Shown here in pieces: positions 1-64,000 of a DNA stretch of 64,000 nucleotides (positions are counted from its first letter, which is position 1; each line of letters opens with the position of its first letter). The position numbers were made by a program, and so were the translations under genes. The stretch is taken from contig CAMOSO010000072.1 in assembly GCA_946624925.1 (NCBI GenBank), forward strand, positions 9,029 to 73,028. Reading direction: 5' to 3'. The notes under the pieces are model-generated. The model searched no databases. It saw only the letters and a list, made by a program, of their open reading frames with translations, and was not told the origin of the DNA. This stretch comes from an uncultured Bacteroidales bacterium (GTDB lineage Bacteria; Bacteroidota; Bacteroidia; Bacteroidales; UBA3824).

Positions 1-1835
1 CGTCCAGGCGCATATTCCTGTATGCCGGGCTTGCGATTCTCACGGGCATGCTGGTGTATGTGTTTTTTGCCCTTACCGCATCTTCCGGAATGCCGGAGCG
101 TTACTCCACGTGGATGGAGTACATGGACGACCTCAAAAATCTGCAAGGAGTAGAGTCGGTGCCTGTGTTTTACAACGCATATCATCTGATGGGCGACACG
201 GGGCTGTTACTGGTGGGCATAGCGGCATTCTGCGCCCTGGCCACGGGCGTGCTCGGATTTCACCGGGCGGCTGCAAGGGTGCTCGCCATCATGGCCAACG
301 CAAAGCTCATGCCCAAGGCTTTTGCCAAGGAAAACCGGCATGGCGTATTGGTGAATGCCAACCTGATACTCCTTTTAATCTCGATACCTGTGTTTTTCCT
401 CGGACGCACCGTAATAGGCTGGAACAGGGACGTGTCGTCCTTTGCGGCGGCCATAGCCTACGCCTATATGTCGGTGTGTGCCATCAAGGTGGCGGACGGC
501 AACAAGTGGACCAAGGCCTCAGGCTTCCTGGGCAGCCTTATGATGCTGATGGTGTTTGTATTCCTGCTGCTGCCCAACATATTCGCCAAGGACCTCATCG
601 CCCGCGAATCTTACATATTGCTCACAGCCTGGTCGCTGATGGGCATGGCGTACTATTGGTTTATGTTTTGGAAAGACAAAGAAGGGCGTTTTGGCAAATC
701 GACCATAATGTGGCTGGTAATGGTTGGGATACTGTTCTTTGCGACGGTCATGTGGTCGCAGAAGACCCTTCTCGACGAGCTGCGCAAGATATACGCCGCC
801 GACCAAATCCCGAGCATCCTTGTCTGGTCCGACATAATGCAGTTTGTGGTGATTCTGATAGCCATCATATTCCTCTTCTCACTATTTACCATAATGATCA
901 ACAGAGAGAATGCGCTCGACATCAAGTACAAACGGGCCGAGGAGCACAAGAAGATGGTCATCTCCGAAAACGTGGTGCTATCCGAGTATTCCGCCCGACT
1001 TCAGGTACAAAAACGTGAAATCGAGCAGCAAAAGGAACGCATACAGAAGCAGAAGGACGAGATACAGTCGAGCATCAACTACGCCTACAACATCCAGCAC
1101 TCGCTCCTGACGCCCGAATGTGTCATTTGCGACATATTCCCCGACCATTTCCTGCTCTACAAGCCGAGGAACGTGGTGAGCGGCGACTTCTACTGGATGG
1201 ACCAGTTTGGCGACTACAAGGTCTGCGTCGTAGGCGACTGCACGGGGCACGGGGTGCCGGGCGGCTTCATGTCAATGCTTGGCATCACCAACCTCAATTA
1301 TATAGTGGGGCGCGTCCTGGACCCCGACCGCATCCTCAACAAGCTCAGGGAGGCCATCATCACCGGACTGCGGCAGAAGGACGACGAACCGCTCGACGCA
1401 GTGCCGCCAACCCAGATGGACCGCAGCCGCGACGGACTGGACTGCGCAGCCTATGTAATCAACGAAAAGAACCTCACACTTTCGTATGCCGGAGCCAACA
1501 ATCCGCTCGTGCTCATCCGAGGCAACGAAATCCAGGTGTACAAAGCCGACAAGATGCCGGTGGGCATTTATGTGAAGCTCGACCCGTTCACATGCACCGA
1601 AATCCAACTCCAGAAAGGCGACTGCATCTATACATTCTCCGACGGCTTCCAGGACCAGCTCAACCATGTCACAAAGAAAAAATTCCTGAGCAAGCACCTG
1701 CGCGAACTACTTCTCGAAATCCACGACATGCCAATGGAACAGCAAAAAACAATACTCGAACACACTTTCGACGACTGGCGCGGACCCGCAGAAAAGCAAG
1801 TCGACGACGTCGTGATATTCGGCGTGAGGATATGA
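1..1835 (+). CDS. Membrane sensor phosphatase: APC/amino-acid-permease-like polytopic domain (5' end cut by window edge), coiled coil, and C-terminal PP2C/SpoIIE phosphatase domain
   Basis: The frame is open from base 3, so the gene starts upstream. There are multiple TM helices typical of APC permease C-terminal halves, then a KR/E-rich coiled coil. PP2C motifs follow: SGDFYW, GDCTGHGVPGGFMSMLG, FSDGFQDQ and DDVVIFGVRI. Confidence 0.8.
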   Translation, partial: SRRIFLYAGLAILTGMLVYVFFALTASSGMPERYSTWMEYMDDLKNLQGVESVPVFYNAYHLMGDTGLLLVGIAAFCALATGVLGFHRAAARVLAIMANAKLMPKAFAKENRHGVLVNANLILLLISIPVFFLGRTVIGWNRDVSSFAAAIAYAYMSVCAIKVADGNKWTKASGFLGSLMMLMVFVFLLLPNIFAKDLIARESYILLTAWSLMGMAYYWFMFWKDKEGRFGKSTIMWLVMVGILFFATVMWSQKTLLDELRKIYAADQIPSILVWSDIMQFVVILIAIIFLFSLFTIMINRENALDIKYKRAEEHKKMVISENVVLSEYSARLQVQKREIEQQKERIQKQKDEIQSSINYAYNIQHSLLTPECVICDIFPDHFLLYKPRNVVSGDFYWMDQFGDYKVCVVGDCTGHGVPGGFMSMLGITNLNYIVGRVLDPDRILNKLREAIITGLRQKDDEPLDAVPPTQMDRSRDGLDCAAYVINEKNLTLSYAGANNPLVLIRGNEIQVYKADKMPVGIYVKLDPFTCTEIQLQKGDCIYTFSDGFQDQLNHVTKKKFLSKHLRELLLEIHDMPMEQQKTILEHTFDDWRGPAEKQVDDVVIFGVRI

Positions 1836-2116
1836 CACGCCGCTACAAACCGCACGAAACCGGAATAACGACAGCATTTGCCGTCAAATGACTTCCAAAC
1901 CCAAAACGAAAAACTTCAAGGCATTATCTTCGCCGCGCACCAACAAAAACACGGCAATAATGCGCACATCGTCTATCGAAATTGTGCACTGCGGAAAAAT
2001 CGAGGAAGTGTTCAGAGGGCTGTTTGTAAGGGAAAGGCAAATCATTCAGGTACAGCCTTTTACAATTTTTAGGCAACAATTCATAATTTAAGCGCAAACA
2101 CATTCTATCAAAAAAA

Positions 2117-4552
2117 ATGACAGACCAATCACAGAACAATACCAAAGCCAAACGTCCCGGACGGATTTCGTGGATTGTAAAGCCACAAGCACTCTCGCTC
2201 ACAGAGTGGCAGAGGGCGTTGCGCAGACAGGGGGCGCAGGAGGAAAATATGGAGTGCAGCGAGCCAGACGCCGAGCACCTGCCCGGCGAATACAACGTAA
2301 CCAACGCCGCCAAGACTCAGACCTACAAGGTAGTGTATCGTGGCGAAGATTGCACATGGAACTATTGCTCGTGCATGGACTTCAAGACCTCGCACCTCGG
2401 CACGTGCAAACACATCGAGCGCGTCAAGATTTGGATAGACGAACACCACCTGCCAATACACACCGAACTGCCGCCGTATTCGTCTGTATATCTGTCATAT
2501 ACCGAAGGGCGACAAGTAAAAATCCGCGTCGGGAGCTATTGCAGAAAAGAATTTTTGGCACTTGCGGAACGTTATTTTGACGAAGATGGCGTGATGCTGC
2601 CAAACCTTTTGGACGAATTTGACGTGCTGTTCATCGAGGGCAGAAAGATAGACCCGTCGTTCCGTTTTTATCAGGACGCCATCGACTACATCATAGAACA
2701 ACGCGAACGCAAATACCGCGAGGAAATTGTAAAAGGCTACACCGACGAAAAACTCGATTCGCTACTCTCCACAAAACTCTTCCCGTATCAAAAGGAGGGC
2801 GTTAAATTTGCCTTCCGCTGCGGACGCTCCATCATTGCCGACGAGATGGGACTCGGCAAGACCGTGCAAGCCATCGCAACAGCCGAAATGCTGAGAGATT
2901 CGAGCCTCGCAGAGAGCGTGCTCGTAGTCTGCCCAACATCGCTCAAATATCAATGGCAGAGAGAGATAGAACGATTTGTACCGGGAATTACGACCATTGT
3001 GGTGGAAGGCACGCCCGACAAGCGCAAGTTGCAATACGAATCGTCAGAAACATACAAGATAGTATCCTACAACTGCATCGCCAAGGACGTAAAACTCTTG
3101 GAAAGGATACACGCCGACGTATTGATAATGGACGAAGTGCAACGCCTAAAAAACTGGAAGACACAGATTTCGATGGCGGCGCGCAAGATACAGTCAGACT
3201 ACGCCGTAATACTCTCTGGCACGCCATTGGAAAACCGCCTCGAAGAACTCTACACCGTAATGGAATTTGCCGACAGCTTTTTGCTGAGCCCGTTTTGGCA
3301 ATTCAAGGCAGATTGCATACTCACGGACGGCAGCGGCAAAGTAATTGGCTATCAAAACCTTAATAAAATCGGCGAAAAAGTGAGCGGTCGCCTCATCCGC
3401 CGCACAAAAAAACAGGTAGCCCTCCAAATGCCCCGCCGCATGGACAAAAACCTCCTCGTAGCCATGACCGAGCAACAGAAGGACATCCACGACGAACTCA
3501 AATCGCAGGTGGCTCAGCTCGTCCTGAAATGGCGACGACTGCACTTCCTGCCCGAAAAAGACCGTCAAAAACTCCTCATCTTGCTCTCGCAGATGCGCAT
3601 GGTGTGCGATTCTACATTCATACTCGACCAACAGTCGCGCCACGACACCAAGGTAGATGAGACGATGGACATCCTGCAACCATTTCTCGAAGAGGGCGAC
3701 GAAAAAGTGGTGGTATTCAGCCAATGGGAACGTATGACACGCCTCATCGCCGCCGAACTCGACAAACTCCACGTCCACTACGTCTATCTCCACGGCGGCA
3801 TCCCGTCGTCAAAGCGAAAAGACATCATCACCGTATTCAACGACGACAGCACCTGCCGCGTATTCCTATCTACCGACGCAGGCAGCACGGGTCTCAATTT
3901 GCAAGCCGCCTCCATGGTAATCAACCTCGATCTGCCGTGGAATCCCGCCGTACTCGAACAGCGCATCGCCCGCATATACCGCCTTGGACAGGAACGCAAC
4001 ATTCAGGTAATCAACCTAATAAGCAAAGAATCCATAGAAGAGTCGATGCTCGACAAACTCAAATTTAAGTCGGCAATGTTTGAGGGCGTACTCGACAACG
4101 GCGAAGATACCATCTACCTCGGCGACAAGTCTAACTTTGAGATGATGATGGACACACTTTCGGAGGCAATGGACGACACCCCAAAGCCAAAACGCCACAC
4201 CTCCAACGACGCCCGCAAGCCTACGCCGACAGTAGTTGAGGGTGATATTTTTGCCGTTAACAATACCAATGTCAATACCGACGCAAGCCCCAAGCCAAGC
4301 AAGCCTGACAACGCAATCAGCACACCACAGACACCGCAAGAGATGACGCCGCAGGAACTATTGGCGCACGGCATAGCATTTTTCAGAGGGTTGGCAAAGA
4401 CCCTCCAATCGCCCGAAGACACGCAAAAACTTGTAGATTCTATCGTGGAGACCGACACGCAGACAGGACAATCGCACCTGAAAATCCCCGTGCCAGACAA
4501 GGACACCGTAGGCACATTGCTCGTCGCGTTAGGAAAATTGTTTGCAAAATAA
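2117..4552 (+). CDS. SNF2-family helicase with N-terminal SWIM zinc finger and a low-complexity P/T/K-rich C-terminal tail
   Basis: SWIM motif CSCMDFKTSHLGTCKH. Helicase motifs LADEMGLGKTVQ (I), DEVQRLKN (II, DExx), SGTPLENR (III) and the C-terminal lobe motif QRIARIYRLGQ. Confidence 0.9.
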   Translation: MTDQSQNNTKAKRPGRISWIVKPQALSLTEWQRALRRQGAQEENMECSEPDAEHLPGEYNVTNAAKTQTYKVVYRGEDCTWNYCSCMDFKTSHLGTCKHIERVKIWIDEHHLPIHTELPPYSSVYLSYTEGRQVKIRVGSYCRKEFLALAERYFDEDGVMLPNLLDEFDVLFIEGRKIDPSFRFYQDAIDYIIEQRERKYREEIVKGYTDEKLDSLLSTKLFPYQKEGVKFAFRCGRSIIADEMGLGKTVQAIATAEMLRDSSLAESVLVVCPTSLKYQWQREIERFVPGITTIVVEGTPDKRKLQYESSETYKIVSYNCIAKDVKLLERIHADVLIMDEVQRLKNWKTQISMAARKIQSDYAVILSGTPLENRLEELYTVMEFADSFLLSPFWQFKADCILTDGSGKVIGYQNLNKIGEKVSGRLIRRTKKQVALQMPRRMDKNLLVAMTEQQKDIHDELKSQVAQLVLKWRRLHFLPEKDRQKLLILLSQMRMVCDSTFILDQQSRHDTKVDETMDILQPFLEEGDEKVVVFSQWERMTRLIAAELDKLHVHYVYLHGGIPSSKRKDIITVFNDDSTCRVFLSTDAGSTGLNLQAASMVINLDLPWNPAVLEQRIARIYRLGQERNIQVINLISKESIEESMLDKLKFKSAMFEGVLDNGEDTIYLGDKSNFEMMMDTLSEAMDDTPKPKRHTSNDARKPTPTVVEGDIFAVNNTNVNTDASPKPSKPDNAISTPQTPQEMTPQELLAHGIAFFRGLAKTLQSPEDTQKLVDSIVETDTQTGQSHLKIPVPDKDTVGTLLVALGKLFAK

Positions 4553-4556
4553 TTTT
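4536..4556. repeat. 21-bp perfect direct repeat, copy 1 (AATTGTTTGCAAAATAATTTT); covers the last codons and stop of the SNF2 gene
   Basis: An identical 21-mer recurs at 4852-4872. Confidence 0.8.
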
Positions 4557-4617
4557 TTGATTTTTGAAATGTTTTGTTATCTTTGACGGCAAGAAAAACA
4601 ATTAAAGGTTGGCAACT

Positions 4618-4794
4618 ATGGAACAGGACATAAAATACATCAATATAGAACAACCGCCACGTCGTTATACACTGCAAGAATACCAGCAAATTGTAGAAAA
4701 AGGCAGACGACAAGTTCAAAATGGCGAGTGCTACACTACGGAAGAAGTGATGGCTATGTGCATAGAAGATGATTTAGTATTGGAGGCCGTATGA
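4618..4794 (+). CDS. Small hypothetical protein (58 aa from the ATG), possibly an antitoxin-like orphan
   Basis: A TAtcTTTG -7 box lies about 35 nt upstream (~4579-4586). The stop overlaps an ATGA whose downstream ORF dies after 3 codons (MKV*). No family recognised. Confidence 0.3.
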   Translation: MEQDIKYINIEQPPRRYTLQEYQQIVEKGRRQVQNGECYTTEEVMAMCIEDDLVLEAV

Positions 4795-4851
4795 AAGTAT
4801 AGATCCTGAAGAATTTGCAAATTCTATTAGAAAGGATAATGCGTAAGTTTC

Positions 4852-4872
4852 AATTGTTTGCAAAATAATTTT
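4852..4872. repeat. 21-bp perfect direct repeat, copy 2
   Basis: Identical to 4536-4556. Together the two copies bracket a ~316-bp cassette holding the small ORF. Confidence 0.8.
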
Positions 4873-4934
4873 CAAAGTGGAGACAACGTTTCAACTATAC
4901 AACCAAATGTCTAACCCATTAAACACATAACGCC

Positions 4935-5132
4935 ATGTTACCCAAAACAAAAGTAGGACTGATTTTCGCAGCAGGAATGTTGCTCACCTTCGGCGGAATG
5001 GTAGCCGCCCTCGCATACGCCAACAAGATACTCGGCAACAAGCCGACACCCGACCCGACACCCGACGGCGGCAGCGGTCCCGTCAACGCCGAAGAACCCG
5101 AAAACGTCAAGGCAGAGACGGTAAACGAATAA
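4935..5132 (+). CDS. Small membrane-anchored protein (65 aa) with a P/T/D/G-rich acidic tail
   Basis: One hydrophobic helix (GLIFAAGMLLTFGGMVAALAYA), followed directly by a strong terminator. Confidence 0.35.
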   Translation: MLPKTKVGLIFAAGMLLTFGGMVAALAYANKILGNKPTPDPTPDGGSGPVNAEEPENVKAETVNE

Positions 5133-5195
5133 ACCTTAACAAACTTCACAGATAATGCCCCCGGAGAAGATTAAAAGAAAATCTCCGGGGATTTT
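5130..5195. repeat. ~66-bp direct repeat, copy 1 (stop codon plus intrinsic terminator module)
   Basis: TAAACCTTAAC-AAACTTCACAGATAATGCCCCCGGAGAAGATTAAAAGAAAATCTCCGGGGATTTT is nearly identical to 8098-8165. Confidence 0.85.
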
Positions 5196-5199
5196 TTTT
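5159..5199 (+). terminator. Rho-independent terminator
   Basis: CCCCGGAGA / TCTCCGGGG 9-bp stem followed by a T8 run. Confidence 0.75.
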
Positions 5200-5266
5200 A
5201 TAAAAATTATTACGATATACATTTTTTTCTTACCTTTGTCGCAGTATAAACCAAACAGCTACCAAT

Positions 5267-8092
5267 ATGAAAAAAATTCTATCAATCGCTTGTATGCTGC
5301 TCATTGCGCTTACAACATTAGCACAGAAGTCGCCTAATCTCCATGCTGTGTTTCAGCAAAATGGAATATTGACGGTGTACTATGATGCCAACGAACCAGA
5401 AGGGGAAAACTTTCGTTTTATAGACTGGAACGGAGACCAGTTTTTTCCGAACGAAAGCGTCCACACCGTCATCTTCGATGAATCTATCAAAAACTACCGA
5501 CCAAAAAGCTGCAAAAATTGGTTTGCCAACTGCCAAAACCTCACAGAAATCAAAGGTTTGGAATACCTCAACACATCCGAAGTAACCGACATGAGCGGAA
5601 TGTTCTTTAAATGTTTCGCCATAGTTGATCTTGACCTACGCCATTTTGACACACGTAAAGTAACGGACATGAGCGAAATGTTTGCATATTGCCGTAAACT
5701 CCAAAATATCAACATAACAAGCTTCGACACACGCAATGTGGTGAATATGAACAAAATGTTTCATGGATGCGAACTACTCAACACTGCCAACATCAACAAT
5801 CTCAACTATCTAAATGTTAAAGACACTACCCAAATATTTGACGCACGCCGACGACCAATTAATGAAGTCATTTATAGGAGGCGACCAAATTTTCCATCAT
5901 GGGATGCATTAGCGAATATCAAATTGGGGGATTGCTCTAATTACGCATCCAAAGGACAAGCAGTCAGCGCAAAAGGTCTGACCAATATACCCGAAGGGTA
6001 CAGCGTAGCAAGTTTCAGATTGGCGGCAACTGTCAAAGGATTTACTCAGGACGCCGTTTCCAACTCAAACAATATCACCGACCAACAACGAATGATAATA
6101 TCCCAACTTCCGTATGGTTCAAAATTCTACATTGAGGATATCAAACTAAAAAACGACAAAGAAAACTTTATAGTCAGTGGACCAACATTTGCAATTACTA
6201 TTGACAACCGATTAAACCTGCAAGACAGCATATTTGTAAAAATTGAAAACAAAACAGCCACCTACTATTATGGAGAGCAAGTGCCGAACAGCATCAATGT
6301 CAATAAGATACGCAATATAGATTCATCTACAACAAACAAAATCAGCAAGGTCATCATTGACAAATCGTTACAAAACCACTATCCCAAAGGTCGCATCAAT
6401 TGGTTCTCCGGATTACGCAACCTTACAGAAATAGTCGATATGGACAAATACCTCAATACCGACAGCGTGAATGATATGTCTAATATGTTCTTCAATTGTG
6501 GAAACCTCAAAACAATAAATGTCAGCAATTTTAAGACCGCAAACGTTGCTGATATGCAAAGGATGTTTGCCGGCTGCCGAAAATTAGAAAAAATCGACTT
6601 AAGCAGTTTTGATTTTTCTAATGTGCGGTCTTTATCCGAAATGTTTGCAGAATGTAACAGCCTCAAACGCATAGAAATGCGAAAAACCAATATTGATACT
6701 GTATCCTATAACGATATTTTCTTCCACTGCTATTTGCTCGAATCGTCCCCATTTGAAAACTTCTTCCGAGACTCTCTGAAATATGGAGACGAATTGGCTA
6801 TAGTATCAGATTTTTATTACCGCAACAAGACCAAAGAGCAAGCAGAGCCCTATGCCATTTTGCAAAACTCCGTGCTAACATTTTATTATGGGCAAAAACC
6901 TGCTAACGCCTTTTCCATCAACGATATAACACCGCTAAGCAGAAATGAGGCTAACGTAGAATATTCCATCCTGCAACAAGACAAAAGCGTAAGAACGCCA
7001 GAATGGAGTTATGTCGCCAACATGGTACAAAAAGTGATATTCGACCCCTCGTTCAAAGATTACCGTCCAAAATCATGCTACGAATGGTTTGCGGGATTCG
7101 GCAATCTGACGGAAATTGTAGGTATGAAGGAAAACCTCAACACCCAAAATGTCAAACGATTCTCGGCGATGTTTATGGGGTGTGCTCAACTCAAGTCGCT
7201 TGATTTGAGCGGATTCGACACACAAAACGCAACCGACATGCACAGCATGTTCTTGGGATGCTCATCACTGCAAACTCTTGATTTAAGCAGTTTTGACACA
7301 CAAAATGTCATATCAATGGCAATGATGTTCGACAATTGCACCAGCCTGACCAACATCAATTTGAGCAGTTTCAATACGAGTGCGGTTACAAACATGGGAC
7401 ACATGTTTTTCAACTGCAAAAGTCTCAAGACAATCGACTTGAGCACATTCCGCACCCTGAGATGCGAAAATATGTCATTCATGTTTGCCGAAAGCGGAAT
7501 CACAAATATAGATGTAAGCCGTTTTGACACACGGGGAATCGAAGGATGGGCTGGTGGTCTATCGGGAATATTTATGAATTGCAAAAATCTCAAAACACTG
7601 GATGTAAGCAACTTCACAGGCAACTATTACAATGGTATGTTTTTCGGATGCAGCAGTCTGAAGTCAATCAAACTCTTTGCAAGTGGATACTATGAGGATG
7701 GGTACTACGTGAACCCAGGTGAGGATATGTCTGGAATGTTTTACGGCTGCCAGCAACTGAAAACCATCGATTTGACACCGTGGAACAAATTGGCTTCTCC
7801 TCGGTCTTTGCAATACATGTTTGCCAATTGCACCAAACTGAAAAAGATATATGTTTCTCACGATTGGTTTTTTGAATATATACAAGAACTTGAAGTTGAA
7901 AACTTGGATGGCACTATCGAGACAAAAACAATTGAAGACTCCCACAACAACACCAATATATTCCAAAACTGCCCAAAACTTTCAGGCGGCAAAGGCACCA
8001 AATGGACTGCTAACAACCAAACCGACAACACATTAGCACATCCAGATGGAGGCAAGGAGCATCCGGGATATTTCTCGCTGAAACAACAATGA
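5267..8092 (+). CDS. BspA-type leucine-rich-repeat surface protein (DUF285 / 26-residue repeat family), secreted
   Basis: Signal peptide MKKILSIACMLLIALTTLAQ. Three blocks of the repeat F.T..V..M..MF..C..L..(I/L)DLS.FDT. A TAccTTTG -7 box lies ~30 nt upstream. Confidence 0.85.
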   Translation: MKKILSIACMLLIALTTLAQKSPNLHAVFQQNGILTVYYDANEPEGENFRFIDWNGDQFFPNESVHTVIFDESIKNYRPKSCKNWFANCQNLTEIKGLEYLNTSEVTDMSGMFFKCFAIVDLDLRHFDTRKVTDMSEMFAYCRKLQNINITSFDTRNVVNMNKMFHGCELLNTANINNLNYLNVKDTTQIFDARRRPINEVIYRRRPNFPSWDALANIKLGDCSNYASKGQAVSAKGLTNIPEGYSVASFRLAATVKGFTQDAVSNSNNITDQQRMIISQLPYGSKFYIEDIKLKNDKENFIVSGPTFAITIDNRLNLQDSIFVKIENKTATYYYGEQVPNSINVNKIRNIDSSTTNKISKVIIDKSLQNHYPKGRINWFSGLRNLTEIVDMDKYLNTDSVNDMSNMFFNCGNLKTINVSNFKTANVADMQRMFAGCRKLEKIDLSSFDFSNVRSLSEMFAECNSLKRIEMRKTNIDTVSYNDIFFHCYLLESSPFENFFRDSLKYGDELAIVSDFYYRNKTKEQAEPYAILQNSVLTFYYGQKPANAFSINDITPLSRNEANVEYSILQQDKSVRTPEWSYVANMVQKVIFDPSFKDYRPKSCYEWFAGFGNLTEIVGMKENLNTQNVKRFSAMFMGCAQLKSLDLSGFDTQNATDMHSMFLGCSSLQTLDLSSFDTQNVISMAMMFDNCTSLTNINLSSFNTSAVTNMGHMFFNCKSLKTIDLSTFRTLRCENMSFMFAESGITNIDVSRFDTRGIEGWAGGLSGIFMNCKNLKTLDVSNFTGNYYNGMFFGCSSLKSIKLFASGYYEDGYYVNPGEDMSGMFYGCQQLKTIDLTPWNKLASPRSLQYMFANCTKLKKIYVSHDWFFEYIQELEVENLDGTIETKTIEDSHNNTNIFQNCPKLSGGKGTKWTANNQTDNTLAHPDGGKEHPGYFSLKQQ

Positions 8093-8097
8093 TATTC

Positions 8098-8165
8098 TAA
8101 ACCTTAAACGAACTTCACAGATAATGCCCCTGGAGAAGATTAAAAGAAAATCTCCGGGGGATTTT
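8098..8165. repeat. ~66-bp direct repeat, copy 2 (includes the hairpin CCCCTGGAGA/TCTCCGGGGG)
   Basis: Near-identical to 5130-5195, with a small indel and a C>T change in the stem that is compensated as a G-U pair. Confidence 0.85.
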
Positions 8166-8167
8166 CA

Positions 8168-8401
8168 TTATTCGGTCTTAAAATAGCTGATCGCCTCCGA
8201 CAATTCTTCGGCGCGGTGGGAAAGGATTGCGCTGTTTTGAGCCACTTCGTCGGAGATGCCGGCAAAATGGCGCGTTACTTGGGTAAAATTTTGCACCGCA
8301 GAATTGATGCGCGCGCCAGCCTGTGCTTGCTCCTGACTCGATGCGGAAATCTCGCGTATCAGCTCCGAAGGTTTCAGCCCTTTGCCGCTACTGTTTTTCA
8401 T
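8168..8401 (-). CDS. Stand-alone 77-aa fragment of a methyl-accepting chemotaxis protein signalling domain (possible remnant)
   Basis: EISASSQEQAQAGARINSAVQNFTQVTRHFAGISDEVAQNSAILSHRAEELSEAISYFK matches the descending helix and C-terminus of MCP signal domains (E.S..S.EQ..G..Q.N.A....T..NA....E......L...A..L...V..F). No HAMP, TM or N-terminal half is present. Confidence 0.5.
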   Translation of the reverse strand: MKNSSGKGLKPSELIREISASSQEQAQAGARINSAVQNFTQVTRHFAGISDEVAQNSAILSHRAEELSEAISYFKTE

Positions 8402-8518
8402 AATATTTTAGTTAATATTGAAAATCCAATTATCAATAATTATTCCAAATATTATGACTACGGAAATTAACAAAAGATTAAAGACAAAAGAAAAAAAATT
8501 GGTTATTTTAAAAAAAAA

Positions 8519-10675
8519 TTACACCCTCACCCCAATCATCGACCTGTCGTCCACCTGCGCTATTTCGCCTGCCCAATCGTCGAGGGCGGAGGTGATTATT
8601 TGCATCTGTTGAGGCATCGGGAGGGCGTGATTATCGGCGACGAGTTGCATAATCTTTTTGAGCGAAAATTTGCGGATTTCCTTGCCGCCAAGTTGGTCTT
8701 GGATGCCGTCGGAGAATACATACACAGCATCGCCGGACGTGGTAGCCTTCTCGATGGTGGTGAAATGCTCCTTTTCGCGGACATAATTGCCAATGGGATT
8801 GGAATCGCCTTTGAGACGCATAACTTCTCCATTATGAACAAAGAGAGCACTCTGATTGGCACCGCCAAAAAGCATCTTGTCGCCATCGGGCGGGAAAACG
8901 AGGATTGTCATATCCATACCGTCATCAACATCCGCCTTGCTGACTATCTCGGTGGTCTTGTTGAGGGATTTTTTGACGAGGATGCGCATATTGTCCAAAA
9001 TCTCGCCGGGCAGGATGGGCGACGTTGCCATTTCGAGTTTGTTAAAGAGGTCTTTCAAGGCGGCAACACCAAGCATACTGAGCAACGCGCCGGGAATGCC
9101 GTGTCCCGTGCAATCAGCATTAACCAAAATCCTATGATCGCGCACAATGTCGGCATAATACCAATCGCCGCTCACAATGTCGCGTGGACGGTAATACACA
9201 AAACTATCGGGAAACAACTCCCTCACCTTGGCGGCGTTGCCAATAGTATCTGCCTGAATCTGCGACGCATACTCCACACTGCCAATCATAACGTTCTTCG
9301 CCTCCTCCTCGGCATTGCGCTGCGTGGCAAGTTGGGCAGAAATCTGGGCGAGACGTGCGCTCGACGCTTTGAGGCGGGCATTGAGGCGACGTTTGCGATA
9401 CAAAAACATACCAACCACAACAGCCACAGCCGCCAACACGATGAACGCCACACCAATCAAAATATAAAAATTCCGCTGGCGCGACTGCACCTCGTTCAAG
9501 TGCTGTTCGTTTTGTTGCTTTGTAATTTCGCGCTGGTCGTGGATGCGCTGGATATTGGTCTGAGCGGCAAAATTAGACAACCTTTTCATCGTCTCCTCGT
9601 CGTGGGTCTTGTCTTGGAGTTCGTGAAACATCACAGTATTTTCATAAGCCTTTTTGTAATCGCCGAGGGCATTGTAGCACAACGACAACATCCTGCACGC
9701 CTCGGCACGTTGCAGGAGAAGAGTGTCGGCAGGCATCTCTTTGAGCAACCGTTCGAGAGGGCGCACCGAAGCCGCAAAATTGCCCCTGAACACCTCAATC
9801 TCGCACCCTAACAACGTAGTCTCCACATTGTGCCACAGTTCTTTGGGGTCATAGTGCCGATTAATAAAAAAATCGAGCCACACCCGGCTACTGTCGGCAA
9901 AATCGTTGCGGGACGTAAGCGTGGCGAGTTTTATATAACATTTGGTAATATTGAGTATGCTGCCAATGTAGCTCGAATAATCAGCCGGCTTGTCCACAAG
10001 CACCGACGGTACGGAGAGCAATTGCTGTTTGGCAATGAGCAACGTATCTACGGTATTAACGCCCACACTGTCAATGTATTGCATCAGAGTACATTCCGCC
10101 AAATGATAGAGAGTAACGGCAGTCTCCACAGAATCGCCCGACATCGTGGAAAGCCTCAACGCATCGTTGAAGTGTTTTTGGGCAGTATTAGACATGCCGA
10201 GTTGTGCGTATGGCAACCCCTGCGACCTGATAGCCCAACAGAGGCGGGAAGTGTCTTTGAGTTCGGTGTAAATATCAGCCGCCTGTCGGAAACAGTCCCA
10301 CATCTCAAAATAACTGTTGGTGTTTTTGTAACACAATCCGAGGTTGCAATACACGAGCGCGGCTTTGCTTGGGTCTTGGTCGGAGGCTACAAGGAGCAAT
10401 TGTTTCCTATACATCACGATTGCCGAATCAAACATCCTGCGCTCCGAATACGCCCAGCCCAAATTGTTGGCAGCCATATACATCAAATTCCTGTCGGCGA
10501 GCCGCTGAGCCACAATATAAGCCATATCCGCGTATTTTTTCACAGTGTCGGGGTCATAACTATTGGAGGCGACGCGCACGCAACTATCGGCAAACGCTCT
10601 TTCGTCGCGCTGCGAAAATGCGCGGCACGATAGCAAAGTCAACACGGATAATATGATGAGTAACCTAATTTTCAT
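8519..10675 (-). CDS. TPR-repeat ectodomain, single TM, coiled coil and PP2C/SpoIIE phosphatase (catalytic motifs intact)
   Basis: Signal peptide, TPR-like repeats, TM helix FYILIGVAFIVLAAVAVVVGMFLY, then SGDWYY, ADCTGHGIPGALLSMLG, FSDGIQDQ and DDRSMIGVRV. Confidence 0.85.
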   Translation of the reverse strand: MKIRLLIILSVLTLLSCRAFSQRDERAFADSCVRVASNSYDPDTVKKYADMAYIVAQRLADRNLMYMAANNLGWAYSERRMFDSAIVMYRKQLLLVASDQDPSKAALVYCNLGLCYKNTNSYFEMWDCFRQAADIYTELKDTSRLCWAIRSQGLPYAQLGMSNTAQKHFNDALRLSTMSGDSVETAVTLYHLAECTLMQYIDSVGVNTVDTLLIAKQQLLSVPSVLVDKPADYSSYIGSILNITKCYIKLATLTSRNDFADSSRVWLDFFINRHYDPKELWHNVETTLLGCEIEVFRGNFAASVRPLERLLKEMPADTLLLQRAEACRMLSLCYNALGDYKKAYENTVMFHELQDKTHDEETMKRLSNFAAQTNIQRIHDQREITKQQNEQHLNEVQSRQRNFYILIGVAFIVLAAVAVVVGMFLYRKRRLNARLKASSARLAQISAQLATQRNAEEEAKNVMIGSVEYASQIQADTIGNAAKVRELFPDSFVYYRPRDIVSGDWYYADIVRDHRILVNADCTGHGIPGALLSMLGVAALKDLFNKLEMATSPILPGEILDNMRILVKKSLNKTTEIVSKADVDDGMDMTILVFPPDGDKMLFGGANQSALFVHNGEVMRLKGDSNPIGNYVREKEHFTTIEKATTSGDAVYVFSDGIQDQLGGKEIRKFSLKKIMQLVADNHALPMPQQMQIITSALDDWAGEIAQVDDRSMIGVRV

Positions 10676-12762
10676 ATTGTGATTGATACAATCGTAATGT
10701 CCTCCTTCTGTTCGGATTGCGAAATAAATTCTTCCACCGCGCCCTTTTGCTCCACCGGCGACTTTTGGTAGAGAGTTTCACACAAAATCTCCGGCGTTAT
10801 GTTGCGGGCAACGAGTTCGCGCTTGGTGGTCGTGGAATACAACATTACGGCATCGCCCGGAGACACGGTATTGAATTTGTCGCCCGGCTTGTCGCCGCCC
10901 ATTATGATGGGAGTGCCGTTTTTGAAGAGCAATGCGTTTTGATTGACGCCCGCAAACCTGACGCTCCCCCGCCCAAACACGCACAGCGACACGCCCGCCG
11001 CATTGTTGCGAGCCGATTCGGGAAGTTTGGATTGCACGGTGCGCAATATTGCCGACGGCGAGACCATCGACATCGCCGACAATTGACCAATGGTGTCTTT
11101 CAACGCATTGACAGTCATCATACTTACCAATGCGCCCGGCACGCCGATTTTTGCGCTGCCGCCCAATGCAAGAATCCTCTTGGAACCGAGGCGCGACGTC
11201 CAGTACCAATCGCCGCTCACGATTTCGCAAGGTTTGTTATAAACCAACGCCCCTGGAAACAATTCCTCAATCTCCGCCTCCGAACTTACGGTAGCCATCT
11301 GTATGCGCCGTGCATACCTCATACTCTGACGGATTTTGTTGTTGACCTCTTGAAGGCGTACTTTTTCCACCTCCAATTCCTCGTTTTGAGTTTTGATTTC
11401 TTCATTGTGCGACGCAATATCAGCGTTGCCCTTGCGGGTGTGTTGAAGAATCCTCCATATAAAAAACACCAACACCAGCAACGCCACAAACCCAATCGCA
11501 CTCACCGTCATCATCCGCCGAAAATGGCTTTTCTTTTCCATCAAGTCCATTTCAGCAATGCGCTTTTCGTATTCCGCCGCCTCTTGTTCAACTTCTACAT
11601 TGGCCCTCGTTTGAAAAGCCGCCGCCTCCATCATTGCCTTTGTGCCACTTATCGGCTCTATCTCCTTGCGGTATAGTTCGTAATATTTGATGGCATTGCG
11701 ATAGTCGCCGAGTTTGGAGTATGTTTTGGATAAGTCGTTGTAAATATATATATTGTATCCATAACAATCCATATCGTTAGCATATTTTAAGGTTTCGTTC
11801 AAAAGCTTCTCCGCACCACGATAATCACGTTTAGCATATTTTATCATAGCCTTATTGTCCATTACAAGAATTTGGATATTCGAATAATCTTCCAATGACT
11901 TCTCTAATTCACAATTGTACCGCGCCGCTGAATCTATAAACGAATCATTCTTTTCAAGTTCGGCAAGTGATAAATATCCATCGATTAATTGCAAATAAGA
12001 GTTGATTTTTTTGGATAAACAATCGTCATCAAGATTGTCAATCTTGTCGAGATATTTCAATGCACGACGTGCCCAATTTATTGACTCACGACAATCATTG
12101 ACATCACCGTCTAACTTATTTAACATAGACAATACAGACGCCAACATCCCCATATCCTTATAATTATTAGACTGCTGTGCTAATTGAAAGCCCTTGGTAG
12201 CCACTTCGATTCCCTGTTCTTTCATACCCAAATCATCATAAATATCTGCAATATTATAATAACAATAACACATATTTACAGTATCAGCATATTGTTGTGC
12301 AACTTGAAGTGCATCATAAAGCGTCCGCCACATATCTTGATAATTATGAACAAATTGATAATAGATACTTACATTAACAGATCTAAAAACATAGCGTTCG
12401 ATATCACCAATAGATTTAGAAATTTCAGCGGATTTTTTACTATACTCTATTGCAAGTTCATATTGTGTTTTTTTCCCAAATCCCCAGCCCCAATAGCCAT
12501 ACAACTTAGCCAATCGAGAAGAATCCTTGCTATCAAACAAAGAAACGCCAATAGAAGAATATTTGATTACAGTATCAGGGTCATTTGATTCATAACCAAT
12601 TTCATAACACAGCCTGAACCTCGTCGTGTCAGACGTAGCGGCGGCGTACTCGCGCAAAAGGCTGTCCACGACGTCGAATTCTTCATCTTCGGCGTCGTCC
12701 TGTGCCTTCGCAAACAGCGACAGGCAAAGTATGACAGATATTATGGCAATGCGCCTTAACAT
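10672..12762 (-). CDS. TPR-repeat ectodomain, single TM, coiled coil and a degenerate SpoIIE-like domain (predicted pseudo-phosphatase)
   Basis: Same architecture as the downstream paralog. However, DCTGHG is replaced by GGSAKIG and FSDG by YSTT; SGDWYW and EDITIVSI are retained. Its stop overlaps the next start (ATGA). Confidence 0.8.
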   Translation of the reverse strand: MLRRIAIISVILCLSLFAKAQDDAEDEEFDVVDSLLREYAAATSDTTRFRLCYEIGYESNDPDTVIKYSSIGVSLFDSKDSSRLAKLYGYWGWGFGKKTQYELAIEYSKKSAEISKSIGDIERYVFRSVNVSIYYQFVHNYQDMWRTLYDALQVAQQYADTVNMCYCYYNIADIYDDLGMKEQGIEVATKGFQLAQQSNNYKDMGMLASVLSMLNKLDGDVNDCRESINWARRALKYLDKIDNLDDDCLSKKINSYLQLIDGYLSLAELEKNDSFIDSAARYNCELEKSLEDYSNIQILVMDNKAMIKYAKRDYRGAEKLLNETLKYANDMDCYGYNIYIYNDLSKTYSKLGDYRNAIKYYELYRKEIEPISGTKAMMEAAAFQTRANVEVEQEAAEYEKRIAEMDLMEKKSHFRRMMTVSAIGFVALLVLVFFIWRILQHTRKGNADIASHNEEIKTQNEELEVEKVRLQEVNNKIRQSMRYARRIQMATVSSEAEIEELFPGALVYNKPCEIVSGDWYWTSRLGSKRILALGGSAKIGVPGALVSMMTVNALKDTIGQLSAMSMVSPSAILRTVQSKLPESARNNAAGVSLCVFGRGSVRFAGVNQNALLFKNGTPIIMGGDKPGDKFNTVSPGDAVMLYSTTTKRELVARNITPEILCETLYQKSPVEQKGAVEEFISQSEQKEDITIVSITI

Positions 12763-12827
12763 TATAATTGGATATTAATCAATTTCGGCGCAAAGATAAC
12801 AAAAAAACGTTAAAGAAGTGGCAATAA

Positions 12828-13748
12828 TTAAATTTTAGCCAAAATGTCGGGGATAAAACTTGCGTCAAACACATCGAACGCGAAACATTTTTTGCCCAAA
12901 TCTTTGAGCGACGCGCCGATGTGGTAGAGGATGCTATGGTCGATAATCATAAACCTATCGTGCATCCGTGTGGTGTAGTTGACCGTAAGAGTGGGATATT
13001 GAGTGTTGAAATTTTGTATGTCTTGCGCGGTAAGCCTTGTATTTGGCGCAGTGTAAATCTTAACAGGTACGCCGCTGTTTTTGTCAGCAAGGCGTTCAAG
13101 TGTAGAAACATCTACATAGTTGTCAATCAGGACTATTTCTTTGGTAGCCTGTTGGATAAAACTTTTGAACTTGGCGTATGCGTCGAAGATTTGTCCCTGA
13201 TAGAAAATGCCGTGGGTGTCTTTCACGTTGTATTTGTCTAAAAGAGTGAAAAGTTCGTCAATTTGCCTGTCGTGTTCACGATGGTGAATGTCTGAATCCA
13301 AAAGATGTTTTTTGATGTTCTCAATTTCGGCAAATACGTGAGCATTGGTTTGTAAAAAATGTTTCATCTCACGAAACGCTCTCATTATAAAAATACTCTG
13401 TTGCTCAGCAAGTTCGCCACGAAGAACTGTGGCAAGCATATATATGCCTTGTTCTGTAAAGGCATTAGGCAACTTTCGCACTCCGCCCCAACTTGAAGTC
13501 ACAATTTGTGACTTCAAGTTTGAGGTCGCAAATTGCGACCTCAAAAAATCAAATTCATCTCGGGTCAATTGAAACATAAAATCAGAAGGAAACCGATTTA
13601 AGTTTCGCTTGACTTGTTGATTAAGTGTTTTGACTTCATAGCCATATATCTCCGCCAAATCGCTGTCGAGCATCACCTGTACGCCGCGAATGGTGTAGAT
13701 TTTGTCTTTCAAACTGTTTGTATCGTGTATTGCTATTTCTGATGCCAT
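12828..13748 (-). CDS. ORF6N (KilA-N/Bro-N-like) DNA-binding domain protein with a C-terminal PLD-like HxR....D motif
   Basis: N-terminus IYTIRGVQVMLDSDLAEIYGYEVKTLNQQVKRNLNRFPSDFMFQLT is the ORF6N signature. The C-terminus MHDRFMIIDHSILYHIGASLKD resembles HxKxxxxDxxxxxxGSxN. Confidence 0.7.
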   Translation of the reverse strand: MASEIAIHDTNSLKDKIYTIRGVQVMLDSDLAEIYGYEVKTLNQQVKRNLNRFPSDFMFQLTRDEFDFLRSQFATSNLKSQIVTSSWGGVRKLPNAFTEQGIYMLATVLRGELAEQQSIFIMRAFREMKHFLQTNAHVFAEIENIKKHLLDSDIHHREHDRQIDELFTLLDKYNVKDTHGIFYQGQIFDAYAKFKSFIQQATKEIVLIDNYVDVSTLERLADKNSGVPVKIYTAPNTRLTAQDIQNFNTQYPTLTVNYTTRMHDRFMIIDHSILYHIGASLKDLGKKCFAFDVFDASFIPDILAKI

Positions 13749-13910
13749 ATTCGTTTAATATTTTTTGCGGTCAAAATTTCTGACCGCAATTTTTTCCACG
13801 CCCCAAAGTTACTCAAAAAATCAATAACACAAGTATGGATTTTTTTGAATATATAGAAAAAAAGACACTTTTTGCTTATCTTTGTCCCAAACATTAACCC
13901 CATTACAACA

Positions 13911-14630
13911 ATGAAAAGAATATTACTTTTGATGCTTTCGATAATCCTCGCTTGCGGCACAATACAAGCGCAAGACGGCATAGTGTTTACGTTTACTTGT
14001 GATAATAATCCACTGAAACTCAATGAGATGATATACAAATCTTCTCGCGGGCTGACGTATCAGGTGAGCCAGGTGCAATATTTCGTAACCGACATCAGGA
14101 TTATCAACAAGGACAAATCGGTGAAGGATTTTCCACAGAGTTGCCATTATGTTGATGTGGAGATTGCGAAAACATTGCAATGGATTCCGGCGGCGGATTT
14201 TTCGCTGCAAAACGCTGACAGCATTGAGTTTACATTTGGATTCAGTGCCACGCAAAACCGCAGTTACAGGTTCAAGAATCCGCCTGAAAACCTGATGTTT
14301 TGGCCCGACTATCTCGGCGGCGGCTATCATTATATGAAGACAAACATACTTTACCTCGACGCCAACGGCAACACCAACGCTTTCAACTGCCACATCGGTC
14401 GCGGTCAGGTGTATAATGCTGATGGTGAACCCGTTGAGTATATCGACAATGATTTTCGCGTCAAGATTCCCGTCAAGCGTCAAGGCAACAATGCCGTCAT
14501 CAACCTCGACATCTCCACAATCTTCGACTACCCAAACGCCGAACTTTTCACCGACTATCGCGGCATTATGAACAACCAAAAGGCAATGAAAACCTTTTCG
14601 GAAAACATCAAGGCGGCGTTTGTGATGTAG
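13911..14630 (+). CDS. Secreted lipoprotein, tentatively MbnP-like
   Basis: Signal peptide MKRILLLMLSIILACG; start trimmed to this M. The overall pattern (LTYQVSQVQYFVTDIRIINKD...) recalls MbnP-family proteins, but no MbnH partner is adjacent. Confidence 0.4.
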   Translation: MKRILLLMLSIILACGTIQAQDGIVFTFTCDNNPLKLNEMIYKSSRGLTYQVSQVQYFVTDIRIINKDKSVKDFPQSCHYVDVEIAKTLQWIPAADFSLQNADSIEFTFGFSATQNRSYRFKNPPENLMFWPDYLGGGYHYMKTNILYLDANGNTNAFNCHIGRGQVYNADGEPVEYIDNDFRVKIPVKRQGNNAVINLDISTIFDYPNAELFTDYRGIMNNQKAMKTFSENIKAAFVM

Positions 14631-14674
14631 GGGCTGACCTATGTGTCCGCCCGATACTATGTGCCCGCCCGATA

Positions 14675-16132
14675 TTATCCCAATTCAAAATGCCTGTCAA
14701 CACATTCCGGCACATTCTCCGGCTCGTGGGTAACGAGAATGAGAGTGCGCTCCGGCTGCGCGGCGTATTGGTTGATGAGTTGCTTGGCGCGTGCTTTGTT
14801 GGCGGCGTCGAGACCGTGGAGAGGCTCGTCAAGTATCAGAAGGTCAGGGTTTTTAATCATCGTGCGGGCAAGCAATACAAGGCGTTGCTCTCCGTCGGAA
14901 GTCTGCAAGAAGGGCCACTCCGCCAAATGTCCTATGCCAAAAGTATCCATTATTTGCTGTGCCTTTTGGTATTGTGCGTCGCTGCATTGACGAAAAAGCC
15001 CCTGAGTATCAAACAATCCCGAGGCGACAACCTTTTTGCAAGGCTGATTTTCACGGAAATACAGGTGCATCTCCGACGAGATATAGCCGATACGCTTCTT
15101 GATGTCCCAGATGCTCTCGCCCGTGCCGCGCTTGCGGTCAAAGAGCGTGATGTCCATATTGTAACTCCGTGGATTGTCGGCAGTTACGAGGCTCAGAAGG
15201 GTTGATTTGCCACTGCCGTTTGGTCCAGAAAGCGTCCATTTTTCGCCCTTCTTGATTTGCCAACTTATGCCCTCAAAAAGCGTCCGAGTCGGATATTTGA
15301 TGGTAACGTTGCGGAGGTCGGCGGCTATCTCAAACTGACGCTCTTCCTTCACGAATGGTTCTGGCAGGCGCAATTCGTTGGTATTATTTTTACTAAAAAT
15401 CATTTGCAAGAAATCCTTGTCCGCCAAGAATTTATCCTTATCCATTTTAGGGAAATATTCAAGGTCGCGGCAAGGTATCACGGACTTTGAAATTTCGGGA
15501 ATATCTTTCACGTCCGGCACCACAAAAATCATCTGTTGACGGTCGGCGATGTCGGCAAATACTTGATTGAGCACGATGCGAGTTTTGGCGTCAAGTCCAA
15601 TGAAAGGATTGTCGAAGATGACGATTTCAGGCTTTTTGATGAGTATGGTCGCAATCAAAAACCGCCTCAACTCGCCCGACGACAGCATCAACAATGTTTT
15701 CGGGAACAATGGACGGAGATGCAGTTTTTCAACCCAAATGCCCTTGTCGGAGCCGGGCAGGTCGGCAATGAGATTTTCGACGGTTGGGCGGCGGGTGTTT
15801 TGGATGGCGTCCCATTCGTTTTCTGTGGCGGAAAATCGTTGTTGATAATACATATTGGCATAATCTGCCATCGTGTATGCCGATTCAAATCCCGCCTTGA
15901 TTACTTTGTCTTTCTGATAATGAACGCCTTCTGGCAAAAACGACAGCCTCATCACGCCAGACCTGACAATCACCTTGCCGGCAATCATCTCGGCGAGTTT
16001 GGTCTTGCCCGCGCCGTTTGCGCCCACAATCGTCGGATGCTCGCCTTCATACACCGTCAGATTTACCTTATTCTTAAAATTGATGCCATAAACAAATGGC
16101 TCTGCGTCAATAAGTTCGATAAGTTTATTCAT
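14675..16132 (-). CDS. Soluble ABC ATPase with two nucleotide-binding domains (ModF-like)
   Basis: Two Walker A motifs (GANGAGKTK, GPNGSGKST), two signature motifs (LSSGELRR, TSDGEQR) and two Walker B motifs (IVIFDNP, LLILDEP). No TM domain. Confidence 0.85.
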   Translation of the reverse strand: MNKLIELIDAEPFVYGINFKNKVNLTVYEGEHPTIVGANGAGKTKLAEMIAGKVIVRSGVMRLSFLPEGVHYQKDKVIKAGFESAYTMADYANMYYQQRFSATENEWDAIQNTRRPTVENLIADLPGSDKGIWVEKLHLRPLFPKTLLMLSSGELRRFLIATILIKKPEIVIFDNPFIGLDAKTRIVLNQVFADIADRQQMIFVVPDVKDIPEISKSVIPCRDLEYFPKMDKDKFLADKDFLQMIFSKNNTNELRLPEPFVKEERQFEIAADLRNVTIKYPTRTLFEGISWQIKKGEKWTLSGPNGSGKSTLLSLVTADNPRSYNMDITLFDRKRGTGESIWDIKKRIGYISSEMHLYFRENQPCKKVVASGLFDTQGLFRQCSDAQYQKAQQIMDTFGIGHLAEWPFLQTSDGEQRLVLLARTMIKNPDLLILDEPLHGLDAANKARAKQLINQYAAQPERTLILVTHEPENVPECVDRHFELG

Positions 16133-16373
16133 TGTAACAATTTAATTACCAATCTTCATATTTTTCAGAGCATAAAGGTACAGGTTTTTATGAAAAATTA
16201 CAACATTTTTCCCAACAAAACAATTATTACGCTGCGGAATTTGAAGAATTTTGTCAAATTCCGCCGCCATATCGCAAAAATAGAAGGGGGAAAAGATATT
16301 TTTTTGAAAAATATTTTGCAGATACAAAAATCGTTTGTTACATTTGCAGTATTATAACCAAAATAAAAGCATC

Positions 16374-16676
16374 ATGAATAATTTGCAATCAATTAAAAAA
16401 AACGTTGCGGAATATTTCAAGACACAGCCTATAATAAAGGCTTGGCTTTTCGGGTCGTATGCGCGGGGAGAGGAAACGCCGCTCAGCGATGTTGACTTGC
16501 TTGTACAATACGATGAAAACGCACGGGTAAGTTTGCTTAAAATTGCATCAATGTCCAATGAACTTGAAGATCTCCTCGACCGTCAGGTGGATCTCGTTTC
16601 AGAAAAATGTCTGAGGCAGCGTGTTGCAGAAAGTGTTAACCGTGATAAAGTATTAATCTATGAGAGAGCAAATTAG
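16374..16676 (+). CDS. Minimal nucleotidyltransferase (MntA-like antitoxin of the type VII MNT/HEPN toxin-antitoxin module)
   Basis: GSYARGEETPLSDVDLLV is the NTase GS...DxD motif. A TAcaTTTG -7 box lies at 16339-16346. The gene overlaps the next one by 17 nt. Confidence 0.8.
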   Translation: MNNLQSIKKNVAEYFKTQPIIKAWLFGSYARGEETPLSDVDLLVQYDENARVSLLKIASMSNELEDLLDRQVDLVSEKCLRQRVAESVNRDKVLIYERAN

Positions 16677-17160
16677 AGATAGAGAAAGACTTGAACACAT
16701 TATCGAAGCCATTGACCGTGTCCTTATATTTTCCGAAGGGAAGACAAAGGAGCAACTGGTCTCCGACAATATGAGATTCTACGGCGTTGTAAAAAATATC
16801 GAAATTGTAGGCGAGGCTGCATACAAACTTACAAACGCCTTCCGCAACCAACATAGCGAAACTCCTTGGAAAGACATAACAAGGATGCGCCACGTACTGA
16901 TACACGATTATTATTTAATCGACGAAGATTCAGTTTTTTATGTTATAGAGAAAGACTTGCGCCCCCTACGCGAACAAATAGCCCGCTACCTATCCGAAAC
17001 AGACTGGGACGAGTGGGAAAATAACGCCGCTACCATCAACGAATCTTCCGCACACAAAACCCTCATACAGACAGCGCAAAGGATGAAAAAAAAGGGCTAC
17101 GACATCAAGGAGATTTGCAGCATTACGGGATTAAACAAGGAGGAAGTCGAGTTATTATAA
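16660..17160 (+). CDS. HepT-like HEPN (DUF86) RNase toxin with an extra ~45-aa C-terminal tail
   Basis: Rx4HxY motif in RMRHVLIHDYY. The tail ...AQRMKKKGYDIKEICSITGLNKEEVELL resembles the helix-turn-helix-like tail seen on Rpn/PDDEXK transposase-like proteins. Confidence 0.8.
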   Translation: MREQIRDRERLEHIIEAIDRVLIFSEGKTKEQLVSDNMRFYGVVKNIEIVGEAAYKLTNAFRNQHSETPWKDITRMRHVLIHDYYLIDEDSVFYVIEKDLRPLREQIARYLSETDWDEWENNAATINESSAHKTLIQTAQRMKKKGYDIKEICSITGLNKEEVELL

Positions 17161-17182
17161 CTTTACTCAAAAATCCTCCCGC

Positions 17183-18508
17183 CTATATATCCTTCACCAA
17201 CTTCTTGTCCATAATGTCGCGCATTGCCTTTTCGCCCTCGGCGGCGAGATGGTCGATGTGTTCGAGGTCGCCGGTCATTTGAAGTGGAAAATTATCATCC
17301 TCACCGTAACTCTCTATCCGCGAACAAATTGTATCTACATTAATATTTGCAATATCAATGGCAGGAATGTATATCGGACTGCCGCCACCGTCGTTGCGGA
17401 GTTCGGCAAGAAGACCAACATCCTGCAACCGCTGAGCAACGTGGAGAAAAAGTTTTTGGGAGATTTTGAGTTCCTCGCTCCACGTCGTGGCATCCTTGGG
17501 CGGCTTTGACTCAGCAAAATTCTTTACAATCTTGGTCATCAGCAACATAGAAACCCTTTTCATCATTCTCGGACTAATATTGCCAGCGGAAAGTTCGGTG
17601 GAATAATAATTGACATTCTGCACCGAATACGCCACTTCGCAGCCCAACAAAACTATAATCCACGATACCTGCAACCACACCAAAAACAGCGGCAACGCGG
17701 CAAAACTTCCGTAAACCGCGCCGTATTCCGACACGCCCACCTGAAACGCCACATACGCCCACTGCCAAACCTGAAACACAATGCCCGTGATGACGCCAGC
17801 CGAAACCGCCGACTTGAAATTGACCTTTGTATTGGGCATTATCAAATATACAAGCGTAAACACAATCGCCATCAACAAATACGGCAACACCTTGATAATC
17901 AACGTCAAAACCGGCGAAAGATAATCGGCAAAATAATCGCCGAGTTTGGCGCGGATGAAGAACGTGGCACTACTTGCGGTGATTATCAAAATCGGCGAAA
18001 ACACCATAATCGTCATATAATCAGTAACTTTGCGTAGGATTGGACGGTTTTTCTTGATGTTCCACATAAAATTGAACGCCTCCTCAACGTGGCTAAGCAA
18101 CTCAAACACCGAATACAACAACATTATGACACCGATGCCCGCGATAAGTCCGCCCTTGGCGTTTTCGAGCATCGACGACGCAAAGGAAATCAGATAATCG
18201 GCAGTCTCGGGATTTGCGGCGAAACTATCACGTATCAAGTCAGTTACGATAGTTTCCAACCCAAAACCTTTGGCGAGCGCAAATGCCAACGCGACCACCG
18301 GCACCGACGACAACAACGTAAAATACGTCAACGCCGACGCCCTTACCGCGCAACCATTCTCAATAAAACCACGCACGGCTATTATCAAGATTTTCAATAT
18401 GTTGAACGCGCTGCGCTTGCGGGTTGACATATTGTCCATATCCGCCCGCCAGATGTCCTTTACCACAAAATCCTTGGCAGCGTTGTATTTGTCGATTAGT
18501 TTTGCCAT
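17183..18508 (-). CDS. YihY/BrkB (ribonuclease BN-like) family inner membrane protein with a C-terminal soluble extension
   Basis: N-terminus ...RASALTYFTLLSSVPVVALAFALAKGFG plus six TM helices, typical of the YihY family. Confidence 0.8.
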   Translation of the reverse strand: MAKLIDKYNAAKDFVVKDIWRADMDNMSTRKRSAFNILKILIIAVRGFIENGCAVRASALTYFTLLSSVPVVALAFALAKGFGLETIVTDLIRDSFAANPETADYLISFASSMLENAKGGLIAGIGVIMLLYSVFELLSHVEEAFNFMWNIKKNRPILRKVTDYMTIMVFSPILIITASSATFFIRAKLGDYFADYLSPVLTLIIKVLPYLLMAIVFTLVYLIMPNTKVNFKSAVSAGVITGIVFQVWQWAYVAFQVGVSEYGAVYGSFAALPLFLVWLQVSWIIVLLGCEVAYSVQNVNYYSTELSAGNISPRMMKRVSMLLMTKIVKNFAESKPPKDATTWSEELKISQKLFLHVAQRLQDVGLLAELRNDGGGSPIYIPAIDIANINVDTICSRIESYGEDDNFPLQMTGDLEHIDHLAAEGEKAMRDIMDKKLVKDI

Positions 18509-18516
18509 AATTACAA

Positions 18517-20124
18517 TTATTTTCCAAAAAACCTAACGTCATACGACGAAATGTCCTCCACATCAAAAGTACCGTCTATCTCCCTGCCCGACATTTCGAG
18601 GATTATAACCATAACGCTGTCATTTTCAGCACGGAGAAAACGCAACGGATTTTCCCTAAACGCCGTCAGATTGGCATTGATGGAATCCTGAACGGCATAT
18701 TCCAAAACAATTCTGTCGTTGCGAAACACCTTTAATCTATTGCTATCATAGTCGAAAATTGCATTACAATCCAACAGATAGCGATTTGCGCCATCTATCG
18801 GCACCGCGTCGCAGAAATCATTTGCCTTCAGATATTCCAAAGGGTGGTCGAACTCCAGACGTCGCCCATTGTCGTCAAACGAATACCAATAATTCCAATC
18901 CCCATATTTGTCACTGATAGAGTCGAGACGTGCTTTGAGGTAATAATACTCCGAACGCATCATCAGATATTTGGAATTTGCGACGCTGTCCTCTTTAATG
19001 TAATCAACATCAATATCATTGCGCAAATTCCAAGTGCTTGTATCAAAAACGCCAATCTCCTGAGCGTAAGCCACAAACCGCGAATATTGATTCCTCAAAC
19101 TGATATTGGCGGCAGAAATCGGCGGTATGCACGTGAAAATCACCATCACCGCCATCAAAACAAAAGTCATCAGATTGTAACGGTTGGCGGCGGGGATTTT
19201 CAGCATAAATGGAAATATAGTCATCAACACATTGACTATCAACAGATAAACACGCCATTCGGTGAGTCCGTATTCGTTGATGCGATAGATAGTGCCCACC
19301 CACAACAGCACGATAGGCGCAATGGCGATGTAGGCAAAGTTGTCATAAAACCAATTGAAATGGCTGTCCTGCACCAACTTATTGAGCAAATTGCCCACCA
19401 AAACCAGTCCAATATAAATGCTCACCATATAAGCCACGCCGCCGCGAGGAAGTTCCATCGCAAAGAGGATTTTCAATACATACACCAACAGCACCACCGT
19501 GTAAATCACCAATGCGGGCGACACGATGTAATCCATAACTATGCGCAAAAGCCGGCTCTCGTCATTTTCTTCACTGTTAATATGCTCCTGCAAATAACAG
19601 AATGTCAGAGGCATAATTACAAACCCAATGAAAATATTGACGTGCGCCAATAGATGCTTCAAATCAGCATTAAAAAGATAAATCACCGACCCGATAATGG
19701 CAGAAACCATCGCCGCCAAAATACCGCTCAACAACGCCGCCGACGCCATCTGTCCGAGCCTGGAAATCACAGTGTTGGCAAATTGCTTGTTATCATTTTT
19801 GGAGAGGTCGGCAGTCAGGACAATGGCGGCAATTATATTGAGCACCCAAAACCACGGCTGTTCTATTATTCTGCCGCTATGGAACAACAGAAACGCCACC
19901 CAAATCAAAAAATACGACGCATAATACGCTATCTTGTTGATTTTGCGGAGGGTAATTGCAATTACAAAAATTATGAAACAAAACGCCAACGGATAAAACC
20001 GGTGTACCACATTCTCCACTGCCAACATCGTCGCAATGGCAAACGTAAGCCCAATCGCAGTCTCCACAGGAAACTCCTTAGGCGCAGACTTCACAGATTC
20101 TAATATGTCTTTTATCTTAATCAT
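18517..20124 (-). CDS. Polytopic membrane protein (DUF4153-like) with a C-terminal soluble domain
   Basis: About 10 TM helices. Start trimmed to MIKIKDIL, 26 nt downstream of a TAtcTTTG -7 box (20150-20157 on the minus strand). Confidence 0.6.
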   Translation of the reverse strand: MIKIKDILESVKSAPKEFPVETAIGLTFAIATMLAVENVVHRFYPLAFCFIIFVIAITLRKINKIAYYASYFLIWVAFLLFHSGRIIEQPWFWVLNIIAAIVLTADLSKNDNKQFANTVISRLGQMASAALLSGILAAMVSAIIGSVIYLFNADLKHLLAHVNIFIGFVIMPLTFCYLQEHINSEENDESRLLRIVMDYIVSPALVIYTVVLLVYVLKILFAMELPRGGVAYMVSIYIGLVLVGNLLNKLVQDSHFNWFYDNFAYIAIAPIVLLWVGTIYRINEYGLTEWRVYLLIVNVLMTIFPFMLKIPAANRYNLMTFVLMAVMVIFTCIPPISAANISLRNQYSRFVAYAQEIGVFDTSTWNLRNDIDVDYIKEDSVANSKYLMMRSEYYYLKARLDSISDKYGDWNYWYSFDDNGRRLEFDHPLEYLKANDFCDAVPIDGANRYLLDCNAIFDYDSNRLKVFRNDRIVLEYAVQDSINANLTAFRENPLRFLRAENDSVMVIILEMSGREIDGTFDVEDISSYDVRFFGK

Positions 20125-20302
20125 AGCCAACAGATTTAGATTACAGTTGCAAAGATAAAGAAATATTGACAAAAGAGGAAAAAAATAACAAACTTTGAAA
20201 ATTAACATTAAATTAACGGCGGTTTACATACCTTTTTATTAATTTTGTACCGACAAAAAACTTTTGTCCTTAGAATAAAAATAACTAAAAAACCAACAAA
20301 AC

Positions 20303-21304
20303 ATGAAAAAATATTCATTTCTTGTAGCGGCGGCACTCCTGTTCTCCTGCACATTCTGTGCGTGCGGCGATGACGAAGAGGAGGAAGAGGAGCAGAAGCC
20401 TAATCCGCAAAACCAAGTTGACGACCAGACAGGCAAAGTCATTGACAACGGCGGCGATGTCAACAACACACCAAGCGATGACAACGGCGGCACAACCACA
20501 CCAAGCGATAACAACGGTGGCTCAACCGACGTGAAACTCTTTGACAAGAGAATCACATCAATCGCATGCACAGCACTCAACTACCTTGACGAAGGTGTTG
20601 CTACCTCCATCTACACATACGACTCCAATGGTCAAATTGCAAAAATGGAAAACAACCAAGACGGAACATTCGAGTATGTGTATTCTGACAACGAAATCAA
20701 AGTAATCAACACCTACGAAAACGACGACAACGCCATCGTAACAGAAACCAACGTTTTCAAATACGCAAACGGCTTTTTGACATCCGTTGACTACACCGAT
20801 GAAGATGGCGTCACTACCACTCAGACTCTCACCGACTTAAAGGTTGATGGCAACACAATCACCTTTACAGACAACGACATCCTCGAAGATGACGACGAAG
20901 ACACCCCCTACAAGGGCAACTACACCATTGTACTGGACAACAATTGCATCAAATCCATCAAAGTGGTGCAGGTAGAACCCGAAATGGGCGACAATTTCGA
21001 ATCATACGAATTCGAGTACGGTGACATCGAAAACGAGTACGCTGTGGACATCTTCACTCTCTTGATGGACGATATGTTCCCTTCCTTCACAACAATAAGG
21101 AACAAATATCTTCCGTCGAAAATGACCATCCACTCGAAAAACAGCAAGAGGGATGACACTTCCATTTACACCTTCACATACGGAAAGGACACCGAGGGAT
21201 ACGTAACTAAAATAACGATAAAATCCACCTCAAAAATGATATATCTCGAAGAAGGTTTTGAGGACGAAGACGACGATGATTTTGAATACGTAATCAACTA
21301 CTAA
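20303..21304 (+). CDS. Lipoprotein with a poly-acidic/low-complexity linker, function unknown
   Basis: Lipobox LLFSCTFCAC, then DDEEEEEEQ and a G/D/N/T-rich repeat (DDNGGTTTPSDNNGGSTD). Confidence 0.6.
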   Translation: MKKYSFLVAAALLFSCTFCACGDDEEEEEEQKPNPQNQVDDQTGKVIDNGGDVNNTPSDDNGGTTTPSDNNGGSTDVKLFDKRITSIACTALNYLDEGVATSIYTYDSNGQIAKMENNQDGTFEYVYSDNEIKVINTYENDDNAIVTETNVFKYANGFLTSVDYTDEDGVTTTQTLTDLKVDGNTITFTDNDILEDDDEDTPYKGNYTIVLDNNCIKSIKVVQVEPEMGDNFESYEFEYGDIENEYAVDIFTLLMDDMFPSFTTIRNKYLPSKMTIHSKNSKRDDTSIYTFTYGKDTEGYVTKITIKSTSKMIYLEEGFEDEDDDDFEYVINY

Positions 21305-21335
21305 CACACCCAAGTTAGCCAACATTACAATATCA

Positions 21336-21379
21336 AAACTGCGCCACAGACACACAGAATCTGCGGCGCAGTTTTTTTA
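21336..21379 (+). terminator. Rho-independent terminator
   Basis: AAACTGCGCCACAG ... CTGCGGCGCAGTTT stem followed by a T-run. Confidence 0.7.
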
Positions 21380-21427
21380 TTTGCATATTCCGTTACAAAT
21401 GAGTATCTTTGCGCAAATTTTGCAAAA

Positions 21428-21958
21428 ATGCCAACAAGCCACACCACATACCTATCCCTCGGCTCCAACATCCCCGACCGCGCCGCCAACCTCCGCCGCG
21501 CCGTCGAGCAAATTGCCGTGTCCGTTGGGACAGTAACAATGCAATCCCCAATCTACGAAACCCAATCGTGGGGATACAGCGACGAGGATTATCTCAACCA
21601 AACAATCAAAGTGGAGACCTCGCTCACGCCATTCCAACTATTGAAAACAATCAACGCCATCGAATCTGCCCTCGGTCGCGTCCGCAGCGGCAAAGGTTAC
21701 GAGGCGCGAACAATCGACATAGACATTTTGTTTTATGATAACAAAATACTTGACACACCACAACTTACAATACCTCATCCAAAAATTGCTTTAAGACGAT
21801 TCGTATTGCAACCTACGGCAGACATCGCACCAGATTTTGTGCATCCGAGGATTGGTAAGACGATTAGGCAATTGTTGGAGGAGTGCGAGGATACGGGACA
21901 ATGCACAATGCATAATTCAAAAATCAACAAATCAAAATTTGAAAATTACTTGCAATGA
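21428..21958 (+). CDS. folK: 2-amino-4-hydroxy-6-hydroxymethyldihydropteridine diphosphokinase (HPPK)
   Basis: YLSLGSN...SPIYETQSWGY...RTIDIDILFY...LTIPHP...RRFVLQP are HPPK signature blocks. A TAtcTTTG box lies upstream. Confidence 0.9.
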   Translation: MPTSHTTYLSLGSNIPDRAANLRRAVEQIAVSVGTVTMQSPIYETQSWGYSDEDYLNQTIKVETSLTPFQLLKTINAIESALGRVRSGKGYEARTIDIDILFYDNKILDTPQLTIPHPKIALRRFVLQPTADIAPDFVHPRIGKTIRQLLEECEDTGQCTMHNSKINKSKFENYLQ

Positions 21959-23937
21959 TTTCCATAAACAACGTAACAGTAACATTTTCAGGCAACGACC
22001 TGTTTCAAGACATAAGTTTTGTAATCAACCCCAAGGATCGCATCGGTCTTACGGGCAAGAATGGCGCGGGCAAATCTACGCTTCTGAAAACAATCGTCGG
22101 CATCCAGCCACTGGACGGCGGCTCTATAACTATTCCAAACGGCGTAACACTCGGCTACCTGCCTCAACAAATGGAACTCCCAGAAGGGCGCACCGTGATA
22201 GAGGAAGCATTGACGTGTTTTGAAGACGCCAAAAAACTCGAAGAGGAAATCAACCAGCTTTCCACACAAATAGCCTCGCGAACCGACTACGAATCAGAAT
22301 CTTACATGACGTTGATTCACCGAATGACCGAAGCCACAGAACGACTTGAACTCCTCGGCGGCTCCAAGCGTGAAGCGGAGACCGAAGTCGTATTGAAAGG
22401 TCTTGGATTCCGCCAAACGGACTTTACAAGGCAGACATCCGAATTCTCGGGCGGTTGGAAAATGCGCATCATCCTTGCCAAAGTGATACTCCGCAAGCCG
22501 AGCGTATTCCTACTCGACGAGCCTACCAACCACCTCGACATCGAATCTATCCAATGGCTCGAGGATTTCCTGAAAGACTATCCCGGAGCGGTAGTCTTGA
22601 TAAGCCACGACCGCACCTTCCTCGACAACGTAACACGCAGAACCATAGAGATTTCGCTTGGAAAAATCTATGATTATAACGCGCCTTACACCAAATACCT
22701 CGAACTCCGCAAGGAACGCCGTCAACAGCAAATTGCAGCCTACGAAAACCAGCAAAAAATCATCAAAGACACCGAAGATTTCATCGAAAAATTCCGTTAC
22801 AAGCCTACCAAATCCAACCAAGTGCAATCGCGCATCAAAATGTTGGACAAGATGGAAAGACTGTCGGTGGATTTGGAGGACAATAGTAGCATACACTTCA
22901 AATTTCCGCCCGCGCCGCGCTCCGGTCAGATTGTAGTGAAAGCCACGCACATGACCAAGGCATTCGGCGACAAAGTGATTTTGAAAGATATTGATTTTCA
23001 GCTTGAACGCGGCGAAAAGGTTGCATTTGTAGGACGCAACGGCGAGGGCAAAACCACCTTCTCGCGTTGCATCATCGGTCAGTTGCCATACGAAGGGGAA
23101 TTGAAACTCGGCTACAACGTATCAATCGGCTATTACGCCCAAAATCAGGACGAACTCCTCGACCTCAACAAAACTGTTTTTCAGACACTTGACGACATTG
23201 CAACGGGCGATATGCGCACCAAAGTACGCGACATACTCGGCGCGTTTCTCTTTGGCGGCGAAGACATCGACAAGAAGGTAAAAGTGCTGTCAGGCGGCGA
23301 GCGTGCGCGATTGGAGATGGCCAAATTATTGTTTGAACCATATTCGCTCCTCGTGCTCGACGAACCCACCAACCACCTCGACATCCGCAGCAAGGAAATC
23401 CTCAAGCAAGCCCTCTTGAAATATGACGGCACATTGATTTTGGTAAGCCACGACCGCGACTTTCTCCACGGCCTTGCCGACACAATCTACGAGTTTCGCG
23501 ACCAAAAGATAAAGCAATACAAAGGCGACATCACATACTTCCTCGAAAAACTCAAATTGCAGAACATGAAGGAGTTTGAGTTGCAGAAGTCAACATCTAC
23601 TTCAATGTCGTCCTCTGCCGCAAAAACGTCTCAGCAACCCCAACCTAAAACCGAATCGCCCTCCCCCACCCCATCATCCGGCAAGGAAGACTATCTGCAA
23701 CGCAAGGAACGCGAGCGCGCCCTCCGCAAACTCAAATCGCAAGTAGAAAAATCGGAAGCCCGCATCGCCGAACTCGAAGCCCAACAACAGGGAATCCAAC
23801 AAAAACTCTCCCTGCCCGAAAACCAGACCGACATGTCCCTATTCGAGCAATACGAGGCATTGAAAACCGAACTCGAAAAAGAAATGGCATATTGGGAAGA
23901 CGCCACGATGCAATACGAGGAGGCAGGCGGGAAATAA
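21955..23937 (+). CDS. ABC-F family ATPase (translation-factor type) with a C-terminal coiled coil
   Basis: Two NBDs (GKNGAGKST, GRNGEGKTT; LSGGWKMR, LSGGERAR) joined by a linker. No TM domain. ATGA overlap with folK. Confidence 0.9.
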   Translation: MISINNVTVTFSGNDLFQDISFVINPKDRIGLTGKNGAGKSTLLKTIVGIQPLDGGSITIPNGVTLGYLPQQMELPEGRTVIEEALTCFEDAKKLEEEINQLSTQIASRTDYESESYMTLIHRMTEATERLELLGGSKREAETEVVLKGLGFRQTDFTRQTSEFSGGWKMRIILAKVILRKPSVFLLDEPTNHLDIESIQWLEDFLKDYPGAVVLISHDRTFLDNVTRRTIEISLGKIYDYNAPYTKYLELRKERRQQQIAAYENQQKIIKDTEDFIEKFRYKPTKSNQVQSRIKMLDKMERLSVDLEDNSSIHFKFPPAPRSGQIVVKATHMTKAFGDKVILKDIDFQLERGEKVAFVGRNGEGKTTFSRCIIGQLPYEGELKLGYNVSIGYYAQNQDELLDLNKTVFQTLDDIATGDMRTKVRDILGAFLFGGEDIDKKVKVLSGGERARLEMAKLLFEPYSLLVLDEPTNHLDIRSKEILKQALLKYDGTLILVSHDRDFLHGLADTIYEFRDQKIKQYKGDITYFLEKLKLQNMKEFELQKSTSTSMSSSAAKTSQQPQPKTESPSPTPSSGKEDYLQRKERERALRKLKSQVEKSEARIAELEAQQQGIQQKLSLPENQTDMSLFEQYEALKTELEKEMAYWEDATMQYEEAGGK

Positions 23938-23954
23938 CCTCAAAACAGACATTT

Positions 23955-24917
23955 ATGATGATACGCAAATTACTGACAATATTATCGTTGACAACTGTCA
24001 TTTCAAGTTGTGGTAAAAACGACGACCACCCCGCCGACATTCCGCCGCAGCCCCAATACCAAGACACCGCGCAGTGGTACGTCAGCGACAGGAAAGCCGA
24101 CGTGGACATTTTCTACATAATCTCCACCGAAATCGGCGACTACATCACCGACAATGGCATCACACGTCATTTTGCCGATACTTACAACGACAGCCTCCGC
24201 GCCCCGATGCTCGCCGAAATGACAGGCGTGGATGCAATTGTGGGCGACAAGTTCAACTTTTTTTCGCCATATTACCGTCAATGTTCGTTACAAACATACG
24301 CTGACGACAGCACCATCGACGCTCGTATGCCGCTGCCGACAGAAGATGTAAGGCGGGCTTTCAATCATTACATCAAGCGAATCAACCCGTCGCGACCGTT
24401 CATAATCGCCGGATTCAGCCAAGGCGCGATGATAGCAATCGAACTCCTAAAAGAGATGGATTCGCAGACCTACTCAAGGATGATAGCCGCCTACGTCATC
24501 GGCGCGACAATCGATTCTGCCACCGTACACGCCACCAAATACCTCGTCCCCACCCAAGGAGCCGACGACACCGGCGTTACGATATGTTACAATTCGGTAC
24601 GCGAGCCAAGTTGCGCCCTCGACATGTTTGGACATAGCGCGGTCTGCATCAATCCCGTATCTTGGACTACAGACCCCACACCGGCAACCCTCATCACCGA
24701 AACTACCTTCAACACCACTACCAAAGACACCCTGACAGTCCGCATTGATGCCGCAACAGGCCTTCTCTGCGTGGAAGGCGTTACAGCCAACGACTACATC
24801 CTGCCCCTCATCGGCAAGGAAGGCAACTATCACTCCCGCGAAATTTGGTTTTACCGCGACTGCCTGAAAGCCAACATGGAGGCGAGGGCGGAGAAATTTA
24901 GAAATGGCAAGCATTAA
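23955..24917 (+). CDS. DUF3089-like alpha/beta-hydrolase lipoprotein
   Basis: Start trimmed to the lipoprotein signal MMIRKLLTILSLTTVISSC. Motifs VDIFYIISTE...SPYYRQ...FIIAGFSQGAM (nucleophile elbow). Confidence 0.65.
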   Translation: MMIRKLLTILSLTTVISSCGKNDDHPADIPPQPQYQDTAQWYVSDRKADVDIFYIISTEIGDYITDNGITRHFADTYNDSLRAPMLAEMTGVDAIVGDKFNFFSPYYRQCSLQTYADDSTIDARMPLPTEDVRRAFNHYIKRINPSRPFIIAGFSQGAMIAIELLKEMDSQTYSRMIAAYVIGATIDSATVHATKYLVPTQGADDTGVTICYNSVREPSCALDMFGHSAVCINPVSWTTDPTPATLITETTFNTTTKDTLTVRIDAATGLLCVEGVTANDYILPLIGKEGNYHSREIWFYRDCLKANMEARAEKFRNGKH

Positions 24918-24970
24918 ACCATACCGCCCTCAATGCAATCTAACAACCAAAAATCATTAATCTCAACATT

Positions 24971-25615
24971 ATGTACAAAAAAATCATCCTTTGTGCCGCA
25001 ATGGCACTTTTTGCATTGTCGGGCTGCAACAGCGGCAATACCAACAGCACACATCCATCACCGACGCCAGAATCGTCAGCGTCGCCGTCATTTGACGAAG
25101 TATTGAAGACCAGGCGCAGCATCCGCAGTTACGACGCTTCGAAGAAAATCTCCGAAGCCGAAGTGCGCACGCTCCTTACCGCCGTACAGGAAGCGCCGTT
25201 ATGGGCAAATCAGCAACCCACAAAGTATTACGTGGCTATAAGTAAAGAAAAACTTGAAGCCGTGCAAAACCTCGTCGGCGGCAACAAGGAGCGCATCCAA
25301 AACGCCCCCGTACTCATCGTATCTACCTACGAAAGAGGCAAATCGGGCTTCTTCAACGGCAACGCCACCAACGAAATCGGCGACGGCTGGGGCGCATACG
25401 ACAACGGACTGAGCAACTGTTACCTCATTATGCAGGCGCGCGCAATGGGTTTTGACACGTTGATAATGGGAATGCGCGATTCCGACGGCCTCCGCAAGGA
25501 GTTCAACATCCCTGCCGAAGAGACTGTGATGGCTGTCATCGCCCTCGGCTACCGCTCCGGCGAACCCAAACAGCCCGGACACAGACCCTTTGACGAGGTT
25601 GTGAAATTCTTCTAA
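24971..25615 (+). CDS. Nitroreductase-family flavoprotein carrying a lipoprotein signal peptide
   Basis: Lipobox ALSGC, then RRSIRSYD and the nitroreductase core. Confidence 0.8.
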   Translation: MYKKIILCAAMALFALSGCNSGNTNSTHPSPTPESSASPSFDEVLKTRRSIRSYDASKKISEAEVRTLLTAVQEAPLWANQQPTKYYVAISKEKLEAVQNLVGGNKERIQNAPVLIVSTYERGKSGFFNGNATNEIGDGWGAYDNGLSNCYLIMQARAMGFDTLIMGMRDSDGLRKEFNIPAEETVMAVIALGYRSGEPKQPGHRPFDEVVKFF

Positions 25616-26412
25616 GAGGACACAATATCCTGAATCACCAATCCCGAAATCGTAAAACCAAAAATCGCCGTTATGTGCGCCACAGTGCCGTTGATTTGCG
25701 CTTTTGACGAACACCATTCGTGGTTGACAAGGCTTGGGTTGCCGGCGGCGATTATTGCTTTTGGACACATACACGCGCTTGTGCCGCACGTAGAAGCCTT
25801 GCCCTTGTTGCAAAGCAATTCGGGCGAATAGACGCACAAAAACTTCTTTTTGGGGAACGTGTGGTTGCGCTTGAACCTATTGCGCACCGCCCTCGCCAAC
25901 GGACAGCCCTGCACCTTCCAAAACTCCGCCACCTGCACTTTGGTAGGGTCCATCTTGAGAGCCGCGCCCATCGCCGAAAACAATTTGCCATTACATTCGG
26001 TGGCGCGAAGTATCAGATTTGCTTTATGTTGGAGGCTGTCAATTGCATCAATGATATAATCGTAATCGTCGAGATGAAACATAGCGTCGTTCTCGGCAGT
26101 ATAAATTTCCTGCATGGCATTGATTTCGGCATCGGGATTAATCTCCAACAACCTGTCTCTCAAGACATCCACCTTCACAAGACCGACGGTCTTGGTCGTA
26201 GCCTGCAACTGACGGTTTACATTTGTGATGCACACACGGTCGCTATCCACGATGGTAAGACGCCTGATGCCGCTGCGCACAAGGCTCTCCGCGCACCAAC
26301 TCCCGACGCCGCCCACGCCAAATATTATCACACGCTTGCTCCCGATGCGCTCCATCGCATCCTCGCCCAAAAGAAGGCTCTGCCTATTAAAAATCGCGCT
26401 CTCTCGTTTCAT
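25612..26412 (-). CDS. tcdA: tRNA threonylcarbamoyladenosine dehydratase (ThiF/E1-like, TcdA/CsdL)
   Basis: VIIFGVGGVGSWCAESLVRSGIRRLTIVDSDRVCITNVNRQ. Start trimmed to MKRESAIFNRQ. Confidence 0.85.
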   Translation of the reverse strand: MKRESAIFNRQSLLLGEDAMERIGSKRVIIFGVGGVGSWCAESLVRSGIRRLTIVDSDRVCITNVNRQLQATTKTVGLVKVDVLRDRLLEINPDAEINAMQEIYTAENDAMFHLDDYDYIIDAIDSLQHKANLILRATECNGKLFSAMGAALKMDPTKVQVAEFWKVQGCPLARAVRNRFKRNHTFPKKKFLCVYSPELLCNKGKASTCGTSACMCPKAIIAAGNPSLVNHEWCSSKAQINGTVAHITAIFGFTISGLVIQDIVSS

Positions 26413-26552
26413 TTTCAATGATTTGTTTTTTTGACGGCACAAAATTAGCAAAAAAACGAAAAACACAGTATCAGGGCAGACGAAAAGCCGAAATTATTTG
26501 CATATCTCCCAAAATAACTATACCTTTGCGAAAAACAAAACGAATCGCAACT

Positions 26553-28127
26553 ATGGGCATCTACTTGAATCCATCCAACATCGGCTTCAAAGAAATATTA
26601 GCCGCTAATATTTATGTTGATAAAACAATGTTAATCAGCGAATTAAATAAGTTTATCGACAACAAAAAAAAATATATATGCATCTCACGACCAAGGCGTT
26701 TTGGCAAAACTATCGCCACAAATATGCTATGTGCCTACTATTCCAAGGGCTGCGATTCGAGGGATATATTTAAGGCACTCAAAATCTCCAAGGCAAAGAA
26801 TTACGAGGAGTATCTCAACAAACTGAATTTCATTGCAATAGATATTGCAAGCGAGTACCAAAACGCGAAGGATAAAGACAAAATGCTCGACAAACTGAAC
26901 GCAAAATTGAATAGAGAGTTCAAGAAAGAATTTCCCACCGTTGATTTTTCGCTTTGTGAAACCTTCGCCGATTGTATGTTGGAGGTTTACGCCGCTACAA
27001 ACGAGCGTTTTGTAATCATTCTCGACGAATACGACTGTCTTGTGCGCGACCAATTCGGAACGCATTTGTTCGCTGACTACCTTGAGTTTCTCAACGGACT
27101 ATTCAAGAGCAACACATTGAAACCCGCAATCGCATTGGCATACATCACAGGAATCCTGCCTGTCGTAAGAGACCGCGTACAGAGCAAACTCAACAATTTT
27201 GCGGAATATACAATCCTCGACGCATACGAACTCGCAGAATACACGGGATTTACAGAAAAAGAAGTGCGTCCGCTGTGCAAAAAATACAAAATCGACTTTG
27301 CCAAATGCAAACAACAATACGACGGCTATGCTCAAAACGGCTATGAACTTTACAACCCCGAATCGGTCGTTAAATGTATGTTGACCAAAAAATTTGAAAA
27401 CCATTGGGGCAAAACATCATCATACGCCGTAATCACCGACCGACTCAAACACAACTACAAGGGCGCAAAGGAAGACATCATAAAAATGCTTGCAGGCGAG
27501 AGGGTCAAGGTCAACGTTACAAGTTACATGAACACGATGACCGACTTCATCACCAAGGACGATGTGTTTACATACCTGATCCATCTTGGTTATTTGGCGT
27601 ACAACAACGAAGACAACACCTGCCGGATTCCCAACCTTGAAGTGCGCAACGAATGGAACAACGCCATCGCCGCTATGCCCGATTATTCCAAGACCGACGA
27701 AATCATCAAGGCATCGGAAGAACTTCTATATCAGACAATTGCAAAAAACGCCGATGCGGTTGCCAAAGCCCTCGACGAAACACACATCCACGTTACCTCT
27801 CACCTCAGTTACAACAACGAGGACGCCCTTGCATCTGCGATTTACCTTGCATACGTCCACGCCCTCAACGAATACACCATCATCAAGGAAATGACGGCGG
27901 GCAAAGGCTTCGCCGACGTGGTATTCATACCCGCAATCACTGACAAACCCGCAATGGTAATCGAACTCAAACGCAACGACACCACCGAGAGCGCAATCAA
28001 GCAAATAAAAGAGCGTCAATACTTTGAACCATTAGGTAAATACAAAGGTCACCTCCTCTTGGTGGGCATCAACTACGACGAAAAAACACAAACCCACACC
28101 TGCCAAATCGAGGACTGGGAACAATGA
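26553..28127 (+). CDS. AAA-ATPase-like N-domain plus PDDEXK_9 nuclease-like C-domain protein (paralog 1)
   Basis: Start trimmed to MGIYLNPSN, after a TAccTTTG box. SRPRRFGKT Walker-like motif; C-terminus GKGFADVVFIP...VIELK (PD-ExK). Confidence 0.75.
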   Translation: MGIYLNPSNIGFKEILAANIYVDKTMLISELNKFIDNKKKYICISRPRRFGKTIATNMLCAYYSKGCDSRDIFKALKISKAKNYEEYLNKLNFIAIDIASEYQNAKDKDKMLDKLNAKLNREFKKEFPTVDFSLCETFADCMLEVYAATNERFVIILDEYDCLVRDQFGTHLFADYLEFLNGLFKSNTLKPAIALAYITGILPVVRDRVQSKLNNFAEYTILDAYELAEYTGFTEKEVRPLCKKYKIDFAKCKQQYDGYAQNGYELYNPESVVKCMLTKKFENHWGKTSSYAVITDRLKHNYKGAKEDIIKMLAGERVKVNVTSYMNTMTDFITKDDVFTYLIHLGYLAYNNEDNTCRIPNLEVRNEWNNAIAAMPDYSKTDEIIKASEELLYQTIAKNADAVAKALDETHIHVTSHLSYNNEDALASAIYLAYVHALNEYTIIKEMTAGKGFADVVFIPAITDKPAMVIELKRNDTTESAIKQIKERQYFEPLGKYKGHLLLVGINYDEKTQTHTCQIEDWEQ

Positions 28128-28281
28128 ATTAACATTTTTATACACATCCATTCCAACCGCCTGAAACACTGTTCGCATACAACATTGGCGGTTTTTGAGG
28201 GGCAGAAGCCTTAATATATTTTTGCGCAGTTTTTTTTTGGAAAAAAGTTGTGATTTTTTTTGCAGATTACAAAATCTTATC

Positions 28282-28560
28282 TACCTTTGCACGTGTCATA
28301 ATGGCGACATCATGACACAAAACATACGGCATTAGCAATTGTCACATTCAAAACAAAAGTGTAGGAAGCTGTTGGATTTTGAAAACAGACAACGACTAAT
28401 CTCAATTTTCACACTCTCATAGTGTCGGAAAGCCGAACTCTAACAAATGCAAACTGATGCTTGCACCTTCCGAGGTGCAGGTTTAATCTGTTATTTGTTA
28501 GATGGGGTTCTTTCCTACACTCCCCAAGAATGTGGATAGATTGTCTGCACCTTTTTCTTT
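28282..28560 (+). ncRNA. Candidate structured ncRNA or long 5' leader of the 28635-30726 operon
   Basis: TAccTTTG -7 box at 28282-28289. Helices: hairpin 28294-28317 (GNRA-like GCGA loop); 28359-67/28512-20; 28440-48/28493-501; 28463-68/28473-78. The 3' strand of that GC hairpin can instead pair with 28545-51, which is followed by a T-run. No ORF longer than a few codons. Confidence 0.35.
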
Positions 28561-28634
28561 TCTATAATTCCTACCGCAAGTTTTTGAAGACTGCCAATTG
28601 AAACTCCGTGATTAGCAATCAAACAAAAAGAACA

Positions 28635-28883
28635 ATGCACAGAGCCAGCAAATACGTGTTTCTGATTGTTGTGGCACAGATTCCAATTAGCATTTTGTCA
28701 GTGCTAATTCCAATCAATCCGCAAAACATCATTGACGTAGGCGGAACCGCACTTTATACGGACACATACCTAATTCTTTGGATTCCTGTCGTATTGATTC
28801 TCATTTGGTTTGCCATCACAGATGTCCGCGAAACAATGAAGGAGAAAAACAAACAGAACGATTTAAAAGCCGAAATCAAATGA
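28635..28883 (+). CDS. Small two-TM membrane protein (82 aa from the ATG)
   Basis: Two hydrophobic helices. The stop overlaps the next start (ATGA). Confidence 0.45.
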   Translation: MHRASKYVFLIVVAQIPISILSVLIPINPQNIIDVGGTALYTDTYLILWIPVVLILIWFAITDVRETMKEKNKQNDLKAEIK

Positions 28884-29779
28884 AGACCATTCTATATACA
28901 TTATTTTTTCTGTTGGCATTGGTTGCATCATGTTCGTATATTCACCGCGTACCAATGACACAATCGGGACAGAGTTACAAGGTAACCCCTGCAAAGATGC
29001 TTAAAGAGGCAAGTCAAATGAACTTATCTCAATTGGCTGAATTTTACAAAGAGAATCAATACATTTTTCTTAGGGATGCGATTGTTCAAAATGTATCATC
29101 ACAAGAATATAGTATTGACGACTTAAAAAACGCATCAAATCTCTTTTCTTATGATACACAAATCTATAATGTCATTCAAAAACGAATAACAGAACAGATA
29201 ATCAAAGAGGCAAACAATATGGATTTACCTCAAACAGCTGAGTTTTACAAAGAAAATAGATACGACATTCTCAGGGATTACATTATAGAACAAATATCAT
29301 CGGAGGAATACAGTCTTGAAGAGTTAAAGACTGCAGAATCTCTCTTTTACTATGACGAGCAAATACAGAGCAAACTACAAAAACATATTGCGTTAAAACA
29401 GGCAAGCATACTTGAAATGGTTTGCAACATGGATTTGCCTCAATTGGCTGAGTTTTACAAAGAAAACAGGTATGATTTCCTTGGAAACGCCATTAGCGAA
29501 AGTATGTCTTCGCTGGATGGTAGCATTGACGACCTCGAAGATGCTGCAACTCTTTTTAATTACGATTACCACATTTTCAACGTTATACAAAAACGGATAG
29601 AAGAAAAAGAAGAACAACAACGCAAATTGTATGCTACAATTTATTATCAAAATTGTGATAGTTTACTTACAGCATTAGAAATAATCATTTCAAATGACGT
29701 TGCACAATACATCGGCGAACTTGTTTCCTCTACATTGGTTGACAATATTTTTGAGGAAGACCTGCCTGAAGAAAAATGA
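28880..29779 (+). CDS. Lipoprotein built from three ~70-aa tandem repeats
   Basis: Lipobox LALVASCS. Repeats M(N/D)L(S/P)Q(L/T)AEFYKEN(Q/R)Y..L.......S.(E/D)(Y/G)S(I/L)(D/E)(D/E)L(K/E).A..LF.YD..I....QK.I occur three times. Confidence 0.6.
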   Translation: MKTILYTLFFLLALVASCSYIHRVPMTQSGQSYKVTPAKMLKEASQMNLSQLAEFYKENQYIFLRDAIVQNVSSQEYSIDDLKNASNLFSYDTQIYNVIQKRITEQIIKEANNMDLPQTAEFYKENRYDILRDYIIEQISSEEYSLEELKTAESLFYYDEQIQSKLQKHIALKQASILEMVCNMDLPQLAEFYKENRYDFLGNAISESMSSLDGSIDDLEDAATLFNYDYHIFNVIQKRIEEKEEQQRKLYATIYYQNCDSLLTALEIIISNDVAQYIGELVSSTLVDNIFEEDLPEEK

Positions 29780-29842
29780 GAAATAAACCAAAAGGCTAAC
29801 AATTGGATAAAAGCATACAATAATAAAATTAACGCCAAAATT

Positions 29843-30298
29843 ATGTCGTTGTACAAGCAATTTACGGATGATGAAATAATCACAAGACGCAAATTAGCGG
29901 ACAAATACAACATGTCCTATTATGTACGATACGAAATCGACATTACTGACATAGTGCAAACTGCGACGGAGAGGTATCCTCATCCCAATAACACCTATCC
30001 CGAATTATACTTAATATCCGACAAACAAAATTCTACGGATTGGCTTGGATGGGGCTTAACTGCAGCCGAACTCATAAGTGGCGTGATACCTGGCGGACAG
30101 CCAATTGCCGCAGGAATTGGTCTGTTCAGTGCTGGACGAGATGCAAAAAATCTCTATAATTATCGTGAAGAAATGAAAAAATATGGCACAAAAGTATCTG
30201 AAAAAATATTTAATGAATTGCAAGACGAAAGTGAAAAAAAGATCCAATATATCAGCAATAGTATTAAATACAAACTAAAATTACAATTAGGAATATGA
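29843..30298 (+). CDS. Hypothetical protein with a central glycine-zipper-like hydrophobic segment
   Basis: WLGWGLTAAELISGVIPGGQPIAAGIGLFSAG is flanked by charged helices. No family recognised. Confidence 0.5.
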   Translation: MSLYKQFTDDEIITRRKLADKYNMSYYVRYEIDITDIVQTATERYPHPNNTYPELYLISDKQNSTDWLGWGLTAAELISGVIPGGQPIAAGIGLFSAGRDAKNLYNYREEMKKYGTKVSEKIFNELQDESEKKIQYISNSIKYKLKLQLGI

Positions 30299-30726
30299 AA
30301 ACACTCTACATCATAACATTGTCATTGCTAATGCTACTATACACATCGGCAGGCTACGCGTCAAATACAACACCGGTTACCTCTGACACAATGGAAGTTT
30401 GTGGACCAGGTCCAATTGGGAAAGCATTAGCAAAGTTTCTCAAACCGTACATCAAAAAAAGTGTCAATGAACTCGTGAAAAGGAACATTGTAAGCAAAGC
30501 TGCAGGTAAAAAAATCAGCCGAACTATTATCGGATGCACCACCGTATCAGGGATCTGCAAGTTAGCGCAATCAAATCTTGATGCGGAAAATCTCTTTAGC
30601 ATGGGAAAATCTAGCATACAATATGGCTATGAAACATTCATACAGCCTCATGAAATTTCCACGCAGGTCAAATCCAATATGCGAGAATACCTGCAAAGAT
30701 ACAAAGAAGAACATCAAATCGAATAA
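30295..30726 (+). CDS. Secreted hypothetical protein (143 aa)
   Basis: Signal peptide MKTLYIITLSLLMLLYTSAGYA. ATGA overlap with the preceding gene. Confidence 0.5.
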   Translation: MKTLYIITLSLLMLLYTSAGYASNTTPVTSDTMEVCGPGPIGKALAKFLKPYIKKSVNELVKRNIVSKAAGKKISRTIIGCTTVSGICKLAQSNLDAENLFSMGKSSIQYGYETFIQPHEISTQVKSNMREYLQRYKEEHQIE

Positions 30727-31137
30727 ATGACTTTGAAATCCGCATCATTCGCACCAACGGCACACTTCTTAGTCTTAAAACCAAAGTGACCGTAACCTAC
30801 AAGCAGCACGTCTCCAACCCCGTTTTACAACGGCGTGGTAGAAGTCAAGGAAGCGTATATGCGGCTGTATGGTTTTGATTACAAAAACAACTTTTCCGTT
30901 TATAGCGTGCGGAAATCATCAAAAAAATGCACATTTCCGCACGGTATAAACGGAAATTCACCTAAAATCTACATATTTTTTCAACGCCTCAAACATATAG
31001 AATCCTACCACTTTACACAAAAATTGCTCAAACGATACTACCAACTTATAAAAAACAACGCTAAAAAAAACATTTGCACATCTCCCCAAAAAAACGTACC
31101 TTTGCGCCGTCTTATATAAGAAAACACATTTTCGAAA

Positions 31138-32310
31138 ATGGAAGAAAACCTTCGGTACGGGCAGCGCGGCGTATCGGCATCAAAGACCGACGTCCACAAC
31201 GCCATCAAAAACATAGACAAGGGCGTGTTTCCAAACGCCTTTTGCAAAATCGTCCCCGACATCCTTGCCGGCGACCCGGAATATTGCGTCATAATGCACG
31301 CCGACGGCGCGGGCACCAAATCGTCCCTCGCATACGCATATTGGAAAGAGACCGGCGACATGTCGGTATGGCGCGGCATAGCGCAAGATTCGCTCATAAT
31401 GAACGTTGACGACCTGATATGCGTAGGCGCAACAGACAACATATTAGTAAGTTCCACAATCGGACGCAATGCCAACCTCATCCCCGGCTCCGTAATCTCC
31501 GAACTCATCAACTCCACCGACTCCCTGATGTCAACCTTGCGCGAGCACGGCATCGAAATCTACGGCACGGGCGGCGAGACAGCAGACGTCGGCGACCTCG
31601 TGAGGACAATTATCGTCGATAGCACAGTAACCTGCCGCATGAAACGCAGCGACGTCATCGAGTGCCACATAAAGCCCGGAGACGTCATAGTGGGACTATC
31701 ATCCTCAGGACAAGCCACTTACGAAACCGAATACAACGGCGGCATGGGCAGCAACGGCCTTACATCAGCCCGCCACGACGTTTTCAACAAAAACGTCGCT
31801 CAAAAATACCCCGAAACCTACGACCACGCAATCCCCGAAGACCTCGTGTATTCGGGCGATTACAACCTCACCGACCCAGTGTCTGGTCTCGACGGCATCA
31901 CCGCCGGCAAACTTGTACTCAGCCCCACACGCACATACGCACCGATAGTTAAACAAATACTTCAACATCACCGCTCCAAAATCCATGCGATGATACACTG
32001 TTCGGGCGGTGCGCAGACCAAAGTGCTCAATTTCATTGGCAACGACATACACGTCATCAAAGACAACCTCTTTGCCACCCCGCCGCTCTTCCAAATGATT
32101 CAGCAACAGAGCCATACGCCGTGGCGCGAGATGTACAAAGTCTTCAACATGGGACACCGTTTTGAAGTCTATACCGACCAAGAGACCGCGCAGGAAGTCA
32201 TCAAAATATCTAAGACATTCAACGTGGACGCGCAGATAATCGGACGCTGCGAAGCATCTGACAAAAAGCAAGTTACCGTCAAGAGCGAGCACGGCGAATT
32301 TAATTATTGA
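31138..32310 (+). CDS. purM: AIR synthase-related protein (phosphoribosylformylglycinamidine cyclo-ligase, Bacteroidota long form)
   Basis: PurM-like N and C domains (DGAGTKS..., GGETAD...). A TAccTTTG box lies upstream. Confidence 0.7.
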
Positions 32311-32333
32311 TTACAACAAAAAACACCATACAA

Positions 32334-33425
32334 ATGGCAGAAAACCTTATACTTACCAAACTCGAAGGCGTCAAGCAACGTTTTGAAGAAGTATCGGCAC
32401 AAGTAAACTCCCCCGACGCGATGGCAGACATGAAAAAATACGTCGCGCTCAATAAGGAGTTCAAGGACTTGGAGCCGCTCATCAAGACCTACGACGACTA
32501 CAAGACAATGCTTGCCAACATCGAGGAGGCCAAAGCGATACTCCGCGACGAAAAAGACGAGGAAATGCGCGAAATGGCAAAAGAGGAACTCGACGAACTC
32601 GTAAACGCCCTCCCCGCCCGCGAGGAGGAAATCAAGCTAATGCTCCTGCCCAAAGACCCCGAGGACGACAAAAACGCAATCGTGGAAATCCGTGGCGGCA
32701 CAGGCGGCGACGAAGCGGCCATCTTTGCCGGCGACCTATTCCGCATGTACTCCAAATACTGCGAAAAACGCCGTTGGAAAATCGAAATCACCCGAATGAC
32801 CGAAGGCACAATGGGCGGCTACAAGGAAATCGTATTTACCGTATCCTCCAGCACCGACGGTGTCTATGGCATACTCAAATACGAATCGGGCGTACACCGC
32901 GTGCAGCGCGTGCCTCAGACCGAGACACAGGGACGCATCCACACCTCGGCGGCGTCGGTGGTAGTATTGCCGGAAGCCGGAGAGTTTGACGTGGACCTCA
33001 AGGAATCCGACATCCGCAAAGACACCTACTGTTCGTCGGGTCCGGGCGGCCAGAGCGTCAATACCACATACTCCGCAATACGCCTTACGCACATCCCGAC
33101 GGGATTGGTGGTAACGTGCCAGGACGAAAAATCGCAAATCAAAAACCTCGAAAAAGCCATGCGCGAACTCCGCTCGCGTCTCTACGCCATCGAGTACCAA
33201 AAGTATTTGGACAAAGTGGGTTCGCAGCGCAAGACGATGGTCTCCACCGGCGACCGCAGTGCCAAAATCCGCACCTACAACTATCCACAGTCGCGAGTTA
33301 CCGACCACCGCATCAACCTCACGCTCTACAACCTGCCGATAGTGATGGACGGCGAAATCGACGAGCTCATCGAAAAACTCCAAATCGCCGAAAACGCCGA
33401 ACGCCTCAAAGCAAGCGGAATGTAA
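32334..33425 (+). CDS. prfA: Peptide chain release factor 1
   Basis: GGQSVNTT (GGQ motif) and the PxT-type recognition loop [15 protein letters not shown]. Start trimmed to MAENLIL. Confidence 0.9.
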
Positions 33426-33437
33426 AATTTATAAACA

Positions 33438-33524
33438 AAAATTACCGTCAATTACACAAAAATTACCGTCAATTTTTAATAAGGAAATTGACGGTAATTG
33501 ACGAAAAAATTCACGGTAATTTTC
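33438..33524. repeat. Nested palindrome: two direct copies of AAATTACCGTCAATT followed by two inverted copies
   Basis: Copies at 33438-53, 33458-75, 33485-99 (inverted) and 33508-24 (inverted, 1 mismatch). Predicted to form an ~85-nt two-tier hairpin between prfA and pyrF. Confidence 0.7.
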
Positions 33525-33589
33525 GTTTAAGAAAAAAGACCGCCGCAAGGTGGTCGCCAACTCCAAAAACAATTTTAACGTTTACCGTT

Positions 33590-34423
33590 ATGAACTACCG
33601 CGACATATACAACAAGATTCAGAAGAAGAACTCGTTTCTTTGCGTTGGTCTTGACACCGACATCACCAAGATCCCCGAATTTTTGCTCAAAGAGGACGAC
33701 CCGATATTTGCCTTCAACAAGGCGATAATCGACGCCACGCAGGAATACGCCGTTTCTTACAAGCCCAATACTGCCTTTTACGAATCGTTGGGCTCAAAGG
33801 GCTGGCAGTCGCTCCAAAAGACCGCCGAATACATCAAGAAGACCTATCCGGGCATCTTCCTCATCGCCGACTGCAAGAGGGGCGACATAGGCAATACCTG
33901 CAAGATGTACGCAAAAACTTTCTTCGACCAAATGCCCTTCGACGCGGTAACCCTCTCGCCATACATGGGCAAAGATTCAGTTGCGCCGTTCCTCGAATAC
34001 AAGGACAAATGGGCAATAATCCTCGCCCTTACATCCAACCCGTCGGCATCCGACTACCAGATAATCCAGGAGAAGGAGTCAAACGAGTACATTTTTGAGA
34101 AGACCTTGAAATTTGGCCAGCGTTGGGGCAACACCGACCAGATAATGTTTGTATGCGGCGCCACGCAGGCGTACAAACTCCAACAAGTGCGCAAGATAGC
34201 CCCCGACAACTTCCTCCTCGTCCCCGGCGTAGGCGCACAAGGCGGCAGCCTGGAAGACGTAGCAACATTTGGAATGAACGACAGCTGCGGCCTCATCGTC
34301 AACTCGTCCCGTGGCATCATCTACGCCTCCAATGGCACCGACTTCGCCGAAAAAGCCGGCGAAAAGGCACAGGAACTCGCCGCGCAGATGAAGGCATTGT
34401 TGGAGAAGAACAAGGAAAAGTAA
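33590..34423 (+). CDS. pyrF: Orotidine 5'-phosphate decarboxylase (type 2)
   Basis: [24 protein letters not shown]...[11 protein letters not shown]... The long upstream in-frame extension in the ORF track is not coding. Confidence 0.9.
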
Positions 34424-34445
34424 AAGGTTTTTTCATCCAAAATTC

Positions 34446-34495
34446 AACAACGTCCATTGTCATTATTAATATATGATAATGGACGTTGTTTTGTT
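34446..34495. terminator. Bidirectional hairpin terminator between convergent pyrF and the MATE gene
   Basis: AACAACGTCCATT / AATGGACGTTGTT 13-bp stem with T-rich flanks. Confidence 0.65.
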
Positions 34496-34502
34496 ATTAA
34501 CG

Positions 34503-35894
34503 TTAGGGATGTACTTCATAATTTTTTAGCTGACTCTTACTGTGTTGCGACACAATTACAATCGTCAAAAACGTCAGAAATTCAGACATCGGCACGGCGA
34601 GCCACAAGCCCTTTTCGCCCATGATTTGCGGCATTATTATGAAACACGGAATCATAAACAGAAGTCCGCGCAGGGTCATGTAGATAATCGCCTTTTTGAT
34701 TTTTTCGATGCTTTGATAGTAACCGATTAGCACGAGATTGAGCGTGAAAAACAGAAAACTCACCGCGAAGTAAGGCAATCCGTTTGCTGCGATTTCAAAG
34801 GCGTTGCTTCCTTGGGTCAAAAAAAGTTGCAATATCGGGCGGCAACATACGATTGTGAGTGCAGTAATCACAACTCCACACGCAAGTCCAAATACCACAG
34901 AGAGTTTCAGCGTCTTGGAAACCCTTGCCGCAATGCCTTTGCCGTGATTGAAACTGATGATTGGCAATGCCGATTGCGAAATTGCATTTCCAAACATAAA
35001 AACGAGCGGAAACAGGTAACACGCCACGCTGTACGCCGCCACGCCGTCTTCATGCAGCAATTTCATAAACTGAAAGTTGCCAGCCATAATCATCAGCATG
35101 ATAGCGAGTTCGCCTATAAGTCCCGACATTCCCACTTTTGCCATGTAGCCGACGTTTCGTATGGTCAAGTGCAAGCTCGTGTTGGTGAATTTTAGGCGGT
35201 AGAATTTGATGGTTTTTGAAAATTTCCAAAAATACACCGCCACCATTATCGAGCCTATTACCTGCGCAATCGACGTTGCGAGAGCAGCGCCTTTGAGTCC
35301 CATTTGCAACGGAAAGACAAAGATATAGTCGAGAATGATGTTGAGCACCGACGGCACTACATTGGTGAGCATTGCGTATTTTGGCGAGCCGTCAAGCCTG
35401 ATGATAAACATGCCCGCCATCGTGAACGAAAACACAAAGACGCACGGCAATCCGTAATAAAAATATGTCTTGACGAGCGGCATGAGTTTTTCTGAGCCGC
35501 CAAACATTTTGGCAGTCAATTCCGGAAATATGTACACAAACGTGCAAACCACCGCCATCAATGCTGTTGACACTGTAACGGCTTGTGTAACATTGATATT
35601 GGCGGCCTTGACGTTGTTTTTGGCGAGATGTATTGCAGCCACCACCGATGCGCCTGTGCCGGTAAGGAGCGCGAGGCCTGTCCCAATGAGGAAAATTGGC
35701 GCGGCGATGTTGACCGCCGCCAAAGCGTCGCTGCCAACGCCTTTGCCCACAAAAATACCGTCGGCAATATTCAACGCCGCTCCAAACAGCAATCCCAAAA
35801 GCGTCGGCACAAACAATTTGAAAAACAACGGCGCAATGTCCGTCTTCTCAAAATCAATAGAATCTCTTTGCATGGTCGTGAAAAATTTGCGCAA
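34503..35894 (-). CDS. MATE-family efflux transporter
   Basis: 12 TM helices and a MATE-type N-terminus (...APLFFKLFVPTLLGLLFGAALNIADGIFVGKGVGSDALAAVNIA). Confidence 0.85.
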   Translation of the reverse strand: MRKFFTTMQRDSIDFEKTDIAPLFFKLFVPTLLGLLFGAALNIADGIFVGKGVGSDALAAVNIAAPIFLIGTGLALLTGTGASVVAAIHLAKNNVKAANINVTQAVTVSTALMAVVCTFVYIFPELTAKMFGGSEKLMPLVKTYFYYGLPCVFVFSFTMAGMFIIRLDGSPKYAMLTNVVPSVLNIILDYIFVFPLQMGLKGAALATSIAQVIGSIMVAVYFWKFSKTIKFYRLKFTNTSLHLTIRNVGYMAKVGMSGLIGELAIMLMIMAGNFQFMKLLHEDGVAAYSVACYLFPLVFMFGNAISQSALPIISFNHGKGIAARVSKTLKLSVVFGLACGVVITALTIVCCRPILQLFLTQGSNAFEIAANGLPYFAVSFLFFTLNLVLIGYYQSIEKIKKAIIYMTLRGLLFMIPCFIIMPQIMGEKGLWLAVPMSEFLTFLTIVIVSQHSKSQLKNYEVHP

Positions 35895-35935
35895 AGATAC
35901 GAAGATTTTGTGGGATTTAGGGGAGATTAATTGCT

Positions 35936-36393
35936 TTATCTTTGGGGGTGTATGTTGAATCTCTTTTGAATAAATTGACGTTCTTTAATTACTTCAAGCA
36001 TTCCGTCAGATGCGCCGCCTGCCTTTGCCATTGCATAAAGGGTGATTTTTGTATCCTCGCCAGCTTTTTCTGTCTGACGTTTGGCTTGTGTCCAAGCCTT
36101 GTCGTAAGAAAGGTCAGAAAGTTTGTATGAGTTAATATCCATGCAATTTGCAATCCACTTGTCGAGTATTTCAGTGTTTGATTCCGAAAGTTCGTCCAAA
36201 TCGCAATTTGCGCCGTCGGCAAGTTTTATAAGTTGGTGTTTGTTGTCTTCGACAGTCCCCACACTATAAGATATTCCTGTTGAGCAATATACATTATCTT
36301 AAAGAGGTGTATATAGACCAACCCTTGCGGCACTTTTTTGAGTATGTATGCCACAATAGCCTGAATTTTAGACATTTGGTCTTTTGATTTCAT
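35936..36393 (-). pseudogene. Possible frameshifted Panacea/SocA-like (DUF4065) antitoxin-domain gene
   Basis: A 55-codon ORF from the ATG at 36393 (MKSKDQMSKIQAIVAYILKKVPQGLVYIHLFKIMYIAQQEYLIVWG...) runs into the 108-aa ORF 35936-36262 in another frame near a GGGG run (~36258-36262). The N-terminal part has the Panacea-like K..K.(L/M)Y.AQ pattern. The middle GPV block is not recognisable. Confidence 0.35.
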
Positions 36394-36490
36394 TACTTTT
36401 GCGTTTATAATGGCGATGCACTATGAGTGAAATATTTTGGATTAGCAAAGATTTTTTTGTGATTTTTTTTTCATTGTAAAAAAAATGTTT

Positions 36491-36681
36491 TAATTTTGCC
36501 ATCGGTATTGGGTGCAATAATCCCCAATGCTGACATACAATTTTATTGGAAGTGTTATGACTTTCTTCAATTGAGAACTTAGGAACTTTTCAGGATACAG
36601 AAAGCATAACAGCCAACCCGTATGGGCGTGGACTGTTATTGCCATATCGTATCCTCGGTTTCCTAAGACCTTCAATTGAGA
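36491..36681 (+). ncRNA. Candidate small RNA: -7 box, short hairpin, then a ~90-nt irregular hairpin bracketed by 12-bp direct repeats
   Basis: TAatTTTG at 36491-98. Hairpin ATTGGG/CCCAAT. Long hairpin 36578-36667 (CTTAGGAA/TTCCTAAG, AGGATAC/GTATCCT, GCATAACAG/CTGTTATTGC). Direct repeats CTTCAATTGAGA at 36565-76 and 36670-81. Confidence 0.35.
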
Positions 36682-36798
36682 TATGGAGTTGGATTGCATA
36701 ATCAACAACAATACAGTTCCACGCTCCGCGTTTATACCATCCTGAATAATTGCGTTGTCAAAATAACAATTTTGTTTAACATTAAAATATTTACAATT

Positions 36799-37479
36799 AT
36801 GAAAAAGATTTTTGTATTAATTGCTATTGTAATGCTTTCAGTTGCATCTTATGCTCAGACAACTAATGACGATTTTGGAACGTTTGAGAAGGTCGTACAA
36901 GTTGAGTTGTCTAAGGCAGCTCTGTGGAGAAACCTCAAGACGTGGGTGTCAACATCATTCAGAAGTTATAAGCATACTGTTGATGTGGAAGATCAAGAAA
37001 CGGGAACTCTAATCTTGAAGTTTTCATCAAGTCAGATTTGTACACGTGGAGTTGATGAAAACATATCAGCAACATTGAAAATTGATGTTAGAGACAATAA
37101 GTTTAGATACAAGATTTTCGATGTCAATTTTGGATTAACACCCAATAGTGTGGCGAATCCAACAACAATTCGATTCTTGCCAACGGAAGAGATAAAGAGC
37201 ATTCGTAATACGCTTGAAGCATCGGAGACGGTGCTTCGCGAGGGAACAAAGATAAACAATTCCTTTGAAGAAAGAGTTAAAAAGGCTAAGGAAGTTTCAG
37301 AGAGCACACCTCAATACAAAAGCGCAAAGGACGAGAAAAAAGGCCGTATAAGCGATGACTATCAAATTGCCAAAGCAAAATATGACATACTATTGAGTAT
37401 AGAGGTAAATTTTCATATACTCAAGGATAAGATTTCTGGGTCATTAGAAAAGTCATTAAACACGAATGATGATTTCTAA
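36799..37479 (+). CDS. DUF4468-like secreted protein with a C-terminal charged helical tail
   Basis: Signal peptide MKKIFVLIAIVMLSVASYAQ. The pattern ...LWRNLKTWVSTSF...TLILKFSS...KFRYKIFDV is typical of DUF4468. Confidence 0.55.
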   Translation: MKKIFVLIAIVMLSVASYAQTTNDDFGTFEKVVQVELSKAALWRNLKTWVSTSFRSYKHTVDVEDQETGTLILKFSSSQICTRGVDENISATLKIDVRDNKFRYKIFDVNFGLTPNSVANPTTIRFLPTEEIKSIRNTLEASETVLREGTKINNSFEERVKKAKEVSESTPQYKSAKDEKKGRISDDYQIAKAKYDILLSIEVNFHILKDKISGSLEKSLNTNDDF

Positions 37480-37492
37480 GAAATATGATATG

Positions 37493-37536
37493 CGATGCCA
37501 TTGACGTTCATTTATCTACAATGGCATCGTTTTTTG
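37493..37536 (+). terminator. Rho-independent terminator
   Basis: CGATGCCATTG / CAATGGCATCG 11-bp stem plus a T6 run. Confidence 0.75.
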
Positions 37537-37660
37537 TATAATTTCACGCTTTATGGGTTTTAATTTTAAGCCTATCCTAAAAAAAACAAATTATAGTTTG
37601 TTGTTACATTTTTTGTTTGTAACTTTGGCGTTGTTAAATAACAGTATGTTTGAAACTAAA

Positions 37661-38482
37661 ATGAAAAACATTAACTTGTTGATAAATAGTTGTTTGATTG
37701 TAGCCACTATACTATGTTCGTGTAGCGGCAACCAAACTCGTTCTCAAAACACAGCACAAAATAACAACAACGATTACTATGTTAATATGCAATTTGTGGA
37801 GGAGTTGCAAAAGACAGTTTTCTCAATTGATGAAAATACAGATTGGAATAAGCCATTGTATTCAATTGGAGAAGATAATGATACAATCGAAAAATGGACT
37901 TATCTCAGTACAGACAGCGGATTATGCGTCATTCATAAAGTGCTACCTGGCTCATTTTATAGAGAAGAAATGGACAAAACAATATATGACAAAAGTAATC
38001 GCCTTATCGCCAAAGAGATAAGTAATAAAAATGGCATTTACTTCACCATAAAATATTATTACGATGGAAACGTTAGAATCGGCAATGGGAAAAGGAACTT
38101 GGGATGCTATGACGTCGATGTAAAGGAGATTGCTTACTTTTTAGACAGTTCATTCAAATATGATACATTAACTCAATCATTTATGGGAGTTAATGATGTT
38201 TCAATGGAAATAACAGATTATCAAAAATCAAAATACGAAAAGATTGGGAACGAATACAGAATTGTTGAGAAACGTTTTTACTCAGCCCCCAATGACACAG
38301 TTTCATTTAAAATAGTAGACAAGCGCATTTACAGGTATAATTCTCAGAATCTTCTTGTAGGAGAATGCGATAGGAATGCGGGTGAATACGGGACTAAAAG
38401 ATTCTATTACAAAGATAACACTATGGAATGGGGCAATACAGGAGTGGGGGCAACGATTTATTATGACAAAAAAAATGAGTAA
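37661..38482 (+). CDS. Hypothetical lipoprotein
   Basis: Start trimmed to the lipoprotein signal MKNINLLINSCLIVATILCSC. No family recognised. Confidence 0.55.
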   Translation: MKNINLLINSCLIVATILCSCSGNQTRSQNTAQNNNNDYYVNMQFVEELQKTVFSIDENTDWNKPLYSIGEDNDTIEKWTYLSTDSGLCVIHKVLPGSFYREEMDKTIYDKSNRLIAKEISNKNGIYFTIKYYYDGNVRIGNGKRNLGCYDVDVKEIAYFLDSSFKYDTLTQSFMGVNDVSMEITDYQKSKYEKIGNEYRIVEKRFYSAPNDTVSFKIVDKRIYRYNSQNLLVGECDRNAGEYGTKRFYYKDNTMEWGNTGVGATIYYDKKNE

Positions 38483-39689
38483 CACAACAAAAATAGGAAC
38501 TGAATTCGAAAACAAGATTTTCGATATATTTTCATCCTTGCTTAACAAGGATGAAGTACCTAATGCGTCAAAAAAATATTCCAAAATATTTAAACATAAA
38601 AAATATAAGTGTTCCAATACAAGTAGAACGATTGACTTTGAAATAACAATAGAAAATTACAATCCTTATATAAATACTGACACTTGGAGTTCTTTGATTG
38701 TGATAGAATGTAAGAATTATACTAATAAGGTTGATATTTCAGATTTAGATGAGTTTAGTAAAAAAATAAGCCTAATATCGACATCGGCAATTAAAGGAAT
38801 ATTTGTAACTACTGTTGGATTTTCTCAAACTGAAATTGAACAAGCACAAAGCGAACATATTGCACTTATTGTTGCAAACCCGAGCGGTGATTTGAAATGG
38901 TTGGTTAGTAGAGATTTGAATAAATATCCTGAACAATTGTGGGAGTTCTTAATAGGTAATGCTAAAACAGATGGGCGACCTGTTGTTTATGATGATAATA
39001 GGTTCACGAATATTGAGGATATTCTTTTGAAATACGGGGCTGCGGTTTCATTCAACAATGTTATTATTCCATACATTACAGAGGATGATTTGAAAAAGAA
39101 AGTCGATGAATTGTGTTCAACGTATAAATTAGGCAATGATAAAGCCGGCGAACTATTGGTCAAAGCATTTCCTTCATATAGGGTAGATTTCGTAGATATG
39201 CCATACGGTGTATTATGCCATTTGGACCTAAAAAGTGAAGTAATTTATATTTCAAATTCAATAATTAATGATTTTCATAGAATGAATTTTACATTAGCGC
39301 ACGAATTAGGGCATCTAATTTTGCACGTTCCTCTTTTTCAAAAAATGGAAGGACAATTTGATGATTTTGAAAGACTTATCATTGCATTACCTGAGACTAA
39401 ACGGAAAAGAATGGAAATGCAAGCTGATTTATTCGCCTCATATTTATTGATCAAACAAGATGTTCTAATGAAAGAAGTCGCTCGATTGTTCACACAGTTT
39501 AGTGTTACAAAAGGCAGATTATATCTTGATAATCAAAGATGTAACATTTCATTAGTTAATTCAATTGTTAATCAACTTTCGACTATATTTAATGTATCAA
39601 AGGAGGCTATAAAAGTACGTTTGCAAAAGGAAAATTTATTGGTTGTTAGTAATAATTATAGTCCACAAAGAATGGAACGTTATTTCTAA
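38463..39689 (+). CDS. Fusion protein: N-terminal Mrr-like PD-(D/E)xK restriction-endonuclease fold plus C-terminal ImmA/IrrE (M78) zinc metallopeptidase
   Basis: GTEFENKIF...IDFEI...LIVIECKNY...GIFVTTVGFSQTEIEQAQ (Mrr_cat pattern). LAHELGHLILH (HExxH) and MQADLFASYLL (ImmA/IrrE pattern). The start overlaps the preceding lipoprotein gene by 20 nt. Confidence 0.7.
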   Translation: MTKKMSNTTKIGTEFENKIFDIFSSLLNKDEVPNASKKYSKIFKHKKYKCSNTSRTIDFEITIENYNPYINTDTWSSLIVIECKNYTNKVDISDLDEFSKKISLISTSAIKGIFVTTVGFSQTEIEQAQSEHIALIVANPSGDLKWLVSRDLNKYPEQLWEFLIGNAKTDGRPVVYDDNRFTNIEDILLKYGAAVSFNNVIIPYITEDDLKKKVDELCSTYKLGNDKAGELLVKAFPSYRVDFVDMPYGVLCHLDLKSEVIYISNSIINDFHRMNFTLAHELGHLILHVPLFQKMEGQFDDFERLIIALPETKRKRMEMQADLFASYLLIKQDVLMKEVARLFTQFSVTKGRLYLDNQRCNISLVNSIVNQLSTIFNVSKEAIKVRLQKENLLVVSNNYSPQRMERYF

Positions 39690-40231
39690 AACACTAATTC
39701 CGAATCGTCAGGAAAAACAACTATTACATCAGCCTTAAAAAAACGTTTGTCCCATACACACAACTGCACCGGCAAATCTTCGTCCGAATAGGCAGGACTG
39801 TTTGAAGCAAATTGAATTTTGTGTATTACCGGAGCACATTCCATCGCTAACATCCTAATAGCGAAAAAATTGTTCATAAATTCGGATGTGCTTTTCAATG
39901 CGTTGATTACATCTTGTGCGTAAATTGTGTTGCTTACTTTTTTGCGAGATGCGAATTCTTTTGCTAATACAATCCGCGTATCGGTATATTCTTTGCTATG
40001 GTTTGTGTCAAACATATCAAACAAATGGAAATTTTTGTCGTATTCAGTTTTGCAAATCATATAATTATTTTTGTAACGACTTTTTCCCCACCAATGCGCA
40101 CGGTCGATGCTCGAATCCCAAAAGTAGTAACCATAACCCAACCAAGCGTTTTGGTCACTACTCCAATGTGGAATTTCATCTTCGTCTGCGGTATATTCCA
40201 ATGCTTGATATATGGTACAAAAGGAAGACAT
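39686..40231 (-). CDS. ORFan, 181 aa (third gene of the SecB-like operon; candidate effector/toxin)
   Basis: No confident family. IPHWSS...GYGYYFWDSSIDRAHWWG only faintly recalls the YHGS...G.GFY...A..WA core of DUF3990/ART-like folds. Its stop overlaps the convergent stop of 38463-39689. Confidence 0.55.
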   Translation of the reverse strand: MSSFCTIYQALEYTADEDEIPHWSSDQNAWLGYGYYFWDSSIDRAHWWGKSRYKNNYMICKTEYDKNFHLFDMFDTNHSKEYTDTRIVLAKEFASRKKVSNTIYAQDVINALKSTSEFMNNFFAIRMLAMECAPVIHKIQFASNSPAYSDEDLPVQLCVWDKRFFKADVIVVFPDDSELVF

Positions 40232-40234
40232 AAT

Positions 40235-40645
40235 TTATTTTTCTGAGGTGTTTTTTATCAAAACATCTTTCAATGACGATAAATTCATCGTAGGCAAAAT
40301 GATAGGTTTATAATTGGCTTGTAAAGTCAGCGAACTTACAAATGCCCTAATATAAGGATACATAATGGCAATACTATTGGCATAAAAGAAATGCGGAATA
40401 TCGTTTATGTTATCCACCGCATCTGAAAATTTAAACAAGGAAACAACTTTTAGTGCAATAACTTCTTTGTCTTTGTCGGAATCCTTGGCTGTAAATAAAA
40501 TAGAAAGCCAATATTCTCGTTTTTTTGCATCAAATATGCCTCTCGGCTCCAATTTACCTATACTAAGCACCTTGGGTTCCGAATCCAAATCCAACATTAC
40601 TTTTGAAAAGTTGAAACTTTCCAACGAAAACATTGCTTTCTCCAT
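40235..40645 (-). CDS. SecB-like chaperone
   Basis: The pattern aligns to SecB: FSLESFNFSKVMLDLD ~ FQIQRIYTKDISFEAP; YWLSILFTAK...ALKVVSLFKF ~ YEVVLRVTVTA...LCEVQQGGIFSI; ANSIAIMYPYIRAFVSSLTLQANYKPIILPTMNLSSL ~ [35 protein letters not shown]. Confidence 0.6.
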   Translation of the reverse strand: MEKAMFSLESFNFSKVMLDLDSEPKVLSIGKLEPRGIFDAKKREYWLSILFTAKDSDKDKEVIALKVVSLFKFSDAVDNINDIPHFFYANSIAIMYPYIRAFVSSLTLQANYKPIILPTMNLSSLKDVLIKNTSEK

Positions 40646-40905
40646 TATGCTGCCAAATTATAATCTTCTTCACTAAATTCTAATTCACATTTTTCTACGG
40701 CAATAGAAACCCTATCTTCCGCCAAATCAGCAATATCCATAATCATATTACCACCAATATAATTATCCATTATATCCTGATATTCAGCGGCAGATATCGA
40801 ATTATTATCAGTTCTTTTGGCTTCTATATTACTCCACCATTGGTCAAATTCGTCGTTTGACATAGAACTGAGTTTGTTTCTTAATATATCTGCGAAAACA
40901 CCCAT
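40645..40905 (-). CDS. Small, highly acidic protein (86 aa), first gene of the SecB-like operon
   Basis: D/E-rich with no TM helix. Its stop overlaps the SecB-like start by 1 nt. A near-consensus -7 box (TAatATTG) lies upstream on the minus strand. Confidence 0.5.
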   Translation of the reverse strand: MGVFADILRNKLSSMSNDEFDQWWSNIEAKRTDNNSISAAEYQDIMDNYIGGNMIMDIADLAEDRVSIAVEKCELEFSEEDYNLAA

Positions 40906-41033
40906 ATTTAAAATTTTGTTGTGAAATTCGTTGCAATATTAATATTTTTTTTTCAAAACACAAAAGTTTTTACAAAAAAAGAGCGAAAAAACTTTATTTC
41001 TCGCCCCTTTTTTAAATTCTCAATCATTAATTT

Positions 41034-44000
41034 CTACACATACTCCTGCCAACTCTTAATCTTCAATCCATCGACTCCTACTGCGCAGAATGCCTCGATA
41101 AATGCCGTGGCAAGTCTTGCGTTGGTGATGAGCGGGATGTTGTGGTCGATTGCGCCGCGACGGATGCGGTAGCCGTTGGTGAGTTCGCGCTTGGTGTGGT
41201 TTTTCGGGATGTTGACGATGAGGTCAAACTTGTGGTCGGAAATCATCTTCATCACATTCTCGTACTTCGATACGCCGTCCTCGTCGGGCCAACCTACTGC
41301 GGTGGCTTTTACACCGTTGTCGTTGAAATACTTGGCGGTGCCTTCGGTGGCGTAAATCGAATAACCATTCTTGCAAAGTTCGCGGGCGGCGTCGAGCATC
41401 GCAGCCTTCTCCTTGGCACTTCCCGACGAAATCATAATGCCCTTCTCCTTCGACGGAATCTTGTAGCCGGTGGCGATGAGAGCGTTCAAGAGAGCCTCTT
41501 CGTAAGTGTCGCCAAGACAGCCAACTTCGCCCGTAGAACTCATATCGACGCCCAAAACCGGATCGGCATTTTGAAGCCTTGCAAACGAGAATTGACTTGC
41601 CTTAACGCCCATTCTGTCGATGTCAAACTCGCTCTTGTCGGGCTTGGTGTAAGGCGCGTCGAGCATGATGCGTGTGGCGGTCTCGATGAAATTTCTCTTC
41701 AAAACCTTGCTTACAAACGGGAACGAACGCGATGCACGGAGGTTGCACTCGATTACTTTCACGTCGCGACCCTTAGCAAGATACTGGATGTTGAACGGAC
41801 CCGAAATATTGAGTTCCTTGGCGATTGCACGGCTTATTTTCTTAATCTGACGCACCGTGCCAAAGCTGATTTGCTGAGCCGGGAACACCATCGTAGCGTC
41901 GCCGGAATGAACGCCCGCATACTCAACGTGTTCGCTGATGCCGTACTCAACGATTTCGCCGTTCTGAGCCACAGCGTCAAACTCTATCTCGTTGGTTTCC
42001 TGCATGAACTGCGAGATCACAACGGGATACTCCTTGCTGACTTCGCTTGCGAGCGCGAGAAAACGCTCCAACTCCTCGTAATCGTAGCAAACGTTCATTG
42101 CCGCGCCCGAAAGCACATACGACGGACGCACCAAAACCGGGAATCCAACCCTGTCAACAAACGCCTTCACGTCATCCATACTTGTGAGTGCACTCCATTC
42201 GGGTTGGTCGATGCCGAGTTGATCGAGCATTGCCGAGAACTTGTTGCGATTTTCGGCGCGGTCGATTGATACCGGCGATGTACCGAGAATTGGCACGCTC
42301 TGACGGTGGAGTTTCATTGCGAGGTTGTTTGGTATCTGACCGCCAACCGAAACAATCACGCCGCGAGGATTTTCCAAGTCGATGACGTCCAAAACACGCT
42401 CAAACGACAGCTCGTCAAAATACAGACGGTCGCACATGTCGTAGTCGGTGGAGACGGTTTCGGGATTATAATTAATCATAATCGACTTGTAACCGAGTTT
42501 GCGGGCGGTATTGATGGCGTTGACGCTACACCAGTCGAACTCCACAGACGAGCCAATTCTGTAAGCACCTGAGCCAAGTACGATTACGGATTTTTCATTT
42601 TGATAATAATTAATATCATAACCCTCAACGCTGTACGTCATATAGAGGTAATTGGTGAGGTCTGGATGCTCGCTTGCAACAGTCGGGATGCGCTTGACGG
42701 CGGGAAGAATGCCGAGTTTTTTGCGGTAGGCGCGCACGGCGAGATTTTCCTTCTCCATATTGCCGCCCTTGGTTTTGAGGACAAAACGTGCAATCTGGAA
42801 GTCGCTGAAACCGAGTATCTTGGCTTCGCGGAGAACGTCGGCACTCAGGTCTTCAATCTTGTTGTAAGATTCGAGTTTGTGCTTGAAATCGACGATGTTT
42901 TTGAGTTTGCCGATGAACCACGGATCGATTTTGGTGAGTTCGTAAATGCGGTCGATTGTGTAGCCATCCTCCAACGCCTGCGCAATCGCAAAAATGCGGA
43001 GGTCGGTGGGGTTGGCGAGTTCGTCGTCGAGGTTGGCAAACTTGGTGTGGTCGTTGCCAACAAAACCGTGCATACCCTGTCCAATCATCCTCAAACCCTT
43101 CTGTATCAGCTCCTCAAAGGTGCGTCCGATTGACATGATTTCGCCCACAGACTTCATCGACGAACCGATTTTGCGGCTCACTCCGGCAAATTTCGTCAAG
43201 TCCCAACGAGGGATTTTGCAGATTAAATAATCCAACGACGGAGCCACGTAAGCCGAATTTGTGGTGCCCATTTCGCCGATTTGGTCGAGGGTGTAGCCGA
43301 GGGCAATTTTGGCTGCAACAAATGCCAACGGATAGCCCGTAGCCTTTGATGCAAGGGCAGACGAGCGGCTGAGGCGGGCGTTGATTTCGATGATGCGGTA
43401 ATCGTTGGTCTCGGCGTTGAAAGCGTATTGGATGTTACATTCGCCGACGATATTGAGATGACGGACACATTTAACCGCCAATTCCTGCAACATCTTCACC
43501 TGAGCGTCTGAGAGTGAGCAAGTTGGGGCTACAACGATTGATTCGCCGGTGTGGATTCCGAGCGGGTCGAAGTTTTCCATCGACGCAACGGTGAAGCAAT
43601 GGTCGTTGGCATCACGGATTACCTCAAACTCAATTTCCTTCCAACCTTTAAGACTCTCTTCCACAAGCACTTGTGGAGCGAATGTAAATGCAGATTCGGC
43701 GATTTCGAGGAAAGTTTTTTCGTCGGGACACACGCCCGAACCCAATCCGCCCAAAGCGTATGCCGAACGAATCATCACCGGATAACCGATTTTGCGGGCA
43801 GTTGCCACCGCCTCGTCGAGACTTTCGCAAGCGTGGCTTACAGGCACTTTGAGATCCGCCTTGTTCATCTCCTTGACGAAAAGGTCGCGGTCTTCTGTGT
43901 TCATAATCGCCTCAACGCTTGTTCCGAGCACCTGAACGCCGTATTCCTTCAAAACACCAGTCTTGAAAAGTTCGGTGCCGCAGTTAAGCGCGGTCTGACC

Positions 44001-44267
44001 GCCGAAAGCCAACAGAATACCGTCGGGGCGTTCTTTTTTGATGATTTCGGTAACGAAATGCGTGTTGACGGGCAAGAAATACACCTTGTCGGCGATGCCC
44101 TCGCTTGTCTGGATAGTAGCGATATTGGGGTTGACGAGGACGGACTTGATGCCCTCTTCTCGTAATGCTTTAAGTGCCTGACTACCAGAGTAGTCAAACT
44201 CACCCGCCTGACCGATTTTCAGCGCGCCGGAGCCGAGCACAAGCACTTTTTTAAGTTTGGTGTTCAT
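41034..44267 (-). CDS. carB: Carbamoyl-phosphate synthase large subunit
   Basis: 1077 aa with duplicated ATP-grasp modules, an oligomerisation domain and a C-terminal MGS-like domain. N-terminus VLVLGSGALKIGQAGEFDYSGSQA. Confidence 0.95.
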   Translation of the reverse strand: MNTKLKKVLVLGSGALKIGQAGEFDYSGSQALKALREEGIKSVLVNPNIATIQTSEGIADKVYFLPVNTHFVTEIIKKERPDGILLAFGGQTALNCGTELFKTGVLKEYGVQVLGTSVEAIMNTEDRDLFVKEMNKADLKVPVSHACESLDEAVATARKIGYPVMIRSAYALGGLGSGVCPDEKTFLEIAESAFTFAPQVLVEESLKGWKEIEFEVIRDANDHCFTVASMENFDPLGIHTGESIVVAPTCSLSDAQVKMLQELAVKCVRHLNIVGECNIQYAFNAETNDYRIIEINARLSRSSALASKATGYPLAFVAAKIALGYTLDQIGEMGTTNSAYVAPSLDYLICKIPRWDLTKFAGVSRKIGSSMKSVGEIMSIGRTFEELIQKGLRMIGQGMHGFVGNDHTKFANLDDELANPTDLRIFAIAQALEDGYTIDRIYELTKIDPWFIGKLKNIVDFKHKLESYNKIEDLSADVLREAKILGFSDFQIARFVLKTKGGNMEKENLAVRAYRKKLGILPAVKRIPTVASEHPDLTNYLYMTYSVEGYDINYYQNEKSVIVLGSGAYRIGSSVEFDWCSVNAINTARKLGYKSIMINYNPETVSTDYDMCDRLYFDELSFERVLDVIDLENPRGVIVSVGGQIPNNLAMKLHRQSVPILGTSPVSIDRAENRNKFSAMLDQLGIDQPEWSALTSMDDVKAFVDRVGFPVLVRPSYVLSGAAMNVCYDYEELERFLALASEVSKEYPVVISQFMQETNEIEFDAVAQNGEIVEYGISEHVEYAGVHSGDATMVFPAQQISFGTVRQIKKISRAIAKELNISGPFNIQYLAKGRDVKVIECNLRASRSFPFVSKVLKRNFIETATRIMLDAPYTKPDKSEFDIDRMGVKASQFSFARLQNADPVLGVDMSSTGEVGCLGDTYEEALLNALIATGYKIPSKEKGIMISSGSAKEKAAMLDAARELCKNGYSIYATEGTAKYFNDNGVKATAVGWPDEDGVSKYENVMKMISDHKFDLIVNIPKNHTKRELTNGYRIRRGAIDHNIPLITNARLATAFIEAFCAVGVDGLKIKSWQEYV

Positions 44268-44445
44268 TATAATGAATGTTATATTAATTTTGCTAATTAG
44301 ACGGGTACAAATTTATAGTTTTTTGGGGGAATGTGCAAGAGGAAAAAATGTTTTTTTGTAGGGGCGTTGCTCATCAACGCTCCGATGATGATTTGTGGGA
44401 ATGCAGGGATGTGGATTGGTAAGCGGAGCGTACACAAGGACGCCC

Positions 44446-46089
44446 CTACACGAAATCGCGCTTTGATTTTGATTTCAAATCATTTATTACACCAATCATA
44501 TAATCAATAGATTGTTTTATCAATTCAATATTGTCAAACTTGCTATTTAAAGGATGCGGATGGTCTATTTGATTACGTACACAATAAGGCAGAGAACGCT
44601 CTTGAATAACGAATCGCTTTTCGGGCAATGTTTCCTTATCGTTCCTAATTATTGGTTCTTCTTTTTTACCTATACGATAAAACTTTTCTATCCTTAAATT
44701 CGCCTTATAATTTGTTTTTAAATAATCGTCAATTTGTTCCAAACTATATGTAGCACTGTTTCTCTCATTTATCAATCGATGCATATAACCAAATAATTCA
44801 ATATGAAATTCTATTGAACCTTCAGCAAAGGCAATATAGTTAATTTCGTTCATTGAAACGTAATTGTTGTTGTATTTTAAAACACGTTCAGCCACATCAA
44901 TTCTTTCTGTACTGCCATTCGTTTGTTTCAAAACAATACACTTCACACCTTCTTTTTCTTTCGCTAATTCTTTAACAATAAATGGCGAATGGGTCGTTAT
45001 AATAACTTGGTGTATTTTTGATAGATTTTTTAATGTTTCATACATTTTGCGCTGTTCATTTGGGTGCAAATGTGTTTCAGGTTCTTCAAAACCCATAATA
45101 ACAGTTTGATTAGAATTAAATTTGGGGTCAGACAACAATCTAAATATAGCATTCTTGACATTTGTCTGAAACCCCTCTCCTCTGTGCTGTAAAGGTATTC
45201 CACCATTCGTCATTAATATATCATTTGCTAGAATGTCGACGTCACTATTTTCAACGAATCTAAAACTTTCGTTTGATTTAAGAAACTCGTTTGATAATTG
45301 GGCGGCGATTTTATTCCTCGAAGAAATAACCCTCCGTTGAAGTTCGAAATAATCTTGTCGCAACAATAGTTTAATGTACCCATCAATAGTATCAGTAGTA
45401 CGTTGTAATCTGAATAGTTCTGAGAACTTACTGCACATTAGTTTGTCATAATCGAATCCAATATATTTCTCTTTCCTTTTAGATGTATTGTTTCGGCAAT
45501 ACTTGAATAAATCATCGCATATTTTTTCACTCTCCTCATGATATTCATTAAGAACTTTACGTTTAGAAGTGTTATTTAAATTAAATGATAAATGTTTTTC
45601 TCGTAGTGTATTAATGTCTATTTTAGAAAAAATATTGCCAATTTCATCGAAATAATATGCCTTTATTTCATACACATTAGGTTTTGTTCCTGATCTGTAA
45701 TTATTCCATGATAATGGATTTACCAATTGTTTTTTTATACAAATACAATCATCCTCTATAAAGTCTTTTACAAAATAATGTGTTTTTAAACTGCCAAAAG
45801 AGTTTACGTTTACGCATTGTATCATTTCATCCATTTCTCCCGTGAAAATAATTTCCACAGAAAATTCTCCATCGTCTCCAAAAATAGAATCTGATTGATT
45901 TTTTCTTATTGTATCATAATTAAAATCATAACCGTCAAATTCTCTTTGCCCGAAAAACCACTCCAATGCAACAAATATAGTAGATTTACCCACATCATTT
46001 TTGCCTACGATGCAGTTAAAATCATCAAAATCAATTTCAACGTGTTTGTATGCGCGGAAATTGGTTAATATCATTTTCTTGATTTTCAT
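44446..46089 (-). CDS. AAA_15/OLD-type ABC-like ATPase with a C-terminal domain carrying an Rx4H motif; no Toprim domain seen
   Basis: Start trimmed to MKIKKMILTNFRAYKHVEIDF...IVGKNDVGKSTIF (Walker A). ...GFEEPETHLHP (Walker B/D-loop), ITTHSP. C-terminus ...CVRNQIDHPHP. Confidence 0.7.
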   Translation of the reverse strand: MKIKKMILTNFRAYKHVEIDFDDFNCIVGKNDVGKSTIFVALEWFFGQREFDGYDFNYDTIRKNQSDSIFGDDGEFSVEIIFTGEMDEMIQCVNVNSFGSLKTHYFVKDFIEDDCICIKKQLVNPLSWNNYRSGTKPNVYEIKAYYFDEIGNIFSKIDINTLREKHLSFNLNNTSKRKVLNEYHEESEKICDDLFKYCRNNTSKRKEKYIGFDYDKLMCSKFSELFRLQRTTDTIDGYIKLLLRQDYFELQRRVISSRNKIAAQLSNEFLKSNESFRFVENSDVDILANDILMTNGGIPLQHRGEGFQTNVKNAIFRLLSDPKFNSNQTVIMGFEEPETHLHPNEQRKMYETLKNLSKIHQVIITTHSPFIVKELAKEKEGVKCIVLKQTNGSTERIDVAERVLKYNNNYVSMNEINYIAFAEGSIEFHIELFGYMHRLINERNSATYSLEQIDDYLKTNYKANLRIEKFYRIGKKEEPIIRNDKETLPEKRFVIQERSLPYCVRNQIDHPHPLNSKFDNIELIKQSIDYMIGVINDLKSKSKRDFV

Positions 46090-46294
46090 TGGCGTTGTGT
46101 TGTTTTTGCTTAACTTTGCAAAAGTAACACATAATAAATGAACTTGCAAATTTTTTTTCGCAAAAAATATCACAATTATCGACTAATTGCCTCCCTAATA
46201 AAAGAATTAATCGCTTTCGCGAATGTGCAAGATGTTTTTTGCGGCAGTGGTTTGTGGAAAGAAAAAATATTTCTATCTTTGCGACATCTTAAAT

Positions 46295-46388
46295 GCGGGA
46301 ATAGTTCAGTGGCAGTACAATATTCTGCCAACGGTTAGAACGCACATACGGTCTATGTGATACACGAGTTCGAATCTTGTTTCCCGCA
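46295..46388 (+). tRNA. Non-canonical tRNA-like RNA, copy 1 (tRNA-Gly-type acceptor and T arm; hairpin inserted in the D-loop; ACGGTCT loop at the anticodon position)
   Basis: Acceptor 46295-301/46381-87 (GCGGGAA/TTCCCGC). D-stem 46304-07/46338-41 (GTTC/GAAC). Inserted hairpin 46311-15/46325-29 (GGCAG/CTGCC). Stem 46343-47/46355-59 (CACAT/ATGTG). T arm 46364-68/46376-80 with a TTCGAAT loop. TAtcTTTG -7 box at 46274-81. No encoded CCA. Confidence 0.6.
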
Positions 46389-46412
46389 CTATTTATTTTG
46401 CGACAACAAAAT

Positions 46413-46541
46413 GCGGGAATAGCTTAGTGGCAGAGCATTATTCTGCCAATGGTTAGAGCACGCACTTATTATTTATTTTGAAAAACACGCTTCGTATAAA
46501 TAGTAAGTGCGGAGACACGAGTTCGAATCTTGTTTCCCGCT
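46413..46541 (+). tRNA. Non-canonical tRNA-like RNA, copy 2 (same scaffold; anticodon-position arm extended to a 16-bp helix with a 19-nt loop)
   Basis: Acceptor 46413-19/46534-40. D-stem GCTT 46422-25 / GAGC 46456-59. Inserted hairpin 46429-34/46442-47. Long arm 46461-76/46496-511 (CGCAC+TTATTATTTAT / ATAAATAGTAA+GTGCG). T arm 46517-33. Discriminator T. Confidence 0.6.
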
Positions 46542-46622
46542 CTATTTTAATTGGTTCCACAATTGACGGCAATATTAACAAAAAATATCATTCCGAAAGT
46601 TTTTTTATAGATGTCAACTTCT

Positions 46623-47717
46623 TCAAAACCATTTCTCCAAACCTCTTACACCTTCCCTCACTTCATCAATAATATCCTTGCATCGTTTTTCAGAAATTTT
46701 GATGTTTTTGCCGACGAAAATCATATCTGCGTCGTTGGGCAAACCGTTGAAATTCACAGTTGTAGCGTGTTCGCCGAGGGTGTTGTCGTTTGTGAGGTCG
46801 TAGGCGGGCGAAAGATGCCAACGACCGTTTTTATAAATAAATGAAAAATTGCGGGCGTGGTCATCTAAATTTTTGGCAATAACGTTGAAAGCCATTCTAC
46901 GAAATTGTTGTTCGACCTCTTGCGAACTTTGTGTCAGATAGCCTGTAAGTTGCAAAAGCGAGTTGTAATCCATTTTAGGCGGGGTGATTGGCTCGTTCAA
47001 AAGTCCACTTGCCGTAACAACGTGCAGCCGTTCCCCGTTTGGTAAAATGTCAAAACGCTTTACCCCGAAATATTTGCCATCAAATAGTTTAAAATCAGGG
47101 ACATCGATTCCACATTTGCGTGCTGCAAGATTATAAGCATATTCGATTTCACCGATGTCTTTGCGGTCGTAAATATGACGAAATTTCACAATCCAATGCC
47201 CGTCTGCATCGGTGTAAAGGCATTTTGGACGTGCGCCACCTGAATTACCGCTCTTGTTGAATAACATTCCGGCGGCAGAATCGGTCTTTTCGGAAAGAAC
47301 ATCGTTGATAATCTGTTGCATTTGGTCAAAAGAACCGTCAAAACTGTCGTTAATTACCTTGTTTTCAGGTATATAACACAACGCCCCAAGACCACCACTT
47401 CCCACAAGACTTAGTTTTTGCACAGGTGTAAGCGATTGATAATCAATGCTATTCTTTTTTAACACCTTGTTTATGAGATATTCGCCGTAACCTCCGGGCA
47501 ATGAATCTTCAAAAACGCCGAAATTGCCGTTAAAAGGTTGATAATCAGCAGTAAAAATACCTGATTTTAACGGCAGTTTTAATGGCGAAATCGAAAAGCC
47601 GTCAACAAGCCACTGTTTGTCGTACTCAAAACTGCAAACACCGCGCTTTCTGCAAGTAAGTGTACCAACTTTTTTGCCGTGATACAACACGTTTACTAAC
47701 AACAACTTATCTATCAT
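46623..47717 (-). CDS. hipA: HipA-family serine/threonine kinase toxin
   Basis: HipA N-terminal coupling domain (VGTLT...FEYD..W) and C-terminal kinase motifs (SGGARPKC, NLDDHARNFSFIY, LSPAYDL). Overlaps the upstream HTH gene by 4 nt. Confidence 0.85.
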   Translation of the reverse strand: MIDKLLLVNVLYHGKKVGTLTCRKRGVCSFEYDKQWLVDGFSISPLKLPLKSGIFTADYQPFNGNFGVFEDSLPGGYGEYLINKVLKKNSIDYQSLTPVQKLSLVGSGGLGALCYIPENKVINDSFDGSFDQMQQIINDVLSEKTDSAAGMLFNKSGNSGGARPKCLYTDADGHWIVKFRHIYDRKDIGEIEYAYNLAARKCGIDVPDFKLFDGKYFGVKRFDILPNGERLHVVTASGLLNEPITPPKMDYNSLLQLTGYLTQSSQEVEQQFRRMAFNVIAKNLDDHARNFSFIYKNGRWHLSPAYDLTNDNTLGEHATTVNFNGLPNDADMIFVGKNIKISEKRCKDIIDEVREGVRGLEKWF

Positions 47718-48028
47718 ACGCCCCTCCTTCTTGTGCTGTTTTTGTTGATTTCCAAAAGTTCTTCCATTGTGTCGTACTTAGGTTCGGAGAGAAGGTTCAT
47801 AATCTCTTCGGAATAGCCTAACGCCTTGGCTATCTTTACGAAAGATTCGAGCGAGATGGAGTGTTTCAATTCAAAACGCTGAATTGTTGGTGCCGGCACG
47901 CCGCTCATTTGCGCAAGAGTTTTGGTGGAGAATTTCTTCTCCAATCGCCTTGCTTTCAGGTTTTCAGCAAGACGCCGCATCGTTACCTCCAATGGGTACG
48001 GGTCAAAAACGTATTTGTTAAATTCCAT
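47714..48028 (-). CDS. XRE-family HTH antitoxin (HipB-like)
   Basis: HTH segment FSTKTLAQMSGVPAPTIQRFELKHSISLESFVKIAKALG. Start trimmed to the ATG (MEFNKY). TAccTTTG -7 box at 48055-62 on the minus strand. Confidence 0.75.
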   Translation of the reverse strand: MEFNKYVFDPYPLEVTMRRLAENLKARRLEKKFSTKTLAQMSGVPAPTIQRFELKHSISLESFVKIAKALGYSEEIMNLLSEPKYDTMEELLEINKNSTRRRGV

Positions 48029-48092
48029 AATCAAATAGTGTTTTGTTGATGTAGCAAAGGTAACATATTTCCTTCTAATCTCAAAATTTTAC

Positions 48093-48156
48093 GCATAATA
48101 TTTTATGTATAAATCGCTATTTTTGCGAATTACACATAATATATTATGTATAAATC
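48093..48156. promoter_or_regulatory. Two ~23-bp direct repeats, each containing a palindrome; candidate HipB operators
   Basis: GCATAATATTTTATGTATAAATC (48093-115) and ACATAATATATTATGTATAAATC (48134-156). The second contains the perfect 16-bp palindrome ACATAATATATTATGT. Both lie just upstream of the hipB promoter box. Confidence 0.5.
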
Positions 48157-48194
48157 ACAATAAACATTCCGACAACAATAATTAATTTTGTTGT

Positions 48195-48866
48195 TTACAA
48201 TCCCGCAATCTCCTCAAAACTCCCCACCATCCAATCGCACTTCGACTTTGCAAGCATTTCGGCGGTGTGGTTGCCATACGTAACGGCGCAAGTCTTGCAG
48301 CCGGCGGCGTTGCCCATATCAATGTCGAAGGTTGTATCGCCGACTACAAGGACTTCATGCGGTGCGAGGTTCATCTTTTTAAGAAGATAATTGACCATAT
48401 CGGGCGCGGGCTTGGGCGCAAAACCGTTGTCGCGGGTTACAAGTTCGTCAAAATAATCCAAAATGCCGTTCTTGGTCAATATCAGGCGCAACGAACCTAT
48501 GCCGCGAGATGTTACAATCGCCAATTTAACGCCCTTAGAACGTAATTGCTGGAGCGTCTGCGCCACGCCGGGGAAAATGCGTGTATTTGGGAGTTCCACC
48601 TCGCTGAAAAGACGTTGGTAGGTCTTGACGGCAAGTTCGCGACGGGCATTGTCGAGGTTGCCAAGTTTTTGGAGCGCGTCGCCGAGGAGCATACCAATCG
48701 TAGCCCGCATCTCATCTGCGGGAGGCAGCGTAATGTCAAGTTCCTTGAAAGTTGCCGTCATCGTGGCGAGGATGCCGTTGACAGTGTCGGCGATAGTGCC
48801 GTCAAAATCGAAAAATATTGCCTTGAAGTTTTGCATTGTGGGATAATTAATTACATTAGACGACAT
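48195..48866 (-). CDS. HAD-superfamily hydrolase (phosphoglycolate phosphatase-like)
   Basis: FFDFDGTIADT (DxDxT), ...VTSR..., ...VGDTTFDIDMGNAAG. Confidence 0.85.
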   Translation of the reverse strand: MSSNVINYPTMQNFKAIFFDFDGTIADTVNGILATMTATFKELDITLPPADEMRATIGMLLGDALQKLGNLDNARRELAVKTYQRLFSEVELPNTRIFPGVAQTLQQLRSKGVKLAIVTSRGIGSLRLILTKNGILDYFDELVTRDNGFAPKPAPDMVNYLLKKMNLAPHEVLVVGDTTFDIDMGNAAGCKTCAVTYGNHTAEMLAKSKCDWMVGSFEEIAGL

Positions 48867-48872
48867 AATTAT

Positions 48873-49907
48873 TTACTTTAATGACTGTTCAACGAAACCT
48901 TTCGTCTTCTTCACGCCAAATCCGCCGTCGCCCGTGGCATAGATAAAATATCCTTCCACATTGGGCAACGAATCAAGGAATTGAAATCCGCGCTCCATAC
49001 CCATCACCATTACAGCCGTTGCAAGCGCGTCGCCATCGATGGCAAGGTCGCTGAGTACAGAAACAGACAACAGGCTGTCGTCCTTTGGGTAGCCGGTTTT
49101 GGGATTGAGTTCGTGGCTGTATTTCTTGCCGTCAACCTTTAAAAAATTCCTGTAATCTCCTGATGTACAGAGCGATTTGCCGGTGATGCGAACCACGGTG
49201 TTGTACTCGCGGTTTTGCTCCGTGGAGCCGTCGATTGGGCTGTCGATGGCAATGCGCCAATTGTCGCCGTAAGGATTACAGCCTACTGCGCGAGTCTCGC
49301 CGCCAATCTCCACAAGATAATCGGTGTAGCCATTAGCCTTCAAATAATCACAAATCAAATCCACGCTGTAACCCTGCGCATTGGCGTTGAAATTGAGAGT
49401 AAGCCTCGGGTCGTCCTTGATGATGCGGCTGTTTTCGATGCGCACCTTGTCCATACCGACAAATTGAAGCACCGAATCCAACTCCTTCTGCGACGGTTTG
49501 CGGAGGTCGGTGTGCTTGCCAAAACCCCAGGCGTTGACGAGCGGGCGGCAAGTCGGGTCAAAAAGTCCGTCGGTGAGGGCGTACATACGTTGCGACTGTT
49601 GGAACACCGCCGTAATTACACCGTCGGGCGCAACGTCCTCATTGTTGTTGATTTTGGTGAGGAGCGACTCCTTGTTGTACGTCGAAATAGAATAGTCGAA
49701 AGCCTTCAAAATCGAATCGAACTTCGGCGTGAGGTCTTCGCCATTGAAACTCTTGTAAGTAATGTGCCACGTAGTGCCCTGCGCACGTCCCTGCGCCAAC
49801 ATATATTGCGTGTCGGTGGGTTTGCCCTGCCTATTGGCGCATGACGACGCCATCAACAATGCACACACGGCAGCACAAGCGATTTTTAATGTATTTTTTG
49901 TGTTCAT
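48873..49907 (-). CDS. apbE: FAD:protein FMN transferase (ApbE) lipoprotein
   Basis: Start trimmed to MNTKNTLKIACAAVCALLMASSC. ApbE blocks ...STYNKESLL...GFGK...AQGYSVD...IGGE...SGDY...HELNPKTG...ALATA. Confidence 0.85.
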   Translation of the reverse strand: MNTKNTLKIACAAVCALLMASSCANRQGKPTDTQYMLAQGRAQGTTWHITYKSFNGEDLTPKFDSILKAFDYSISTYNKESLLTKINNNEDVAPDGVITAVFQQSQRMYALTDGLFDPTCRPLVNAWGFGKHTDLRKPSQKELDSVLQFVGMDKVRIENSRIIKDDPRLTLNFNANAQGYSVDLICDYLKANGYTDYLVEIGGETRAVGCNPYGDNWRIAIDSPIDGSTEQNREYNTVVRITGKSLCTSGDYRNFLKVDGKKYSHELNPKTGYPKDDSLLSVSVLSDLAIDGDALATAVMVMGMERGFQFLDSLPNVEGYFIYATGDGGFGVKKTKGFVEQSLK

Positions 49908-50053
49908 TTGGTCGTGAAATTTTCGTCCGCAAAGATACAAAAATTGCGGAAAAACTGCAAAACTCCATTTTATTTGCTGCATTATTCCACCGCAAATTAT
50001 TTCTCAAAAAACAAACTAATCCCGAATTTTGCCCCATAAAAAAGTTTTGAAAA

Positions 50054-50944
50054 ATGACACATCTAAACGAATTAGAAGCGGAATCAATTTATATACTGCG
50101 CGAAGTGGCTGCGCAGTTTCAACGTCCGGCAATATTGTTTTCGGGCGGAAAGGATTCCATTGTGGTAACATACTTGGCTTACAAGGCGTTCTATCCTGCC
50201 AAATTGCCGTTTCCGTTGGTGCATATCGACACGGGACACAATTTTCAAGAGACTCTCGACTACCGCGACGAACTTGTAAAACGTCTCAATGCCGAACTCA
50301 TTGTTGGCTCGGTTCAAAAGAGCATCGACACCGGTCGCGTAAAGGAAGAAACTGGTTACAACGCATCGCGCAACGCCCTGCAAACCACCACATTACTCGA
50401 TACTATTGAGGAATACAAATTTGACGCTTGCATTGGCGGAGCACGCCGCGACGAGGAGAAAGCCCGCGCCAAGGAACGTATTTTTTCGCACCGCGACGAG
50501 TTTGGTCAGTGGAATCCCAAAAACCAACGTCCCGAACTTTGGAACATTCTCAACGGCAAGAAAAATATGGGCGAACATTTCCGCGTGTTCCCCATCTCAA
50601 ATTGGACCGAAATGGACGTTTGGCAGTACATCTCCCGCGAAAAAATTCCGCTGCCGAGCCTCTATTACACCCACACCCGCAAATGCTTTTTCCGTGATGG
50701 ACAGTGGCTTGCCGCCGAACCGTGCATCAAACGCCGTCCCGAAGAGGAAGTGGTAGAAAAGCAAGTTCGCTGCCGCACCATTGGCGACATAACTTGCACA
50801 GGATTAACACTTTCCACTGCGCACTCCATCGAAGACATCATTGCCGAAACAGCCGCAACCCGCGTAACAGAGCGCGGCGGACGTGCCGACGACAAACGCA
50901 GCGAAACTGCTATGGAGGACAGGAAGATTAATGGGTATTTTTAA
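50054..50944 (+). CDS. cysD: Sulfate adenylyltransferase subunit 2
   Basis: LEAESIYILREV...ILFSGGKDS (PP-loop)...HIDTGHNF...RRDEEKARAKERIFS...; typical length of 296 aa. Confidence 0.9.
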   Translation: MTHLNELEAESIYILREVAAQFQRPAILFSGGKDSIVVTYLAYKAFYPAKLPFPLVHIDTGHNFQETLDYRDELVKRLNAELIVGSVQKSIDTGRVKEETGYNASRNALQTTTLLDTIEEYKFDACIGGARRDEEKARAKERIFSHRDEFGQWNPKNQRPELWNILNGKKNMGEHFRVFPISNWTEMDVWQYISREKIPLPSLYYTHTRKCFFRDGQWLAAEPCIKRRPEEEVVEKQVRCRTIGDITCTGLTLSTAHSIEDIIAETAATRVTERGGRADDKRSETAMEDRKINGYF

Positions 50945-50965
50945 TTAAAAAAATAATTCAAATGC

Positions 50966-51012
50966 AAAATCATTGACTATCATTTAATTATGATTGGTCA
51001 ATGATTTTTTTT
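50966..51012 (+). terminator. Rho-independent terminator after cysD
   Basis: AAAATCATTGAC / GTCAATGATTTT stem followed by a T-run. Confidence 0.7.
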
Positions 51013-51057
51013 ATTATTTTGTACATTTTTTTGCAAAACTTTCGTTATATTTGCAGT

Positions 51058-51330
51058 GTCGGATAAGATGGCGACATACATAGCCATTCTGATTCCTTCA
51101 AGGACGTTTTATTGACGCGAATCTACTAATCGCAAAACTTCGCAACTTTTGTTATAGGGTAGAGTAAACGGCAATGCAACGTCCGCGTTTATGTGATATA
51201 TATGGGTTTAATACGCCTAATATATATTCTGACGTGGACTTTTGCGTTGCTTATCTCATCCTATAAAGGCAATGCGAAGGCCTGCGATTAGTGGGATAAG
51301 TTGATGTAAAAAACTCCCACGTCTTTTTTG
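51058..51330 (+). ncRNA. Structured ~270-nt ncRNA immediately upstream of the reverse transcriptase (DRT-type RT-associated ncRNA candidate)
   Basis: TAtaTTTG -7 box at 51046-53. The core is a ~170-nt irregular hairpin built from long-range pairs 51125-33/51284-92, 51138-44/51273-79, 51152-60/51258-66, 51176-81/51245-50 and 51181-88/51232-39, plus an AT-rich apical stem. A 3' hairpin 51291-96/51315-20 is followed by a T-run at 51324-29. No plausible ORF. Confidence 0.6.
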
Positions 51331-51386
51331 TGTTTAATTCCGAGTTTGGGTGAGCGTTCGGCGGAGAAAAATCTTATTGTCAAAAA

Positions 51387-52877
51387 ATGGCAGAAAGAAT
51401 TACAGAATTATCCGCAGACGATGCAAGGAACTTCTTCCTTAATGCGAAGTGTTATTCGACAATAGATTTGCCGAAGTACTTTGATTTTCAACCGTTGTTG
51501 GATAAGTTGTCAACAGAAATGTCAGGAATAGATTATTCAAGGATTACAAGCGATTCGCCAAGAAAATTTGACAATGTAAACTACAAATTTTACCAAAACA
51601 AGGATGGCAATTTGGCGTGGCGCAAGATGGAGATTATTAACCCTGTTTTGTATATCAAGTTGGTTGGTATTATAACAGAACCGCATAATTGGGCATTGTT
51701 GCAAACGCATTTCAAAAATTGTTCGGCAAGCGACAAAATAGAGTGTCATAGTATTCCGTTCAATTTTGAAACATCGGACATATCTGCCAATTCTGTTATC
51801 AATTGGTGGGATCGAGTTGAACAGCAATCACTTGAACTATCTCTGAAATATGAATGGCTTGCTAATACAGACATTACCGATTGTTATGGCACATTATATA
51901 CCCACACAATTGTTTGGGCATTGCATACTAAGTCTGTTGCAAAACAAAATCCAAACGATAGGTCATTGCTCGGTAATAAAATAGATACTGAGTTGGAAGA
52001 AATGAACTATCGTCAAACCAACGGTATTCCACAAGGTAGTATTTTGATGGATTTTATTGCCGAAATCGTTTTAGGTTATGCAGATACATTGTTATTGGAC
52101 AAGATAGGTAACTCAATTCCCGATTTCAAGATTCTGCGTTACAGAGACGACTACCGTATTTTCACAAAGACGAAAGAAGATGCAGTGAAAATTTTGCGTC
52201 TGTTGTCTGTGGTTCTGACTGATTTGAACTTCAAACTCAACAATCAAAAAACATTTGTAACACAAGAACTTATCACAGATGCAATTAAACCTGACAAGTT
52301 GTATTGGAACAGTGTCAAGCAAGAGGAAACATCATTGCAGAAACATTTGTTGATTATCCATAAATTGTCGAAAGAATATCCCAATTCAGGAAGCATATCA
52401 AGAGCGTTGACCGACTTTATGGGAAGAATAACGCCTAATAAAATTCAGGGACAAAATTTGGCTGTTCTTGTTGCAATCCTGACAGACATCGCCCTTCACA
52501 ATTCAAAGGTATATGCCTTGGTTGCCGCGACTATTGCAAAAATTGTTTCATACGAACCTGACAATACAAAAAAAGAGGAACTATACAAATTAGTTGCCCA
52601 AAAATTGAGTGTTCTTCCCAACATTGGCTATCTGTTGGTTTGGTTGCAACGTATGGTTATCAAAGACAACATAGTGATTGACAAATGCAACGAGGAAGAT
52701 TTATGTCAAATTGTCAACGACACAAAAAACGCCTGTGACCTTTGGAATAATTGTTGGCTTAATGATACATTCAAAAATCACATTAGAAACACGCCAATAA
52801 TCAACCGTCAGGCATTGGATTCGCTGCCATCCGTCCCCGACGACAACGAGGTGAAACTTTTTATTAACAAATACTAA
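51387..52877 (+). CDS. Stand-alone defence-type reverse transcriptase (UG/Abi class, DRT2-like architecture): N-terminal extension, RT palm/fingers, and a helical alpha-repeat-like C-terminal domain
   Basis: RT motifs TDITDCYGTLYTHTIVWALH (motifs 1/2), NGIPQGSILMDFIAEIVL (motif 4), ILRYRDDYRIFT (motif 5, YxDD) and LNFKLNNQKT (motif 6), followed by ~200 aa of helical repeats. No retron VTG/YADD context, no maturase X or endonuclease domain, and no partner effector gene. Confidence 0.85.
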   Translation: MAERITELSADDARNFFLNAKCYSTIDLPKYFDFQPLLDKLSTEMSGIDYSRITSDSPRKFDNVNYKFYQNKDGNLAWRKMEIINPVLYIKLVGIITEPHNWALLQTHFKNCSASDKIECHSIPFNFETSDISANSVINWWDRVEQQSLELSLKYEWLANTDITDCYGTLYTHTIVWALHTKSVAKQNPNDRSLLGNKIDTELEEMNYRQTNGIPQGSILMDFIAEIVLGYADTLLLDKIGNSIPDFKILRYRDDYRIFTKTKEDAVKILRLLSVVLTDLNFKLNNQKTFVTQELITDAIKPDKLYWNSVKQEETSLQKHLLIIHKLSKEYPNSGSISRALTDFMGRITPNKIQGQNLAVLVAILTDIALHNSKVYALVAATIAKIVSYEPDNTKKEELYKLVAQKLSVLPNIGYLLVWLQRMVIKDNIVIDKCNEEDLCQIVNDTKNACDLWNNCWLNDTFKNHIRNTPIINRQALDSLPSVPDDNEVKLFINKY

Positions 52878-52944
52878 AAAATGTGTAACCTTTTGGCGGA
52901 AATTGACACTAATGATTGTAAAACTAATAAATAACATACACAAA

Positions 52945-54120
52945 ATGAAAGCAAAATTTCTCATTCTCAGTTTGTTGATTGGGCTAATCAACATTGTGTC
53001 CTGTAACAACGGAAAAGATGAAAACATCCTCATCCCCGCTGGATTCGGCGACAAATGCGGTTTCATCGACAGAAACGGCAATTGGATAATCAACCCTCAA
53101 TTCACAGAAGTATACAACTTCGGTGAAAACGAATTGGCAGCAGCAAAATCCGATGACAAATGGGGATACATCGACAAACTTGGGCAATGGGTAATCAATC
53201 CTCAGTTTGACAAGGCGTACAACTTTGGAGAAAATGTATTGGCACCTGTCAAGATGGATGACAAATGGGGTTACATAGACAAGACAGGCAAATTGATTGT
53301 CAATCCGCAATTTGACAAGGCATACGCTTTCTCGAAAAACGGTTTGGCTGCCATCGAAATGGATGGCAAATGGGGATTCATCGATAAAACCGGCAAAATT
53401 GTCATAAATCTTCAATTCGATTCTGCATCAGGATTTGGCGATGATGAATTGTCTGGTGTAAAATTGAACGACTTATGGGGATACATTGACAAAACTGGTA
53501 AAATATTAATCAATCCTCAATTTGACGATGTAAACGGTTTCTCAGAAAACGGATTATGCGCAGTCAAAACCAACGGCAAGTGGGGATACATCGACAAAAC
53601 CGGCAAAATGCTAATCAACCCTCAGTTTGACGAAACATACGGTTTCACTAAAAACGGACTCGCATTGGTAAAGTTGAACGACAAGTGGGGATACATTGAC
53701 AATTCTGGTAAAATGGTAATCAATCCACAATTTGATGACGCTTATTATTTTGCCGAGAATGGATTGGCATCAGCCAAGGTAAACAAAAAATGGGGATTCA
53801 TTGATAAAACAGGAAAACTGATTATCAATCCGCAATTCGACCACGCAGACAGTTTTTGGGCTAATGGTTATGTAGCCGTAAAACTAAATGAGAAATGGGG
53901 CTGCATTGACAAGACTGGCAAAATAATCATTAATCCTCAGTATGACGACGTACTTGTACACAAGGACATTATTTTCGTCGGACAAAAGAAGGACGGAAGA
54001 AAATACGAAGACCCGAAATGGGGAATTGTTGACAAAGAAGGTAATGTAGTTGCAATTCCTCAGTTCGACTGGGTAATTGATTCTTACTGCAACTATAATC
54101 ATTCGTGGTTTAACGACTAA
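52945..54120 (+). CDS. WG-repeat (KWG) lipoprotein
   Basis: Lipobox INIVSC. About 11 copies of DKWGYIDKTGK..INPQFD.A..F.ENGLA.VK. Confidence 0.8.
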   Translation: MKAKFLILSLLIGLINIVSCNNGKDENILIPAGFGDKCGFIDRNGNWIINPQFTEVYNFGENELAAAKSDDKWGYIDKLGQWVINPQFDKAYNFGENVLAPVKMDDKWGYIDKTGKLIVNPQFDKAYAFSKNGLAAIEMDGKWGFIDKTGKIVINLQFDSASGFGDDELSGVKLNDLWGYIDKTGKILINPQFDDVNGFSENGLCAVKTNGKWGYIDKTGKMLINPQFDETYGFTKNGLALVKLNDKWGYIDNSGKMVINPQFDDAYYFAENGLASAKVNKKWGFIDKTGKLIINPQFDHADSFWANGYVAVKLNEKWGCIDKTGKIIINPQYDDVLVHKDIIFVGQKKDGRKYEDPKWGIVDKEGNVVAIPQFDWVIDSYCNYNHSWFND

Positions 54121-54255
54121 ATTGCGCAGATAATGAAAGCAATTATGTTAACAATGTTTATGTCGTTAGCAGTAATATGTGCGAGCGCGCAATTTTTCAT
54201 AAGTTGCGACCAACGCACATACTGCAAATGGAACGACGATACCCCAAAGTACGAT

Positions 54256-54405
54256 GTATGCGAAACCTGTACCCAACTCAATCAAAAAATTGGTAATATT
54301 GTTGAGCAACGAATCTTTCAATAAACGCTCATTATATCTGCCTGTTATGCCCGTAAACGCAAAATTGTAAGGGTCTTTGGTAAGTTCCTGAGCGAGGTCG
54401 CACAT
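54256..54405 (-). pseudogene. Fragment of a DUF1016 (YhcG-like PDDEXK nuclease) gene
   Basis: ...KDPYNFAFTGITGRYNERLLKDSLLNNITNFLIELGTGFAY matches the central KDPY.F.FL...E..LE......FLLELG.GF block of DUF1016. An intact paralog lies at 55654-56799. Both flanks are unrelated sequence. Confidence 0.5.
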
Positions 54406-55390
54406 CTCGTTTGGTTTTATAAAGCGATGATATGCTGTATTTTACGCCAATTCCCGCAAACCAATAGTTGAAATTCTTGTCGATTACCGGCACCTCAATC
54501 GTAATAGGTCCGTCAAAATGGTCTTCGGCAATGACAGCCACCTGCGGCAACATTCCGCTTTTGATGGTTTTTAGTTGGTTTTCAGCAAGATACGCCGCCT
54601 CTTGCGAAATCCTTACATTCACACCATTGTCTGCGTAAGAGTTTTGTAGCGTTGTATCGTTAAGATTTTCAACCATTTGCGCAATCTGTACGGTGTCGGG
54701 TGCAAAATCGTTTTTGCCTTCGTAACCCGTTGCCGTGGCTATCCGTCGGTAAAGTATCTGCAACCCGTCGGCCACTTTGCGCTTCGAGAGCAAAAGACTC
54801 TCTTTTTGGAGTTCGTAACGCAAAATATCGTTGCTGAGAGCCGTTCCTTGCGCCTCCATAACTCGCATATTTTCAATAACAACGTCGCACAGACGGAGGT
54901 TCTCGTCGAGGACGGCGGTCTGATTCCAAAGTCGGCAAATATCGAGATAATATCCCGCAATCATCAGCCTGAGGTTCTGACGCTCACTTTCAAGATTGAG
55001 GGCGGCAATATTGCGACCCGATTCGGCGGTCTTGACGGCATTTTTCACCGCGCCTCCACCATAAATCAACTGACTCGCCTGCACCGAAAAACTGTTCATA
55101 AAGTGCGGATTGTCAACGTGTAAAGAGTTTTTGAAATTTCTATCGGTCAACACGCCGTCGCCGAGATAGCCGATGCTGAGGCTTGCATTAAGGTCGGGCA
55201 GATTGCCGCTTTTGGCAGCCTCCACAGCGAGATTTGCGGCGTCGAGTTCGCTCTTCATCACCTTGATAGACGTGCTGTTGCGCTCAGCCTCGTCCCAAAG
55301 ATGTTGGAGCGTTACCACCTCGCCCTGCGCCCAAAGTTGCGCACTGAGCGTCATTGCCACAGCAAAACTGATAATTTTTTGTAATTCCAT
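54401..55390 (-). pseudogene. 3'-truncated TolC-family outer-membrane efflux protein gene
   Basis: Signal peptide plus ~330 aa of TolC/OEP-like sequence. It then switches abruptly (~54400) to a 22-aa unrelated tail and a stop; about 100 aa of the second OEP repeat are missing. Confidence 0.55.
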
Positions 55391-55435
55391 TCTATTAAAT
55401 AATTAATCTCAAAGTTCAATTCAATTTCGTCAGGG

Positions 55436-55494
55436 CGCAAAAAAACAGACGGCAGCCAAGAACCGCAATTGGTATCTTGGGCTGCCGTCTGTTT
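55436..55494 (-). terminator. Rho-independent terminator for the DUF1016 gene
   Basis: AAACAGACGGCAGCC / GGCTGCCGTCTGTTT 15-bp stem. The minus-strand reading is followed by a T-run. Confidence 0.75.
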
Positions 55495-55653
55495 ATCGGA
55501 TAACGGTTAACGCTTGATGCACCCCGCCACGGATGCTTTTTTTTGTACGCCCGGCTTGTCAAAATTTTCGGGCACAAAATTACAGATTATTCCAATAACT
55601 TGTAACCCCGATATATGGCGGAATTAATAAAAAATTAATATTGTAGGGGATTG

Positions 55654-56799
55654 TTATTCATCCCCGCTACTTAACAGTTTTTTTAGTTCTTCGATGTCAG
55701 GGAGGGCGTTGCGGAAACGCTCGGGCATATCGGTGGCTGTGGTGAATGTTGCCACGCCCATAGGTTTGTCGTAATCCTGAATCATATATTCAACGTAAGT
55801 TTTGTCGGCACTTTTGCAGAGTACAATGCCTATGGATGGATTTTCGTGAGGCTTGCGCACATAATCGTCCAAAAGTCGTAGATAACCATTGAGTTCGCCT
55901 AAGTAAATCTGTTTGAACGCTCCTGTTTTCAATTCAATTGCCACCAAACAATTTAAATCGCGGTTGTAAAACAGCAAATCAATCCGATGGTCGTGTCCGG
56001 CAACTGTTATCGTGTATTGATTGCCAACAAACAAGAAATCCTTGCCAAATTTTAGGATAAATTTTTTGATGTTGTCAACAATTTTCTGTTCTACAACAGT
56101 TTCGTTAACTTCCTCAATATCACGTGCTCCAAGTTCCTCCACATTGATAAAATCAAGCATATATTGGTCTTTGAATGCAAGAATAGCCCTTTTTGCGAGG
56201 TTTCCAGATGGTAGCCGCTGCAAAAAATTGTTAGGCATCTGACCTTTTTTGCTATAAAGATTTTGTTTGATGCAGTTTTTGATACCGTCGGGCGTGAGGT
56301 GCTCGCGAGCGCATACCGAAATGTAGAACATACGCTCTTTACGGTCTTTGCATTGCGTCAAAATTTCGCTGTGATGAGTAAAACCAATACTTCTAAAATC
56401 ATTAGCGGGGAATGCATCCACGGCGGAAAAGTTGAACGGAAGCAAGTCGATAATTTCGTCAGTTTTAACTGGCGAAAATTCGTCCGTTTTAATGGACGAA
56501 TTTAAAACTGGGTCAAGTTCCGCCCATTCTTCATAAAAAGATCGCATACGTTTCAAACTTGTTTCCGAATAACCCCTCAATCCGGGCATATCTTTTTTAA
56601 GAAGTTGACTGATAGTGGCGATGGCGTGAGTGCCCCACTTTCCGTTACGGCTGTTTTGCGAAATAAAACGACCAATAGAGTAGTAGAGTGTCAACTGAAT
56701 ATTATTGACACCCTTTGCCGCCTCGTATTGGGCGTTCAGAATCGCGTTTTTGATGGTTGTGACGGCGCTGTTGTATGTTTGAATGTTGTTGTCGTGCAT
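55654..56799 (-). CDS. DUF1016 / YhcG-like PDDEXK nuclease-family protein
   Basis: N-terminal YhcG domain (...NNIQLTLYYSIGRFISQ...) and C-terminal PD-ExK block (RIDLLFYNRDLNCLVAIELKTG). Confidence 0.8.
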   Translation of the reverse strand: MHDNNIQTYNSAVTTIKNAILNAQYEAAKGVNNIQLTLYYSIGRFISQNSRNGKWGTHAIATISQLLKKDMPGLRGYSETSLKRMRSFYEEWAELDPVLNSSIKTDEFSPVKTDEIIDLLPFNFSAVDAFPANDFRSIGFTHHSEILTQCKDRKERMFYISVCAREHLTPDGIKNCIKQNLYSKKGQMPNNFLQRLPSGNLAKRAILAFKDQYMLDFINVEELGARDIEEVNETVVEQKIVDNIKKFILKFGKDFLFVGNQYTITVAGHDHRIDLLFYNRDLNCLVAIELKTGAFKQIYLGELNGYLRLLDDYVRKPHENPSIGIVLCKSADKTYVEYMIQDYDKPMGVATFTTATDMPERFRNALPDIEELKKLLSSGDE

Positions 56800-57038
56800 A
56801 TTTCGTTTCGATAATTAACCCACCGCAAAGTTACTCATTTTATCTGTTTTTCACAAACCCAACCGCACCGCTTTGTTAATTAATGTTAAATATCAAAATT
56901 CATCATTACTGATTGTCAGCAATTCTAACTTTTTGGTAACTATAAAACAAAAAAGTGCCTTCTTGCGTATTGTTTTTCAATGGATTAACTTTGCAGCGTA
57001 AAACAAATCAACAAACAATTTATTAAATAGTAAAAAAA

Positions 57039-57494
57039 ATGAAGACAGTACAGCAAATCAAATCAGGAAAGAATTTCAACGCCGTTAACCTCGGCACGAT
57101 GAACGAAGTAATCAACTACGAACTTCCTATGGGCAAGGACTTTACGCTCAAAGGCAAGGTGTTTCTCTCGCAGGCATTAGGCTTGACAGGTGCCGAAATG
57201 AGTTTTCAGACACTTGTGCCGGGTCAGGACAGCGGTTTTCTTCACACGCACAAGACTCACGAGGAGATTTATGTAATCATCTCCGGCGAAGGTCAGTATC
57301 AGGTGGACGGCGAAATTTTCCCGGTGTCGGAAGGTTCGATTATAAGGGTTTCGCCCGATGGCAAACGCGCCCTCAAAAACAGCGGAACTTCCAATCTGAC
57401 AATGCTTTGCATCCAATACAAGGCCAACGCTTTCACTGAGAAAGATTCACCAATGGAAGACGGCATCATCCTTAACGAAAAACTCTCTTGGTAA
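57039..57494 (+). CDS. Cupin-domain protein
   Basis: GFLHTHKTHEEIYVIISGEG...G..I.V.P (cupin motifs 1 and 2). Confidence 0.75.
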   Translation: MKTVQQIKSGKNFNAVNLGTMNEVINYELPMGKDFTLKGKVFLSQALGLTGAEMSFQTLVPGQDSGFLHTHKTHEEIYVIISGEGQYQVDGEIFPVSEGSIIRVSPDGKRALKNSGTSNLTMLCIQYKANAFTEKDSPMEDGIILNEKLSW

Positions 57495-57496
57495 CT

Positions 57497-57940
57497 ATGC
57501 AGACAGCGTTGGATTTCCTCAAAGCAAACAATGAAGTCGCCTTTGCAACTTGTGAAGGCGGCTTGCCAAAAATCCGTGTTTTTCAGATAATGAAACAGGA
57601 CGGAACAGTGTTGTATTTTGCCACGTCGTTCAAAAAAGCGGTTTACCGTCAGTTGCTGCAAAATCCTGACATCGAGATTCTTAGTATGAAAGACAAAATT
57701 TCGGTTCGTTGTTCGGGACAGGTGAATTTTCACGTTGACGACAACATCAAGAAGTGGATTTTTGACAACAATCCAGTTTTGTCGCGACTTTACGATAGTT
57801 ACGATCAGTTGGCGTATTTTTCGATGAACATTGCCGAAATGGATTATTACGACCTCGAACCCACGCCGCCGGTGCTTAGGCATTTCAACCTGATAACGGG
57901 CGAGGCAGGCAACGGTTATGTCGGCGAAAAATATTCTTGA
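57497..57940 (+). CDS. Pyridoxamine 5'-phosphate oxidase-like FMN-binding protein
   Basis: ALDFLKANNEVAFATCEGGLPKIRVFQIM...LYFATSFKKAVYRQL is a PNPOx-like split-barrel pattern. Start trimmed to the ATG. Confidence 0.7.
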   Translation: MQTALDFLKANNEVAFATCEGGLPKIRVFQIMKQDGTVLYFATSFKKAVYRQLLQNPDIEILSMKDKISVRCSGQVNFHVDDNIKKWIFDNNPVLSRLYDSYDQLAYFSMNIAEMDYYDLEPTPPVLRHFNLITGEAGNGYVGEKYS

Positions 57941-57971
57941 TTGTTTGGGGAATATTTCGTATCTTTGCGCT

Positions 57972-58313
57972 ATGAATGATTTTCAAGACAAATATAACAA
58001 ATGCCCTATACGACAGGTAATCAGCAAGTTTGGCGACAAATGGTCGTTGTTGGTGTTGTATTCCATTAATGCGAGCGAAAGCGGTGTTTTGCGGTTCAAC
58101 GAACTTCGCAACTTGATGACCGACTGTTCGCAAAAGATGTTGTCGGCTACCCTCAAACGTCTCGAAAGCGACAACCTCCTTTGCCGCAAGGTCTATCCTG
58201 TGGTGCCTCCAAAAGTGGAATACTCACTCACCGACACCGGCAAATCACTAATGCCTTACATTTCGGGACTGATTCAATGGGCAATAGAGCATTTCGACGA
58301 AGTGGCAGGATAA
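57972..58313 (+). CDS. HxlR-family winged-helix transcriptional regulator
   Basis: CPIRQVISKFGDKWSLLVLYSI...FNELRNLM...SQKMLSATLKRLESDNLLCRKVYPVVPPKVEYSLTDTG. Start trimmed to MNDFQDKYNKCP. Confidence 0.8.
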   Translation: MNDFQDKYNKCPIRQVISKFGDKWSLLVLYSINASESGVLRFNELRNLMTDCSQKMLSATLKRLESDNLLCRKVYPVVPPKVEYSLTDTGKSLMPYISGLIQWAIEHFDEVAG

Positions 58314-58318
58314 TCACT

Positions 58319-59887
58319 TTATTCCTCACCTTCAATCACCTCCATCTCCACTTCGTGTTTAGAAGTTTCCTTGTTGTAATTGATGCCGCATAGCACGATG
58401 CGTTTGGAAAAACCTTGGAGGCTCTTGGGATAATTTTTGCGTTTGATTTGAGAGATGGCGGAGTCGGCTGTCTTGTCGTATTTGAGTTCGATGACTATTG
58501 CAGGGCGCGGCGACTTGGGCAACGGAATGAAAACCATATCAGCAAAACCTTTGCCCGTAGGCAGTTCGTGAAAAATCTTGTAAAAAGGTTTGGCGGCGTA
58601 ATAAGCCAACGTTATTGCGCACCGCATTGAGTTTTCGTCGTTGAATTCCAAAATTGACGACGCCTCAAAATGATAGTCGTCGAAGGCACGCGCCACTTTG
58701 TCTTTGCAGAGGTTGATGGTGTCCTCCAATAGTTGTCGTGACTGCCCAACCGCTTTGGACAACTCTTTCCAACCCGCAAAGCGGACGGCGTTTCTGAACT
58801 CTGCGCTAACTTCTGTGTTAGGAATCCTTACAGATTGAGTTTCAGGGTTGTACGACAAATATCCAAGATGTGCCAACAATGTCAGCACGTCGTCACTCGT
58901 CTCGATGTTTTTCATATCGTTGCGGAAACTTGTCGGTTCTATTACCACTTCTTCACCATTCATCATCTTGATGATTTTGGTGCGCACTTGGTCGGCATCG
59001 ATGTTCAGGTAACTTTCTATTGCCATAAACGACGCTGTCCTTGACCAAAAACTGTCGTATGTGCGGTACTCAATGGATTGCATCACAGAATTAGGGTTGA
59101 ACATCGATTTTTCTTCGCCGATGATGTAGCCGTCGTATGCGTGTTTCATCAGTTCGAGGTTCATATTGTGTGTTTTGCATAGCGTTTCTACTTCCGTCTC
59201 TGTAAATCCGTAATATTTAGCGGTGTTGGCGGGATAAATGATGCTGTATTCTCTGAAATTGTTCAACGCCGATTGCGTCTTAATCTTGATTATCGGCAGA
59301 ATGCCCGTCATATATACAAGGAGAAATACATTGTTCGCTTTGTTAGTCTTGAACATCGAGCGCAGAAAGTTGACATACTCGTCCTGAATTTCTTGTGTAA
59401 CATCTCTTACGAGCATATCCCACTCATCGATAATCAGGATAAAGCGGTCGCCTGTCTTTTTGTTGATTTCGGCAAGGGCAACGCCAAGTTCGTTCTGTTC
59501 TTCCAAAATATTTTCATAAGTTTCCCTCAGGTCGGCAACAATCCTTTGTTGCGCCACTCTCAGTTTATCTTTGTCGGGGATGTTAGCAAATTCATTCCAA
59601 TCGATGTATATTGTCGGATACTTGTTGAGATGTTTTTCATAATCAGGCGACTTGGTGATTTCCAAACCTTTAAAAAGTTCCTTTGAATCCGATTTTCTGT
59701 CGTAATACGCATACGCCATCTTTGCCGCCACTGACTTGCCAAAACGTCGTGGGCGGGATACGCACATAAAACTATTTTCGGTGTCCATATTCCTGTTCAG
59801 AATATTCAGCAACCCTGACTTATCGGTAAAATCACTGTTTAAGATACGTCTGAAAGGCAAATTTCCATTGTCGATATACTGTCCCAT
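58319..59887 (-). CDS. AAA-ATPase-like N-domain plus PDDEXK_9 C-domain protein (paralog 2)
   Basis: SRPRRFGKS...IIDEWD...GKGFADMVFIP...VIELKYD; same architecture as 26553-28127. Confidence 0.75.
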   Translation of the reverse strand: MGQYIDNGNLPFRRILNSDFTDKSGLLNILNRNMDTENSFMCVSRPRRFGKSVAAKMAYAYYDRKSDSKELFKGLEITKSPDYEKHLNKYPTIYIDWNEFANIPDKDKLRVAQQRIVADLRETYENILEEQNELGVALAEINKKTGDRFILIIDEWDMLVRDVTQEIQDEYVNFLRSMFKTNKANNVFLLVYMTGILPIIKIKTQSALNNFREYSIIYPANTAKYYGFTETEVETLCKTHNMNLELMKHAYDGYIIGEEKSMFNPNSVMQSIEYRTYDSFWSRTASFMAIESYLNIDADQVRTKIIKMMNGEEVVIEPTSFRNDMKNIETSDDVLTLLAHLGYLSYNPETQSVRIPNTEVSAEFRNAVRFAGWKELSKAVGQSRQLLEDTINLCKDKVARAFDDYHFEASSILEFNDENSMRCAITLAYYAAKPFYKIFHELPTGKGFADMVFIPLPKSPRPAIVIELKYDKTADSAISQIKRKNYPKSLQGFSKRIVLCGINYNKETSKHEVEMEVIEGEE

Positions 59888-60128
59888 AGTAATCCTGATT
59901 ATAGTTTCTGCAAATGTAGCGTTTTATCTTTGATTTGACAAAAATTTTTTCAAATATTTTTTGAACATTTAATTTCCCTGTCAAAAACTAAACTTCACTT
60001 TTGCCTAAGTATTGGTGGCAATCATTTTCGGGGAAAAAACTGCAATCCTGCATTTTTTTTAATGTAATCTTACACCGTCGAAAATGCCGTCAGAAAAACA
60101 ATTATGCCGAATTTTGCACCGTAAAAAC

Positions 60129-60158
60129 AATGCATAATTCATAATGCATAATTCATAA
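60129..60158. repeat. 14-bp tandem repeat (AATGCATAATTCAT x2, plus a partial third copy) ending 5 nt before the cysN start
   Basis: Read directly from the sequence. Confidence 0.7.
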
Positions 60159-60163
60159 TAGTT

Positions 60164-61429
60164 ATGACACAAAACGGATATTTAGATATGCAGTTGCTCC
60201 GCTTTTCGACGGCGGGCAGCGTTGACGACGGAAAATCTACACTCATTGGCAGACTTTTGTACGATTCTAAGTCGATTTTTGAAGACCAACTCGAAGCCGT
60301 GGAACAGGCATCAAAGAGTCGTGGCAATGAAGAAGTTAACCTTGCTCTCCTTACCGACGGTCTCAAAGCCGAGCGCGAACAGGGCATCACTATCGATGTG
60401 GCTTACAGATATTTTGCCACTCCAAAACGCAAATTTATCATTGCCGACACTCCGGGACACATTCAGTACACCCGAAATATGGTTACAGGTGCTTCTACGG
60501 CAGATTTGGCGATAATCCTAATCGACGCCCGCCACGGTGTAATGGAGCAAACTATCCGCCATTCGTTTATTGCCTCGCTCCTCGGAATCCGCAATATTGT
60601 GGTGTGTATCAATAAGATGGACTTGGTGGATTTTTCTAAGGAAGCTTTCGACAAGATTATAGCCGACTACAACATTATGTCAAAACACCTTGATATTCCG
60701 GCAGTTGACTTTATTCCCATCAGTGCCAAAAACGGCGACAATGTGGTTAATAAATCTGAAAACACGCCTTGGTACACCGGCAAACCGCTTTTGGAATATT
60801 TGGAAACTGTTGAAATCAAAAAGTCTGATAATCAGGGCTTCCGAATGGCTGTGCAGTATGTTATAAGACCGATTTCAGACAAGTTTGCCGATTTTCGCGG
60901 CTATTCTGGACGCATTGCTCAGGGCGTTATCAAAGAGGGCGACAAGGTAAAAATCCTTCCGTCAGGTTTAACGTCCACTGTTAAAGGTATTTACAACGGC
61001 AAAGACAAATTCTCCGAAGCGCAAGAAGGCGAATCGGTTGACATCACTCTCGCCGACGACATCGACATTTCGCGCGGCGACTTTTTGGTGTCCGACGACG
61101 CCAACATTCCACAAGTGGGTAATCAGTTTACGCTGAATATCTGTTGGTTTAACCCCTCGCCGATGCAACTCCGCAAAAAATACATCGTCCGCCACGCCAC
61201 ACAAGAGGTTCAGGGCTTGTTTACGGCAATAGATTTCCGCGTTGACATCTCCACCCAAGAAAAAATCTCAGGTGTTAACGAGTTGCAACTCAACGACATC
61301 GCACAAGTCCAACTCAAAACCGCAAGTCCTTTGGTGTATGAAAGTTATGCCAAAAATAAGGTTTTAGGCTCGCTGATATTTGTTGACCCGTTTACGTTTG
61401 AGACCGTGGGCGCGGGGATGATTTTGTGA
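60164..61429 (+). CDS. cysN: Sulfate adenylyltransferase subunit 1 (GTPase; no APS-kinase fusion)
   Basis: G1 motif GSVDDGKST, G3 DTPGH, G4 NKMD, followed by EF-Tu-like domains II/III. Confidence 0.9.
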   Translation: MTQNGYLDMQLLRFSTAGSVDDGKSTLIGRLLYDSKSIFEDQLEAVEQASKSRGNEEVNLALLTDGLKAEREQGITIDVAYRYFATPKRKFIIADTPGHIQYTRNMVTGASTADLAIILIDARHGVMEQTIRHSFIASLLGIRNIVVCINKMDLVDFSKEAFDKIIADYNIMSKHLDIPAVDFIPISAKNGDNVVNKSENTPWYTGKPLLEYLETVEIKKSDNQGFRMAVQYVIRPISDKFADFRGYSGRIAQGVIKEGDKVKILPSGLTSTVKGIYNGKDKFSEAQEGESVDITLADDIDISRGDFLVSDDANIPQVGNQFTLNICWFNPSPMQLRKKYIVRHATQEVQGLFTAIDFRVDISTQEKISGVNELQLNDIAQVQLKTASPLVYESYAKNKVLGSLIFVDPFTFETVGAGMIL

Positions 61430-61438
61430 TAATTGTAT

Positions 61439-62356
61439 TTACGACCTACCCTCCGCCCCACTCTTTCTCATCTGTGCGGGCGGCATACCGAAATGCTCCT
61501 TGACGTAACGTCCGAAAAATGAGGTGTTTGCGAAACCGAGAATGTCGCATATCTGTTTGATACTCAAATTGGTGTCGCTAAGATAAAACCTGATTTTTTC
61601 CATCAGCGACTCTGTAATCCATTCGAGGGCTGTCTTGCCCGAACACGACTTGCAGACGGCGGAGAGGTATTTGGGAGTAATGCAAAGTTGACGTGCGTAC
61701 CATTCCACAGTGCGATGTTTGATTTCCACGGTGTGAATGATGTCCAAAAAACGCTGAAAATAAACCGCAGGCGATGAGCGAAGATTGTTGTCAGTGGCAA
61801 CAGGCGGCGTTTCAGCGGCTTTTTGGCGGTGCTTAAACTCGCTGCAAACTCCCAACAACGCCGACTTCAAAAGCGACTGCACAACCTCATTATAATAAGG
61901 ACGGTTTTTGCCGCGCTCCACCACAAATTTCAGCAACGAGTAAAAATGTTCATAAAACTTCACATCGTCGCCGCCGAGAGTGAAAACATTGTTGCAGTGG
62001 ATGTACATCATCTCATTCCAAATGCTGATTTTTTCGTGAAGGAAACTTTGGAGAATTTTTTCGGAAAAAAACAACGCCTTCAACTTGAAATCCGGGCTAA
62101 TCATCAGGTCTGTAACGAGCGCATTTTTCGGGATAATCGCCACCTCATTTTTAGAGATTTCAATCTTACGACCGTTCATACTGCCGGTGATTTTTCCATT
62201 GGTGCAAATCGCGATACCATTGAGCGACAGCCTCGCCGCCCCAATAGCCGCAAACTCCTGCACATCGTCAACAATCATCACATTGTTGTCGCAATAACTG
62301 ACTTTGATACAGTCATTTACCGAAAGCGATTGTATGGTGATTTCTTCTTGGTGCAT
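61439..62356 (-). CDS. AraC-family transcriptional regulator
   Basis: C-terminal double HTH (...YARQLCITPKYLSAVCK...SIKQICDILGFANTSFFGRYVKEHFGMPP). Start taken at the ATG (MHQEE); the ORF-track start at 62380 is a TTG. Confidence 0.8.
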   Translation of the reverse strand: MHQEEITIQSLSVNDCIKVSYCDNNVMIVDDVQEFAAIGAARLSLNGIAICTNGKITGSMNGRKIEISKNEVAIIPKNALVTDLMISPDFKLKALFFSEKILQSFLHEKISIWNEMMYIHCNNVFTLGGDDVKFYEHFYSLLKFVVERGKNRPYYNEVVQSLLKSALLGVCSEFKHRQKAAETPPVATDNNLRSSPAVYFQRFLDIIHTVEIKHRTVEWYARQLCITPKYLSAVCKSCSGKTALEWITESLMEKIRFYLSDTNLSIKQICDILGFANTSFFGRYVKEHFGMPPAQMRKSGAEGRS

Positions 62357-62476
62357 AGTAGATTGATGAGTTTTCGGCAAAGGTATTGATTTTTTGCGAG
62401 AATGGCAAAAGAGAATTGGGTCGATAGATTTTTATAAAAAAAACTATAAAAGGTTTTCCATATAAAAAAAACTATT

Positions 62477-62546
62477 TAAATTTGCAGCAACAAACTCACC
62501 CCGCTTCCCATTGAACAGCGCGCTTAGGGTGAGTCTTTTATTTTTT
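62477..62546 (+). promoter_or_regulatory. Promoter (-7 box TAaaTTTG) followed at once by an intrinsic-terminator-like hairpin in the leader of the abi gene
   Basis: -7 box at 62477-84. Stem ACTCACCC (62494-501) / GGGTGAGT (62527-34), then CTTTTATTTTTT. The abi ATG is at 62551. Confidence 0.45.
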
Positions 62547-62550
62547 AAGT

Positions 62551-63444
62551 ATGAAAGTTCCTTACACAAAGCAAATACAGACATTTGCCGACCAGATAAA
62601 GATTCTCAAACAACGAGGAATGACATTCGGTAGCGAGCCAGAGGCTGAAAAATGGCTAAAACAGGTGAGTTACTACCGAATGAGCGGTTATTGGTATCCA
62701 TTACTTGCCGATAAGGAAAAACATATCTTTAAATCGGGAACAACATTTGAACAAGCCAAAACACTCTATGAGTTTGACTGTCAACTACGACATCTTGTAA
62801 TGACTTACATTGAAATAATAGAAGTTGCAGTACGAACTCAAATGGCATATATTCTATCACAAGCCCATAATGGATTGTGGTTTGAAGATGCAACATTGTT
62901 TTCTAACGTAGTTCAGCATGCAAAAACATTGCAAAATATAAGTGAGGAATACAACCGTAGCGACGAACAATTTGTAAAGGCATTTCAATGCAAATACAGC
63001 GACACATTTCCTCCAAGTTGGATAACTTTAGAAATCACTTCTTTTGGTACAATGTCTATATTATACCAACAATTAAAGCCTGGTTTACCCAAAAGAAATG
63101 TAGCCTCGTTTTTTGGTGTTAGCGACACTGTATTTGTTTCGTGGTTGCATACATTAGTCTATGTACGCAATATCTGTGCACATCACGCACGTTTGTGGAA
63201 TCGAGTTTTTGGAATACGTCCATTGATGCCAAGGCATACACGACGAACATTTATACAAATCCCTACATCAGGCACACAACGTGTCTATTTCACATTAGCA
63301 ATAATACGATATATCATTAATGGCATCGACCCCAAAAATACTTTTGGCACAGAACTAAAAAAATTGATTGCAAAATATCCAACAATAAATCCGTCTTCAA
63401 TGGGTTTCCCTAATGGATGGGAACAAGAAATTCTTTGGCAATAG
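62551..63444 (+). CDS. Abi_2 (AbiD/AbiF-like) abortive-infection protein
   Basis: ...QIKILKQRGM......AEKWLKQVSYYRMSGYWYP...YEFD..LR......IE...R...AY is the typical Abi_2 N-terminal signature. Confidence 0.85.
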   Translation: MKVPYTKQIQTFADQIKILKQRGMTFGSEPEAEKWLKQVSYYRMSGYWYPLLADKEKHIFKSGTTFEQAKTLYEFDCQLRHLVMTYIEIIEVAVRTQMAYILSQAHNGLWFEDATLFSNVVQHAKTLQNISEEYNRSDEQFVKAFQCKYSDTFPPSWITLEITSFGTMSILYQQLKPGLPKRNVASFFGVSDTVFVSWLHTLVYVRNICAHHARLWNRVFGIRPLMPRHTRRTFIQIPTSGTQRVYFTLAIIRYIINGIDPKNTFGTELKKLIAKYPTINPSSMGFPNGWEQEILWQ

Positions 63445-63543
63445 TTAACTTTTTTCCCGCCAAATCTACCATTTTTGCAGAAAAATCGGCTATTATTTAT
63501 GTTTGAAATCTCTGTATTTTTGTCGCTGAAAAATGTTACAAAA

Positions 63544-64000
63544 ATGAATTTCAAGGTATATTTAGCAATGATGTTGGCTCTTGGGGTTGCGGGATGCGGC
63601 GGTCAGAGCCAGGTAAATACTCAAAAACAGCCTGTGAGGGTCGCCGTGCAGACTGCGGGCGGCGATAATGTCGCTTCTTTCGGCAGAACTTTTACAGGCA
63701 TTGTGGAAGAAAATCAGGCAGTTGCAGTGAGTTTCACAACAATGGGCGTGGTGAAAAACATCCCCATCAACGAAGGTATGCAAGTATCTAAGGGACAGTT
63801 GATTGCGCAAATTGACGACACGCAAGCCCAAAACTTGCTCACTGCCTCAAAAGCCGCCGCTCAACAAGCCGACGACGCACTCTCACGTTATAAAATACTC
63901 CACGACAAAGGCTCGATGTCGGAGGTTCAATGGGTGGAAATCCTCAGCAAAACCGCTCAGGCAAAGGCACAGTTGGAGGGTGCGCAAAAAAATCTCGACG
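63544..64000 (+). CDS. Efflux RND transporter periplasmic adaptor subunit (membrane fusion protein), 3'-partial at window edge
   Basis: Not in the ORF track because there is no stop in the window. My translation: MNFKVYLAMMLALGVAGCGGQSQ... (lipobox), ...FTGIVEENQAVAVSFTTMGVVKNIPINEGMQVSKGQLIAQIDD... (biotinyl/lipoyl-like hairpin), then a coiled coil. Confidence 0.8.
   Translation, partial: MNFKVYLAMMLALGVAGCGGQSQVNTQKQPVRVAVQTAGGDNVASFGRTFTGIVEENQAVAVSFTTMGVVKNIPINEGMQVSKGQLIAQIDDTQAQNLLTASKAAAQQADDALSRYKILHDKGSMSEVQWVEILSKTAQAKAQLEGAQKNLD

Follow-up and report, generated by a model that had tools for sequence, protein, structure and literature searches.

A SecB-like chaperone gene lying between two other short genes on the minus strand of the window (the whole 64,000-nucleotide stretch of Bacteroidales DNA that was analysed) raises the question of whether the three genes form a toxin-antitoxin-chaperone (TAC) or defence module and, if they do, whether such a module is new, as the original prediction held. 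We consider it likely, with a probability of about 0.8, that the operon is an abortive-infection system of the CmdTAC family (PD-T4-9) in Bacteroidales, with the gene order antitoxin-chaperone-toxin (A-C-T). CmdTAC / PD-T4-9 was described from E. coli ECOR22 (Vassallo 2022, PMC9519451; Vassallo, Doering & Laub 2024, PMC11618068).

Gene organization and genomic context

The features of the locus are as follows.

40645..40905, minus strand: cmdA-like gene, 86 aa (ORF list)
40235..40645, minus strand: cmdC-like gene, 136 aa (ORF list; PADLOC, Pfam)
39686..40231, minus strand: cmdT-like gene, 181 aa (ORF list; PADLOC, hhalign, AF2)
40934..40964, minus strand: putative promoter-like motif of the Bacteroidetes type (read by eye)
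40973..41014, minus strand: terminator-like hairpin right after the carB stop, parting carB from the operon

The coordinates, lengths and strand of the three ORFs are exactly those given in the original prediction. On the minus strand the order is antitoxin-chaperone-toxin. The genes for the 86-aa and 136-aa proteins meet at TAATG, in which the chaperone start lies on the antitoxin stop with the predicted 1-nt overlap, and the predicted gap of 3 nt separates the 136-aa gene from the 181-aa gene. The trio lies directly downstream of carB, whose stop codon is at 41034, and is located inside an AT-rich stretch; the GC content is 0.32-0.37 across 36-41 kb versus about 0.50-0.52 in the adjoining carB, which agrees with the AT-rich island noticed earlier.

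The carB hairpin has an 18-bp stem between A and U runs. RNA folding of 40968-41020 gave a dG of -19.6 kcal/mol with a z-score of -5.79, and 0/200 shuffles of the region folded equally well. A simple terminator scan missed this hairpin; that scan and the sigma-70 scan are uninformative for this phylum. The promoter-like motif is composed of TTTG (40964-40961), then 19 nt, and then TAATATTG (40941-40934), and 28 nt separate its end from the downstream ATG at 40905. The Bacteroides promoter consensus is -33 TTTG / -7 TAnnTTTG, and the candidate -7 box has one mismatch to it. A promoter of the trio's own, downstream of the carB hairpin, is plausible from these letters.

The genomic context is of the defence type. 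An Mrr_cat-M78 fusion gene adjoins the trio in convergent orientation, and an OLD/AriA-like ATPase and HipBA are found on the far side of carB. The Mrr_cat-M78 gene was considered as a component of the system and rejected, because Lamassu-like genes adjoin the 73%-identical homologue in its place.

As a control locus, we used the E. coli N2250 homologue, to which a blastn search with the published primer for Y41A led. This operon of 1214 bp belongs to a P2-like prophage and has the order toxin-antitoxin-chaperone (T-A-C); its three genes match the PD-T4-9 A/B/C models at 4.4e-97 / 3e-38 / 7.2e-61.

Profile matches identify the 136-aa protein as a CmdC-type SecB-like chaperone

The PADLOC model PD-T4-9_C (PDLC04072) matched the 136-aa protein at 2e-47 over residues 1-135 of 136. 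Pfam SecB also matched it, at 2.1e-7 and 31.3 bits (gathering cut-off, 26), and the SecB pattern that had been read from the protein was thereby confirmed. A profile of 40 relatives reached solved SecB structures among the PDB sequences (1FX3/1OZB at 5.5e-6 and 1QYN at 3.3e-5), whereas a profile of 6 sequences did not. The chaperone profile matched M. tuberculosis Rv1957 (5MTW) with an E value of only 0.91, as compared with 5.5e-6 for the proteobacterial SecB structures. The 136-aa protein is 27% identical to the E. coli cmdC homologue (E 3e-13). Judged from these matches, it is a CmdC-type SecB-like chaperone.

The SecB similarity recognised by both Pfam and NCBIfam would also be expected if a housekeeping SecB export chaperone lay by chance beside two unrelated small genes. 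However, the protein scored 24.8 bits against the NCBIfam SecB equivalog cut-off of 143 (for TIGR00809, 22.4 against 102.8), far under every such cut-off, and the defence-specific PD-T4-9_C is its best match by far. Moreover, the three genes are conserved together, as one unit, across about 100 loci of varied genomic contexts. We regard the chance arrangement around a housekeeping chaperone as effectively refuted.

The 181-aa protein belongs by profile to the CmdT family and is predicted to have an ART-like fold

The 181-aa protein had been called an ORFan, and this description did not hold. Its family comprises 662 representative clusters at 50% identity, and the PADLOC model PD-T4-9_A (PDLC04068) matched the protein over its full length (residues 6-176 of 181) at 5.5e-33; a second PADLOC toxin sub-model, PDLC04069, matched at 1.3e-9. 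Because of this full-length match, the claim that the partners of the chaperone are new and of no known family is wrong for the toxin. Neither partner has a Pfam, NCBIfam or PADLOC match to the HigBA, MqsRA or HicAB families. When the toxin family profile was compared with the E. coli cmdT homologue, hhalign gave a probability of 99.4% (E 1.2e-21) over 172 columns, with about 20% identity over the aligned columns. On the strength of these alignments, we assign the 181-aa protein to the CmdT family.

Structure prediction by AF2 depended on the depth of the alignment: with 6 sequences the model was unusable (pLDDT 36.7), and the 134-sequence alignment gave a pLDDT of 93.5 and a pTM of 0.87. In a Foldseek search of the PDB with this model, 40 of the top 41 matches were ADP-ribosyltransferase (ART) domains of PARP1/2/tankyrase; the matches were weak (E 0.04-1, TM 0.35-0.45), the best being to PARP1/2 ART catalytic domains at E 0.043. 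In BFVD, the model matched large polyvalent proteins at E 1.2e-5 and 4.8e-5 with a probability of 1.00, and an ART-PolyVal-like protein at E 9e-3. The published structural match between CmdT and exotoxin A is comparably loose, with an r.m.s.d. of 6.9 A (PMC11618068). The model thus assigns an ART-like fold to the 181-aa protein. The best structural matches, namely the ART-PolyVal domains of phage large polyvalent proteins and the ARTs of the PARP/diphtheria-toxin clade, differ from the toxin in that no sequence-level relationship was detected and they are not part of TA modules. Correspondingly, the sequence profile of the toxin family found nothing meaningful in the PDB (CpxP at 0.008), and none of the 134 family members matched Pfam, including its ART families.

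Residues of the putative NAD site

The published CmdT triad is H-Y-[E/D/Q], and its catalytic Tyr is Y41 in ECOR22 CmdT (PMC11618068). From the mutagenic primer CV110 (Y41A), Y41 was read as the second Y of QGYYFW, and it aligns with Y36 of the 181-aa protein, the second Y of GYGYYFW. The putative NAD-site residues here are Q9, Y36 and Q156 (Q-Y-Q), as compared with H-Y-Q in E. coli. Among the 134 toxin-family sequences, Y36 is invariant (134/134), Q156 is kept in 133, and position 9 has Q in 118 sequences and H in the other 16. A His at this position is thus no constant feature of the toxin family as defined by HMM; the Q-Y-Q triad was present in 106/123 loci.

Some PARPs that have lost the triad His are also inactive. 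The 181-aa protein could be a diverged toxin of ART fold, in which Gln in place of His alters or abolishes the ADP-ribosylation of mRNA, and which acts as an NADase, on another substrate (DNA, tRNA or protein), or by non-catalytic toxicity. The Q9-Y36-Q156 site and the low identity to the E. coli toxin are compatible with this view, and substrates vary widely among ART-fold enzymes (PMC11618068). On the other hand, position 9 is strictly Q or H, and the Tyr and the third Gln are invariant or nearly so, which argues for purifying selection on an intact NAD site; in addition, the aromatic motif GYYFW...WWG is common to the 181-aa protein and the E. coli enzyme. We consider such a diverged activity improbable, and favor a CmdT-type ADP-ribosyltransferase.

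The 86-aa protein as a putative antitoxin

The 86-aa protein is as acidic as had been noted, with a pI of 4.05 and 19 D/E versus 6 K/R. It has a putative N-terminal helical segment, followed by a C-terminal extension with the aromatic residues Y42, Y49, F77 and Y82, and it ends in EFSEEDYNLAA; the E. coli CmdA counterpart ends in ...DFFSDDTELDLAA. The LAA end is common to the 86-aa protein, the published CmdA and the E. coli N2250 homologue, and LAA is the ClpXP-dependent degron of CmdA (PMC11618068).

The protein is 85% identical in close relatives and can be aligned to small ORFs at loci whose toxins are about 30% identical. A small-protein HMM, iterated on the fetched loci, found exactly one match per locus in 110/124 loci, always beside the chaperone or toxin gene, and the family was present in both A-C-T (98) and T-A-C (9) loci. 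AA stands at the C-terminus in 30/94 unique members. No BLAST similarity was detected between the 86-aa protein and E. coli CmdA. The PADLOC model PD-T4-9_B did not match the 86-aa protein even at E<=10, and hhalign gave a probability of only 10% between the small-protein family and E. coli CmdA; homology to CmdA is therefore not claimed. PADLOC has no model that covers the family of the 86-aa protein. According to the authors of the CmdTAC studies, CmdA is highly variable and often unannotated (PMC9519451; PMC11618068). Since significant similarity to CmdA is lacking, it is the position, the size, the composition and the LAA tail of the protein that mark it as a putative antitoxin. The roles proposed originally, with the 86-aa protein as a chaperone client or antitoxin and the 181-aa protein as the effector, would fit the CmdTAC family by analogy.

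Relatives and gene order

Relatives occur in 267 GTDB species, of which the best 80 were examined, and 124 loci, mostly from Bacteroidota, were fetched. The arrangement of small ORF, SecB-like gene and 181-aa-like gene was A-C-T in 98/124 and T-A-C in 9/124 of these loci. The co-occurrence of the trio across genomes, a point raised with the prediction, is thus established, and, with the same arrangement recurring in 98/124 loci, the three genes do not stand together by mere chance. Most of the fetched relatives have the A-C-T order, and it is no peculiarity of this locus. Where source names were returned, antitoxin and toxin were both named 'hypothetical', and 32 relatives were on viral contigs. 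A tblastn search of phage and plasmid collections with the toxin and two distant T-A-C toxins found nothing, and neither did a blastn search of E. coli genomes with the distant T-A-C loci. The CmdTAC papers, searched for Bacteroidota or the A-C-T order, contain no mention of either.

The gene order had been regarded as new. It does differ from the T-A-C order of the model system, but A-C-T is common among the relatives. By the homologue rule of 2022, which takes CmdT, then the downstream ORF, then SecB (PMC9519451), the order of this locus fails. The calling rule of 2024 disregards gene order and asks for a SecB-like chaperone encoded within two genes of the toxin (PMC11618068); this locus satisfies it, as only 3 nt lie between the end of the chaperone gene and the toxin gene. 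Since the order is not conserved within the HMM-defined family, A-C-T does not disqualify the operon as CmdTAC.

Comparison with CmdTAC of E. coli and other TAC systems

The operon resembles CmdTAC of E. coli ECOR22/N2250 in having three short genes of near-equal total size (1220 bp here versus 1214 bp), a CmdT-family toxin of ART fold that carries both GYYFW, the motif of the catalytic Tyr, and the Q in the strand (I/V)Q(I/L)C, a SecB-like chaperone 129-136 aa long, and a small acidic partner of 77-86 aa with an acidic/aromatic stretch and LAA at its end. Both are sited among mobile or defence genes; the E. coli operon is in a P2-like prophage hotspot, and this one is in a chromosomal island beside carB of a Bacteroidales genome. 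The differences are T-A-C there and A-C-T here, His there and Gln here as the first triad residue, and an antitoxin here that lacks detectable similarity to CmdA and is missed by the sole PADLOC B model. In addition, the PADLOC sub-models 04068/04072 fit the toxin and chaperone here, whereas 04069/04071 fit the E. coli ones. The general prediction of a toxin-antitoxin-chaperone or defence module around a stand-alone SecB homologue is supported. Its novelty is mostly unsupported, since it belongs to the published CmdTAC / PD-T4-9 family (PMC9519451; PMC11618068), whose existing PADLOC models match both toxin and chaperone. It is no new kind of system; the defence system is known, and the locus represents a subtype of it that has yet to be characterised.

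CmdTAC of E. coli O112ab:H26 and HigBAC of E. coli NT1F31 (Mets et al.) share the TAC logic: the antitoxin has a disordered C-terminal ChAD whose aromatic residues are bound by a SecB-type chaperone, and a structural protein of the phage vies with them for the chaperone's pockets (bioRxiv 10.1101/2024.02.24.581848). The local pattern of a ChAD is an aromatic residue with a polar residue before and a small residue after it (same source). In the tail of the 86-aa protein, F77 (E-F77-S) fits this pattern and Y82 (D-Y82-N) fits its first half only. Unlike the present operon, with its ART toxin and a whole antitoxin of 86 aa, HigBAC has the RNase toxin HigB and a ChAD of 96 residues. In HigB-HigA-SecB(TA) of M. 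tuberculosis (Rv1955-Rv1957), a SecB homologue stabilises a ChAD antitoxin against ClpXP (bioRxiv 10.1101/2024.02.24.581848). By analogy, this system would be similar in having a stand-alone SecB homologue dedicated to an antitoxin, but its toxin and antitoxin families are unrelated and its order is T-A-C. The A-C-T order differs from that of every TAC studied experimentally.

Proposed mechanism

For the operon, everything from toxicity, ADP-ribosylation and the RNA target to ClpXP dependence, the trigger and phage defence is extrapolated from E. coli proteins with only about 20% (toxin) and 27% (chaperone) identity, for which the steps were reported (PMC11618068; bioRxiv 10.1101/2024.02.24.581848). 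In the uninfected cell, a CmdC tetramer would hold the C-terminal chaperone-addiction tail of CmdA and thereby shield its LAA degron from ClpXP, and CmdA would keep CmdT folded yet neutralised. Once a phage has infected the cell, one of its structural proteins (in E. coli, that of the capsid), newly synthesised in large amounts, would compete for CmdC; the freed CmdA would be degraded, and CmdT would use NAD+ to ADP-ribosylate single-stranded mRNA, which the E. coli enzyme modifies at adenine N6, so that translation and phage production would stop. With the antitoxin and chaperone genes coupled at TAATG and the toxin translated last, the neutralising complex could assemble before the toxin appears.

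The phage trigger of this operon is drawn by analogy with E. coli, the module is located in a horizontally acquired AT-rich segment, and TAC systems such as M. tuberculosis HigBA-SecB were first studied outside a phage context (bioRxiv 10.1101/2024.02.24.581848). A genuine CmdTAC-type module might accordingly have its main role, instead of phage sensing, in keeping the AT-rich island beside carB in the genome by addiction or stabilisation, or in responding to stress as a TA system. Nevertheless, both CmdTAC systems that were tested experimentally defend against phage (PMC11618068; bioRxiv 10.1101/2024.02.24.581848), and the defence-type neighbours and the relatives on viral contigs fit defence islands and prophage hotspots. 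We consider a main role in addiction or stress unlikely, and abortive infection remains our preferred reading.

Implications for the CmdTAC family

CmdTAC represents a recently described principle, in which the chaperone senses a phage capsid protein and the ART toxin blocks translation via mRNA modification. As this locus and its relatives show, the family occurs widely among Bacteroidota, Bacteroidales of the gut and rumen included, mostly as a permuted A-C-T operon, and the relatives in this phylum have Gln at the position of the published triad His and an antitoxin family outside the current defence-finder models. For annotation, order-dependent rules would miss the A-C-T loci, and no Pfam family covers the toxin. 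These results also help in the choice of a Bacteroides model for the mechanism.

More tentatively, the A-C-T/Q-Y-Q form could be a distinct, Bacteroidota-wide CmdTAC subtype with its own antitoxin family, altered specificity and sensing of phage structural proteins; we hold this to be possible, but the less expected outcome. Its antitoxin tails would be a mimic of the ssrA degron (...Y-x-LAA) or an aromatic S[DG]FF end, its site with Gln for His may have a different RNA or nucleotide specificity, and the structural proteins sensed by its chaperone may be those of phages that infect gut Bacteroidales, e.g., crAss-like phages. If this is true, the subtype would offer a tractable example of abortive infection by capsid sensing in a phylum that is dominant in the gut.

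Operon structure

Three minus-strand ORFs of 86, 136 and 181 aa, designated the A, C and T genes, were found beside carB, at exactly the coordinates of the original prediction.

Features of the operon region (window coordinates)
41034..44267, minus strand, carB, adjacent gene
40973..41014, just after the carB stop codon, hairpin with A and U runs on its flanks (dG -19.6 kcal/mol, z -5.8)
40645..40905, minus strand, A gene, ORF of 86 aa
40235..40645, minus strand, C gene, ORF of 136 aa
39686..40231, minus strand, T gene, ORF of 181 aa

The tight packing described originally was confirmed, with a 1-nt overlap (TAATG) at the A/C junction and a 3-nt gap between C and T, as was the AT-rich island, in which the GC content is 0.32-0.37 across 36-41 kb as compared with about 0.50-0.52 in carB. 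Downstream of the carB hairpin, a TTTG-N19-TAATATTG sequence, read by eye, ends 28 nt 5' of the A-gene ATG. It is similar to the Bacteroidetes -33/-7 promoter consensus, and is a plausible candidate for the trio's own promoter. The window and contig DGIK01000073.1 (assembly GCA_002393195.1) are identical in sequence, and the nearest named relatives are Bacteroidales MAGs.

Chaperone and toxin

The 136-aa protein was matched over its full length by the PADLOC chaperone model PD-T4-9_C (2e-47). Its proposed SecB identity was supported by a Pfam SecB score exceeding the gathering score and by a 40-sequence chaperone profile, which reached solved SecB structures nearly over the full length (1FX3/1OZB, 5.5e-6; 1QYN, 3.3e-5). 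The scores were far below the cut-offs of the NCBIfam housekeeping SecB models. Judged from its sequence, the protein is a specialised SecB-like protein and not the export chaperone.

The 181-aa protein had been regarded as an ORFan. It is not one, because the PADLOC toxin model PD-T4-9_A matched it over the full length (5.5e-33), and PD-T4-9 is the system later named CmdTAC (PMC9519451; PMC11618068). A profile search yielded 662 representative clusters for its family, with relatives encoded in 267 GTDB species and 32 on viral contigs. Every name returned for them was "hypothetical protein", and Pfam gave no family on any of the 134 members tested. The toxin and the chaperone thus fall in a published, database-modelled defence family, and the supposition that the partners were new was not borne out; the guess of a toxin-antitoxin-chaperone or defence function, on the other hand, was a good one.

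AF2 gave no usable toxin model from a 6-sequence alignment and a confident one (pLDDT 93.5) from a 134-sequence alignment. Nearly all of the top 41 Foldseek matches in the PDB were ART catalytic domains of PARP1/2/tankyrase, with weak scores (best E 0.043), and the BFVD search gave phage large polyvalent proteins (E 1.2e-5 and 4.8e-5, probability 1.00) and also an ART-PolyVal-like protein. The ART similarity reported for E. coli CmdT is loose too (PMC11618068), in line with the window toxin, whose modelled ART-like fold is a loose but consistent likeness.

Comparison with the E. coli system

Mutagenic primers for Y41A, including CV110, are given in the supplement of the Nature paper (PMC11618068). 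The reverse complement of CV110 translates to ...TQGY[A]FWTDDPYW, which places Y41 at the second Tyr of GYYFW. A blastn search with this primer as the query showed that E. coli N2250 carries a close homologue (locus L125; NZ_CP189474.1, 3125353-3126566), a T-A-C operon of 1214 bp, equal in length to the system studied in E. coli ECOR22. It lies in a P2-like prophage, flanked by replication endonuclease/DinI genes on one side and a portal gene on the other. Its proteins matched the PD-T4-9 A, B and C models at 4.4e-97, 3e-38 and 7.2e-61, respectively. Its toxin and antitoxin genes are both annotated as encoding hypothetical proteins; its chaperone is named "protein-export chaperone SecB", which misleadingly suggests a housekeeping role for what is a defence chaperone.

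In an hhalign comparison, the window toxin family profile and the E. coli toxin aligned across 172 columns (probability 99.4%, E 1.2e-21), and the chaperones are 27% identical (E 3e-13). For the antitoxins, BLAST gave nothing and the hhalign probability was 10%, i.e., similarity was not detectable. In the toxin family alignment, Y36 (134/134), W48 and G49 are invariant, and Q156 is present in 133 of 134 members. Position 9, which aligns to His11 in the E. coli homologue, takes only two states, Q in 118 members and H in 16. Of 123 fetched loci, 106 have a Q-Y-Q triad, as against H-Y-Q in E. coli; therefore, the published "H-Y-[E,D,Q]" fails for most of these relatives. The predicted triad of the window toxin likewise differs from that of E. 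coli CmdT in having Gln at the published His position.

Putative antitoxin

The 86-aa protein is very acidic, as had been predicted (pI 4.05; C-terminal ...CELEFSEEDYNLAA), and its gene is directly upstream of, and translationally coupled to, the C gene. PADLOC has one B (antitoxin) model, of the E. coli type, which missed this protein even at E<=10, and matched one (E 0.02) of the A proteins of seven other relatives. CmdA, a small antitoxin, has helices at its N-terminus and a disordered C-terminus that closes with LAA, a ClpXP signal (PMC11618068), and is described as highly variable and often without annotation (PMC11618068, PMC9519451).

An A-family HMM, seeded with six homologues and iterated over all fetched loci, found exactly one match per locus in 110 loci, every time adjoining C/T (98 A-C-T and 9 T-A-C). 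The trio is thus co-conserved, as the original prediction required, and, since matches occur in both orders, A is the same component as the middle gene of the family's T-A-C operons. The tail, ...EFSEEDYNLAA, is acidic and aromatic with an LAA end, and resembles the E. coli ...DFFSDDTELDLAA; the published CmdA degron is also LAA (PMC11618068). Among 94 unique A-family members, 30 end in AA, and 58 of the 64 others have at least two aromatics within the last ten residues, a pattern that fits aromatic-anchored chaperone-addiction elements. Position, family and tail indirectly point to the 86-aa protein as a putative antitoxin.

Gene order

The window order is A-C-T, while that of E. coli is T-A-C, the order demanded by the 2022 homologue rule (PMC9519451). 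We surveyed the 80 best of 267 GTDB-species loci, 32 viral-contig loci and 12 metagenomic loci. The C gene was directly upstream of the T gene in the large majority, and T-A-C occurred in a minority, some of it within Bacteroidota (Fibrella, Chitinophaga, Cytophagales). Therefore, the order, which had been considered new, is truly unlike the characterised systems but is the usual form of its subfamily. The PADLOC sub-models also differ, 04068/04072 matching the window subfamily and 04069/04071 the E. coli one.

Genomic neighbourhood

Neighbouring features (window coordinates unless a locus is named)
36676..38482 (within), plus strand, DUF4468 protein with a signal-peptide-like N-terminus (DUF4468 1.3e-6) and 309-aa protein
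38475..39689 (longest ORF from 38376), plus strand, Mrr_cat restriction endonuclease-M78/ImmA-IrrE peptidase fusion, 404-437 aa (Mrr_cat 2.1e-7, M78 1.4e-9)
44446..46173, minus strand, OLD-family/AriA/GajA-like ATPase (PADLOC AriA 1.9e-38, Old 1e-28, GajA 1.3e-23)
46295..46388, plus strand, tRNA-like gene, 94 nt (ARAGORN tRNA-Trp(CCA); Rfam tRNA 41.8 bits)
46413..46541, plus strand, tRNA-like gene, 129 nt (Rfam tRNA 43.6 bits)
46623..47717, minus strand, HipA-like kinase (Couple_hipA and HipA_C domains in the matching locus L001)
47714..48034, minus strand, HTH_3 gene, upstream of and overlapping the kinase gene
L009:1821-6021 and L010:1754-6074, Lamassu-like genes (LmuB_C, MC3) and SocA_Panacea protein, downstream of the CmdT homologue

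The Mrr_cat-M78 gene is convergent with the T gene, with a 4-nt overlap at the T-gene end, and has capP-like (1.2e-14) and RmrA-like PADLOC matches. It was rejected as a part of the system: in Bacteroidales MAGs (L009, L010), in which a 73%-identical CmdT homologue also lies directly after carB, Lamassu-like genes replace it. The side of the CmdTAC module that faces away from carB is therefore a variable defence hotspot. The fusion gene itself is probably a separate, single-gene defence candidate. The DUF4468 and 309-aa genes, both in the AT-rich island, are conserved together with the Mrr_cat-M78 gene in L001-L004; Pfam and PADLOC gave no family for the 309-aa protein.

Directly across carB from the operon, the OLD-like ATPase gene lies in a second low-GC stretch (GC 0.30-0.38); no partner gene for it was recognised. 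The HipA-like kinase and HTH_3 genes look like a HipBA-type toxin-antitoxin pair. Between the ATPase and kinase genes is the tandem tRNA-like pair, with common acceptor and T-arm sequences, a differing long variable-arm insert and abnormal lengths; a Trp anticodon with a long variable arm in one tRNA is unusual. From these neighbours, the locus is in a defence-rich, variable neighbourhood.

Proposed function

We consider the trio to be a CmdTAC-type toxin-antitoxin-chaperone defence operon, with a probability of roughly 0.8. Its membership in the CmdTAC family is very likely, and each single mechanistic detail, drawn by analogy, would be held less firmly than this membership. If the E. coli findings carry over, the CmdA tail would be covered by a CmdC tetramer, and CmdA would both help to fold CmdT and neutralise it. 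A phage structural protein may vie for CmdC, CmdA would then be removed by ClpXP, and CmdT would ADP-ribosylate mRNA, by which the infection would be aborted.

The defence family of the module is already known, both published and in database models. What is new is the permuted operon, a Gln where the published triad has His, and an antitoxin family without a PADLOC model; these traits belong to a large subfamily that is still uncharacterised and do not make it a new kind of system.

Follow-up and report, generated by a model that had tools for sequence, protein, structure and literature searches.

Non-decoding RNAs resembling glycine tRNA, with a helix in the D loop, form an apparent conserved family in rumen Bacteroidales

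Results

Two tRNA-Gly-like genes in tandem

The window analysed here is a 64,000-nucleotide stretch of DNA from an uncultured Bacteroidales bacterium, in which we confirmed two adjacent tRNA-Gly-like genes of 94 and 129 nt. A sequence-only reading had earlier described both copies, and all of its statements about their sequence were borne out when the letters were read again. The features of the locus are as follows (window coordinates).

46251-46254, + strand: TTTG, the -33 element of a promoter of Bacteroidetes type, with 19 nt between it and the -7 element; the layout recurs before array-leading genes in relatives
46274-46281, + strand: TATCTTTG, a -7 element of consensus TAnnTTTG whose end lies 13 nt ahead of where mature copy 1 begins
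46295-46388, + strand: copy 1, a type A tRNA-like RNA gene of 94 nt (Rfam tRNA 41.8 bits, MFE fold, scaffold parse)
46311-46329, + strand: D-loop hairpin of copy 1, GGCAG-TACAATATT-CTGCC, with AACGG (G18-G19 equivalents) directly after it
46343-46359, + strand: CACAT-ACGGTCT-ATGTG, the non-decoding arm that copy 1 has at the anticodon position, with C33 and C37
46364-46380, + strand: T arm of copy 1, ACGAG-TTCGAAT-CTTGT, with A49-U65, C50-G64 and G51·U63
46389-46412, + strand: 24-nt spacer between the copies, with a relaxed -7-like TTATTTTG at 46393-46400; probably intra-operon
46413-46541, + strand: copy 2, a type B tRNA-like RNA gene of 129 nt (Rfam tRNA 43.6 bits, MFE -49 kcal/mol, nine distinct type-B homologues)
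46429-46447, + strand: D-loop hairpin of copy 2, GGCAGAG-CATTA-TTCTGCC, from the fold and the family comparison
46461-46511, + strand: long arm that copy 2 has in place of an anticodon arm; CGCAC and 11 A-U/G-U pairs make up its 16-bp helix, which 19 nt cap and which 9 of 9 type-B sequences retain
46517-46533, + strand: T arm of copy 2, from the scaffold parse

Copy 1 combines the acceptor stem GCGGGAA/TTCCCGC with the D stem GTTC/GAAC and a discriminator A, and CCA is not encoded. Copy 2 shares this scaffold but has the D stem GCTT/GAGC and a discriminator T. Exact matches to AGTGGCAG-N5-15-CTGCCAANGGTTAGA are found at two places in the window, where 0 would be expected. Both copies have an acceptor stem of 7 bp and a T stem of 5 bp closed by a 7-nt T loop (UUCRANY). 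The D loop departs from the canonical form (about 7-11 unpaired nt) in that a 19-nt hairpin lies inside it in both copies, the corresponding range being 16-71 nt across the family. Also absent is a canonical anticodon arm (5-bp stem, 7-nt loop, U33, purine 37): copy 1 presents the loop ACGGUCU and copy 2 its capped 16-bp helix.

Fold and fit to tRNA models

Minimum free energy folds give the architecture with a hairpin in the D loop, with z = -2.8 for copy 1 and -6.0 for copy 2 relative to shuffles, and the G·U pairs on which it draws (G51·U63, U13·G22 and those of the long helix) are possible on the + strand only. Both copies score above the gathering score of 29 of the Rfam tRNA model (RF00005) and below the 57-66 bits of canonical tRNA-Gly genes of relatives. 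ARAGORN calls copy 1 only in the window, taking it for a tRNA-Trp(cca) whose extra arm is long, and reports the same tRNA for type A and most type-D relatives. Neither program, both of which the sequence-only reading had proposed as checks, returned a canonical tRNA with a known intron type.

The tRNA-Trp(cca) call is best regarded as an artefact, since the stem around the loop is unpaired throughout, D-stem covariation follows the other register and CUCCAA takes the loop's place in type D. On the same grounds we reject the alternative fold in which CTGCCAA, a perfect Gly-GCC anticodon loop in sequence, would serve as the anticodon loop: its flanking stem is unpaired in every member. The D-loop-hairpin fold, which had been preferred from the letters of the two copies, is instead upheld by D-stem covariation and by the deletion of a hairpin base pair in homologues. 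Removing the D-loop hairpin restores no anticodon loop, as copy 1 is then still left with ACGGUCU without U33.

A family in one lineage of rumen Bacteroidales

A search for homologues, which had also been called for, showed that the locus is not a one-off. Members were gathered with a scaffold regular expression and the Rfam tRNA model, type C scoring under the Rfam gathering threshold, and 28 distinct sequences from the pattern scans fit one scaffold. The homologues come from 8 other rumen Bacteroidales MAGs (species-level; yak, goat, sheep and red deer gut) and from 13 metagenome stretches. The family has no separate Rfam entry, is young with closely related sequences, and is confined to one rumen Bacteroidales lineage that corresponds roughly to a genus. 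These comparisons indicate a glycine-tRNA look-alike family that is conserved in rumen Bacteroidales and appears to be previously undescribed.

No family member was found at the carB–HAD loci of the relatives L026-L028 or at the suf loci of the more distant relatives L033-L038 (SufD at most 65% identical), and a pattern match in a deltaproteobacterial MAG (L003) is a chance match within a coding region. No member turned up in phage and plasmid collections searched by blastn or in viral contigs scanned twice for the pattern, which speaks against a phage or plasmid origin. When all long inserts were compared by blastn with the window and loci (about 200 kb), they matched family members only, some of them truncated at contig ends; within that sample a dispersed palindromic element (MITE/REP-like) in a tRNA pseudogene can be set aside, the inserts being seen solely inside family members.

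Conservation of scaffold and helices

All 28 sequences keep the acceptor pairs G1-C72, C2-G71 and G3-C70 of canonical tRNA-Gly, the T-stem pair C50-G64 and the GG of the D loop (in AAYGG). The T arm is identical in 26 of the 28, and the 24-nt 3' end is identical in all members. Types B and D and most type-C members have U as the discriminator, and most type-A sequences have A. What is retained of a tRNA is the acceptor stem, the T arm, U8, A14, the D-loop GG and the D stem, and the true anticodon loop is replaced by unrelated hairpins. Across the family the anticodon position holds loops like ACGGUCU, a CUUG tetraloop or 16-17-bp helices, with at least six different stem sequences, all of which pair; the orthologue of copy 1 in other species carries a different arm hairpin, CCAAGC-CUUG-GCUGG. 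Both the proposed derivation from tRNA-Gly(GCC) and the division into a constant scaffold and a variable arm hold up across the 28 homologues. Gene conversion among paralogues could contribute to the uniformity of the scaffold. The fully invariant Gly-type acceptor stem is also compatible with a charged-RNA role.

Compensatory change is seen in several helices. Pair 2 of the D stem is C-G in 17 and U-A in 11 of the 28 sequences, and pair 4 is either C-G or U·G. In the D-loop hairpin GGCAG pairs with CUGCC or, in subtype D, GGAG with CUCC, a whole base pair having been lost. Among the nine sequences of the type-B long helix there are double changes from G-C to A-U and from U-A to A-U, together with three changes from U-A to U·G. 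Most scaffold pairs yield no covariation signal because they never vary, and the type-C D-loop extension was not counted as covariation, since its two variants preserve a long helix by shifting register while the 3' strand stays unchanged.

The RNAs also evolve slowly. Relative to the window copy, the type-B RNA has diverged by 0.8% in L012, 3.9% in L002 and 13% in L008, where the four-fold degenerate sites of carB differ by 19%, 39% and 48%, respectively, so that the RNA changes roughly 4-25 times more slowly. In L012 the array spacer differs at 3 of 24 positions and the flanking type-B RNA at 1 of 129. D-stem covariation, deletion of the hairpin pair, compensation in the long arm and the slow rate together bear out the earlier suggestion that selection acts on structure and that the copies are not decaying.

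Promoters and array organisation

The exact sequence TAnnTTTG, which we take to be the -7 consensus of Bacteroides promoters, ends 12-13 nt before +1 in almost all array-leading and cassette-flanked genes of the carB locus, and 9-17 nt before it elsewhere. In the window a full promoter, with its 19-nt spacer, precedes copy 1. The idea that each copy has its own promoter stands for this first gene of the array but not for copy 2, which has only a relaxed -7-like element and begins 24 nt after copy 1, so the two are probably co-transcribed. In L005 and L010 an RNA of the family lies 34-38 nt downstream of a canonical tRNA-Gly(GCC) without a promoter of its own. The canonical tRNA-Gly genes beside family RNAs likewise have no encoded CCA and share the same C-U-rich trailer. 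The conserved promoters suggest that the RNAs are expressed.

Genomic neighbourhood

Arrays either adjoin canonical tRNA-Gly genes or occupy a hot spot between carB and HAD that holds varying toxin-antitoxin or defence cassettes: an AriA-like ATPase with HipBA in the window, and RelE-like pairs, an OLD-like ATPase, an IetA-like ATPase or PDC-S27 in relatives. Arrays elsewhere have tRNA-Gly, sufCD and proS, or an aminotransferase gene as neighbours, and defence genes are absent nearby. RelE-type cassettes begin about 10 nt past the 3' end of the preceding RNA gene, be it of type A, B or C2, and L017 has a degraded type-A copy (30.6 bits) at the opposite end of one of these cassettes. In L026, whose carB is 92% identical, HAD, ATPase and carB are present and the array is absent; because so close a relative lacks it at this locus, the RNAs appear to be accessory and not essential.

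No integrase gene adjoins any array, nor does a gene for a Fem-type or other aminoacyl-tRNA transferase. The layout of a type III toxin-antitoxin system, in which tandem RNA repeats immediately precede a co-oriented gene for a toxin endoribonuclease, was not encountered, the downstream genes being convergent or unrelated and varying by genome. Antisense regulation of nearby genes was considered and rejected: in RNAduplex comparisons with the 78 start regions that the window contains, four loop or arm probes did no better than their shuffled versions.

Discussion

A tRNA core as a possible chassis

The interpretation that we favour, and to which we would give about even weight, is that these are expressed, non-decoding tRNA-like RNAs whose tRNA core serves as a processing and folding chassis for two variable helices; it is the pattern of conservation that points to such a chassis. 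As to origin, the sequence suggests that the part of a tRNA-Gly gene running from D loop to anticodon loop was duplicated within the gene. In the first of the two resulting segments, the former G18-G19-C-A-G22 would pair with the former anticodon-loop C-U-G-C-C, and the hairpin so formed would now lie in the D loop belonging to the second D arm, which is the functional one. Transcription would start from a Bacteroidetes -33/-7 promoter in tRNA-type operons of 1-3 genes, sometimes downstream of a canonical tRNA-Gly, and maturation presumably follows that of a CCA-less tRNA, with RNase P cleavage, 3' trimming and CCA addition giving an L shape. The core would then be a constant platform for processing, stability and recognition, and the two displayed helices (16-71 nt in the D loop and 15-51 nt in the arm) are proposed to be the evolving, ligand-binding parts of RNAs that act outside decoding.

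A rather unlikely extension of this proposal is that the family represents a third architectural class of tRNA-shaped adaptor, in which the D loop of an L-shaped core sends out a helix at the elbow and the "anticodon" arm is free and exchangeable. Such an adaptor may be matured, and perhaps aminoacylated, like tRNA-Gly, and might work off the ribosome as a natural tRNA chassis able to evolve, with its two modular helices recruiting a defence or toxin protein, a transferase or another RNA.

Other explanations

Alternatively, the RNAs may be glycine carriers that GlyRS charges through the unchanged acceptor stem and that escape EF-Tu and the ribosome to donate glycine to a transferase, in the way that staphylococci use their non-proteinogenic tRNA-Gly for the cell wall. 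The acceptor pairs and C50-G64 common to all 28 sequences, along with the discriminator U of types B, D and most of C, fit this idea, but most type-A sequences have A at that position, and the major GlyRS determinants C35 and C36 are absent from the arm at the anticodon position, which has no 7-nt loop presenting GCC or UCC and retains no glycine anticodon. The T stem has changed from GU/CG/GC to AU/CG/GU, for which an additive rule (PMC3239215, Table 2) predicts EF-Tu binding weaker by about 1.2 kcal/mol (+0.1 kcal/mol for the family versus -1.1 for the canonical tRNA-Gly of L005). This recalls the non-proteinogenic tRNA-Gly of staphylococci, extra tRNA-Gly paralogues beside normal ones that are used off the ribosome and set apart by weak EF-Tu binding through T-stem changes (PMC4574755). 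The staphylococcal species, however, keep a normal cloverleaf with a UCC anticodon and lose G18-G19 (to UU or CU) (PMC4574755), whereas the present RNAs do the opposite, keeping the GG, losing the anticodon loop and gaining a D-loop helix. Since no aminoacyl-tRNA transferase gene, such as the Fem-type one of the staphylococcal case, adjoins the arrays and the large covarying helices would be left unaccounted for, we consider a glycine carrier improbable.

We are similarly doubtful that the RNAs are decoys or regulators of a protein that binds tRNA-Gly by its acceptor and T arm or by the elbow, for instance a toxin, defence nuclease, modification enzyme or synthetase. Such a role would make the RNA a function of the defence or toxin-antitoxin island. 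The position of the carB–HAD arrays among changing cassettes is suggestive here, as are their presence/absence polymorphism, which resembles that of accessory genes, and the strong conservation of the RNAs wherever they occur. However, no single protein family co-occurs with them, the copies beside tRNA-Gly, sufCD and proS, or the aminotransferase gene have no defence gene, and the island position may merely reflect a recombination hot spot.

That the genes make no functional RNA, being decaying tRNA-Gly duplicates or repeats that act as recombination or integration sites for cassettes, strikes us as very unlikely. The start of RelE-type cassettes just after an RNA gene and the degraded copy in L017 are what such sites might leave behind, and the identical 24-nt 3' end could promote recombination. 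Against this, the RNAs evolve more slowly than both the four-fold degenerate sites and the array spacer, helices foreign to tRNA show double-sided compensation, promoters are conserved, integrases are missing from the vicinity, and the inserts are absent elsewhere in the sampled sequence.

A partnership with the adjacent HipA kinase or AAA ATPase, raised in the sequence-only reading, fails because orthologous arrays lack both genes, with other cassettes or tRNA-Gly and sufCD in their place. HipBA and the ATPase are two of the changing cassettes, so their link to the RNAs is not conserved. The adjacency belongs to the window only: L012 and L018 have the same A-to-B array without HipBA or ATPase, in L015 HipA is cut to a remnant of about 160 nt and the type-B RNA beside it is still 99% identical, and in L008 the place of the ATPase is taken by no more than a distant relative (23% identity over 120 aa). 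In L028 there is a HipA remnant but no tRNA-like gene. Such a partnership is highly improbable.

We give almost no credence to decoding tRNAs whose insertions are spliced as introns or whose CUGCCAA reads codons, for although ARAGORN's calls and the Gly-GCC-like loop invite the idea, the register evidence given above speaks against it, no intron family was matched at E up to 1, the inserts, one of them in the D loop where tRNA introns usually sit in the anticodon loop, are at 16-71 nt far too short for group I introns, and bulge-helix-bulge splicing is not known in bacteria.

Relation to known RNAs and significance

Several known RNAs share features with this family. tmRNA, YrlA/Y RNA and viral 3' tRNA-like structures also mimic tRNA in part for non-decoding purposes, but none of them is a tRNA-gene paralogue that lies in a tRNA operon and has its 5' and 3' acceptor ends free. 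tmRNA has tRNA-Ala-like ends with G3·U70 and an internal tag reading frame; ARAGORN finds none here, and position 3-70 is G-C. The model for YrlA/bacterial Y RNA (RF02553) gives 18.2 bits against a gathering score of 69.

The tRNA scaffold reportedly engineered by Ponchon and Dardel in 2007, in which the anticodon arm is said to be swapped for a cargo RNA, keeps the acceptor, T and D parts for processing and stability in the cell and has a structured insert at the anticodon stem, much as types B, B* and C do. Those scaffolds are artificial, whereas the present family arose naturally, evolves under selection and accepts inserts at a second site, the D loop.

Class II tRNAs, tRNA-Sec and allo-tRNAs likewise show that a tRNA core tolerates a projecting extra helix (PMC5389517, PMC7609411); there it is the variable arm (positions 44-48), or else the acceptor/T lengths are altered, and the RNAs decode. 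In our family the helix lies in the D loop and the RNAs cannot decode, and a term search of PMC7609411 brought up no account of a D-loop-inserted helix.

Closer in kind is tRNA-Other of Bacillus cereus, a tRNA-derived gene at the edge of a genomic island that has no role in translation and is proposed to be a tRNA-like element of a regulatory RNA (PMC3399842). The likeness lies in the tRNA origin, the lack of decoding and the island edge; tRNA-Other differs in being a single gene inside longer transcripts and has no sequence relationship to the present RNAs, which form a multi-member family in tRNA-type operons with a defined D-loop helix and exchangeable arms. Of the attributes of a pseudo-tRNA, the family displays derivation from a tRNA, inability to decode and retention under selection, with the promoters as the one pointer to expression.

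If the RNAs are expressed and fold as predicted, a bacterial tRNA gene can be rebuilt by internal duplication into a stable non-decoding RNA with added helices on display at two loops. Engineered tRNA scaffolds would then have a counterpart in nature, and the very short list of bacterial pseudo-tRNAs under selection would gain a clear addition. The 28 sequences also provide a test set for studying how a D-loop helix fares with RNase P, CCA addition and GlyRS, which ligands the arms bind and why the genes are sited at toxin-antitoxin and defence hot spots. On the practical side, the family misleads tRNA finders and leads to spurious tRNA-Trp calls in the annotations of rumen MAGs.

The window RNAs and their family

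The tandem tRNA-Gly-like RNAs of the window are not an accident, since their homologues form a family of 28 distinct sequences. We conclude that this family is genuine, that it is structured and subject to selection, and that it has not been described before. The two window genes are:

46295-46388, + strand: copy 1, type A, 94 nt
46413-46541, + strand: copy 2, type B, 129 nt

On re-reading of the window, the description of both copies given by the sequence-only reading proved exact. Each begins with GCGGGAA and closes with TTCCCGC and a discriminator, which is A in the first copy and T in the second; both contain U8-A9, the T arm ACGAG-TTCGAAT-CTTGT, and a D-loop hairpin built on GGCAG/CTGCC and followed by AAYGG-TTA. 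The 4-bp D stem is GTTC/GAAC in copy 1 and GCTT/GAGC in copy 2, and the anticodon position is occupied by CACAT-ACGGTCT-ATGTG in the former and by a 16-bp helix capped by a 19-nt loop in the latter. Minimum-free-energy folds reproduce this architecture (z = -2.8 and -6.0, respectively, against dinucleotide shuffles). The Rfam tRNA model aligns over the full length of each copy, scoring 41.8 and 43.6 bits where the gathering score is 29, and accommodates large insertions in the D loop or the anticodon loop; no other Rfam family has a significant match anywhere in the window. ARAGORN reported copy 1, as 'tRNA-Trp(cca)', and did not report copy 2. A 66-aa ORF from the public annotation pipeline (46138-46338, + strand) crosses the promoter into copy 1 and is almost certainly a spurious call.

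Genomes of 185,579 species, one for each, were scanned with a pattern in which acceptor and D-loop flanks were fixed and the hairpin was left free; this returned 11 stretches, 10 of which belong to eight Bacteroidales MAGs from yak, goat, sheep and red deer gut; the eleventh was rejected as a chance match within a coding region. Metagenome contigs contributed 13 further stretches under a looser pattern. No similar sequences were found in viral contigs, phage genomes or plasmids. After extraction by acceptor ends, all of the distinct sequences (28/28) parse into one scaffold, which runs from the acceptor 5' strand through UA, the D-stem 5' strand and A-R-U to a hairpin of 16-71 nt, AAYGG and UUA or AA, and then through the D-stem 3' strand, N26, an arm of 15-51 nt and a variable loop of 4-5 nt to the T arm, the acceptor 3' strand and N73.

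Table. Subtypes of the family
Type; length; distinguishing feature
A; 93-94 nt; short arm, of which two unrelated versions occur
B; 122-129 nt; A-U-rich long helix
B*; 109 nt; arm of intermediate length
C, C2; 142-161 nt; ~50-nt extension of the D-loop hairpin
D; 91 nt; GGAG/CUCC hairpin

The arm family CACAY…CGGUC is common to types A, B* and C2, and the arm CCAAGC…GCUGG to types A and C. Arms and D-loop extensions are thus combined differently among members, which indicates that modules have been exchanged between paralogues.

Fold and proposed origin of the inserted hairpin

Two folds had been offered from the sequence, one with a hairpin inserted in the D loop and one with CUGCCAA as the anticodon loop, and the homologues uphold the first. 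Covariation is seen in the D stem that encloses the hairpin: its second pair is C-G in 17 members and U-A in the other 11, and its fourth is either U·G or C-G. The hairpin pairing itself survives G·U changes, and in type D one nucleotide of the same pair is gone from each strand (GGCAG/CUGCC to GGAG/CUCC). As for the second fold, the stem flanking CUGCCAA does not pair in any member, and the sequence itself is CUCCAA in type D; CUGCCAA is therefore a relic and not a working anticodon loop, and the tRNA-Trp call is an artefact of it. The 3' partner of the alternative D stem, which lies within the hairpin loop, is not conserved (GUAC, GUGA or GGGA in type A).

The long helix of type B is retained in nine distinct sequences, with double-sided changes at two pairs (G-C to A-U and U-A to A-U) and a change from U-A to U·G at three. 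At least six unrelated stem sequences occupy the arm position across the family, all of them paired.

Comparison of type B with the canonical tRNA-Gly(GCC) genes of two other loci, L005 and L010, bears on the origin of this architecture. The 5' part of type B can still be recognised as positions 1-38 of tRNA-Gly: the D arm is GCUU-AGUGGCA-GAGC, A26 and a degenerate stem strand follow, and then comes the loop CUGCCAA. From there the sequence restarts from the D loop (UGGUUA-GAGC-A-CGCAC). The arrangement looks like an internal duplication of approximately positions 17-38 of tRNA-Gly.

Selection on the RNAs

The earlier suggestion that selection acts on structure is borne out by the double-sided changes in type B and by RNA divergence below that of four-fold degenerate sites in carB.

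Table. Divergence from the window copy at three related loci
Locus; carB four-fold degenerate sites; type-B RNA
L012; 19%; 0.8%
L002; 39%; 3.9%
L008; 48%; 13%

Arm aside, the type-A scaffold is essentially unchanged among relatives. Between the window and L012, the 24-nt intergenic spacer of the array differs at 3/24 positions and the promoter region is ~86% identical. Since both are more diverged than the RNAs, the low divergence is specific to RNA-coding nucleotides, and recent transfer of the whole block does not account for it.

Promoters and maturation signals

At the carB locus, almost all array-leading or cassette-flanked genes have an exact TAnnTTTG whose last base lies 12-13 nt ahead of the mature 5' end, and at other loci this distance is 9-17 nt; the exceptions to this placement are one copy at locus L017 and locus L025. 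TTTG/TAnnTTTG is the Bacteroidetes promoter consensus of the Bacteroides literature. In the window copy TTTG lies 19 nt upstream, and the layout is alike in relatives. Internal array genes start after 20-24 nt with a relaxed motif or none, which suggests that arrays are transcribed as operons. At L005 and L010 a family RNA follows canonical tRNA-Gly(GCC) at a distance of 34-38 nt and lacks its own promoter. Neither the family genes nor their canonical tRNA-Gly neighbours encode CCA, and the 3' trailers of both are C-U-rich and alike. The structure is specific to the + strand, owing to G·U pairs. From sequence features we infer that the family RNAs are expressed.

Genomic context

Family arrays occur at two kinds of locus. 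One is the carB–HAD–ApbE backbone, where carB and HAD flank the array. The array order is A then B, or A, C and then C2 or B, and variable cassettes are inserted ahead of the RNA genes, among them or behind them. The window carries an AriA-like AAA_15 ATPase and HipBA; relatives carry RelE-like toxin-antitoxin pairs, OLD-like, IetA-like and PDC-S27 ATPases, and a caspase-domain protein. RelE-type cassettes start ~10 nt past whichever RNA gene precedes them. At L017 a degraded additional type-A copy (90-183, + strand; 30.6 bits; mismatches in arm and T stem) and the intact copy stand on opposite sides of such a cassette, which suggests insertion by recombination at the RNA gene, probably promoted by the common 24-nt 3' end. 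No integrase is present at the arrays.

Housekeeping surroundings are the second setting. L005, L010 and L020 share the order tRNA-Gly(GCC) (one or two copies), A or D, sufD-sufC and then B, and stand-alone type B also adjoins an aminotransferase gene. The close relative L026 (carB 92% identical) reads HAD, DUF4143 ATPase, carB, with no array; the array is missing also from L028, which has lost it; and neither tRNA-Gly nor a look-alike occurs at the suf loci of more distant relatives (SufD <=65% identical). The family is therefore young and limited to about one genus, and a given locus can do without it.

The link to HipA or the AAA ATPase proposed by the sequence-only reading did not hold. 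Loci L012 and L018 have the A-to-B array of the window without HipBA or the ATPase, L015 keeps type B at 99% identity beside a HipA remnant, and the ATPase at the corresponding position of L008 is only distantly related to that of the window, so the association is incidental. HipA is cut to a remnant in two relatives (L015 1-374 and L028 2180-2676), with ~160 nt representing the 3' end of the gene and, in L028, 25 nt more from the opposite end. HipB is intact in both (96-99% identity), suggesting that the toxin was inactivated and the antitoxin retained.

Relation to known RNAs and proposed role

The family failed the defining tests for a decoding tRNA, an intron-containing tRNA, a tmRNA, YrlA and a type III antitoxin array, and we place it with the pseudo-tRNA or tRNA-like RNAs. 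The closest described case is the Bacillus cereus pseudo-tRNA tRNA-Other, a tRNA relic at an island border recruited as the tRNA-like element of a regulatory RNA (PMC3399842). Extra helices known so far are variable arms, as in class II tRNAs and allo-tRNAs (PMC5389517), whereas that of the family is in the D loop; the parts of a review of non-canonical natural tRNAs reached by term search (PMC7609411) contain no passage on a helix inserted there.

The acceptor stem, T arm, U8, A14, GG and D stem, on which tRNA-processing enzymes and the L-shaped fold depend, are invariant or covarying in the family. The anticodon loop is gone, and two loops bear helices that vary in length and sequence and are still paired. 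We propose that the RNAs would be produced and matured as tRNAs are and would then work off the ribosome, the tRNA core providing a chassis that confers stability and allows recognition, with the two helices as the specific parts. Among the loci compared no protein co-occurs with the RNAs, and within the window no antisense target stands out.

The main rival holds that the RNAs donate glycine, yet C35 and C36, which are major GlyRS determinants, are missing from the family, and G18-G19 is retained. Its appeal lies in the untouched Gly acceptor stem and in the change of the T stem from GU/CG/GC to AU/CG/GU, for which an additive rule predicts EF-Tu binding weaker by ~1.2 kcal/mol (PMC3239215), the same direction as in staphylococcal non-proteinogenic tRNA-Gly (PMC4574755). 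A decoy or sensor within the defence/toxin island is possible, the evidence for it being position.

Neighbouring tRNA-like and defence genes

Directly downstream of type-B RNAs lie 73-nt tRNAs that ARAGORN calls tRNA-Asn(GUU) (L010 4164-4236 and a further locus, L006 6087-6159, both - strand). The arm CAACU-UAGUUAA-GGUUG, with A33 instead of U33, is identical in the two, and their acceptor and T arms differ; the L010 gene has a tRNA-Gly-like body. A type-D RNA of L010 (6155-6245, - strand) combines the D-loop hairpin and tRNA-Gly acceptor stem with the 7-nt loop CUGUUAA, which is that of a standard Asn-GUU anticodon, on a perfect stem of 5 bp; it is the only family member that might in principle decode. 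In the suf region of a distant relative, an abiF RNA motif (L037 2457-2493, + strand; 51 bits against Rfam RF03085) precedes a DUF4160/DUF2442 gene pair and is unrelated to the tRNA-like RNAs.

Seen as a whole, the neighbourhood is a defence island. Beside the AriA-like ATPase no separate AriB-like gene was found. Genes noted here include:

38376-39689, + strand: IrrE/capP-like peptidase fused to an Mrr_cat nuclease domain
39686-40231, - strand: PD-T4-9_A-like protein (E = 5.5e-33)
40235-40645, - strand: SecB-like protein
44446-46089, - strand: the 'AAA ATPase', a full-length match to the AriA (PARIS) profile (E = 1.6e-38), with ~170 extra C-terminal residues without a domain match
51387-52877, + strand: 496-aa reverse transcriptase, a full-length match (E = 2e-181) to the PADLOC model for AbiP2, a defence-associated RT
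52903-54120, + strand: 405-aa protein of nine WG_beta_rep repeats, following the AbiP2-like reverse transcriptase

Follow-up and report, generated by a model that had tools for sequence, protein, structure and literature searches.

An Abi-P2-family polymerase gene behind a widespread structured leader RNA in an uncultured Bacteroidales bacterium

Does a structured RNA lying immediately upstream of a reverse transcriptase (RT) gene belong to that enzyme, or is it there for some more general purpose? This question is raised by a locus in the 64,000-nt stretch of Bacteroidales DNA analysed here (the window), where an earlier note, made from the sequence alone, had seen a stand-alone defence RT together with its own ncRNA. 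The features on which our answer draws are the following:

51046..51053, + strand: Bacteroidetes-type -7 promoter box TATATTTG (TAnnTTTG), read from the sequence
51056..51335, + strand: structured leader RNA, from the presumed transcription start to the end of the U-tract
51122..51295, + strand: giant multi-helix hairpin of eight stacked helices with its apical loop near 51208-51214, from the minimum-free-energy fold
51291..51329, + strand: intrinsic-terminator-like hairpin (GUGGGA / UCCCAC) followed by U6, its 5' arm overlapping the base of the giant hairpin
51339..51365, + strand: second conserved hairpin, past the terminator, with a GGG-containing loop (GUUUGGGUGAGCGU), recognised by family conservation
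51387..52877, + strand: Abi-P2-family RT-like DNA polymerase of 496 aa, from ORF, profile, structure and alignment matches
51477-51479, + strand: putative priming Tyr31 of this protein, from alignment with Tyr61 of Abi-P2 (PMC9508834)
52140-52151, + strand: YRDD active site (residues 252-255), read from the sequence
52903..54120, + strand: WG-repeat (WG_beta_rep) lipoprotein gene (Pfam E 2e-111)

The RT itself is readily placed. The 496-aa protein described beforehand, with an N-terminal extension, a YRDD motif and a helical C-terminal domain, is encoded as described: the Pfam RVT_1 match is confined to residues 140-292 and therefore leaves an N-terminal extension and a long C-terminal part, the latter being helical in the AF2 model (pLDDT 87.5, pTM 0.88). 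Classification against the UG/DRT profiles, run with PADLOC as the earlier note had advised, returned AbiP2 over the full length of the protein (E 2e-181, 602 bits, residues 2-495 on profile positions 4-486 of 489) and not DRT2; the second-best model is Drt6 with 177 bits, which no other non-AbiP2 model exceeds. The retron model reaches 18.3 bits against a cut-off of 235. The assignment to the UG/Abi-class defence RTs, rather than to those of retrons, group II introns or CRISPR systems, holds. The likeness to DRT2 does not, as the protein scores 18.8 bits with the NCBIfam Drt2 model, whose cut-off is 390, and Foldseek aligns the model to DRT2 (9c0i) with a TM of 0.31 only; DRT9 was discarded on an equally poor fold match (TM ~0.3). 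Nor is there anything special about the lineage, which had been thought possibly distinct for Bacteroidota: more than 5,700 homologues are found at E <= 1e-10, many of them from this phylum.

The best solved structure for the protein is that of Abi-P2 (7R08), both by sequence (E 2e-76) and as the top Foldseek match of the model (TM 0.83-0.87 over ~510 columns), with which it shares two lobes, one made of RT-like palm and fingers and the other of the helical C-terminal domain. Tyr31 (in LPKYFDF) aligns with residue 61 of the 7R08 chain, Tyr61 of Abi-P2 (in LPAYINF), which is the priming residue and sits on the loop that joins helices alpha2 and alpha3 of the fingers (PMC9508834). It is invariant across 36 homologues of the RT, as are D162 and the residues from R251 to Y256, which take in RYRDD and with it the Y(R/V)DD catalytic motif (described in PMC8632793) of Abi-P2, a member of UG/Abi class 1. 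The RT thus belongs, with nothing to set it apart, to Abi-P2, a known family of DNA polymerases directed against phages. These enzymes start synthesis from a protein primer and need no template (PMC9508834), and by homology with Abi-P2 (30-40% identical) the window enzyme would prime DNA synthesis on its own Tyr31 and make single-stranded DNA without a template, in which case an RNA template would be unnecessary.

The resemblance to the Abi-P2 abortive-infection polymerase of the E. coli P2-like prophage extends to base composition, the G+C content of the RT locus (37%) being below that of its surroundings (44%). The two differ in their sequences, at the identity just given, and in their contexts, the window gene being found in a chromosomal Bacteroidales setting and not in a P2 prophage, with a structured leader before it and a WG-repeat lipoprotein gene after it; its polymerase activity, assembly into a trimer or hexamer and a role in phage exclusion are putative, by analogy with Abi-P2. 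AbiK, DRT4 (UG15) and DRT6 (UG12) are other class-1 UG/Abi polymerases of the same overall architecture, and AbiK and DRT4 have been shown to synthesise DNA from a protein primer and without a template (PMC9508834; PMC12783706), but their matches to the window RT are much weaker (<=177 bits, TM ~0.6).

Turning to the region upstream, Bacteroidetes promoters have a -7 box with the consensus TAnnTTTG. The consensus promoter noticed earlier is confirmed as far as this box is concerned, which TATATTTG matches perfectly; the -33 element is ambiguous, both TTTG candidates (51030-51033 and 51018-51021) being off the usual spacing. A sigma-70 promoter scan of the upstream region gave no match, a result that is expected and uninformative for Bacteroidetes. 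The hairpin and T-run said to end the RNA were also found, GTGGGA (51291-51296) pairing with TCCCAC (51315-51320) ahead of T6 at 51324-51329; a simple terminator scan did not detect this terminator of the window because its loop is longer than 8 nt. Past it, the second hairpin is followed by an A-rich tract and then the start codon (ATG at 51387). The stretch is free of ORFs, as stated before, the longest ATG-initiated one within 51046-51386 having 30 codons.

The ~170-nt hairpin is likewise real (174 nt), although it consists of eight stacked helices in the minimum-free-energy fold and not of the five previously counted. A 332-nt region folds at -108.8 kcal/mol (z = -5.4), none of 100 shuffled sequences folding equally well, and the antisense strand folds at -81.6 kcal/mol, 27 kcal/mol worse than the sense strand. 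The upstream region is therefore a genuinely structured sense-strand RNA, with promoter, transcription start and termination that the sequence predicts at the places given above. Both stop-free stretches reported for it are present: one sense frame lacks stops for 126 nt (51163-51288, with TAG on both sides), and the longest antisense stretch inside the hairpin has 96 nt. Another antisense stretch (120 nt, 51254-51373) extends beyond the hairpin, and the 126-nt frame has no evident significance.

The RNA is one copy of a widespread leader family of gut and rumen Bacteroidales that stands before many unrelated genes. A profile built from 90 members without an RT matches 51101-51335 (E 1e-25), its sole match in the window. 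The leader RNA is carried by 134 loci, and a scan with the RNA only found at least 126 further copies, 0/126 with an Abi-P2-like RT nearby. The first ORFs downstream of the RNA belong to 101 Pfam families, including UpxY antiterminators, BspA-LRR surface proteins and glycosyltransferases; they are NusG-like nine times and LRR_5 seven times, with RVT_1 in only three loci (those found via the RT), and the largest cluster is formed of BspA-LRR/BACON surface proteins (26 loci). The NusG-like proteins are of the UpxY family (122-175 bits, cut-off 100). Such a gene lies directly downstream in 9/106 family loci (~9%) and is absent from that position in the other 91%. The TAnnTTTG box is found upstream of the RNA in 69/93 members. 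The window copy is a divergent one, at most 62% identical to any other. In plasmid and phage databases only two partial matches were obtained, to a Bacteroides finegoldii plasmid and to an unannotated faecal phage contig. The family is apparently uncatalogued: Rfam 15 has no match at E <= 1 in window positions 50800-53100, a scan of 12 other members gave only chance matches to eukaryotic families (none reaching the gathering score), and a limited literature search, which is not proof of absence, found no description of this leader or of an Abi-P2 ncRNA.

The structure of the family was examined in a MAFFT alignment of 97 sequences (440 columns), members having been cleanly separated by a profile HMM. 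RNAalifold gave no consistent consensus fold on MAFFT alignments of 3 and 6 sequences because of alternative pairings and misalignment, and helices were judged instead by column-pair statistics on the 97 sequences. In these, 85.6% of helix cells are paired, versus at most 49% when the partners are slid. The test for covariation at homologous loci that had been proposed for the ncRNA gave a strong signal, with 538 cells altered on both sides versus 182 in shuffles (0/500 shuffles as high). Helix columns 81-90/379-388 show all four Watson-Crick pair types, G-U pairs are common in the helices of the family, and pair 388-417 at the terminator is UA in 48 sequences and CG in 30. Internal loops, such as the AA/GCC between the two best-supported helices, are highly conserved, the conservation of columns in the search pattern CGTGGRCTTY..GCRTTGCTYRT being due to the way in which loci were retrieved. 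Alignment quality is low across the middle and apical helices, so that the middle helix columns could not be assessed and the apical helix as defined, a definition that is wrong for this alignment, is only 12% paired.

Beyond a single fold, the segments of the terminator hairpin have conserved alternative partners. The alternative helices a:b, c:d and f:e are 94-97% paired and covary. Four columns covary jointly (GCGC in 53 sequences, AUAU in 16), mostly within one subfamily and therefore through few independent events. In 83/84 minimum-free-energy folds the segment adjoining the U-tract is base-paired, a count taken from unconstrained folds only. Family-wide, a conserved hairpin with the loop YGGGGA(A/G)UC lies 40-50 nt past the U-tract, and this loop could pair with the bases directly preceding the U-tract (complementarity score 14.55 versus 10.97 +/- 0.38 in permutations, 0/200 as high); the complementarity is weaker in the window (6/9 pairs).

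An RNA cognate to the RT, which the enzyme would use as a template or a scaffold when reverse-transcribing, in the manner of DRT2 (rolling-circle neo gene), DRT9 (poly-dA) or retrons, would agree with its position immediately upstream and in the same orientation at the loci of the four most closely related RTs (window, L001/L002, L003 and L007), and with the long hairpin and the 126-nt stop-free frame. DRT2 (UG2) and DRT9 (UG28) too have a structured RNA upstream of the RT gene on the same strand. However, the window RT is of another family by sequence and fold, and the pairing proposed in the earlier note breaks down on the distribution of the RNA. As described above, no locus found through the RNA has the RT. 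Conversely, conservation of the upstream region with the RT, the lack of which the earlier note had listed among possible refutations, is wanting at most Abi-P2 loci, only 5/80 of those from reference genomes having the RNA within ~2 kb of the RT. Many of the remaining loci have less than 50 nt upstream of the RT, as with L004, whose RT (58% identical) is separated from the preceding gene by 24 nt, and no other upstream element is conserved across Abi-P2 loci, where only short lineage-specific stretches by the start codon were seen. Even where both are present they may be disjoined: the RNA is downstream of the RT in L010, heading a methylase operon, and other genes come between the two in L008 (an UpxY-like gene among them) and L042. 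RNA and RT similarities are also incongruent, the window RNA being 51-53% identical to those of the nearest RT relatives versus 60-62% to copies without an RT, and the region of the stop-free frame varies among members by indels that are not multiples of three. A cognate ncRNA is largely refuted by these results, and we consider it very improbable.

Three other explanations leave the RT aside. The bistable fold could be a riboswitch-like sensor flipped by a small molecule, an ion, a tRNA or a phage-derived cue without any UpxY-type protein, which would suit a large leader with mutually exclusive conserved pairings around the terminator and highly conserved internal loops, as well as the 91% of copies lacking an UpxY gene directly downstream. 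It appears unlikely, as the downstream genes, mostly for surface proteins and accessory functions, are so heterogeneous that no single metabolite's biology explains them, the link to UpxY genes suggests a protein factor, and a ligand pocket cannot be inferred. Less credence still can be given to an independent trans-acting sRNA ending at the terminator, with the RT and the other downstream genes using unrecognised promoters of their own. The RNA does have its own promoter-like box and terminator-like 3' end, and the nearly constant pairing of the segment adjacent to the U-tract means that most transcripts may stop there; but a same-strand ATG ORF begins less than 100 nt past the RNA in 80/92 members, the hairpin and A-rich tract beyond the terminator are conserved and covary with it, and a TAnnTTTG box lies between terminator and ORF in only 9/91 members. 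The same three observations suggest that the RNA would act in cis. Finally, the hairpin might be a DNA-level element (a recombination site, cassette boundary or MITE), since the neighbourhoods of the leader-gene units vary and contain integrases, excisionase-like HTH genes and orphan ATPase/nuclease genes, and flanks differ between RT loci. This is scarcely believable for a structure whose pairing relies on G-U wobbles, which only the sense strand has, which folds 27 kcal/mol worse on the antisense strand, and whose orientation and spacing to promoter, terminator and ORF are fixed; the copies, moreover, are 50-80% identical with compensatory changes and so are not recent transposition products.

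The reading that we favour, and hold to be probable, is that the RT is an Abi-P2 polymerase and the RNA upstream of it a generic leader that likely sets read-through of its own terminator, plausibly triggered by an UpxY/NusG-type factor. Judging from the sequence, its transcription would start at a Bacteroidetes-type promoter of its own, and it would form the 5' leader of an operon of the RT and WG-repeat genes, in the order promoter, bistable giant-hairpin RNA (~270 nt), intrinsic terminator, GGGA-loop hairpin and A-rich translation start. Most likely it sets how much transcription passes the terminator, the mutually exclusive conserved pairings deciding whether the segment adjacent to the U-tract sits in the terminator helix. 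As ~9% of copies directly precede an UpxY antiterminator gene, the trigger is plausibly a factor of the UpxY/NusG type, which at loci like that of the window would act in trans. In their own operons, UpxY proteins are reported to keep transcription from ending prematurely in the 5' UTR (PMC7315117; PMC11685472). The window leader resembles the leaders of such operons in lying between a promoter (box at 51046-51053) and the first ORF of an accessory operon (ATG at 51387); a cognate upxY as first gene of the operon is lacking, no UpxY/NusG-like gene being found in the 64 kb of the window.

The closest parallels are hence the UpxY/opsX leaders of Bacteroides capsule operons and RfaH with ops/JUMPStart in Proteobacteria, which also precede accessory operons for surface structures, and with the former the family shares the UpxY genes downstream of some copies and a setting in which termination/antitermination control has been reported (PMC7315117). 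Whereas ops and opsX are short, cause pausing and are recognised on the non-template DNA strand near the start codon (PMC11685472), the leader family is a covarying ~270-nt RNA with its own terminator, and it serves many non-capsule operons without an UpxY gene. LoaP leaders, EAR, put RNAs and the expression platforms of riboswitches similarly combine a structured leader, a terminator and competing helices; the present family differs in having no Rfam match and another architecture, namely a giant hairpin, whose arm sequences are duplicated, and a further hairpin past the terminator.

The RT is accordingly one more Abi-P2 homologue, which does not qualify as a new DRT lineage with an ncRNA template, and the locus is a caution for genome scans that a structured RNA adjoining an RT is no evidence that the two are paired. 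The by-product is the more useful result: a covarying ~270-nt leader RNA family with at least 130 copies and no Rfam entry, found in gut and rumen Bacteroidales ahead of genes for surface proteins, capsule (UpxY) and defence. It would offer a concrete and comparable RNA and terminator structure for testing UpxY antitermination, and it suggests that UpxY-type control reaches well past capsule operons. More tentatively, and with rather more doubt than confidence, this uncatalogued class of bistable regulatory RNA could, together with trans-acting UpxY-type antiterminators or some other signal, tie scattered accessory genes into one regulon controlled by read-through. Among its members would be genes for surface-variation proteins, capsule operons, genes of restriction-modification and genes of abortive infection such as that of this Abi-P2, and a single RNA-level switch would then govern both phage defence and surface remodelling.

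The statement that no effector gene accompanies the RT is doubtful, the WG-repeat lipoprotein gene having been overlooked. It starts 25 nt after the RT stop codon, in the same orientation, and is probably part of the same operon, a functional link to the RT being putative. Genes for trypsin-like proteases lie beside other Abi-P2 genes; in L003, a 46%-identical WG-repeat homologue also follows the RT.

By family, fold and residues, the reverse transcriptase (RT) of the window belongs with Abi-P2. Its features and those of the leader RNA upstream (51056-51335) are as follows:

51046-51053 (+): -7 promoter box TATATTTG, a perfect TAnnTTTG
51122-51295 (+): giant hairpin, eight stacked helices in the fold
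51291-51296 with 51315-51320 (+): terminator-like stem GTGGGA/TCCCAC, then T6 at 51324-51329
51339-51365 (+): post-terminator hairpin with a GGGA-containing loop; an A-rich tract and the ATG at 51387 follow
51387-52877 (+): RT ORF, 496 aa
52140-52151 (+): YRDD motif, residues 252-255 of the RT sequence

The ORF call, Pfam and an AF2 model bear out the earlier note's description of a 496-aa RT with YRDD, an N-terminal extension and a helical C-terminal domain, these last two lying outside Pfam RVT_1, which spans residues 140-292 only. That note also placed the RT in the UG/Abi class, rightly, and called it DRT2-like, which classification with PADLOC and NCBIfam contradicts: the PADLOC AbiP2 model matches over its full length (E 2e-181, 602 bits; runner-up Drt6, 177 bits), whereas NCBIfam Drt2 (18.8 bits, cut-off 390) and the retron model (18.3 bits, cut-off 235) stay below threshold. 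The top solved structure by sequence is Abi-P2 itself (7R08, E 2e-76), on which the AF2 model (pLDDT 87.5) superposes with a TM of 0.83-0.87; DRT4, DRT6 and AbiK are less close (about 0.6), and the ncRNA-using DRT2 and DRT9 are remote (about 0.3). Abi-P2 synthesizes DNA without a template and needs Tyr61 for priming (Figiel et al., PMC9508834). The RT shares the position of this tyrosine as well as YRDD, its Tyr31 (LPKYFDF) being aligned by HMMER with Tyr61 (LPAYINF), and Tyr31, D162 and RYRDD are invariant across 36 homologues. As an RT system it is ordinary, a new member of a known and very large family (more than 5,700 proteins at E <= 1e-10), whose reference-genome loci come from many phyla.

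TAnnTTTG is the Bacteroidetes -7 consensus. Between it and the RT start (51055-51386) the longest ORF has at most 30 codons, and the region folds at -108.8 kcal/mol (z = -5.4, equalled by 0/100 shuffles), against only -81.6 kcal/mol for the antisense strand. The promoter box, the ORF-free structured RNA and the closing hairpin with its T-run were correctly recognized before, as was the large multi-helix hairpin, although its helices number eight in the fold and not five. A 126-nt stop-free frame (51163-51288), which had also been pointed out, is real, with TAG at either side, and has no evident meaning.

The upstream element also occurs at the nearest relatives of the RT, P0002 (86% identity; loci L001/L002) and P0003 (74%; L003), which taken alone fits the proposal that the RNA is cognate to the RT. 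Other results contradict it: when 80 Abi-P2 loci from reference genomes were searched with a profile, only five proved to carry the RNA (L007, L008, L010, L042 and L011, the last on the same contig as L003). Many of the remaining loci leave less than 50 nt ahead of the RT. In L004 (RT 58% identical) protease gene and RT are 24 nt apart, and a search for another upstream element kept across Abi-P2 loci found none that is family-wide. No Abi-P2-like protein is encoded in any of 126 loci (892 kb) among the RNA-pattern matches listed. Nor does the RNA keep a set place relative to the RT: in L010 it comes after the RT and heads a C5-methylase/GHKL-ATPase pair, and a UpxY gene (L008) or a trypsin-like protease gene (L042) can stand between the two. 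The similarities are discordant as well, the window RNA being 51-53% identical to those of L001 and L003 and 60-62% to RT-less copies, while the nearest relatives of the L008 and L042 RNAs are RT-less (L095, 84%; L123 and L179). By these comparisons, RNA and RT do not evolve together. The upstream RNA is genuine, yet it is not the cognate RNA of this RT, and beyond the UG/Abi class assignment a DRT2-like RT with its template RNA is unsupported. A profile made from only 90 RT-less copies matches window 51101-51335 (E 1e-25), its sole match in 64 kb; the window element therefore belongs to a generic leader family.

This family precedes many unrelated genes. A search pattern drawn from the RNA only, CGTGGRCTTYN{1,2}GCRTTGCTYRT, matched at least 120 metagenome and 8 viral-contig stretches, and at least 126 of the loci so found have an RNA profile match, most over the full RNA length. 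Among the matches listed, the first downstream ORFs of 106 loci represent 101 Pfam families, led by NusG-like (9), BspA-type LRR_5 (7), LRR_8 (6), Big_2 (4), glycosyltransferase 2 (3) and VWA (3); RVT_1 comes first only in three loci drawn from the RT search. The biggest downstream clusters in these matches are BspA-LRR/BACON surface proteins (26 loci), Listeria-Bacteroides-repeat proteins (9) and 196-aa NusG-like proteins (8); the NusG-like proteins score 122-175 bits with the NCBI UpxY model (cut-off 100). PADLOC finds little defence content in leader loci besides the three RTs. A Bacteroides finegoldii plasmid carries one partial copy, with hypothetical, outer-membrane and lipocalin genes downstream of it.

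A test on homologous loci shows that the region ahead of the RT forms a covarying RNA structure. In A8, a non-redundant MAFFT alignment of 97 sequences in which the middle and apical helices are poorly aligned and conservation under the search pattern stems from how the loci were found, 85.6% of giant-hairpin cells are paired (at most 49% with partners slid) and 538 are altered on both sides (shuffles: 182 +/- 13), five measures each giving 0/500. Helix 81-90/379-388 contains all four Watson-Crick types (pair 84-386: GC 33, UA 28, AU 18, CG 4), the helix next to it has UA in 53 and CG in 40 sequences, and the terminator stem GUGGGA/UCCCAC covaries too (UA 48, CG 30). Frequent G-U pairs, along with the better folding of the sense strand, place the structure in sense-strand RNA.

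Several leader segments have conserved but mutually exclusive partners. Because the arms carry similar sequences (a about GCUUUGUUCUUGAC, c about GCUCGUUCUUGAC), two hairpins (a:b and c:d) compete with the giant hairpin (a:d and b:c). Segment e, which lies immediately 5' of the U-tract, has a choice of partners: d (giving the terminator), f (GGCGUGGG) or a downstream loop, h. In A8 the alternative helices reach 94-97% pairing, with some compensatory changes; four columns co-vary (GCGC in 53 sequences, AUAU in 16), mostly within one subfamily. When transcripts that stop at the U-tract are folded without constraints, e is found paired in 83 of 84 members, so that termination looks like the default state.

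About 40-50 nt past the U-tract stands a small conserved hairpin with the loop YGGGGA(A/G)UC, then an A-rich tract and the ATG. The loop shows sequence-specific complementarity to e (mean best score 14.55 vs 10.97 +/- 0.38 with e permuted among sequences, 0/200), the window e:h match being weak (6/9 pairs), and this long-range pairing can form in read-through transcripts only. In 80 of 92 members an ATG ORF on the same strand, at least 50 aa long, begins less than 100 nt after the RNA, and the TAnnTTTG box lies upstream of the RNA in 69/93 and in the RNA-ORF spacer in only 9/91. The leader closes with a terminator-like helix for which other pairings compete, and the ORF follows at a UTR-like spacing; it is laid out as a 5' UTR and not as a small RNA standing by itself.

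The leader would be transcribed from the TAnnTTTG promoter, with most transcripts ending at the U-tract, and read-through into the RT and WG-repeat operon would depend on the alternative fold or an antitermination factor, or on the two together. UpxY proteins reportedly keep transcription of their operons from terminating too early in the 5' UTR (PMC7315117), their recruitment taking place in the leader (PMC11685472). As UpxY genes directly follow the RNA in about 9% of copies among the matches listed, a UpxY-type factor acting in trans is the leading candidate for the trigger; the 64-kb window itself has no UpxY-type gene. It is also possible that the leader is a ligand-sensing riboswitch. 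The RT most likely acts, by analogy with Abi-P2, in protein-primed, untemplated synthesis of single-stranded DNA during abortive infection, and a leaky terminator ahead of it would, we conjecture, be a sensible means of keeping expression low.

In kind, this is probably a termination/antitermination leader, akin in logic to those of UpxY/opsX, RfaH/ops-JUMPStart and LoaP. Unlike them, it combines a large covarying RNA whose arms are duplicated with a post-terminator hairpin pairing back to the terminator, and it serves many operons that lack their own antiterminator gene. It has no match in Rfam 15, and a limited literature search turned up no description of it; the interest of the locus lies in the RNA family it brought to light rather than in the RT.

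The leader also occurs on viral-class contigs (L207-L214, IMG/VR) and in an unannotated faecal phage record (MT839469.1, 1482-1576); phages or prophages of leader-bearing hosts may use it too. L008 (CAVBXD010000010.1), with the order leader RNA, UpxY, Abi-P2 and BspA-LRR gene, is from a metagenome-assembled genome labelled Oscillospiraceae (Firmicutes), all other placed copies among the matches listed being from Bacteroidales; mis-binning or horizontal transfer could account for the label. In seven loci the UpxY gene is followed, ~870-960 nt past the RNA, by a conserved ORF of ~125 aa that matches neither Pfam nor NCBIfam (e.g. L127:1069-1449, -); it occupies the place that UpxZ has in Bacteroides capsule operons.

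Two kinds of gene adjoin Abi-P2-type RTs:

L001:2151-4562, L004:1528-2976, L042:2357-3979, also L023 and L085: trypsin-like serine protease genes (Pfam Trypsin_2)
Window 52903-54120, L003:4534-5733, L031:66-1160: WG_beta_rep lipoprotein genes

The protease gene, absent from the window, lies on either side of the RT in five distinct loci (one from Chloroherpeton; RTs 41-86% identical to the window RT) and weakly matches the PADLOC retron type XI RT-protease model; Abi-P2 plus protease may be a two-gene variant. In the window and in L003 (46% identity) the lipoprotein gene comes after the RT, in L031 (31%) before it, and it could be a functional partner or neighbouring leader cargo. Short stretches just ahead of the RT start codon are conserved, at 83-98% identity, within a Chitinophagales-type group (L015, L019, L020, L026, L028; the last ~47 nt) and within a cyanobacterial pair (L059/L075), and may serve as promoter or translation start, or may code for an N-terminus missed by the annotation. 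L049, an Abi-P2 locus of Balneolaceae, has a very stable fold in the 300 nt preceding its RT (z = -7.7, mononucleotide shuffles), with no sequence relation to the leader family.

Upstream of the RT, the window holds a loose cluster of defence and toxin-antitoxin genes: 44446-48034 (-), 3-7 kb away, encodes an AAA_15/AAA_21 ATPase (AbiEii/OLD-like type) and a HipA-like kinase with its HTH partner, with housekeeping genes (HAD hydrolase, by eye; ApbE; CysD-like) separating them from the RT. On the other side, a 79-aa ORF (54166-54405, -) resembles by eye the C-terminal fragment of a DUF1016/YhcG-type nuclease and overlaps the 3' end of an OEP (outer-membrane efflux) gene (54332-55390, -; 351 aa, possibly truncated), and a whole YhcG nuclease gene lies at 55654-56799 (-). 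Together these suggest a rearranged insertion hot spot directly past the RT and WG-repeat unit.
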